The notes: a model not told the origin generated them from the letters alone. Positions 1 through 32,000 are shown, counted from the stretch's first letter. The stretch is 32,000 bases of DNA from Isorropodon fossajaponicum endosymbiont JTNG4 (GCF_016592615.1 NZ_AP013043.1:1080001-1112000); one strand, 5' to 3'. A program made the numbers and translations.

Positions 1-2250
1 CTGGATATTGATGCCACAAGAGAAAGCGCACAAACAGCACTGGCAAATACCTTATTGATTTATGAGGCATATCAAGCTATTGTTGATAAATCTCAAACCA
101 ACCCTTACGCTAAGAGCGTTGTAGATAGCTGGGCAGATGCACAATGGTTTAACAAAAAAGCATCTTTGCCTCAAAAAATCAAATTAAGCGTTTTTCGTGT
201 TGAGGGTGAAATCAATACGGATGATTTATCACCTGCAACACAAGCTTGGTCACGCCCAGACATTCCTTTGCATGCAAAATCCATGTTGATTAAAAAAATG
301 AATAAACCACTTGAGATGATTGAAAAACTCAAGCAAAAAGGTCTACCATTAGTCTTTGTGGGTGATATTGTTGGCACAGGCTCTTCACGTAAATCTGCCA
401 TTAACTCAGTACTTTGGCACATGGGTCACGATATTGATTACGTGCCCAATAAGCACAGTGGTGGTGTTGTGTTGGGTGGCAAAATCGCACCGATATTTTT
501 TAACACTGCCCAAGATTCTGGTGCCCTGCCAATTGAGTGCGACGTTACCAAAATGCAAATGGGTGATGAAATCACAATTTATCCATTTGAAGGAAAAATT
601 ACCAACAGCAGTGGCGAAACCATTTCAACTTTTAAACTCTCACCAACCACTCTATCTGATGAAGTACGTGCAGGAGGGCGAATTCCACTTATTATTGGCA
701 GGGGCTTAACCGATAGAACTCGCCAAGACCTCGGCTTGCCTGTCTCAACTACTTTCTTGCGCCCACAAGACGTTAGTCAGAGTAATGCTGGCTACACATT
801 AGCACAAAAAATTGTCGGCAAAGCTTGTGGTGTAGATGGCATTCACCCAGGCACTTATTGCGAGCCACGTATGTCTAGCGTAGGCTCACAGGACACCACA
901 GGGGCAATGACACGCGATGAATTAAAAGAATTAGCCTGTCTTGGATTTTCAGCCGATTTAGTCATGCAAAGCTTTTGCCATACAGCTGCTTATCCCAAGC
1001 CTGTTGATTTAGAACTACAACATTCACTGCCTGATTTTATGCACTCACGTGGAGGCGTATCACTCAAACCGGGTGATGGCATTATCCATTCATGGCTTAA
1101 TCGCATGCTATTGCCTGACACAGTAGGCACAGGTGGCGATTCCCATACACGTTTTCCTATTGGCATTAGTTTTCCAGCCGGGTCTGGACTGGTTGCTTTT
1201 GGCGCTTCACTTGGTGTATTACCATTAAACATGCCTGAATCTGTTTTGGTATGCTTTACTGGCACAATGCAACCAGGTATTACCTTAAGAGATTTGGTCA
1301 ATGCAATCCCGTATATAGCCATACAAAAAGGCTTATTAACGGTTGAAAAATCTACCAAGAAGAACATCTTTTCAGGTCGTATTTTAGAGATTGAAGGCCT
1401 GAGTGATTTAAAAGTAGAGCAAGCATTTGAACTGGCTGATGCTTCGGCTGAGCGCTCTGCCAATGGTTGTACAATTAAGCTAAATAAAGAGCCTGTGATA
1501 GAATATCTAAACTCTAATATTGCTTTATTATCTTCAATGATTAATAAGGGCTATGAGGATAAAAAAACCCTCGCCAGACGAATTCAAGCTATGAAAAAAT
1601 GGCTAGATACGCCCGAATTACTAGTAGCAGATGCAGATTGTGAATATGCCGCAATGATTGACATTAACCTTAATGAAATTAAAGAGCCAATCTTAGCGTG
1701 TCCAAACGACCCAGATGATGTCAAACTACTTTCAGAAGTAGCCAATACCAAAATTGATGAAGTCTTTATTGGTTCTTGCATGACCAATATTGGTCACTTT
1801 AGAGTGGCTGCACAATTATTAAAGGACAAGTCAGAGCTGACAACTGAATTGTGGATTGCACCACCCACCCGAATGGATGAAGCGCAACTTAAGGCAGAAG
1901 GTGTATACGATATATTTGACAAACTAACTAAACATACCGAAATCCCTGGTTGTTCTTTATGCATGGGCAACCAAGCACGAGTCAAAGACAATGCTACAGT
2001 GGTATCCACCTCAACACGTAACTTCCCTAATCGTTTAGGCGACAATGCTGACGTTTATCTATCCTCTGCCGAAGTAGCAGCAATCACTGCCAAACTTGGA
2101 CACATTCCAACAAACACAGAATATCAACAAGCAATAAAGAACATCAAGCCAATGGAGGTGCAAATTTATCAAAATCTAAATTTTGACCAACTAAACGAAT
2201 ATAAAAATGAGGCAGATAGTGTACCACTAGAAACCATCTTAAATTCATAG
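1..2250 (+). CDS. acnB: aconitate hydratase 2 / 2-methylisocitrate dehydratase (AcnB), 5' end outside window
   Basis: Frame 1 is open from base 1; the listed ORF merely starts at an internal TTG at 55. AcnB-type motifs are present: [48 protein letters not shown]. Stop TAG at 2248-2250. Confidence 0.93.
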
Positions 2251-2255
2251 CCAAT

Positions 2256-2284
2256 AAAAAAGCCGCTTTTGCGGCTTTTTTATT
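2256..2284. terminator. bidirectional rho-independent terminator between convergent acnB and rpmG
   Basis: AGCCGC (2261-2266), loop TTTT, GCGGCT (2271-2276). An A-run lies on one side and a T-run on the other, so it can serve both strands. Confidence 0.6.
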
Positions 2285-2303
2285 AAAATTTTATATAAGC
2301 GAA

Positions 2304-2459
2304 CTACTTAATCTTCGCTTCTTTGTACATCACGTGTTTTCTAGCAACTGGATCAAACTTTTTAACTTCTACCTTTTCTGGATGAAGACGTTTGTTTTTA
2401 GTGGTTGTATAAAAATGGCCTGTTTTGGCTGATGATACTAATCTAATTTTCTCTCTCAT
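2304..2459 (-). CDS. rpmG: 50S ribosomal protein L33
   Basis: Absent from the ORF track because it is under 60 aa. Hand translation of the minus strand: [51 protein letters not shown], stop TAG. Lies 9 nt downstream of rpmB, the classic rpmB-rpmG operon. Confidence 0.9.
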
Positions 2460-2468
2460 AACTTACCC

Positions 2469-2705
2469 CTAAACCTTTTCGCCACGTGTACGAATTTCTG
2501 CTAATACAGTGTCAATACCTTTTTTGTCAATAATGCGCAATCCTTTCGCTGATAATTTTAACTTAACAAAACGATTCTCACTTCCCACCCAAAAACGGTG
2601 TGTATGAAGATTTGGATAAAAACGACGACGCGTTCTATTGTTCGCATAAGATACATTGTTACCACTCATTGGTCGCTTACCCGTAACCACACATACCTTC
2701 GCCAT
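2469..2705 (-). CDS. rpmB: 50S ribosomal protein L28
   Basis: 78 aa, [34 protein letters not shown]..., typical L28 N-terminus and length. Confidence 0.95.
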
Positions 2706-2828
2706 AACCCACCTATCAAAAAATCTAAAAGAAATGGATTATACTTAAAATTATTCAACTTTCAAAGCTAAATTATACAAAAACCCTATTTACTATTGCC
2801 TGAACAGACTGTATCATACTCTGACATT

Positions 2829-2918
2829 GGAGGGATGGCAGAGCGGCTGAATGCACCGGTCTTGAAAACCGGCAAGGGCTAATACCCTTCTAGGGTTCAA
2901 ATCCCTATCCCTCCACCA
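2829..2918 (+). tRNA. tRNA-Ser (anticodon UGA), class II with long variable arm, CCA encoded
   Basis: Acceptor GGAGGGA/TCCCTCC. Anticodon stem CCGGT/ACCGG with loop CTTGAAA (anticodon TGA). Long variable arm CAAGGGCTAATACCCTTC. T arm TAGGG-TTCAAAT-CCCTA. Ends ACCA. Confidence 0.93.
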
Positions 2919-2919
2919 T
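2902..2919 (+). repeat. attL-like direct repeat (tRNA-Ser 3' end)
   Basis: Perfect 18-bp match to 7607-7624. Similarity continues imperfectly for about 9 nt after a 1-nt indel. Confidence 0.7.
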
Positions 2920-2996
2920 ATTATCATTATAAACATAGGCTTTTAAGCCTATTACCAAAAAACTTTAACCATATTTAAACCACATATATTTGGCAA

Positions 2997-3540
2997 TTAC
3001 TTTAATGTATCGTTTAAATGGTTAGGGCTAAGGTGTGCATAACGCATTGTCATAGCTAATGATGAATGCCCTAAAATCTTTTGAAGTGTTAAAACATCGC
3101 CACCGTTCATAATGAAGTGGCTGGCGAAAGTGTGCCGTAGAATATGAGTGCTTTGCCCTTGTATTTTTTTAATGCCTGCCCTTTTATACGCCAACGCAAA
3201 ACCATTTTTTGATGGTTTTAGTGGTAATTCTAGTTTGTCCGCTAATTCTTTATGAATGGGTATGTATCGGTTTTTGCCACTTTTAGTGTTAAACAGGCTA
3301 ATTTTGCCGTTTTTAAGGTGTTCAGGTTCTAGTGCCTTGGCTTCGCCCCAGCGTGTACCACAGTTAATACAAATTAACGCACATAGGTAGGTATCTTTGT
3401 GTGGTTTTAATTCTGCCAGTAGTTTTTTAATGTCGTCAGTATCGAGGTAGGACAATTCACGCTCTGGTATTTTGATTGTGCGTAGTTCACTCAGTGGGTT
3501 GTGGTAATCAATCTCACTAAGTCGCCTAAGTTCATTGCAA
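2997..3540 (-). pseudogene. int: tyrosine recombinase/integrase, C-terminal catalytic part only (N-terminal arm-binding and SAM-like domains missing)
   Basis: Catalytic signature in the 3' two-thirds of ORF 2997..3794: GTRWGEA (Arg), [21 protein letters not shown] (H-x-x-R), [15 protein letters not shown] (Tyr). Only about 180 aa are integrase-like. Upstream codons of the same ORF belong to a different gene (next feature). Confidence 0.8.
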
Positions 3541-3987
3541 ACGCTTGATAAATAACTCGTCATTGTCCACAAACACCCAAAGACCGTCCCTAAAGTCAAT
3601 ATCACCAGTATCCCCCAACCAGTATTACAATCTTTGTCGTTATAGGTTGGCTTCATACTATCGCCACTGGCACTAATGACCTTGAGACTATCCTCATAAG
3701 TGGTATTGTAGTATTGCTTTAATTTGTCAATATTTATCTGTATGTTCTCTATTACCCTTTCATCAAAGATTGTAATACCAGTGCCAGTCAGCATAATTTG
3801 GAAACGCTTTTGAAATTTTTTCTAATGTTTTTTTGCTAGGCTTTTCAATTACACCACTTTCATATTTTTTTATGATAAAAACAGTTAAAAAATCAACATC
3901 AAGGTCTTGCAATAATCCTTTCCTAGGATTTATTGCATTTGCTAAAAGCGTTGATAGTAAGGTAAGTAACGGTTTATCTGTATCTTG
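3532..3987 (-). pseudogene. cI/LexA-like repressor remnant (HTH_XRE + S24 peptidase), at least 2-3 frameshifts, 3' end deleted
   Basis: The minus strand gives three pieces in three frames. (a) 3987-3763: ...[41 protein letters not shown]..., HTH_XRE-like. (b) The frame of ORF 3794: ...[19 protein letters not shown], the S24 GDSMxPT Ser-nucleophile motif. (c) Ending at TGA 3534-3532: [26 protein letters not shown], the S24 KRL Lys motif. No intact start codon. Confidence 0.5.
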
Positions 3988-4040
3988 CTACCTTCCATCA
4001 ACATTTGGCTACCTTTCATCAACATTTGACTACCCTTTCA
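3987..4040. repeat. 21-bp tandem direct repeats x2.5 (iteron- or operator-like) between divergent repressor remnant and rep
   Basis: GCTACCTTCCATCAACATTTG (3987-4007), GCTACCTTTCATCAACATTTG (4008-4028), then partial ACTACCCTTTCA (4029-4040). Confidence 0.85.
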
Positions 4041-4278
4041 AGTCTAAAAGTGTTGCTACAACAGGAAAAATAGGACAGCCCCTTAAACTACTAAAATTCC
4101 TTAAAAAATTAGTAGTAAACCTTAGGGTGATTTTATGAGCAATAAAAAAATACTAACATTAAATCATAAAGAAAGAGCATATTATCAAATCCTTATTTCA
4201 TTTTGAAAAACCAATCACATCTTTGGTTATTAATTTAGGCATTCAAAAAGTAAGAAATTTGGAAAGCAAAAAGGTTCG

Positions 4279-5319
4279 GTGATTATTAGCAGAAGTGAAA
4301 TTAAATCTTTGGCAACAGGAAAAGACTCGGTATTAGGAATTAATAAGCTGATAAAAAACCTTATCAAAGACATAGAGGATCATAATAATTTTGATTTTTA
4401 TCACCCAAATTCAGGGCTGAAGAATACTAGACAAGTATTAACTAGAAGAACAGCAATAACAGATGATATGTTTGAAGATTTGCTTATTAAATTTGATGAA
4501 GATCTGTTTGAAACCTTTACCACTAAAAAGAATTACAGCATTCAATCAATTGAACAATTAAGAAAGTGTGGTACCAATCAAAGAACTAGACTTTATGAGC
4601 TCACTCAGCCCTATGCTCAACCTTATGAAAAATTAGATAAAGAGTCAAACACATGTTATAAATTAAGCGTCCAAGACATGAAGAATAATTTATGGATTGA
4701 CAAGGATTCTTACTCAACACCAAAATCATTAACACTAAGAATTAAAAGATTATGCGAACAAATATCAAAAATTACCGATATAAATCTTACTGTAACACCA
4801 ATAAAAATAAGCGGAAAAACAACCGAGTACCAGTTCCACTCTGAATTTAAAAAACAAAAAAACAGCACCAAAAAAATTGAAAGCACAAAAACAATTGATT
4901 CAAAACCAACAAGCATTCGCCAACAACTCACCATCTGGGGTGTAGGAAAAAAACAAATTGACACATGGCTGGCTAATCTAGGCAAAAAACAATCAACGAT
5001 GCAATCAAGCAAACGCTCAACCGTCCAGAACGTAGAAGCAAGACATCTAATGCTGGCGGATATATTTATTCAATACTGGGTAAATGGCAAGCAACTTCAA
5101 TTAACAACACAGATTAAGGCAGATGAAGTGCTAGATTGCCTCAAAAAGTTTGGGTTAAGTGCTGCTGATATTAAAAGCGCACAGGAGAAATTAAATAAAT
5201 ATAACGGCGCACTAACTGCCGTTGTTAATAAATGTTTACGAGAATTATCAAATGATGCTGCTGACACGGAAGACATGCGCCAGTTTTTTATTGATCAATT
5301 AGATGAGATAATGCACTAG
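4279..5319 (+). CDS. putative Rep_3/RepB-family replication initiator (N-terminus possibly degraded) with uncharacterised C-terminal half
   Basis: 346 aa with GTG start. The segment YSIQSIEQLRKCGTNQRTRLYELTQ...YKLSVQDMKNNLWIDKDSYSTPKSLTLRIKRLCEQISKITDINLTVTPIKISGKTTEYQFHSEF follows the second winged-helix pattern of iteron-plasmid initiators (RLYELL ... EIN..TDL.V....K.GR....F.F). Iteron-like repeats lie about 250 bp upstream. The same frame upstream (ATG 4135) is interrupted by stops at 4204 and 4231. Confidence 0.5.
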   Translation: MIISRSEIKSLATGKDSVLGINKLIKNLIKDIEDHNNFDFYHPNSGLKNTRQVLTRRTAITDDMFEDLLIKFDEDLFETFTTKKNYSIQSIEQLRKCGTNQRTRLYELTQPYAQPYEKLDKESNTCYKLSVQDMKNNLWIDKDSYSTPKSLTLRIKRLCEQISKITDINLTVTPIKISGKTTEYQFHSEFKKQKNSTKKIESTKTIDSKPTSIRQQLTIWGVGKKQIDTWLANLGKKQSTMQSSKRSTVQNVEARHLMLADIFIQYWVNGKQLQLTTQIKADEVLDCLKKFGLSAADIKSAQEKLNKYNGALTAVVNKCLRELSNDAADTEDMRQFFIDQLDEIMH

Positions 5320-6088
5320 AGAGAGGGCATTATATTGAGCCATACGCAGGAGGGTGCGGCTTGGCGCTTTCTTTATTATTTCAAGGATATGTCCACGAAC
5401 TTCATTTAAACGATATTGACAAGTCTATATGGAGTTTTTGGAACGCCATTGTTAATAACACCGATAAGTTTGTTAGTACAATTGAAAACACGCCTATAGC
5501 AATGGAAGAATGGCACAAACAAAAGGACATTCAAAAGAATAGTAAGCGTGTTAGTAATTTTGACTTAGGGTTTTCTACATTTTTTTAAATAGAACAAATC
5601 GGTCTGGAATTATTTTAAAAGCTGGAGTAATTGGCGGTTTAAAACAAACCGGAAACTATAAATTAGATTGCCGATTTAACAAGCCTAAGCTAATAGAAAA
5701 AATTAGACGTATTGAAAAATACAAGCATCGGATACATTTGTACAATCAAGACGCTGTTAAATTCATGACTAACATGGATAAAACACTACCGAGCAACAGT
5801 ATTTTTTGTATTGACCCTCCTTATTACAACAAAGGTTCGACTTTATATACCAACTTCTACCAACCAAAAGACCATGCAGAACTGTCTAACACCGTAATGA
5901 AATTAAAAACACCTTGGATTTTGACATATGACAATGCAAATGAAATACGTGAATTGTACAAAACACTAACACACTACAATTTTTATTTAAATTACAGTGC
6001 AGCACAAAAAAGAATTGGAACTGAGCTTTTTATTGCCAGCCCTAAAGTTAGAATAACAAGCGACTTAGGCTTAGAAAAAATTGCTTAA
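5307..6088 (+). pseudogene. Dam-type (D12 class) N6-adenine DNA methyltransferase, frameshifted and lacking a start codon
   Basis: Frame 3 from 5307: ...YIEPYAGGCGLALSLLF...LNDIDKSIWSFWNAI (AdoMet FxGxG motif). This frame ends in a T7 tract at 5580-5586. Frame 2 continues FLNRTNRSGIILKAGVIGGLKQTGNYKLDCRFNK...FCIDPPYYNKGSTLY (DPPY catalytic motif). No ATG/GTG/TTG precedes the FxGxG motif in frame. Confidence 0.8.
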
Positions 6089-6181
6089 GAATAGAGTCTA
6101 AGTTTAGGTGTAACTGCTACATAATACCGGAAGGAAGCAAGGGCACATACCAGCAAACTGGCAAAAACAATCATACCTTAA

Positions 6182-6424
6182 CAAAAAGAACTTCGCGTCT
6201 TAGATTGGATTTATGAGCAAACAATCAGGGGATTAACAGCAACCGCCTTTGATAGTTTCAGCCAGAACAAAGACACAAGCTTCAGGTCTCATGTTTCAGT
6301 ACTTTGCCATAAATACGGGTTAGAAATACCACGTCAAATAGTCAAGAACTCCAATACAGGCAGTTATTATAAAAAGTATTGGCTCAGTGACATTGAGAAA
6401 GTCAAAACAATACTAAATAAATAA
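6182..6424 (+). other. possible small winged-HTH DNA-binding ORF remnant, no canonical start codon
   Basis: Open frame QKELRVLDWIYEQTIRGLTATAFDSFSQNKDTSFRSHVSVLCHKYGLEIPRQIVKNSNTGSYYKKYWLSDIEKVKTILNK. The pattern (GLT..A ... S.. L..KYG..I ... YY.L) resembles short phage/island HTH proteins. There is no ATG/GTG/TTG near the 5' end. Confidence 0.2.
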
Positions 6425-6501
6425 CTGCTTGAGTAGTTGCGTTCACCAAATTAAGTGGGCGCGATTGTTTGTATTTTGGTGATGAAAATATCCCTAAAAA
6501 G

Positions 6502-6529
6502 CGAAAGCGGTTTTCCGAAAGCGGTTTTC
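6502..6529. repeat. perfect 14-bp tandem repeat x2 upstream of the YagK/YfjJ-like gene
   Basis: CGAAAGCGGTTTTC at 6502-6515 and 6516-6529. A related CGAAAC follows at about 6535. Confidence 0.8.
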
Positions 6530-6630
6530 AGACACGAAACCATTGGAAGTCTCTACTACTACAATAAAACCACTATTCAAAAATTGGTCATAAGGCGCGG
6601 TATTTTCTATTATCTAATAGAGCTTTACCA

Positions 6631-7380
6631 GTGAATAGAGTTAATAGAAAGTGTGTGGTTTTTGATGATAAGTTTCAATACAAAGATGAGACCATAATCA
6701 TTCAACAAGGTAAGCAAGGTGCGTATGTGGAAATACTAAATTCCATGTTTGAACAATTTGATACAGCCCTGAACATCCATAAAAGAATATTGGTTCACCG
6801 TTTTGACTTACACCCTGCTTACAACACACCCACCAATGAGATTATTCACCCTGCTTACAACACACCCACCAATGAGATTATTCACCCTGCTTACAACACA
6901 CCCACCAATGAGATTATTTCAAAGTTTATGGACAATTTAAAAAAATGGATTGGCAGACATTACGGCATTAAACATATTGGTTATGGCTGGGCAAGAGAAC
7001 AAGAACGAGCCAAAAACCAACACTACCATTTAGTTCTTTTATTAGATGGCGATAAAATTCAACACCCAAAGAAGTTAAATGTTCAAATTATAGAAAAGTG
7101 GACACCATACGGACATTGCCCAGTAGTATTAAACCCTTACTATTTTGTAGATAAAAACAATCAAGCAAAAAGACTGGAAGCACTATACAGAGCCTCGTAT
7201 CTTGCCAAGGTGAGGGGCAAAGGACATAGAGACAGCCAAAAACCAAAGATTATTCAGCAAGTAGGCTTAAAAGAAGCAAGGATATGTCTTATCTCTCTTA
7301 AAAAGGTCTTTAGACCCGCTCCGAGGTCTTTAGACCCGCTCCTGAGTCTCGGAACGAGAAAACAACCTCTAGGGCGTTAG
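6631..7380 (+). CDS. YagK/YfjJ (inovirus Gp2-like) family island protein with internal triplicated 12-aa repeat; 3' end doubtful
   Basis: RILVHRFDLHP...ISKFMDNLKKWIGRHYGIKHIGYGWAREQERAKNQHYHLVLLLDG matches my recollection of the YagK/YfjJ family found in CP4-type islands. GTG start at 6631. The last about 45 codons read through paired palindromic repeats. An alternative frame stops at 7299-7301. Confidence 0.6.
   Translation: MNRVNRKCVVFDDKFQYKDETIIIQQGKQGAYVEILNSMFEQFDTALNIHKRILVHRFDLHPAYNTPTNEIIHPAYNTPTNEIIHPAYNTPTNEIISKFMDNLKKWIGRHYGIKHIGYGWAREQERAKNQHYHLVLLLDGDKIQHPKKLNVQIIEKWTPYGHCPVVLNPYYFVDKNNQAKRLEALYRASYLAKVRGKGHRDSQKPKIIQQVGLKEARICLISLKKVFRPAPRSLDPLLSLGTRKQPLGR
6811..6918 (+). repeat. 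perfect 36-bp tandem repeat x3, in frame (HPAYNTPTNEII x3)
   Basis: CACCCTGCTTACAACACACCCACCAATGAGATTATT at 6811-6846, 6847-6882 and 6883-6918, with no mismatches. Confidence 0.97.
7304..7342. promoter_or_regulatory. two 19-bp direct repeats, 20-bp period, each containing the palindrome GGTCT-TT-AGACC (possible protein-binding sites near attR)
   Basis: AGGTCTTTAGACCCGCTCC at 7304-7322 and 7324-7342. Confidence 0.5.
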
Positions 7381-7606
7381 ATGTAGTGAGCATGTCTTTC
7401 AACTGAAGCATGCTCTTAATGAAAAAAGCTAAAGAATTGAAAGAGGAAAAAGACCTAGACCAATTGTAGTGTTATAGATTTAACGGTCGAATTTATCAAG
7501 CCTTAAAGCAGAGGCACTTTGAATAAAGTGAGTAGTAAAGTGCGTAGTATTTTTTAACGATAATTTTTTATCTATAAATATCAATTACTTATAAGCTAAA
7601 TTACAT

Positions 7607-7624
7607 TCCCTATCCCTCCACCAT
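7607..7624 (+). repeat. attR-like direct repeat (duplicate of tRNA-Ser 3' end)
   Basis: TCCCTATCCCTCCACCAT with no tRNA body upstream, i.e. a displaced tRNA 3' fragment. Confidence 0.7.
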
Positions 7625-7815
7625 TATTCTCACCATCTCATGCACAAAACACACACTACTCACTAAGTGTCGCGACGTTGTCGCTGTTCGTGCCATCAGA
7701 ATAACTTTGATAGCATTTATAATTCTTTATTTTGAGGTTAATTTAGCTTATGTTTGACAGTGTTCATCTACTGCCTACTTTGAAAGGTACGGTTAGATAA
7801 TTTTAAAAAACCGCT

Positions 7816-8145
7816 TCAATACGCAAACATTTCTTGTAAACACTGGCATAAAATTTGCTGAGTTGTTTGATTAATGACACCTAATTTTTTAATCAGTCTT
7901 GACTTGTCAATCGCTCTCATTTGGTCTATTAAAATTAGACCCTTCTTTTCCTGAAATTTTACGGATACTCGGCAAGGGTACTCAAACCCTTTAGTTGTCA
8001 TTGGAGCAATAATAATCGTTGATAAGGCTGAAAGTTCATTTGGTGAAACCACAACACAAGGCCTAGTTTTATTAATTTCTCTACCTTTTGTTGGGTTAAG
8101 ACTAACCAGCCACACGTCAAATCTATTAACTGTTTTATCGTTCAC
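7816..8145 (-). CDS. mazF: type II toxin, MazF/PemK family endoribonuclease
   Basis: 109 aa with GTG start. FDVWLVSLNPTKGREINKTRPCVVVSPNE...IIAPMTT...LILIDQMRAIDKSRL fits the PemK/MazF fold signature. The start overlaps the antitoxin stop by 1 nt (TAGTG). Confidence 0.85.
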   Translation of the reverse strand: MNDKTVNRFDVWLVSLNPTKGREINKTRPCVVVSPNELSALSTIIIAPMTTKGFEYPCRVSVKFQEKKGLILIDQMRAIDKSRLIKKLGVINQTTQQILCQCLQEMFAY

Positions 8146-8402
8146 TATTCTAGGTCACTATCGTCAACCAAAGTAGCGTCCAACCATTCACTATCAATTT
8201 GCTCCTTGCCGAATAATTTTATATGGTTTTTTATACTTTCTTGCCAGCCATCTCTAGCTGTTATACTTTTATGAGGTTTTATTAATAATCCCTCATTTAC
8301 TACTTTTAGCTCAAGTTCAAGACCACTTAAATGTGCCTGTTCTATAATTGGCTTAGGAATTCTAATACCCTGTGAGTTGCCAATTTGAATTAAATATGTC
8401 AT
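8145..8402 (-). CDS. mazE: type II antitoxin, MazE/AbrB (SpoVT) family
   Basis: 85 aa. IQIGNSQGIRIPKPIIEQAHL...LELKVVNEGLLIKP is a swapped-hairpin AbrB-like motif, followed by an acidic C-terminus. Lies immediately upstream of mazF. Confidence 0.8.
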   Translation of the reverse strand: MTYLIQIGNSQGIRIPKPIIEQAHLSGLELELKVVNEGLLIKPHKSITARDGWQESIKNHIKLFGKEQIDSEWLDATLVDDSDLE

Positions 8403-8432
8403 TATATTTCTCTCTTAATAAATATTTCTTAT

Positions 8433-8451
8433 GTAATTATAACGTAATTAC
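8433..8451. promoter_or_regulatory. inverted repeat in the mazEF promoter region (candidate MazE operator)
   Basis: GTAATTA-TAACG-TAATTAC, located 31-49 nt upstream of the mazE ATG on the minus strand. Confidence 0.4.
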
Positions 8452-8900
8452 TTTTATTAATAAGTGCACTCGAAAATTAGGAAACGGTATCAGGGATGAC
8501 AAACAACACTCTATGTTAAAATTCATATCTTTTGCAATAGTCTAATTTTATTGGACACAAAGATAGCCTTATAATACAAACCATAAGGAGGTCAGTAATG
8601 ACACAATATAAATCAAGAAAACAACGAGTGACTTTTACCGTTGAACATTCTGTTCAATACCCCCTTGAGGGGGGAACACTAGATTATGCCAAACTCATGG
8701 TGCATGAGAATTACACCAATAAAAAAAATCATGATAATATCAGGAGCTTGCTCCTCAGCAGTTAGCAGATGGAGAAAACAATACCTAGCAGAGCTTGGTG
8801 GACAAACACCAGAGTCAGGCAAAGCGCTGACTTCTGAACAACAAACAATACAACTGCTTGAGAAACAACTTTGGCGCGCACAAAGGGACAATGAAATCTT

Positions 8901-9804
<904 letters not shown>

Positions 9805-9982
9805 AATGTGTCCAAGTAGGTTAGAGCATTGCAATATTTTGGCAGTATCATTTTAAGATTACTTCCAATTAATTTATAGTACTTTATATGCTGTAACGCC
9901 CTATAAAACAATCCTTTATTTTACATTACTTATTTTGCAAGTCAAGAAATTAAAGCATTCGCTTGTCTTCTTAGTTGTTATA

Positions 9983-10253
9983 CTAAAGTTTTCGTCTATC
10001 AAGTTGAACAAGTAAATCAATGACTTGATGAGGGTCAATTTCTAAAGCTTTGCAATATTCAATTACCGCTACAATGTCTAAGCGTCTATCGTCCTGTTTC
10101 AACTTTACTAATAAGAGAGCGGGGTACTTGTAACCTTGCTGCTAAGGCTCTTTGAGACAAGCCTAACTTATCATCTCTTTGCTTAAGCCAAAACTGACGT
10201 AAAGCAGTATGCACCTTGGAATGAACTGACTGTCTAAGTTTAATGTGTTTCAT
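9983..10253 (-). pseudogene. XRE-family HTH regulator (HipB/HigA-like), single frameshift
   Basis: MKHIKLRQSVHSKVHTALRQFWLKQRDDKLGLSQRALAARLQVPRSLISKVETGR, stop at 10088-10086. The +1 frame continues DRRLDIVAVIEYCKALEIDPHQVIDLLVQLDRRKL to a stop at 9985-9983. Together these give the canonical ...SK.E.G.RRLD..E pattern. Confidence 0.6.
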
Positions 10254-10450
10254 TATTCCTATTTTAGAAACAATATATAATGCGCCTATTCTAGGAGCAA
10301 ACAAAACAACACAAAATGAAAACACATAAGCACAATCCACTAATGGCAGTTGGCCTGTCTGGTGCTAGTGCTGGTATTATTCACGACTCGAAAAAGCCAA
10401 GAAAAAAAGAAAAAGGGCGTTAAAAGAAGGGTGCCACTCTTGGCTTTACT

Positions 10451-11479
10451 TTAAATAAGTTTCCAACTAAGTATTTTGGTTGCCATAAATGGCACAATAT
10501 CGCTATGAGCAAAAGGATAGCTTGCTGGTACAGTCCAATCTTGCTTTTTGAGTGTAATGGTCTGTGTATTATGAGGCAAGTTATAAAAATCTGCACCGAA
10601 TTTTGAGGCAAACCCTTCCAACTTATCTAGTGCATTTTGGTGTTCAAAAACCGTCGCATAAAGTTCAATGGCGCAATGTGCGGTAAAAATACCAGCACAA
10701 CCGCGGACAGATTCTTTATCCGTCTTAGCATGTGGCGCAGAATCTGTACCTAAGAAAAATTTAGTATTGCCACTGGTTGCAGCGTCTAATAGTGCCAATT
10801 GATGCGGATTTTTACGCTTTAAGACTGGTAAACAAAAGTAATGTGGCTTGATACCACCTACCAACATATCGTTCCTATTGGCCAAAAGATGGTGTGGTGT
10901 AATAGTTGCTGCTATTTTATGATGACTTGCCAAAACAAAATCAACAGCGTCTTTAGTGGTAATGTGTTCAAACACGACTTTCAACTCAGGAAAATTACTC
11001 ACCACTCGAGTCAACACCTCATCAATAAACACCGCCTCGCGGTCGAAAATATCCACCTCGCTACGCGTTACTTCACCGTGCACCAAAAATGGCATGCCTA
11101 ATTTTTGCATACTCTCCAGCGTTGGATACAGTTTGGCAATATCAGTCACGCCACTATCTGAATTGGTCGTTGTCCCTGCAGGATACAACTTAGTTGCTAC
11201 AACGCCATTATCAATCGCCTCTTGAATATCTTTAGGCGTGGTGTTGTCGGTCAAATATAAGACCATCAATGGATTAAATTTGCTGCCTTTTGGCAAAGCA
11301 GATAAAATTTCTTCTTTATAAGCACGCGCCTGAGTAGCGTTAGTCACAGGCGGGTTTAAATTAGGCATAATAATTGCTCTGCCCATTTGCGCCGCCGTCA
11401 TGCCAATAATTGATTTTAATGCTGCGCCTGAGCGCACGTGTAAATGCCAGTCATCCGGCTGAATCATTTTAAATTGCAT
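10451..11479 (-). CDS. pyrC: dihydroorotase (homodimeric/class II type)
   Basis: 342 aa with [11 protein letters not shown] and GTDSAPHAK motifs. The alternative start at 11467 (MIQPDDWH) would remove the 11-nt overlap with anmK. Confidence 0.93.
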
Positions 11480-12527
11480 AAATCGCTCCTAGCACTCTTT
11501 CACCCTTAGCGCCTGTTACTGATGGTAAATTTGACGGCAGACCTGCTAAAGTTCGTTGGGCAAAAAAACCAAATGCAGTAGCTTCTACATAATCCACAAA
11601 TACGCCCAAATCATTAGTCAGTGTAACCTTGTTATCAGGGTTTTGACAAGCCAAACGCTCAAACAAAAATAAATTGTGTACACCACCACCACACAAATAT
11701 ACATCTACACCTAAGGGAATGTTTGCAGAAATGCTCATTACTGTGAGCTCTATTAGAGTTCTTTGCACATCTTCAGGTGGCTCAGTGCCATTTAAATGTT
11801 GCGATAACCAGTCTAAATTAAAATATTCTGGGCCTGTGCTTTTAGGGTGTTCTTGATGGAAATAATCATCTGAAAGCATTGAGTTTAATAAGGATTGATT
11901 CACTAACCCAGAACGCGACCAAATACCGTCTCGATCATAATCTAATCCTTTGTTCTTTTTTATCCAGTTGTCTAGTAATGTATTAGCAGGACCTGTGTCA
12001 AACCCGATTACCTCGCCATTAAAGCTGTGGGTGATATTAGCAATGCCACCCAAATTAATAATGACACCGTCTTTGCCACTAAGCATGTGCTGATGATAAA
12101 GCGGTGTGAGTGGCGCACCTTGCCCACCAGCAGCCACATCTTGCATACGAAAATCAGCCACTGTGGTAATACTCGTCTGCTCAGCAATCAATGCACCGTG
12201 GCCAATTTGCATTGAATACTTGCTACCTTGGTGGAAAATGCTTTGCCCATGTGAGCCGATTGCTTTAATATTCTTTGCCTCAAGCCCCGCTTGTTGCAAT
12301 AATAAATGTACTGTGTCAGCAAAGTAACCCGCCACTTGAATGTCAATATTAGCCAGGTTTTCTAATGAGGTTTTTGAATTTTGGGTAAGCTCTAATAGGC
12401 TTTGTTTTAGCTTGTCAGAGTAGGGTAGATAGGCTTGAGTTAATATTTTCCTGCCCGTCTCATCGATAATAACGCCATCAACGCCATCAAGACTGGTGCC
12501 TGACATTAAGCCAATGTAGTTAGCCAT
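11469..12527 (-). CDS. anmK: anhydro-N-acetylmuramic acid kinase
   Basis: [17 protein letters not shown]-terminus and an ASKHA-fold kinase length. I prefer the ATG at 12527 ([10 protein letters not shown]) over the ORF-track start at 12557. This ATG sits inside the secA end (CATGGCTAA), giving an 8-nt overlap. Confidence 0.9.
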
Positions 12528-15198
12528 GACACTTTTTATATTTTTTGCCTGAGCCACAAGGGCAGGGGTCGTTTCGCCCTACTTTTTTCTCTTCTCTTTG
12601 GTATGTGTTTTGTTGGGCGGTCTCTACTTCGGCATCATCAACACCCAACGTTCCAACTTCTTCATGCTGAGCCTGCGCACCTTCATTGTTTTGCTGTTCA
12701 ACATCTGAGGCGTCAGTATTTTCATTAATGGTGACGCTTGATAGAGATTTAACAATTTCAATATTAATGGTGTCTAGCAGCGAGGTAAACATAGCAAACG
12801 ATTCGCGCTTATATTCTTGCGTTGGGTTTTTTTGCGCATAACCACGTAGATTAACACTTTGGCGTAAATAATCCATGGCTGCCAAATGCTCTTTCCAATA
12901 GTGATCGAGGGTCTGCAACATAACTGCTTTTTCAAATTCACGCATAGGCTCAGTACCAACCATGTCTTCTTTGTGGTCACAAATTGTGCTGAGTCCTTGG
13001 ATAATTCTTGATTGCAATTCATCAATATCAATACCCTCATCAAGCCATTGTTGTAATGGAAAATCGGCTGAATAGTCTGATTTTAGTGCATTATGCAAGC
13101 CTTCAACATCCCAATCCTCTTCCATCAATTCGGCTGAAATATAGTCTGCAAAAAGCTGCTCAATAACTTTTTCTCTAATACTGATAAAATGGTCTTGAAC
13201 ATCGCTAACACTCATCAAATCATCACGTAACTTATAGATAACTTTTCTTTGGTCATTGGCATCATCATCATATTCTAAAAGGTGTTTACGTGCATCATAG
13301 TTCATACCTTCTACTTTTCTTTGGGCATTTTCAATGGCTCGATTGACCATTTTGTGCTCAATCGCCTCGCCTTTTTCCATGCCCAATCTTTGCATCATAG
13401 AGGCCATTTTTTCGCTGGCAAAAATACGCATTAAATTATCTTCTAACGACAAATAAAAACGCGTTGAACCCACATCCCCCTGACGTGCAGAACGACCTCG
13501 TAATTGATTATCCACTCGGCGTGACTCGTTACGCTCTGTGCCTACAATATGCAAACCACCTGCCTTAATAACGTCATCATGCTGAATTTGCCAATCGATT
13601 TTTTGCTTATCCGTTGCCTCTTCAGGCAACTTACCACCGAGCACAATATCCGTACCTCGACCTGCCATATTGGTCGCAATGGTCACTGCACCAATACTAC
13701 CGGCATTGGCAATAATAACTGCCTCTCGTTCGTGTTGTTTGGCATTTAAAACTTCGTGTTTAATGTTATTTTTTTCTAATAAGGCGGAAATTAATTCTGA
13801 ATTTTCAATACTACTAGTGCCCACCAAAACTGGCTGTCCAGTTTGCTGACAATTAGCAACATCAAGCGCAATGGCTTCAAATTTTTCTTGCGTTGTTAAA
13901 TAAATTTGGTCTGATTTGTCTGCGCGTGCAGACGGCTTGTTAGGTGGAACAACCACAGTTTCCAGTCCGTAAATATCTTGAAATTCTACAGCTTCAGTAT
14001 CGGCAGTGCCTGTCATGCCTGAAAGTGTTGCGTAAAGTCTAAAATAGTTTTGAAAAGTAATTGAGGCGAGCGTTTGGTTTTCCTTTTTAATGCTCACCCC
14101 TTCTTTGGCTTCAATGGCCTGATGTAGCCCTTCTGACCAACGACGACCTGGCATAGTCCTGCCAGTAAATTCATCAACAATCACAACCTCGTCATCTTGC
14201 ACAATATAGTCCACATCTTTTTGGAATAAAATATGTGCACGTAATGCTGAGTTAATATGCTGCATTAGCAAAATATTGTTCGCATCATAAAGACTAGCAC
14301 CCTCTGGTAAGGCATCAGCATCAATTAACAAACGCTCGGCTTTGCCGTGGCCATCGTCAGTCAAAAATACTTGCTTGTGCTTTTCATCAACGGTGTAATC
14401 ACCTGCCACTTCGATGACTATTTCCTTGCCTTCGCCACTTTCTGTCTGCTTGGTAAAATTAGGAATCATATGATTAATGGCCTGATAAATTTGCGCATAA
14501 TCATCTGCTGGGCCAGAAATAATCAAAGGCGTTCTAGCCTCGTCAATTAAAATCGAATCCACCTCGTCCACAATGGCAAAATTAAGCACGCGTTGCACTT
14601 TTTGCTCAGAAGTAAATGCCATATTGTCACGAAGATAATCAAAACCTAGCTCATTATTAGTTGCATAGGCAATGTCACACAGATAAGCGGCTTGCTTATC
14701 TTCATGTGCCATATTTGAGGTAATAATGCCTACGCTCATGCCTAAAAAATCAAACACCTTACCCATCCACTGCGCATCACGAGTTGCTAAGTAATCATTC
14801 ACAGTAACTATGTGTACGCCTTTGCCACTAAGCGCATTAAGATAAGCAGGCAAAGTTGCCACTAAAGTTTTACCTTCGCCTGTACCCATCTCTGCGATGT
14901 TGCCATCATTAAGCACCATACCGCCAATGAGTTGCACATCATGGTGTCTAAGGCCTAGTACACGTATTGATGCTTCGCGAATTACGGCAAATGCCTCAAC
15001 AAGGATTGAATCTAGGGGTTCTTGATTGTTAATTCTGTCTTTAAATTCTTGGGTTTTAGACTTAAGTTGCTCGTCACTAAGCGCTTGCATGTTTGGTTCT
15101 AATTCAGTAATTTGACCAACAGTTTTGTATAATACCTTGATGAGTCGATCGTTTCTAGAACCAACAATCTTTGATAAAACTTTATTTATAATACTCAT
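12520..15198 (-). CDS. secA: preprotein translocase ATPase SecA
   Basis: 892 aa. Walker [29 protein letters not shown]-terminal zinc motif [14 protein letters not shown]. Confidence 0.98.
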
Positions 15199-15250
15199 AT
15201 AGAATATATTTAAATTAATTTAAAAAACCTATTTTCTCATAGATATATAA

Positions 15251-15556
15251 ATGTGTCAGTATAAAACCCTAACAAATCTTGCAAGTTTTACACCCAGTGG
15301 TCAACTTGGTCAACTATTTACCCAAGCAAAGGCCTATAACCAAATCAATATTGATCTTGCTAAGCTTTTACCGAGCACATTAAAACCACTTGAATTGTGC
15401 TTAATTAAGAACAATACAGCAATATTAATAACTCACAATCAAGCCATTGCCTTTAGAGCTCAAAAGCAATTAGTGACATTGCTAGAACTTTTGATACAAA
15501 TACCAGCGCTTGAGTCTATAACACACATAGAAATCAAAATTAATATCAACAAATAG
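15251..15556 (+). CDS. small DUF721/DciA-like protein (tentative)
   Basis: 101 aa, divergent from secA. The pattern LPSTLKPLELCLIKNNTAILITHNQAIAFRAQKQLVTLLELL resembles the DUF721 core (...l..g.L.l.v.s.a.a..lr.....ll..l). Assignment is from memory only. Confidence 0.35.
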   Translation: MCQYKTLTNLASFTPSGQLGQLFTQAKAYNQINIDLAKLLPSTLKPLELCLIKNNTAILITHNQAIAFRAQKQLVTLLELLIQIPALESITHIEIKININK

Positions 15557-15659
15557 CGCTCATAACAATTATCTATTACATAAAGCTGATATACATTATA
15601 ATGATTGGGGTCTAAAATTAGATTTTATTTCGAATTTTCAAAATAAAGGATTGAGCCCT

Positions 15660-16256
15660 ATGTCAGAACAAGAGATAGACTTAAAGAAAAGGCGTTTTTT
15701 AACGGGCGCTACAAGCGTGGTTGGTGCGGTAGGTGTTGGTTTTGTACTGGTGCCCTTTTTATCATCATGGATGCCTTCAGCAAGAGCAAAAGCTGCTGGT
15801 GCGCCCGTTGATGTTGATATTAGCAAGTTAGACAATGGACAATTGGTTAGAGTTCTATGGCGGAAAAAGCCCGTTTGGATTTTTAAGCGTGACAAAATAA
15901 CCATTGAAAATTTAAGCACGCTGGACAGTGTCTTAACCGACCCTGATAGTAATGAGCTCTCTCAACAACCAGAATACGCTAAAAATCTTTATCGCTCAAT
16001 CAATCCTGATATTGCCGTTATTGTTGGCGTTTGCACCCATTTAGGCTGTTCGCCAACCTATAGACCTGAACTGGGTGCTGCCGATCTTGGTGGAGATTCA
16101 TGGAAAGGTGGTTTTTACTGCCCTTGCCATGGCTCTAAGTTTGACTTAGCAGGCAGAGTTTATGCGGGCGTTCCAGCACCAACAAATTTGGTCATTCCGC
16201 CTTATCATTTTGTCGCCGATTCTCTCATTCGAATTGGCATTGACCCAAAAGCATAA
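15660..16256 (+). CDS. petA: ubiquinol-cytochrome c reductase Rieske iron-sulfur subunit
   Basis: Tat signal KKRRFLTG. Rieske boxes CTHLGCSP and CPCHGSKFD. ATG at 15660 is preceded by AAAGGA; the ORF-track TTG at 15651 is less likely. Confidence 0.93.
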   Translation: MSEQEIDLKKRRFLTGATSVVGAVGVGFVLVPFLSSWMPSARAKAAGAPVDVDISKLDNGQLVRVLWRKKPVWIFKRDKITIENLSTLDSVLTDPDSNELSQQPEYAKNLYRSINPDIAVIVGVCTHLGCSPTYRPELGAADLGGDSWKGGFYCPCHGSKFDLAGRVYAGVPAPTNLVIPPYHFVADSLIRIGIDPKA

Positions 16257-16269
16257 TCAGGAGAATAGG

Positions 16270-17493
16270 ATGGATAACAACAAAAACTGGATTGATCAAA
16301 GATTCCCACTAACCAAAGTTTGGAACGAGCATTTAGCAGAATATTACACCCCTAGAAATTTTAATTTTTGGTATTTTTTTGGCTCGTTAGCCATGCTGGT
16401 ATTGGTCATGCAGATTGTAACAGGCATTTTCTTAACTATGCATTTTAAGCCTGATGCGGCGTATGCCTTTGCTTCAGTTGAATACATTATGCGTGATGTT
16501 GACTGGGGTTGGCTCATTCGCTACCTACACTCAACAGGCGCCTCTGCTTTTTTTATTGTTATTTATTTACACATGTATCGTGGCTTGCTTTATGGTTCAT
16601 ATAAAGCCCCACGTGAGTTGATTTGGATTTTAGGCATGGTGCTATATATTGCATTAATGGCGGAAGCCTTTATGGGCTATGTATTGCCGTGGGGACAAAT
16701 GTCATATTGGGGTGCACAAGTTATTATCTCTTTATTTGGCTCAGTGCCTGTATTTGGTCCAGACATCCTAACTTTTATCTTAGGTGACTATGCGGTTGGC
16801 GACCCTGCTCTAAACCGCTTCTTTTCATTACACGTGATTGCTTTACCGTTGATTTTAGTTATTTTGGTGTTTTTGCACATTGTGGCATTACACACAGTAG
16901 GCTCAAACAATCCAGACGGGATAGAAATCAAGAAAAATAAAGACAAAGATGGCACTCCTAAAGATGGCATTCCGTTTCACCCATACTATAGTGTTAAGGA
17001 TATTGTGGGCGTGGTGGTATTTTTAATGATTTTCTCAGCTGTTGTGTTTTTCGCTCCAGCAATGAATGGCTACTTCTTAGAAAATGCCAATTTTATTGAG
17101 GCAAACCCACTTAAAACACCTGATCATATTGCACCACTTTGGTACTTAACGCCTTTTTACTCAGTATTAAGAGCTATTCCACCCATGTTCGGTTCACAAT
17201 TCCCAGGCGTTGTTGGTATGTTTGCAGCACTATTAATTTTAATTGCACTACCGTGGTTAGACAGATCTAGCGTAAAGTCAATCCGCTATCGCTCATGGCC
17301 TTATAAAGTCGCCCTAGGGATTTTTGTGATTAGTTTTGTCGCACTTGGCTACTTAGGTATGCAGCCAGTAACACCCATTAATGTGCTACTAGCAAGAGTA
17401 TTTACAGTCACTTATTTTGGATTCTTTATCTTAATGCCTTGGTTTACCTCCATTGGAAAAACCAAACCAGTGCCAACAAGAGTAACGGAGTAA
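16270..17493 (+). CDS. petB: cytochrome b
   Basis: Start taken at ATG 16270 (MDNNKNWIDQRFPL) after SD AGGAGAA; the ORF-track start at 16162 overlaps petA. Multi-TM protein with LRYLHSTGASAFF and PLWYLTPFYSVLRAIP motifs. Confidence 0.95.
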   Translation: MDNNKNWIDQRFPLTKVWNEHLAEYYTPRNFNFWYFFGSLAMLVLVMQIVTGIFLTMHFKPDAAYAFASVEYIMRDVDWGWLIRYLHSTGASAFFIVIYLHMYRGLLYGSYKAPRELIWILGMVLYIALMAEAFMGYVLPWGQMSYWGAQVIISLFGSVPVFGPDILTFILGDYAVGDPALNRFFSLHVIALPLILVILVFLHIVALHTVGSNNPDGIEIKKNKDKDGTPKDGIPFHPYYSVKDIVGVVVFLMIFSAVVFFAPAMNGYFLENANFIEANPLKTPDHIAPLWYLTPFYSVLRAIPPMFGSQFPGVVGMFAALLILIALPWLDRSSVKSIRYRSWPYKVALGIFVISFVALGYLGMQPVTPINVLLARVFTVTYFGFFILMPWFTSIGKTKPVPTRVTE

Positions 17494-18363
17494 ATGATGA
17501 AAAAACAATTACACACAGCACTAGTAGCAGTTGCGATTTTAACTTTCTCTTTTAATGTATTCGCATCAACTGAAGTTCATCTAGATTATGCTAATACTGA
17601 CATCAATGATAAAAAATCGTTGCAAAGAGGTGCAAAGTTATTTATGAATTACTGCTCCGGTTGTCATTCAATCTGGTTCATGCGCTACAATCGTATTGGA
17701 AAGGACTTATTCTTAGATGGTATCATTGCCGCTTATGAGAAAGCAAAAGTGGCTGCATTAAGTAATCAGCCGCTAGAACATGGCGACTTTGTAGCTCTTT
17801 CAAGGGCGTTTGATAATGAAATCACTAATCTCGACCAAGCTAAAAGTTTTTTTGCAAAAATTTCTAAAGAAGAAATTGAAAAGAACTTAATAAAAGCCAC
17901 TGATAAAGAGGTGGAAAAAAACCTAATATTTACCGATGAAAAAGTAGGCTCACTAATCACTTCAGCCATGCCTGTTTCTGATGCCAATCAATGGTTTGGC
18001 AACAACCCGGACTTATCTTTAGTGTCACGCTCAAAGGGCGTAGATTGGATATACTCTTACTTACGGGGGTTTTATAAAGACGATTCACGTGTGTTTGGTG
18101 TAAACAACCATATATTAGAAAACGCCTCCATGCCAGATGTTCTATGGCAGTTAAAACAAGACAAATCTAGCAAAGAATTTGATCAAGATATCAGAAATAT
18201 TACCAACTTCTTGGACTATGTTGGTGAGCCAGCTAAGCTAGTACGATTTGACCTTGGCATTAAAGTATTAGGCTTTTTGTTCATCTTGTTCATTTTTGCC
18301 TACTTGCTGAAAAAAGAATACTGGAAAGATGTTAAATACGGCAAATGGCGTGCTAAAGACTAA
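17494..18363 (+). CDS. petC: cytochrome c1 (with unusual ~65-aa insertion)
   Basis: Signal peptide, heme motif CSGCHS, PDLSLVSRSKGVDWIYSYLRGFY, the MP ligand region and a C-terminal TM anchor. Abuts the petB stop. Confidence 0.85.
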   Translation: MMKKQLHTALVAVAILTFSFNVFASTEVHLDYANTDINDKKSLQRGAKLFMNYCSGCHSIWFMRYNRIGKDLFLDGIIAAYEKAKVAALSNQPLEHGDFVALSRAFDNEITNLDQAKSFFAKISKEEIEKNLIKATDKEVEKNLIFTDEKVGSLITSAMPVSDANQWFGNNPDLSLVSRSKGVDWIYSYLRGFYKDDSRVFGVNNHILENASMPDVLWQLKQDKSSKEFDQDIRNITNFLDYVGEPAKLVRFDLGIKVLGFLFILFIFAYLLKKEYWKDVKYGKWRAKD

Positions 18364-18391
18364 TTTCTAATACAAGTAAAGTTCACTCTAT

Positions 18392-18424
18392 AAAACAGCG
18401 TTTTTAAAAACGCTGTTTTTATTA
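18392..18424 (+). terminator. rho-independent terminator after petABC
   Basis: Perfect 28-nt palindrome AAAACAGCGTTTTTAAAAACGCTGTTTT followed by a T-rich run. Confidence 0.6.
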
Positions 18425-18442
18425 TTTTTAAAGGTAATCATT

Positions 18443-19072
18443 ATGTTAACAAAACCTAATCCCGCTTCAACAACGCTTTATTCTTCACCGCAAGACATGG
18501 AATCCCATGCAGTGCGTTTCATCATGGCTGAGAAAAATATTGAAAGAGAAGTGTTAAATTTAAAGCTTGAGGAAATCCCTGAAGAAATTCTAGAGCTTAA
18601 CCCGTGCCAATCATTGCCCACTTTGTTTGACAGAGGGATTGTTTTATACGACCTTTCAGTGGTAATGGAATACCTTGATGAGCGCTTCCCATTTCCGCCA
18701 TTATTACCCGTGGATCCGATTGAAAAATCAGAAAAAAGATTGCTTATCTTTAGATTTACCAGAGCGCCTGGTTGTTGGTTTGAATTGGTAAACACCATTG
18801 AATCGGGTAGCAAGAAAGACGCTAATGAGGCGCGCAAAATCCTAAAGAGCAATCTGATTGAATTGGTACCTTTATTTGCTTATAAACCCTTCTTTAAGAG
18901 CGACGATATGACCATTGTTGATGCTTGCCTAGGCGCTTTATTATGGCGGTTAAAAAAGCTTGATATTAAGCTAGGCGCACCAGGAAAAGCCGTTACAGGT
19001 TATGCAAATAGACTTTTTGCCAGGGATAGCTTTAAAGCAAGCCTAACCGACTGCGAAAAAGAATATAACTAA
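18443..19072 (+). CDS. sspA: stringent starvation protein A (GST-like)
   Basis: 209 aa with a GST fold pattern (LNPCQSLPTLFDRGIVLYDLSVVMEYLDERFP). Sits directly upstream of sspB, the conserved pair downstream of petABC. Confidence 0.88.
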   Translation: MLTKPNPASTTLYSSPQDMESHAVRFIMAEKNIEREVLNLKLEEIPEEILELNPCQSLPTLFDRGIVLYDLSVVMEYLDERFPFPPLLPVDPIEKSEKRLLIFRFTRAPGCWFELVNTIESGSKKDANEARKILKSNLIELVPLFAYKPFFKSDDMTIVDACLGALLWRLKKLDIKLGAPGKAVTGYANRLFARDSFKASLTDCEKEYN

Positions 19073-19077
19073 AAACA

Positions 19078-19437
19078 ATGGTTGTGCCTTCTGTAGCACC
19101 CTACTTAATCAGAGCCTATCACGCATGGATGGAAGACACTGAGCTAACCCCTCACATATTAGTCGACTGTACCTACTCGGGCGTGGTTGTGCCAAAGCAA
19201 TTCATTCAACAAGACAAAATTGTTCTAAATATTGCTAGCAATGCAACTCATGACTTAGTTATCAATAATAACAATCTTAGCTTTAAAGCAAGGTTTTCTA
19301 ATAAATCAGTTGATATCTTTGTACCTATCAATGCGGTTGCTAGCATTTATGCGGGTGAAAATGGTGAAGGTATGTTTTTTGAAGTTGGAACTAAAACAAC
19401 CGAAGAAAAAAAACCAAACTTAACACTGCTTGACTAA
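19078..19437 (+). CDS. sspB: stringent starvation protein B (ClpXP adaptor)
   Basis: APYLIRAYHAWMEDTELTPHILVD matches the SspB N-terminal signature. 119 aa. Confidence 0.85.
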   Translation: MVVPSVAPYLIRAYHAWMEDTELTPHILVDCTYSGVVVPKQFIQQDKIVLNIASNATHDLVINNNNLSFKARFSNKSVDIFVPINAVASIYAGENGEGMFFEVGTKTTEEKKPNLTLLD

Positions 19438-20075
19438 AGTCCTAATAGGGCTTTCTCAACTTGGCTTTCAAACACTGCTAAATCATCTTGATTAAACACA
19501 TTGATATCAATATCCGTATACTGAGCGATTGCTTGTGCATTTTTTAACAAATTAGGCTGAATTTGATTCAACATCAACATACTTATATTAAGCCCACAAC
19601 GCTGAGCTGCGTTAATACTAAGCAATGCTTGATTAACTGCACCTAGCTCATCTTTGACCACCAGCACCACTGGCATATCAAGTGCTTGAATTAAATCACT
19701 GTTTAATGCTTGTGTCGCTATTGGAGAAAGCAACCCGCCAGTCCCTTCAACAATAACAAACTCATCTGCCATACAAGCATCAACCAAATCATCTAAGATA
19801 AGTTTTAATCCCAGGGCTTGGCTTGCCATTTGCGCACTACTACACGCCTCAAACTTATATCGGCACACCTTGTCGATTGGCTCATTAGTATTACAAGCCT
19901 TGGATAATAACAAGGCATCCTTTGGTATTAACCGCCCATTTTTATTTTCACAATCGCTTTCAACTGGCTTTCTAACACTCACTTTTCGAGTATTTGCTAA
20001 TAACCTAATCAAATGTTGGGCAATAAATGTTTTACCAACATTGGTACCACTACCACTAATGAATAATCCTTTCAT
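19434..20075 (-). CDS. bioD: dethiobiotin synthase
   Basis: Start taken at MKGLFISGSGTNVGKTF (P-loop). KPVESD and VIVEGTGGLLSP motifs are present. The ORF-track start at 20120 would overlap pyrD. Confidence 0.8.
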   Translation of the reverse strand: MKGLFISGSGTNVGKTFIAQHLIRLLANTRKVSVRKPVESDCENKNGRLIPKDALLLSKACNTNEPIDKVCRYKFEACSSAQMASQALGLKLILDDLVDACMADEFVIVEGTGGLLSPIATQALNSDLIQALDMPVVLVVKDELGAVNQALLSINAAQRCGLNISMLMLNQIQPNLLKNAQAIAQYTDIDINVFNQDDLAVFESQVEKALLGL

Positions 20076-20114
20076 GAATAATAATTTTAACAGCAAAAAT
20101 GTATAATACCACCC

Positions 20115-21089
20115 ATGCATAATAACTTAAAAACCCTGTTCTGCGGGCTTTCACTAAACTCACCCATTGTTCTTTTATCAGGCTGTGTTGGCTTTGGTGA
20201 AGAATATACACGGATTAATGGATTTTCTAACGCCGATGTGGGTGCTGTGTGTCTTAAAGGTACAACTCTAGAGCCACACCTTGGCAATATCCCTCATCGA
20301 GTATGTGAAACGCCTAGCGGTATGATTAACGCCATTGGGCTGCAAAATCCGGGAACGGATGCTGTGATTAATGATATTATACCGAATTTAGATAAAACTG
20401 AAACGCGTTTTATTATTAATATCTCTGGTTCATCCGTTGAAGAATATGGCGAAATTACTAAGCGTTTTGATGACACAGATATTGACGCAATTGAAATTAA
20501 CATTTCCTGTCCAAATGTTAAAGAAGGTGGCGTGGCATTTGGTAATAATCCAAATATGTCGTATCGAGTGGTTGATATTTGTCGGAAAAATACCTCAAAG
20601 CCAATCATCACTAAATTATCACCCAACCAAACTGACATTGCCTTTAGTGCTCAACGCTGTATTGATGCAGGTACTGATGGTTTAGCAGTGATTAACACAC
20701 TCATGGGTATGGGCATTGATACTAAAACCAAAAAACCAATCATTGGCAACAATCAAGGCGGTCTATCTGGCCCTGCTATTAAACCAATCGCTTTGTTAAA
20801 AGTACATCAAGTTTATCAAATCAGTAAACATCACAATGTACCCATCATTGGTCAGGGTGGCATTACCACTGCTAATGATGCAATAGAATTCATCATTGCA
20901 GGTGCAGCCACTGTTGGCATAGGTACAGCACTATTTTATGACCCATTAGTGTGTCATAAAATCAATGACGGTATTAGTGAATATTTAAATAAAAACAACC
21001 TAGATAGTATTGGTGATTTAGTAGGCACATTAAAGCTCAATTCTGCCATATCAGCCTGTAATACTGACACCAACAAAAATACCCTATGA
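20115..21089 (+). CDS. pyrD: dihydroorotate dehydrogenase, class 1 (Cys active-site base), catalytic subunit
   Basis: [37 protein letters not shown] (Cys base), [13 protein letters not shown]. Stop TGA overlaps the leuS ATG (ATGA). Confidence 0.88.
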
Positions 21090-23536
21090 ACTCAGAATAT
21101 AATGCTCAACAAATTGAGGCGCAAGCGCAAAAATATTGGCAAGAAAATAAATCTTTTGAAGTCAGCGAAGACACGTCAAAGGAAAAATATTACTGCTTGA
21201 GTATGTTTCCCTATCCGTCTGGGCGCTTGCATATGGGGCATGTGCGTAATTATAGTATTGGCGATGTGATTTCTCGCTATCAAAAAATGCAGGGTAAAAA
21301 TGTCATGCAGCCTATTGGCTGGGATGGGTTTGGTCTGCCAGCTGAAAATACTGCATTAAAGCACAAAGTCCCACCAGCCAAGTGGACTTATGAAAATATC
21401 GATTATATGAAAGAACAGTTAAGCCAACTGGGTTTTGGCTATGATTGGTCACGCGAAATTGCCACTTGTCACCCAAAATATTATCGCTGGGAGCAATGGC
21501 TGTTCATTAAGTTATTTGAAAAAGGCTTGGTGTATAAGAAAAATGCCATTGTCAATTGGGATCCTGTTGATCAAACCGTATTGGCAAATGAGCAAGTGAT
21601 TGATGGGCGCGGATGGCGTTCTGATGCACTGATTGAGAAAAAAGAAATCTCACAATGGTTTATGCGCATCACCGATTATGCCGATGAATTACTCAGCGGC
21701 TTAGATAAACTCGATGGTTGGCCAGACGCGGTCAAAACCATGCAAAAAAATTGGATTGGTAAATCTGTTGGTCTAGAGGTTGATTTTCCTAGGCGCAATG
21801 CCAATTCACTTAGGGTTTACACTACTCGTCCAGACACACTCATGGGTGTTACCTACCTAGCCATTGCCAGTGAACACCCTCTTGCACTGGAGGCGGGTAA
21901 AAACAACCCGCAAGTACAAGCTTTTATTGACGAGTGCAAAACCCTACAAACCACCGAAGCAGCAATGGAAACCATGGACAAAAAGGGTATTGATTCGGGG
22001 CTAAAATGCACGCATCCAATCACCAATGATGACGTGCCTATTTGGATTGCTAATTTTGTCTTAATGGGCTACGGCACAGGCGCAATTATGAGTGTGCCTG
22101 CACACGATGAGCGGGATTATGAATTTGCTAAAAAATATGGCATTGCCATCAAACAAGTCATTAGTGAAAATGTAAGTATTGATGAAAACGCCATGACCGA
22201 CAAAGGCCTGTTGTTTAACTCAGGCGAATTTAACGGCATGGGCTTTGACCAAGCCTTTAATGGCATTGCCAAAAACTTAGCAGACAAAAACTTAGGCAGC
22301 AAAAAAACCAACTACCGCCTACGGGACTGGGGCGTATCACGCCAACGCTATTGGGGCTGTCCAATCCCCATCATTAATTGCCCAAGTTGCGGCGCAGTGG
22401 CAGTGCCTGAAGCCAACTTGCCCGTTATCTTGCCTGAGAAAGTGAGTTTTGATGGTGTTAGCTCTCCGATTAAAAAAATGCCCGAATTTTATCAAACCAC
22501 TTGCCCGAAATGTGGCGAGGCAGCAGAGCGAGAAACCGATACTTTTGATACTTTCTTTGAATCATCTTGGTATTTTGCCCGCTACACTTGCAAAGATAAT
22601 AACGACAAAATGCTAGATGAGCGCGCCAACTATTGGCTGGCCAATGGCGGTGTAGACCAATATATTGGCGGTATTGAACATGCGATTCTACATTTACTCT
22701 ACGCTCGATTTTTTAATAAATTATTGCGTGATGAAGGTTTTATTAAGAACGATGAACCTTTTAAAAATTTACTCACCCAAGGCATGGTGCTTAAAGATGG
22801 CGCTAAGATGAGTAAGTCCAAAGGCAATACCGTTGACCCTGCACAAATGATTGAAAAATATGGCGCTGATACAGTGCGCCTATTCATCTTGTTTGCCGCA
22901 CCACCAACCCAAGACCTAGAATGGAACGATTCAGGGCTAGAAGGTGCATATCGCTTTATTAATAAAGTTTACCGCTTGGTTAGTGGTTTTATAAAAGACA
23001 AGGAAAACAACACTATCGGTTCTTTAGACAACCTTGATAAAACCCAAAAAGGCATACGCTTTAAGACTCATCAAACACTTAATAAAATTACTAATGATAT
23101 GAGTCGCAGGTATTTATTTAATACCGTTATTGCTGCACTCATGGAACTGTGCAACACCTTATCCAAATTTAAGGATACCAGCGAAACTTCTATGGTGCTC
23201 CGCCAAGAATCTATCCACATTCTACTTAAAACCTTAAGCCCAATTGCGCCACATTTATGCCACTACTTATGGCAAAAATTAGGCAACACAAAAGCAATTA
23301 TCAATGAACCATGGCCAAATGTTGATCAATCAGCACTGGTTCAAGACGAAGTGCAAATCATCGTTCAAGTCAACGGCAAACTACGTGCCAAATTAATACT
23401 CAGTTCTGATGCCGATAAAGCACAAGTTGAAGCGCAAGCATTGGCAGATGAAAATATTACCAAATTCACCAAAGATAAAACTATCATCAAAATGATTGTT
23501 GTGCCGAATAAATTAATTAATATTGTTGTTAAATAG
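21086..23536 (+). CDS. leuS: leucine--tRNA ligase
   Basis: 816 aa with HMGH and KMSKS class I signatures and a CP1 editing domain. Confidence 0.98.
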
Positions 23537-23634
23537 TTAATTGTGATGGGTAACTTCTTGTAATTGATTTTTAATAAAGCTAAGACCAATCCAAGGTACT
23601 GCAATAAACAGATAAATATGAAACGTTGTATTTT

Positions 23635-23997
23635 TTATTGCAAATAAATTCCAACTTGCATGTAGCCCCTACCCAGAAACAACGCAAATAAAAAATACGA
23701 AAAACTTTTTTCTTTAGTCAGCCAAGCGCCTAAGGCACTACCCCATATTGCAGAAAATACCATATGGGCTGGATTCGCCCTTATAAACAAAATTTCACTA
23801 TATTTCAAAAAAAAATAAACATTTTCAATCATCGAAAAACCTAAAGTACATAACACCACATAAAATAAAGTTAATTTCTTTGAAATCAATTGTCTACTAA
23901 GTAGTGCCATAACCGCTAAAAGTTTTGCCAACTCTCCAACAGGGCCCGCAATTACTCCTGTATTGTTTACTAATGGCACCAATGAATGACGTGGCAC
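23635..23997 (-). pseudogene. PrsW-like intramembrane protease fragment (N-terminally truncated)
   Basis: GPVGELAKLL, GFSMIENVYFF and HMVFSAIWGSALG resemble the conserved E-E-x-x-K, ..EN.. and H-containing TM motifs of PrsW-family proteases. Only about 120 aa are present. The 5' end abuts an IS remnant, and an in-frame TAA separates a further hydrophobic stretch. Confidence 0.4.
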
Positions 23998-24083
23998 TAC
24001 TTCTTTAATTTGTTAATGTAATACCCCAAAAAACCACCATTCTAAAGTAGAAAATTCTATAATAAAAAATAAGGAGTTTTCAC

Positions 24084-24925
24084 ATGAAAAAATCAAGATA
24101 TACAGAGTCATAAATAGTCAACATACTCAAACAAAACCAATCAGGCATATCTGTGGCTGATCTATGCCGTGAATACGCAATGTCTCAAGCCACATTTTAC
24201 AAATGGAGATCTAAATACGGTGATACAGATTTTGTCTCTATGGTTAAACGCTTAAAAGAGCTAGAATCAGAAAATGCTCAATTCAAGCGTATGTATGCTG
24301 AGAGTGAGTTGAAACTGCAAATTACAAAGGATGCCTTAGCAAAAAAGTTCTAAAGCCATCCCAGTGGCGTGAGGATGGCTTTAAACATCAATGAACAAAA
24401 TAAGAACACAAGTATCAAACTTATTTACGAAGTTTGTAGCATTAGTAAAAGCACTTATTATTATCAACCAAAACTCAGTGATGACAATGCTTTAATTGCC
24501 GATTGTCTACTGCGCTTAACCGCAACGCACAAGCGTTGGGGTTTTAAACTGTGCTATTTATATCTACGTAATGTTAAAGACTACAAATTTAACCATAAAC
24601 GAGTGTATCGCATTTACCAAGAACTGGAGCTCAATCTAAGAATCAAGCCAAGAAGAAGAATCAAAAGAGATAAACCCGAAGCACTGAGTGTGCCAACAAC
24701 TATTAACCAAACTTGGTCAATGGATTTTATGTCAGACTCACTCACTGATGGCAGGCACATTAGAACTTTTAATGTTGTCGATGATTACAATCGGGAAGGC
24801 TTGAATATTGATGTGGACTTGTCCATGCCAGCAAGACGAGTTATTCAATCATTAGAACGTTTGATTCAGTGGCGGATCTTCACAATGAAGGCATGATTTA
24901 GGGAAATGTAGGGTTTCGGTGAGTG
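24084..24925 (+). mobile_element. remnant of a second IS3-family element (IS407/IS2-like), nonsense-mutated orfA, frameshifted and 3'-truncated orfB
   Basis: orfA reads MKKSRYTES*IVNILKQNQSGISVADLCREYAMSQATFYKWRSKYG..., with TAA at 24111-24113. Slippery A_AAA_AAG at 24341-24347. orfB (24369..24896) has ...NHKRVYRIYQELELNLRIKPRRR...NQTWSMDFMSDSLTDGRHIRTFNVVDDYNREGL... and ends at LERLIQWR, before the second and third catalytic acidic residues. It is followed at 24926 by the other IS. Confidence 0.75.
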
Positions 24926-24954
24926 TGCAATGCTCTAACCTACTTGGACACATT

Positions 24955-25683
24955 TCAAGCCGCTTTTTTCAATTCAGCCATCTTTTGAGCAGGTGTTAAA
25001 TACCCAATCGCTGAATGAATCCTTTTGTAATTATACAAGTAGATATAACCCTCTACATTTTGCACGACTTCACTATGATTTGCAAAACTTTGATAATTTA
25101 ATCTCTCAGTCTTCAGACTTCTAAAGAAACGCTCCATGACCGCATTATCCCAACAATTACCTCGCCTGCTCATGCTTTGAGTAATGTTGTTCTTGTTGCA
25201 ATAATCAATAAAAACTTTAGAAGAGTATTGAGTCCCTTGATCAGAGTGAAACATGTGTTTATTTGTATTGGGCTGGTGTCTAGACACAGCATTACTAAGC
25301 GCATCCTTTGCCAACTGAGCATTAGGCTGTTTTGACAATGCCCAACCAACAACTTGTCTTGAGCCTAAATCCAACACACTGGCTAAATAACTCCCACCTT
25401 GATAGGTTTTGATATAGGTAATATCACCAACCCAATGCGTATTAATTGATTGCTGCTCAAACACACGATTTAATAGGTTTTTTGCCTTTTTAAACATCAA
25501 TCTAGTATTAGGGTAATAATGACGCTTTCTTGGGCGTATGGCAACTACATTGGCTTTTTTCATTAGCGTTGCAGTTTGGTAAATACCAATGTTATAACCT
25601 TGGTTATTCAAAACTACTCGCATTCTGCGTTTGCCATAGGTGTATCCAACTTCAATAGCAGTTTGTTTGATTAATTTAATCAT
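24955..25683 (-). CDS. IS3-family OrfB DDE domain (uninterrupted here from the internal ATG; upstream -1 frame still carries TGA at 25761-25759)
   Basis: 242 aa with [28 protein letters not shown]. Identical to copy 1 apart from the frameshift. Confidence 0.8.
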   Translation of the reverse strand: MIKLIKQTAIEVGYTYGKRRMRVVLNNQGYNIGIYQTATLMKKANVVAIRPRKRHYYPNTRLMFKKAKNLLNRVFEQQSINTHWVGDITYIKTYQGGSYLASVLDLGSRQVVGWALSKQPNAQLAKDALSNAVSRHQPNTNKHMFHSDQGTQYSSKVFIDYCNKNNITQSMSRRGNCWDNAVMERFFRSLKTERLNYQSFANHSEVVQNVEGYIYLYNYKRIHSAIGYLTPAQKMAELKKAA

Positions 25684-25808
25684 AGCGTTGGTGTTGTTGT
25701 TTACTCGCTTATCTTTGACTTGATAGTAATAACTACTGTGAGGAAGTTTGAGTAATGCTCATAATTCTTTAGTATTGTATTGTTGGCAAGCCTTGTTTAT
25801 CTTGATAA

Positions 25809-26072
25809 TCATATCACTTGGTGATTGTCCACAGCGAACAAGGCTGTTGCCTTTTTTAAGATTTCATTGTCCCTTTGTGCGCGCCAAAGTTGTTTCTCAA
25901 GCAGTTGTATTGTTTGTTGTTCAGAAGTCAGCGCTTTGCCTGACTCTGGTGTTTGTCCACCAAGCTCTGCTAGGTATTGTTTTCTCCATCTGCTAACTGC
26001 TGAGGAGCAAGCTCCTGATATTATCATGATTTTTTTTATTGGTGTAATTCTCATGCACCATGAGTTTGGCAT
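25809..26072 (-). CDS. IS3-family OrfA (as in copy 1)
   Basis: 87-aa translation identical to 8686..8949. Confidence 0.7.
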   Translation of the reverse strand: MPNSWCMRITPIKKIMIISGACSSAVSRWRKQYLAELGGQTPESGKALTSEQQTIQLLEKQLWRAQRDNEILKKATALFAVDNHQVI

Positions 26073-26364
26073 AATCTAGTGTTCCCCCCCTCAAGGGGGT
26101 ATTGAACAGAATGTTCAACGGTAAAAGTCACTCGTTGTTTTCTTGATTTATATTGTGTCATTACTGACCTCCTTATGGTTTGTATTATAAGGCTATCTTT
26201 GTGTCCAATAAAATTAGACTATTGCAGTATGGTATGTGCTATTTCAGGTTGTTGTGGGTAATTCGCTAACTTTAGAGACTCGTGAGGTGTTCTATACTCC
26301 AGCTCATTATACGGGTTTGTGGGATATGCGATTAAATCTTAGGAAATCTGAGAGTTTAATTACT

Positions 26365-26454
26365 AAACAACAGAAACAACAGAAACAACAGAAACAACAG
26401 AAACAACAGAAACAACAGAAACAACAGAAACAACAGAAACAACAGAAACAACAG
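26365..26454. repeat. perfect 9-bp tandem repeat (AAACAACAG) x10
   Basis: Ten uninterrupted units at 26365-26454, then degenerate AACAAGCAAC. Lies 139 bp from the IS end and about 100-140 bp upstream of rnd. Confidence 0.97.
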
Positions 26455-26590
26455 AACAAGCAACACTCATCGATTATACCATATAGTATTTTTAATACAG
26501 TTAAAAAAAATTTATAATTTAAGATTAATCACATAAAAACCAATTTATAATTTGGCAAATGAGTGGCTTTGTCAGTATAAAATACAACAA

Positions 26591-27637
26591 ATGATTCAAA
26601 CACAAACACAACTAAGTCAGTTTCTAGATTTAATAAAACATGAAACCGAACTGGCCATTGACACTGAATTTAAGCGTGTCAATACTTACTATCCAGTATT
26701 ATGCTTGGTACAAATAGCCACTAAAAGCGCAACTGACTGTATCGATATCTTAGCAATTGAAGATTTAAACCCACTGTTTGAAAAACTTTACCAAAAAGAC
26801 TGCTTATGGATTGTACACTCAGCACGCCAAGACATTGAGGCCATGTACTATTTGTCCAAACAACTCCCTAAATGTTTGTTTGACACTCAAATTGCAGCTA
26901 GCTTACTTGGCCATCCTATGCAAATTTCTTATCAAGCACTGACTCAAATCTTGCAAAATGTCTATTTAGAAAAAGCTTATACCCGCCTAGACTGGACCAC
27001 ACGTCCATTGCCAGATGAGGCACTTGAGTATGCGTTAGATGATGTACGATATTTACTTAAAAATTTCTACCAACTTGAGAGCCAATTAAAAACTGAGCAT
27101 AAATCACATTGGATTGAACAAGAGGGTCAATTATTATTAGACATCAAACTTTATAATCCTGATATCAAAAACGCATGGAAAAACGTCAAAGGATTTTCAC
27201 GCTTAGCCAAAAACACACGTTGTCTTATCGCACAATTAGCCGCGTTTAGAGAACATCAAGCGATTCATAAGAACAAACCTAGAAAATGGATAATGAGTGA
27301 TGATAAATTAATCAACTATGTGCTCAAAAAAGAATCATTACCCTTTGGTATAAAAACTGTATTTAATGAATTTTTAGTTAGTAATGAACAGCTGAATAAG
27401 GCTGAAATTATTATTAATAATAAGCATACACTACCAACAAAAACCGAAAAAGCAAAGAAAAATGAATTACAAAAACTGATAAAAAATATAGCAAATCAGT
27501 ATAATCTAGACGATAAAATCATTGCCAACGGCAAATCATTATTGAGTTTTATTCGTGGTGACCGCTCAGTTATTTTCTTAACAGGTTGGCGCTTTAATCT
27601 TTTAAAAGAGGAATTAGAAAAATGCAAAATAGTTTAA
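26591..27637 (+). CDS. rnd: ribonuclease D
   Basis: DEDDy exonuclease motifs [14 protein letters not shown] and YALDDVRYL, plus an HRDC-like C-terminal region. ATG at 26591 is preferred over the TTG at 26552. Confidence 0.88.
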
Positions 27638-28152
27638 AACCAGTCTCAGCAGGCAATATTCCTGACGAAATTAACGTTATTATTGAAATTCCAGCAAATT
27701 CATCACCCATTAAATATGAAATTGACAAGAAAACAGGCGCCATGTTTGTAGATCGCTTTATCTCAACGCCTATGTTTTATCCTTGCAATTACGGTTTTGT
27801 ACCAGAAACACTAGCAGATGATGGTGATCCAGCCGATGTCTTGGTGATTACGCCTTATCCACTAATCCATGATAGCGTTATTATAGTACGCCCAATTGGT
27901 GTTTTACGCATGACTGATGAAGCAGGAAAGGATTCAAAAATCTTAGCCGTACCTATTGATAAATTATGCAGATCTTATCATGATATCAAATGCATTGATG
28001 ATGTCGGTATTACTCTTAAAAATCAAATCGAACACTTCTTTACTTACTACAAGGACCTTGAAGAAGGCAAATGGGTGAAAATTGATGGCTGGGGTGATTC
28101 TATTGAAGCCAAAAAAGAACTTCAAGACTCTTTTGACGCCTATCATCAATAA
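27622..28152 (+). CDS. ppa: inorganic pyrophosphatase (family I)
   Basis: 176 aa with [29 protein letters not shown] and KILAVP. Overlaps the rnd 3' end by 16 nt. Confidence 0.95.
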
Positions 28153-28165
28153 TTCTTTCCAAGTC

Positions 28166-28711
28166 GTGTCAGGTAAATTTCGGGGCAGAAAATTTAACTT
28201 TCCCGATGTGCCTAGTTTAAGACCTACATCAGGTAAAATCCGAGAAACCTTATTTAACTGGATTCAATTTGAATCACACAACAAAACTTATCTAGATTTG
28301 TTTACTGGTAGTGGAAGTTTAAGTTTTGAAGCACTGTCCCGTGGTGCTGAACAAGTCGTTAGTATTGAAAAAGACGTCAACGCCTATCAAAGTTTAAAAA
28401 AAAATAAAATGCTATTAAAGACAAACAAAATGAGTATTTTTAATCAAGATGCGTTAAATTTCTTATCTGAAAAAAGCACACAAATTTTTGATTTTATTTT
28501 TTTAGACCCGCCTTTTAATAAAAACTATCTACCAAAAACTTTAAAAGCACTCTCAAAAGGTAATTTTATGACTTCAAATACGAAAATCTATATAGAATCT
28601 GAATTTAAAATTTTAAAAAATGAAACGACTGAATGGTTATCAACAAACATTCAAATTAATAAACAAAAACATACAGGGCAGGTGCATTATTGCTTAATAA
28701 CTCTTTTATAA
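28166..28711 (+). CDS. rsmD: 16S rRNA (guanine966-N2)-methyltransferase RsmD
   Basis: SGKFRGRKFNFPDVPSLRPTSGKIRETLFNWI, DLFTGSGSLSFEALSRGA, FLDPPF. The ORF-track start at 28082 lies inside ppa. In-frame GTG at 28166 is proposed; the exact start is uncertain. Confidence 0.8.
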   Translation: MSGKFRGRKFNFPDVPSLRPTSGKIRETLFNWIQFESHNKTYLDLFTGSGSLSFEALSRGAEQVVSIEKDVNAYQSLKKNKMLLKTNKMSIFNQDALNFLSEKSTQIFDFIFLDPPFNKNYLPKTLKALSKGNFMTSNTKIYIESEFKILKNETTEWLSTNIQINKQKHTGQVHYCLITLL

Positions 28712-28730
28712 AACCTTAATAAATCACCTT

Positions 28731-29210
28731 ATGATGAAAAAAATCGCAATTTACCCAGGCTCGTTTGATCCAATCACCAATGGTCATATTGATTTAATCA
28801 AACGCGCCAGTAAATTATTTGATGAAATTATTATTGGCATTACTCAAAATAGTAAAAAAAAGGCTTTTTTAAGTATTGACGATAGAATTAATGCAACCAA
28901 TACTGCACTTAAAGATATTAGCAATATTAAAGTATTAAGCTTTAACACACTATTGGTTGACTTTGCAGCCAAGCAAAACGCACAAGTGATTTTGCGTGGA
29001 CTACGTGCTGTTAGTGACTTTGAGTACGAATTTCAACTCTCAGGTATGAACAAACATCTTAATCCTAACATTGAAACTCTGTTTATGACGCCTGCTGAAC
29101 AGTACGCTAACATCTCTTCTTCCTTGGTAAGAGAAATTCTAATATTAGGGGGTGATATTAGTGTTTTTGTACCTGCATCAGTAGAGGCATTACTCAAACA
29201 GCGCTTATAA
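28731..29210 (+). CDS. coaD: phosphopantetheine adenylyltransferase
   Basis: AIYPGSFDPITNGHIDLI, ILRGLRAVSDFEYE, SSSLVREI. 159 aa. Confidence 0.95.
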   Translation: MMKKIAIYPGSFDPITNGHIDLIKRASKLFDEIIIGITQNSKKKAFLSIDDRINATNTALKDISNIKVLSFNTLLVDFAAKQNAQVILRGLRAVSDFEYEFQLSGMNKHLNPNIETLFMTPAEQYANISSSLVREILILGGDISVFVPASVEALLKQRL

Positions 29211-29226
29211 AATTTTTAGCCTTAAT

Positions 29227-29256
29227 CCTTGAAAAAAAAATGCCCATCCCTATATA
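29227..29256 (+). promoter_or_regulatory. sigma-32 (heat-shock) type promoter of dnaK
   Basis: CCTTGAAA (29227-29234), then a 14-nt spacer after CTTGAA, then CCCTATATA (29248-29256). Consensus is CTTGAA-N13-15-CCCCATnT. SD AAGGAG at 29275-29280. Confidence 0.55.
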
Positions 29257-29286
29257 GGACGTATATTAAATTCTAAGGAGTAAAAA

Positions 29287-31215
29287 ATGTCAAAGATTAT
29301 TGGTATTGACTTAGGCACAACCAATTCATGCGTAGCCATTATGGATGGTGGCAGTGTTAAAATTATTGAAAATTCTGAGGGTGATCGCACCACACCATCC
29401 ATTATTGCTTATCCAAAAGATTCTGAGGAAGTTTTAGTTGGTCAACCAGCAAAACGTCAGGCAGTCACTAATCCTGAAAATACGCTATACGCAATTAAAC
29501 GCTTAATCGGTCGTCGTTTTGACGAAGATGCAGTACAAAAAGACATCAACCTTGTGCCTTATAAAATTGTCAAAGCTGACAATGGTGATGCTTGGGTTGA
29601 GGTTAAAGGCAAAAAAATGGCTGCGCCTGAAATTTCAGCAAAAGTCATTGGTAAAATGAAAAAAACTGCTGAAGATTATCTAGGCGAAGAAGTCACCGAA
29701 GCGGTCATTACAGTTCCCGCTTACTTTAACGACTCACAACGCCAAGCAACTAAAGATGCTGGAAAAATTGCAGGTCTTAATGTTAAGCGCATTATCAATG
29801 AGCCAACTGCAGCAGCACTGGCTTATGGCGTTGACAAAGTTAAAGGTGATAAAACTGTTGCTGTTTATGACTTAGGTGGTGGTACATTTGACGTATCTAT
29901 CATTGAAATGGAAGACATCGATGGTGAAAAGCACTTTGAAGTACTCTCTACCAATGGTGATACTTTCCTAGGTGGCGAAGATTTTGATCAACGTATTATT
30001 GGCTATTTAGTGGATGAATTCAAAAAAGACCAAGGTGTTGATTTAACTAATGACCCCATGGCGCTGCAGCGCTTAAAGGAAGCAGCTGAAAAAGCCAAGA
30101 TTGAATTGTCTTCTTCTGAACAAACTGACGTCAACTTGCCTTACGTGACTGCAGATGCATCAGGTCCTAAGCACCTTAACATTAAAATCACTCGTGCTAA
30201 GTTAGAATCACTAGTTGAAGACCTACTCAAACGTACTATTGAACCATGTAAAACTGCACTTAAAGATGCAGATTTATCTGCAAGTGATATTGATGAAGTT
30301 ATCTTAGTAGGTGGTCAAACACGTATGCCTAAAGTAACAAAAATGGTGCAAGACTTCTTTGGTAAAGAACCTAAAAAAGATGTCAACCCTGACGAAGCAG
30401 TAGCGATGGGTGCTGCAATTCAAGCAGGTGTATTAAGTGGTGATGTTAAAGACGTATTGTTATTAGATGTAACGCCATTATCTTTAGGCATTGAAACCAT
30501 GGGTGGTATTATGACTAAATTAATTGAGAAAAACACAACCATCCCCACCAATGCAAGCCAAATTTTTTCAACCGCAGCTGACAATCAATCCGCAGTAACT
30601 GTACATGTGTTACAAGGTGAACGTGATATAGCTAGTGCCAATAAATCATTAGGTCAATTCAACCTTGAAAACATCCCCAATGCACCCAAAGGCCAGCCTC
30701 AAGTTGAAGTGACATTTGACATTGATTCTGATGGCATCTTGGATGTCTCTGCCAAAGACAAAAATACTGGTAAAGAGCAATCAATCACCATTAAAGCCTC
30801 ATCTGGCTTGAGTGATGAGGAAGTTGAAAAAATGATCAAAGATGCTGAAGCACATGCTGATGAGGATAAAAAATTCCAAGAATTAGTCACCAGTAAGAAC
30901 ATGGCAGATTCCTTGATACACTCAACCAAGCAAACTCTAGAAGAGCTAAAAGATGAAGTTTCTGATGATGAAAAATCAGCGATTGAAATGGCCATTACCG
31001 AGCTTGAAAAAGCCGTTAAAGACGATGATAAAGAAGCCATTGATGCCAAGGTTCAAACTTTAAGTGAAAAAGCACAACCATTAGCTGAAAAAGCACAACC
31101 ATTAGCTGAAAAAGCACAAGCCAAAGCAGGTGCTGAAAATACCTCGCAAAAAGAGTCAAACGCTGATGACGATGTGGTTGATGCTGACTTTGAAGAGGTT
31201 AAAGACGATAAATAA
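29287..31215 (+). CDS. dnaK: molecular chaperone DnaK (Hsp70)
   Basis: 642 aa with [25 protein letters not shown] and an acidic C-terminus. Confidence 0.99.
31066..31122 (+). repeat. 21-bp in-frame tandem repeat x2.7 in the dnaK lid/tail region (EKAQPLA x2 + EKAQA)
   Basis: GAAAAAGCACAACCATTAGCT at 31066-31086 and 31087-31107, then GAAAAAGCACAAGCC. Confidence 0.9.
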
Positions 31216-31236
31216 AAGGTTAAAAACCTAACTACT

Positions 31237-31276
31237 AAAACCTTCCTTAAGAGATAGCACTTGAGGAGGGTTTTTT
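31237..31276 (+). terminator. possible attenuating hairpin between dnaK and dnaJ
   Basis: AAACCTTCC pairs with GGAGGGTTT (one G-U pair) around an 18-nt loop, followed by T6. The large loop makes it weak. Confidence 0.3.
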
Positions 31277-31293
31277 AATAATAAGGCAAAAAC

Positions 31294-32000
31294 ATGTCAC
31301 AAAGAGATTATTACGAAGTACTAGGTGTTGCAAAAAATGCAGATACTAAGCAAATTAAAAAAGCTTACAAACGTCTAGCAATGAAACACCACCCTGATCG
31401 CGTTAAAGACGACAAGGCATCGGCTGAAAAAAAATTTAAAGAAATTCAAAAAGCTTATGCCATTTTGTCTGACGCTCAAAAACGTCAAGCCTATGACCAA
31501 TTTGGTCATGCAGGTGTCAACGGAAATGCGAGTGTTGGCGGTGGCGACCCATTCGGTGGTGGTGGTTTCGGTGATATTTTTGGTGATATTTTTGGTAGTG
31601 GTTCTCAACAACCCAACAATCGTGGCTCAGATTTACGTTATGATTTAGAAATTGGTTTAAAAGAAGCAGCGCAAGGCACTACTGTTAAAGTTCGCATTCC
31701 AAAAAACGAAACTTGCAATACCTGCTCAGGCACTGGTGCAAAACCCGGCACTAGTGTTAAAACCTGCTCAACTTGTGGTGGCGCAGGGCAGGTGCAAATA
31801 CAACAAGGATTTTTCACCGTGCAACGCCCTTGTAGCACTTGCTCTGGCACAGGCCAAAGAATTGAATCCCCTTGTAGCACTTGCCGTGGACAAGGTGTGG
31901 TACGTAAGCAAAAAACACTATCAGTCAAAATCCCTGCAGGCGTGGATACAGGCAATCGAATTCGTTTGAGCGGCGAAGGCGAAGCAGGCACTAGAGGTAG
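31294..32000 (+). CDS. dnaJ: molecular chaperone DnaJ, 3' end outside window
   Basis: Not in the ORF track because there is no stop inside the window. Hand translation: [36 protein letters not shown] (J domain, HPD), a G/F-rich region, and four CxxCxGxG zinc-finger repeats ([32 protein letters not shown]). Confidence 0.95.

Follow-up and report, generated by a model that had tools for sequence, protein, structure and literature searches.

A 4.7-kb interval in tRNA-Ser(UGA) of a clam symbiont is probably a patchwork remnant of temperate mobile DNA

Introduction

What kind of element occupies the 4.7 kb that follow tRNA-Ser(UGA) in the genome of the symbiont of the deep-sea clam Isorropodon fossajaponicum? 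This host belongs to the SUP05 clade and its genome is shrinking, and vesicomyid symbionts are otherwise without the mobile-element islands of their free-living relatives (bioRxiv 10.1101/2020.02.01.930370). Within the interval an int-cI pair faces an iteron-rep-dam-yagK series, a layout that the initial annotation had read as a design resembling phage-inducible chromosomal islands (PICIs) or integrative plasmids. We followed up this reading in the window, the whole 32,000-nucleotide stretch of DNA that was analysed, by comparing its features (Table 1) with protein-family profiles and with fetched loci of relatives, which carry L numbers below.

Table 1. Features of the tRNA-Ser(UGA) locus, in window coordinates
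Feature	Position	Strand	Description
tRNA-Ser(UGA)	2829-2918	+	intact; ARAGORN; Rfam RF00005, 58.3 bits
attL core	2902-2919	+	exact 18-mer: final 17 nt of tRNA + T
int'	2997-3578	-	C-terminal ~187-190 aa, catalytic domain, of a P2/HP1-type tyrosine integrase
cI'	3590-3873	-	middle repressor fragment in two frames, both ends missing
oriV-type leader of Rep module	3868-4135	+	TRF; alignment to L001
rep'	4136-5319	+	divergent Rep_3-superfamily initiator gene; residual ORF 4279-5319
dam'	5310-6088	+	D12-class N6-adenine methyltransferase pseudogene
orf80	6183-6425	+	80-codon open frame; six-frame translation
yagK' module	6431-7395	+	leader and YagK/YfjJ-type gene; ORF 6631-7380
attR-proximal arm	7396-7606	.	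AT-rich, non-coding
attR core	7607-7624	+	second exact 18-mer copy, then TTATTCT
accessory DNA past attR	7625-9985	.	between attR and ancestral neighbour gene
mazF/mazE	7816-8402	-	Pfam PemK_toxin and MazE_antitoxin
IS3-family remnant	8686-9804

Results

Integration into the 3' end of tRNA-Ser(UGA)

A duplication of the tRNA 3' end about 4.7 kb downstream and a recombinase gene adjoining the tRNA had both been proposed for this locus, and both were confirmed. The 18-mer TCCCTATCCCTCCACCAT occurs in two exact copies and no more in the window, with 0 expected from dinucleotide-preserving shuffles. The repeat is exactly 18 nt long; 5' of the 18-mer at attR, identity collapses, and the TTATTCT that lies 3' of the attR core also lies 3' of tRNA-Ser in many of the relatives whose downstream flanks were compared. 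The 3' end of tRNA-Ser(UGA) is the integration target (attB/attL). Insertion there has left two copies, attL and attR, of the final 17 nt of the gene and one further base, without damage to the tRNA. The Phage_integrase domain lies 78 nt from the tRNA within a fusion ORF at 2997-3794 on the minus strand (Pfam, E 5e-21). Between the two cores no internal att remnant attesting tandem insertions was found, a 12/18 match at 3605 being at chance level.

In 51 contigs of relatives that share the rpmG-rpmB-tRNA-Ser synteny, the interior genes are absent with one exception, L179, which has an integrase of 74% identity in the same orientation. Eight of these contigs, from free-living SUP05-type bacteria, place an orthologue of the HTH gene at 9985-10340 a few hundred bases from tRNA-Ser. 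The accessory DNA at 7625-9985 is outside the repeat-bounded element and is part of the same insertion hot spot. No contig joining tRNA-Ser directly to the sequence from 7625 was found, and no relative searched shares the right flank of the window. The same tRNA-Ser is accompanied by a P4-type integrase in L150, by a RES/Xre toxin-antitoxin pair together with the integrase in L179, and by other integrases or repressors at attR-type copies in L151 and L166. Thus, tRNA-Ser(UGA) is an integration hot spot for several integrase families in the SUP05 clade.

An integrase segment shared with a PM2-like prophage, and a repressor fragment

The integrase remnant, read within the fusion ORF, lacks the N-terminal ~130 aa that hold the arm- and core-binding parts (full-length homologues have 315-328 aa), and only the tail of Int_N is matched. 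It aligns to locus L188 with 89% nucleotide identity over 2894-3558 (~660 bp), and the alignment ends abruptly at 3558. L188 is a PM2-like tailless prophage that ends in the same tRNA-Ser and encodes the PM2 double-jelly-roll capsid protein (P2_N + P2_C) and a P9-type packaging ATPase. The window has neither the capsid protein P2 nor the packaging ATPase P9 of PM2, and an earlier remark that the element holds no structural phage genes was borne out; conversely, no homologues of rep, dam or yagK were found in L188. Like PM2-like (Corticoviridae-type) prophages, the interval has a P2/HP1/F108-type integrase at one end by an att site and a CI-type repressor transcribed leftward; unlike them it has no virion genes, and only the ~660-bp integrase segment is demonstrably common to it and L188.

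In the repressor fragment the latter half of an HTH_3 domain survives, as do a 'W(L)LTG' linker and an 'SGDSMKP' motif, and the fragment matches the L188 prophage repressor at 39% identity over 33 aa (E 3e-6). Of the integrase and cI/LexA-like repressor that had been annotated together, the integrase stands, whereas HTH_3 is matched only at profile positions 26-49 and below threshold (17.9 bits, cut-off 23), and Peptidase_S24 gave no HMM match at E <= 0.1, the 'SGDSMKP' motif being its sole trace. Because the first ~25 codons of cI' and its promoter are gone precisely where L001-type homology starts (3868), the junction between cI' and the rep leader is a scar and not an operator region.

An iteron-rep module related to ICE-like elements

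The oriV-type leader comprises a conserved leader (3868-3987), 2.5 iterons of 21 nt (3988-4040, TRF) and a conserved promoter-proximal block. The iterons, first noted as iteron-like repeats, proved homologous to the full iteron arrays of relatives, which in L001, L002 and L004 have 5.4 to 6.7 copies and a second cluster. Alignment to L001 reveals a ~204-nt deletion between 3987 and 3988, which breaks where an iteron unit begins and removed iteron cluster 1, the spacer and three iterons of cluster 2. In rep', a 26-nt deletion between 4177 and 4178 shifted the frame and cost the first ~52 codons, leaving a residual ORF of 346 aa compared to 396-405 aa in relatives.

Assignment of this gene to the Rep_3-like initiators was supported by Rep3_C (WH2), which scores 23.3 bits in the window protein and 25.1 bits in protein P0002 against a Pfam cut-off of 21.1. 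Rep3_N (WH1) has no direct Pfam match in the rep' family, and a profile of the family retrieves canonical Rep3_N+Rep3_C proteins at E 1e-6 to 1e-4 from 1.84 billion sequences. The WH2 match and the tandem 20-21-nt iterons immediately upstream of rep are shared with Rep_3 plasmid replicons such as RepE of F, pi of R6K, RepA of pPS10 and RepM of Acinetobacter; the family differs from them in the missing direct WH1 match, in an extra, family-specific C-terminal region of ~160 residues, and in being chromosome-integrated and not plasmid-borne, with the window copy broken.

L001 aligns from a sharp start at 3868 as far as 5313, and the module is 69-74% identical to its relatives at the amino acid level and over 90% identical at the nucleotide level in the leader. 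All of the contexts of the rep' family are ICE-like (5/5), with TrbC/VirB3/VirB4, TraE/K/B/V/C or ParB-DUF2857-TopoIII-DUF3577 as neighbours. In L001, L004 and L197 the rep homologue has T4SS or relaxase genes next to it, and L198 has an ICE-type maintenance gene set instead (ParB-DUF2857-TopoIII-DUF3577), which resembles the ICEclc/pKLC102 type. A same-strand tRNA lies just upstream of the ori region in each of the three loci whose upstream flank was scanned. The iteron-rep of the window corresponds to the module that heads these tRNA-adjacent ICEs of the SUP05 clade, and its orientation relative to the tRNA is the same. Unlike them, the window contains no genes for a T4SS, a relaxase, partition or any other transfer function, and its replicon is separated from the tRNA by ~950 nt with int'-cI' in between, compared to ~75 nt in the closest relative, L001. 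A scan of viral contigs found no relative.

dam', orf80 and a YagK/YfjJ-type gene

The methyltransferase pseudogene lacks the codons before ~28 and directly adjoins the rep stop codon; it carries a frameshift in a T-run (5580-5586), and its DPPY motif is intact. By tblastn, a Kosakonia plasmid Dam aligns to it in two frames at 60-61% identity from residue 28, and joining the frames gives a MethyltransfD12 score of 57.9 bits, in agreement with the Dam-type methyltransferase annotated here. Farther right, orf80 is an orphan that lacks an ATG, GTG or TTG start close to its 5' end; it drew no match from Pfam, PHROG or NCBIfam and has no homologue in any fetched locus.

The YagK/YfjJ-like identity of the last gene was likewise upheld by YagK_YfjJ_C (PF11726; E 7e-12, 46 bits, cut-off 25.8), with an additional match to REP_ORF2-G2P. 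Its product keeps the HYH and S-Y-L-A-K motifs, and the invariant columns of the alignment are retained. DNA homology to L196, which has the order AlpA-orf-YagK, extends from ~6431 to ~7395 and exposes two lesions. A 72-bp insertion has produced three perfect tandem copies of a 36-bp unit (6811-6918) that is single in L196, adding 24 aa inside the conserved core as part of a 12-residue triple repeat, and a +2 frameshift in an A-run (7238-7242), where L196 has two fewer A's, is followed by a divergent C-terminus that has lost the conserved KDYxxSRL block. The product is thus 249 aa long compared to 190-208 aa typical of the family. Further repeats in the module are two 14-bp copies in the leader (6502-6529) and two 20-bp tandem copies at 7304-7343.

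Relatives of yagK' in L007, L008, L011 and L150 are in tRNA- or tmRNA-linked islands with a P4-type integrase, and AlpA is present in L007, L011, L150 and L196. E. coli CP4-57 and CP4-6, with their P4-type integrase-AlpA-YfjJ/YagK heads, share the YagK_YfjJ_C protein with its HYH and SYLAK motifs; unlike them the window lacks a P4-type integrase and AlpA, and its yagK' is frameshifted and lies at the attR end. Neither blastn nor tblastx matched the arm between yagK' and attR to any of the fetched loci.

Pervasive and recent decay

The element carries at least eight lesions, and the pervasive gene breakage described initially holds for every gene, each being cut or frameshifted. The same cannot be said of the proposal that the Rep-like and YagK/YfjJ-like proteins are the only long intact frames: Rep is not intact because of the 26-nt deletion and its lost codons, nor is YagK because of its tandem insertion and +2 frameshift. 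Pairwise dN/dS is 0.08 for int, 0.17 for yagK and 0.24 for rep, and the retained segments contain no stops from point mutations. To judge from the sequence, decay is recent and indel-driven, and the element probably no longer excises, replicates or transfers unaided.

Discussion

The 4.7-kb interval is probably a non-functional patchwork remnant of temperate mobile DNA that was site-specifically integrated in tRNA-Ser(UGA). Homology to relatives starts or stops abruptly at module borders (3558, 3868, ~5313 and ~6431), and no module has kept both its ends. Three element classes supply the nearest relatives, namely a PM2-like prophage for int', T4SS-bearing ICE-like elements for iterons-rep', and AlpA/YagK islands, which elsewhere carry P4-type integrases, for yagK'. 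Since the modules are truncated and their nearest relatives are in different element types, the int-cI / iteron-rep-dam-yagK layout is not native, and the PICI-like or integrative-plasmid-like design is not sustained. A search for an intact relative of the whole element found none. The likeness to PICIs and P4-like satellites, in which an integrase-repressor pair faces a repeat-bearing replication initiator without structural genes, is superficial. Those satellites measure about 10-15 kb. The 4.7-kb interval is far smaller, its truncated modules have separate ancestry, no helper relationship is evident, and Pfam and PHROGs scans of the element ORFs found no genes for hijacking helper packaging or capsids (terS, cpm/ppi, sid/psu-like). 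Because every gene is cut or frameshifted, the remnant is an ordinary fossil and not a compact new kind of satellite.

Entry into the tRNA 3' end was probably by tyrosine-recombinase site-specific recombination. From what is known of these families, when intact, the P2/HP1-type integrase would have carried out insertion and excision, the cI-type repressor would have kept its element silent, and the Rep_3-type initiator would have bound the 21-nt iterons to start plasmid-style theta replication after excision. We favour a history in which several elements arrived in turn at the hot-spot tRNA, or one mosaic element did, after which the DNA was reduced to 4.7 kb by successive internal deletions, small indels and tandem slippage of the sort typically found in symbiont genomes that are shrinking.

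It seems unlikely that a single small mosaic integrative element simply decayed in place with int-cI facing iterons-rep as its ancestral arrangement, whether as an integrative plasmid, a PICI-like satellite or a PM2-like prophage with an acquired Rep_3 replicon. The only two att copies do bound everything, the early region of PM2 is likewise built from a leftward repressor operon and a rightward replication gene that face each other, and the close integrase relative L188 is a PM2-like prophage at the same tRNA. PM2-like (corticoviral) prophages also combine P2/F108-type integrases and CI repressors with interchangeable plasmid-type replication modules (Krupovic & Bamford 2007, PMC1950889). However, the loss of the start of cI' exactly at 3868 makes the present junction a scar, every known context of the rep' family is T4SS/ICE-type and none is viral, and L188 itself is without rep, dam or yagK homologues; for the satellite version, packaging or capsid-redirection genes are absent.

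Two further readings would leave the DNA some present function. We give very little credence to a remnant that is still mobilisable, as a 4.7-kb circle, by a related integrase and excisionase of a co-resident element acting in trans. The identity of the two 18-bp cores, the low dN/dS suggestive of recent inactivation and the many related integrases in the clade fit this idea, but the element has no intact integrase, and with its iteron array and rep damaged by deletion or frameshift, replication of an excised circle would be impossible. In addition, arm-type binding sites probably went with the internal deletions, and vertically transmitted clam symbionts hold few potential helper elements (bioRxiv 10.1101/2020.02.01.930370). 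Scarcely any credence goes to domestication, in which the 346-aa Rep fragment or the YagK-like protein was kept and now serves the host. Both are long open frames that NCBI annotates as proteins, with pairwise dN/dS below 0.25, yet such low values are expected because of purifying selection in the intact relative lineage followed by recent inactivation. Moreover, Rep' is missing its N-terminal 52 residues as well as its iterons, YagK' is interrupted within its conserved core and has lost its KDYxxSRL block, and the neighbouring genes are all broken.

The patchwork remnant changes no major concept, and two aspects of it are flagged here: the use of tRNA-Ser(UGA) as a hot spot by multiple integrases in the SUP05 clade, and the association of a very small and divergent Rep_3 family with ICE-like elements. 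Tentatively, the iteron/Rep_3-like module might represent an undescribed family of tRNA-integrating conjugative elements with a plasmid-type theta replicon near the tRNA-proximal end, encountered to date only among sequences of the SUP05 clade and of unclassified marine metagenomes. If so, such elements would in effect be 'integrated conjugative plasmids', and the remnant would record a conjugative element and a PM2-like tailless virus reaching a symbiont lineage that is regarded as mostly inaccessible to mobile DNA. The locus captures how mobile DNA is cleared from a maternally inherited symbiont genome that is shrinking: deletions nested in one another, frameshifts in homopolymers and slippage at tandem repeats do the work, not point mutations, and the essential tRNA is preserved. 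It also shows that vesicomyid symbionts of this larger-genome lineage have met at least a tailless PM2-like phage and the replicon of a conjugative element.

Results

The last 17 nt of tRNA-Ser(UGA), the sole tRNA in the window, plus one T make up the 18-mer TCCCTATCCCTCCACCAT. This 18-mer occurs exactly twice in the window and has zero matches in shuffled sequence, so the tRNA-end duplication alongside an integrase proposed in the initial annotation is real and far above chance. At the attR copy, tRNA similarity disappears entirely upstream of the 18 nt. Directly 3' of attR lies TTATTCT, the heptamer also found 3' of tRNA-Ser(UGA) in many related contigs; the sequence 3' of attL differs from it. 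G+C drops to 0.29-0.32 around 3750-4750, compared to 0.36-0.46 in the flanks. A candidate third att copy inside the element, at 3605 (12/18 matches), was dismissed, since chance alone would give ~9 of this quality per window, and an 18-mer match in a viral contig (L092) was attributed to chance because it falls within a structural gene and has neither a tRNA nor an integrase near it.

Features of the tRNA-Ser(UGA) element and its right-hand flank (a prime marks a damaged or incomplete gene)
Feature	Position	Strand	Match or state
tRNA-Ser(UGA)	2829-2918		
attL	2902-2919		18-mer copy
int'	2997-3794	-	Phage_integrase, E 5e-21; C-terminal 187 residues only, plus Int_N tail
cI-like remnant (cI')	3590-3873		two frames
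HTH_3 match	3763-3960	-	17.9 bits, under cut-off 23; profile positions 26-49 only
Iterons	3988-4040		2.5 units
rep'	4279-5319		Rep3_C (WH2), 23.3 bits vs cut-off 21.1
dam'	5310-6088		two frames, weak apart; joined: MethyltransfD12 57.9 bits, NCBIfam 'dam' E 7e-16
orf80	6183-6425		80-codon frame
Tandem repeat	6502-6529		2 x 14 bp, perfect
yagK'	6631-7380		YagK_YfjJ_C, E 7e-12; REP_ORF2-G2P, E 3e-7
Tandem repeat	6811-6918		3 x 36 bp, perfect
Tandem repeat	7304-7343		2 x 20 bp, perfect
attR	7607-7624		18-mer copy
mazF/mazE	7816-8402	-	PemK toxin and MazE antitoxin; apparently intact
IS3-family transposase remnant	8686-9804		three ORF pieces; inverted second copy at ~25160-25981
XRE/HipB-like HTH gene	9985-10340	-	frameshifted near 10086 (translated here)

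Full-length homologues of the integrase have 315-328 aa, and the closest (P0087, 94% aa identity) is encoded on three contigs, L188-L190, which match the window at 89% nt identity across 2894-3558, where the identity breaks off. L188 terminates in the 3' end of this tRNA-Ser and reads from the tRNA through int, two small ORFs and a 273-aa HTH repressor to divergent early and structural genes. A packaging ATPase and a PM2-type double-jelly-roll capsid protein (P2_N E 3e-14, P2_C E 2e-16) are encoded there, which makes L188, by gene content, a PM2-like tailless prophage; its early genes yielded no recognisable replication initiator. The prophage, from three sequencing runs, occupies roughly 10 kb in tRNA-Ser(UGA) (L188:1-10784). 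P2/F108-type integrases and CI repressors are known from PM2-like prophages, as is the swapping of plasmid-type replication modules (PMC1950889). The cI-like remnant in the window lacks a start and a C-terminal domain, and resembles the second half of the L188 repressor HTH (39% over 33 aa, E 3e-6).

HMM searches recovered most of the domain families first proposed for the element, namely Phage_integrase, Rep3_C, MethyltransfD12 once its two frames were joined, and YagK_YfjJ_C, while HTH_3 stayed under its cut-off. The cI-like fragment gave no Peptidase_S24 match, leaving an SGDSMKP motif as the only support, and the S24 assignment was dropped.

Homology switches at 3868 to L001, the closest iteron-rep relative, which matches 3868-5313 with >90% nt identity in the leader and 69% aa identity in Rep. 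In L001, a 20-nt iteron unit repeated 2.4 times is separated by an AT-rich spacer from a 21-nt unit repeated 5.4 times; relative to L001 the window is missing ~204 nt, with the breakpoint at an iteron unit start. The rep frame is thrown out by another deletion, of 26 nt after 4177, and the annotated ORF is the surviving 87%. Two further rep loci, L002 and L004, have comparable iteron arrays 5' of rep, each with its own sequence.

The Rep family is tiny: 1.84 billion proteins contained 9 representatives at E < 1e-30. Beyond these, the profile matches at E 1e-6 to 1e-4 belong to canonical Rep3_N+Rep3_C initiators, which places the family as a putative divergent branch of Rep_3. Neither Rep nor YagK had a match when PDB sequences were searched by profile, the viral contigs scanned held no relative of Rep and one distant relative of YagK, and the AlphaFold model of a full-length Rep relative had a pLDDT of 51. 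All five genomic contexts of the family are conjugative-element-like: rep is followed by TrbC/VirB3/VirB4 in L001 and L197, occurs with TraE/K/B/V/C in L004, and is accompanied in L198 by Bro-N, a 618-aa ParB_N protein, DUF2857, topoisomerase III and DUF3577, with a decayed version of such a context in L002. The family was seen only at the head of these T4SS/ICE-type elements. Where upstream flanks were scanned, the iteron-rep unit lies ~70-320 nt after a same-strand tRNA (Phe in L001, Asn in L002 and L004), and the window rep is likewise downstream of, and on the same strand as, tRNA-Ser.

Flush with the rep stop codon, dam' aligns with a Kosakonia plasmid Dam from residue 28 onward only, and its frame changes within the T-run 5580-5586. 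The frame that follows, orf80, lacks a start codon close to the 5' end, and profile searches turned up no relatives. In tblastx, orf80 seemed linked to L197, and the attR arm to L007, a YagK island; both links were rejected as spurious, being ~22-bit HSPs lifted by sum statistics.

L196, an AlpA - small ORF - YagK contig, aligns with the window between ~6431 and ~7395 at ~85-90% nt identity as judged by eye. YagK relatives have 190-208 aa. The 36-bp unit is present once in L196, and its three copies in yagK' add 24 residues within the conserved core; further on, the A-run 7238-7242 is longer by two bases, so that the conserved C-terminal KDYxxSRL block is replaced. Rep and YagK had both been taken for intact frames, a view that these lesions overturn. 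The duplicated 20-bp unit downstream of the A-run was not seen in L196, so the 36-bp and 20-bp tandems point to recent replication slippage in the symbiont genome; the 14-bp pair is common to both sequences. Three other YagK genes (L007, L008, L011) lie within islands beside tRNA-Asn or tmRNA that have a P4-type integrase along with cargo, for example type I restriction-modification, and AlpA in L007 and L011.

A metagenome scan with the 25-mer at the tRNA-Ser 3' end returned 95 loci. The rpmG-rpmB-tRNA-Ser synteny was kept in 51 of these, and the interior genes were absent from all except L179, where the tRNA is followed by a RES/Xre toxin-antitoxin pair and, in the same orientation as in the window, by a P2-type integrase with 74% identity. 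No contig joining the tRNA to the window's exact right flank (from 7625) was found among the loci examined, and genome contigs scanned with AcnB for an empty site in sister genomes gave distant relatives only (identity <=80%), which leaves the evidence for an empty site indirect. In eight free-living SUP05-type contigs, an 81-aa orthologue of the XRE/HipB-like gene is no more than a few hundred bases away from tRNA-Ser, so this gene probably marks the ancestral neighbour of the tRNA. Together with the syntenic contigs that lack the interior, it follows from the comparison that 2919 to about 9900 is all candidate accessory DNA, including mazEF and the IS3 remnant beyond attR. The mazF/mazE pair stands directly after attR, outside the repeat-bounded element and inside this region. 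A heavily deleted relative of the window's IS3-family element directly follows tRNA-Ser in L130.

The same tRNA-Ser also holds a YagK island with a P4-type integrase (L150), an unrelated integrase at attR (L151) and a repressor-bearing element (L166). Orphan partial tRNA copies in L151, L166 and L176 (repeats of 30, 28 and 52 nt, respectively) are putative attR sites of yet other elements. The variety of elements at this one tRNA (L150, L151, L166, L176, L179, L188) indicates that the SUP05-clade tRNA-Ser(UGA) is an integration hot spot for several integrase families. In L176:1-203, three different tRNA 3'-end fragments are stacked directly upstream of the attR-type copy, and may be serial-integration scars or one element with several att-like ends. 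In a different organism, L181:39-5169 has two complete tRNA-Ser(UGA) genes 5 kb apart around two large secreted proteins, with no integrase between them; this may be tRNA gene duplication rather than an element.

Discussion

At the level of sequence, the tRNA 3'-end duplication bounds foreign DNA with a tyrosine-recombinase gene on the tRNA side and an iteron/Rep_3-type replicon inside. The interval is a degraded representative of the broad group of tRNA-integrated tyrosine-recombinase elements. With the whole element as blastn query, the plasmid and phage collections yielded no more than short matches to dam and the integrase. The element differs from corticoviral prophages, which have capsid and ATPase genes, and from ICEs, which have a T4SS; it carries none of these. 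The suggested likeness to phage-inducible islands or satellites was abandoned, since the defining packaging-hijack genes are absent. Rep_3 iteron plasmids appear distantly related to its replicon and of the same working type.

By analogy with these families, the integrase would have driven attP x attB recombination that regenerated the tRNA, the repressor would have held the element silent, and after excision Rep would have acted on the iterons to start theta replication. From its sequence, we infer that the remnant can no longer excise, replicate or transfer.

Every module is truncated, and homology to relatives begins and ends at module borders. A single mosaic ancestor that already combined these modules is a less likely explanation. 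We favour a history in which elements inserted one after another at the hot spot and deletions later erased interiors and internal att sites; the phage would lie closest to the tRNA, the ICE-type element next, and perhaps a YagK island after it. With respect to the tRNA, int, rep and yagK are each oriented as in their respective intact relatives.

The retained segments have no point-mutation stop codons, and pairwise dN/dS against the nearest relatives is 0.08 for int, 0.17 for yagK and 0.24 for rep. Decay thus appears recent, with deletions, homopolymer slips and tandem duplication as its agents, as expected of a symbiont genome in reduction. Three of the interval's ORFs have 100% identity to proteins named by NCBI from the Isorropodon fossajaponicum symbiont (endosymbiont JTNG4), one of the SUP05-clade symbionts of vesicomyid clams. 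These symbionts are described as undergoing reductive genome evolution and as lacking the mobile-element islands of their free-living relatives (PMC5310779; bioRxiv 10.1101/2020.02.01.930370). The interval is of value mainly for what it records, namely exposure to mobile DNA and its deletional decay in a clam symbiont, and it is also a pointer to a small Rep_3-like family tied to ICE-like elements of the SUP05 clade.
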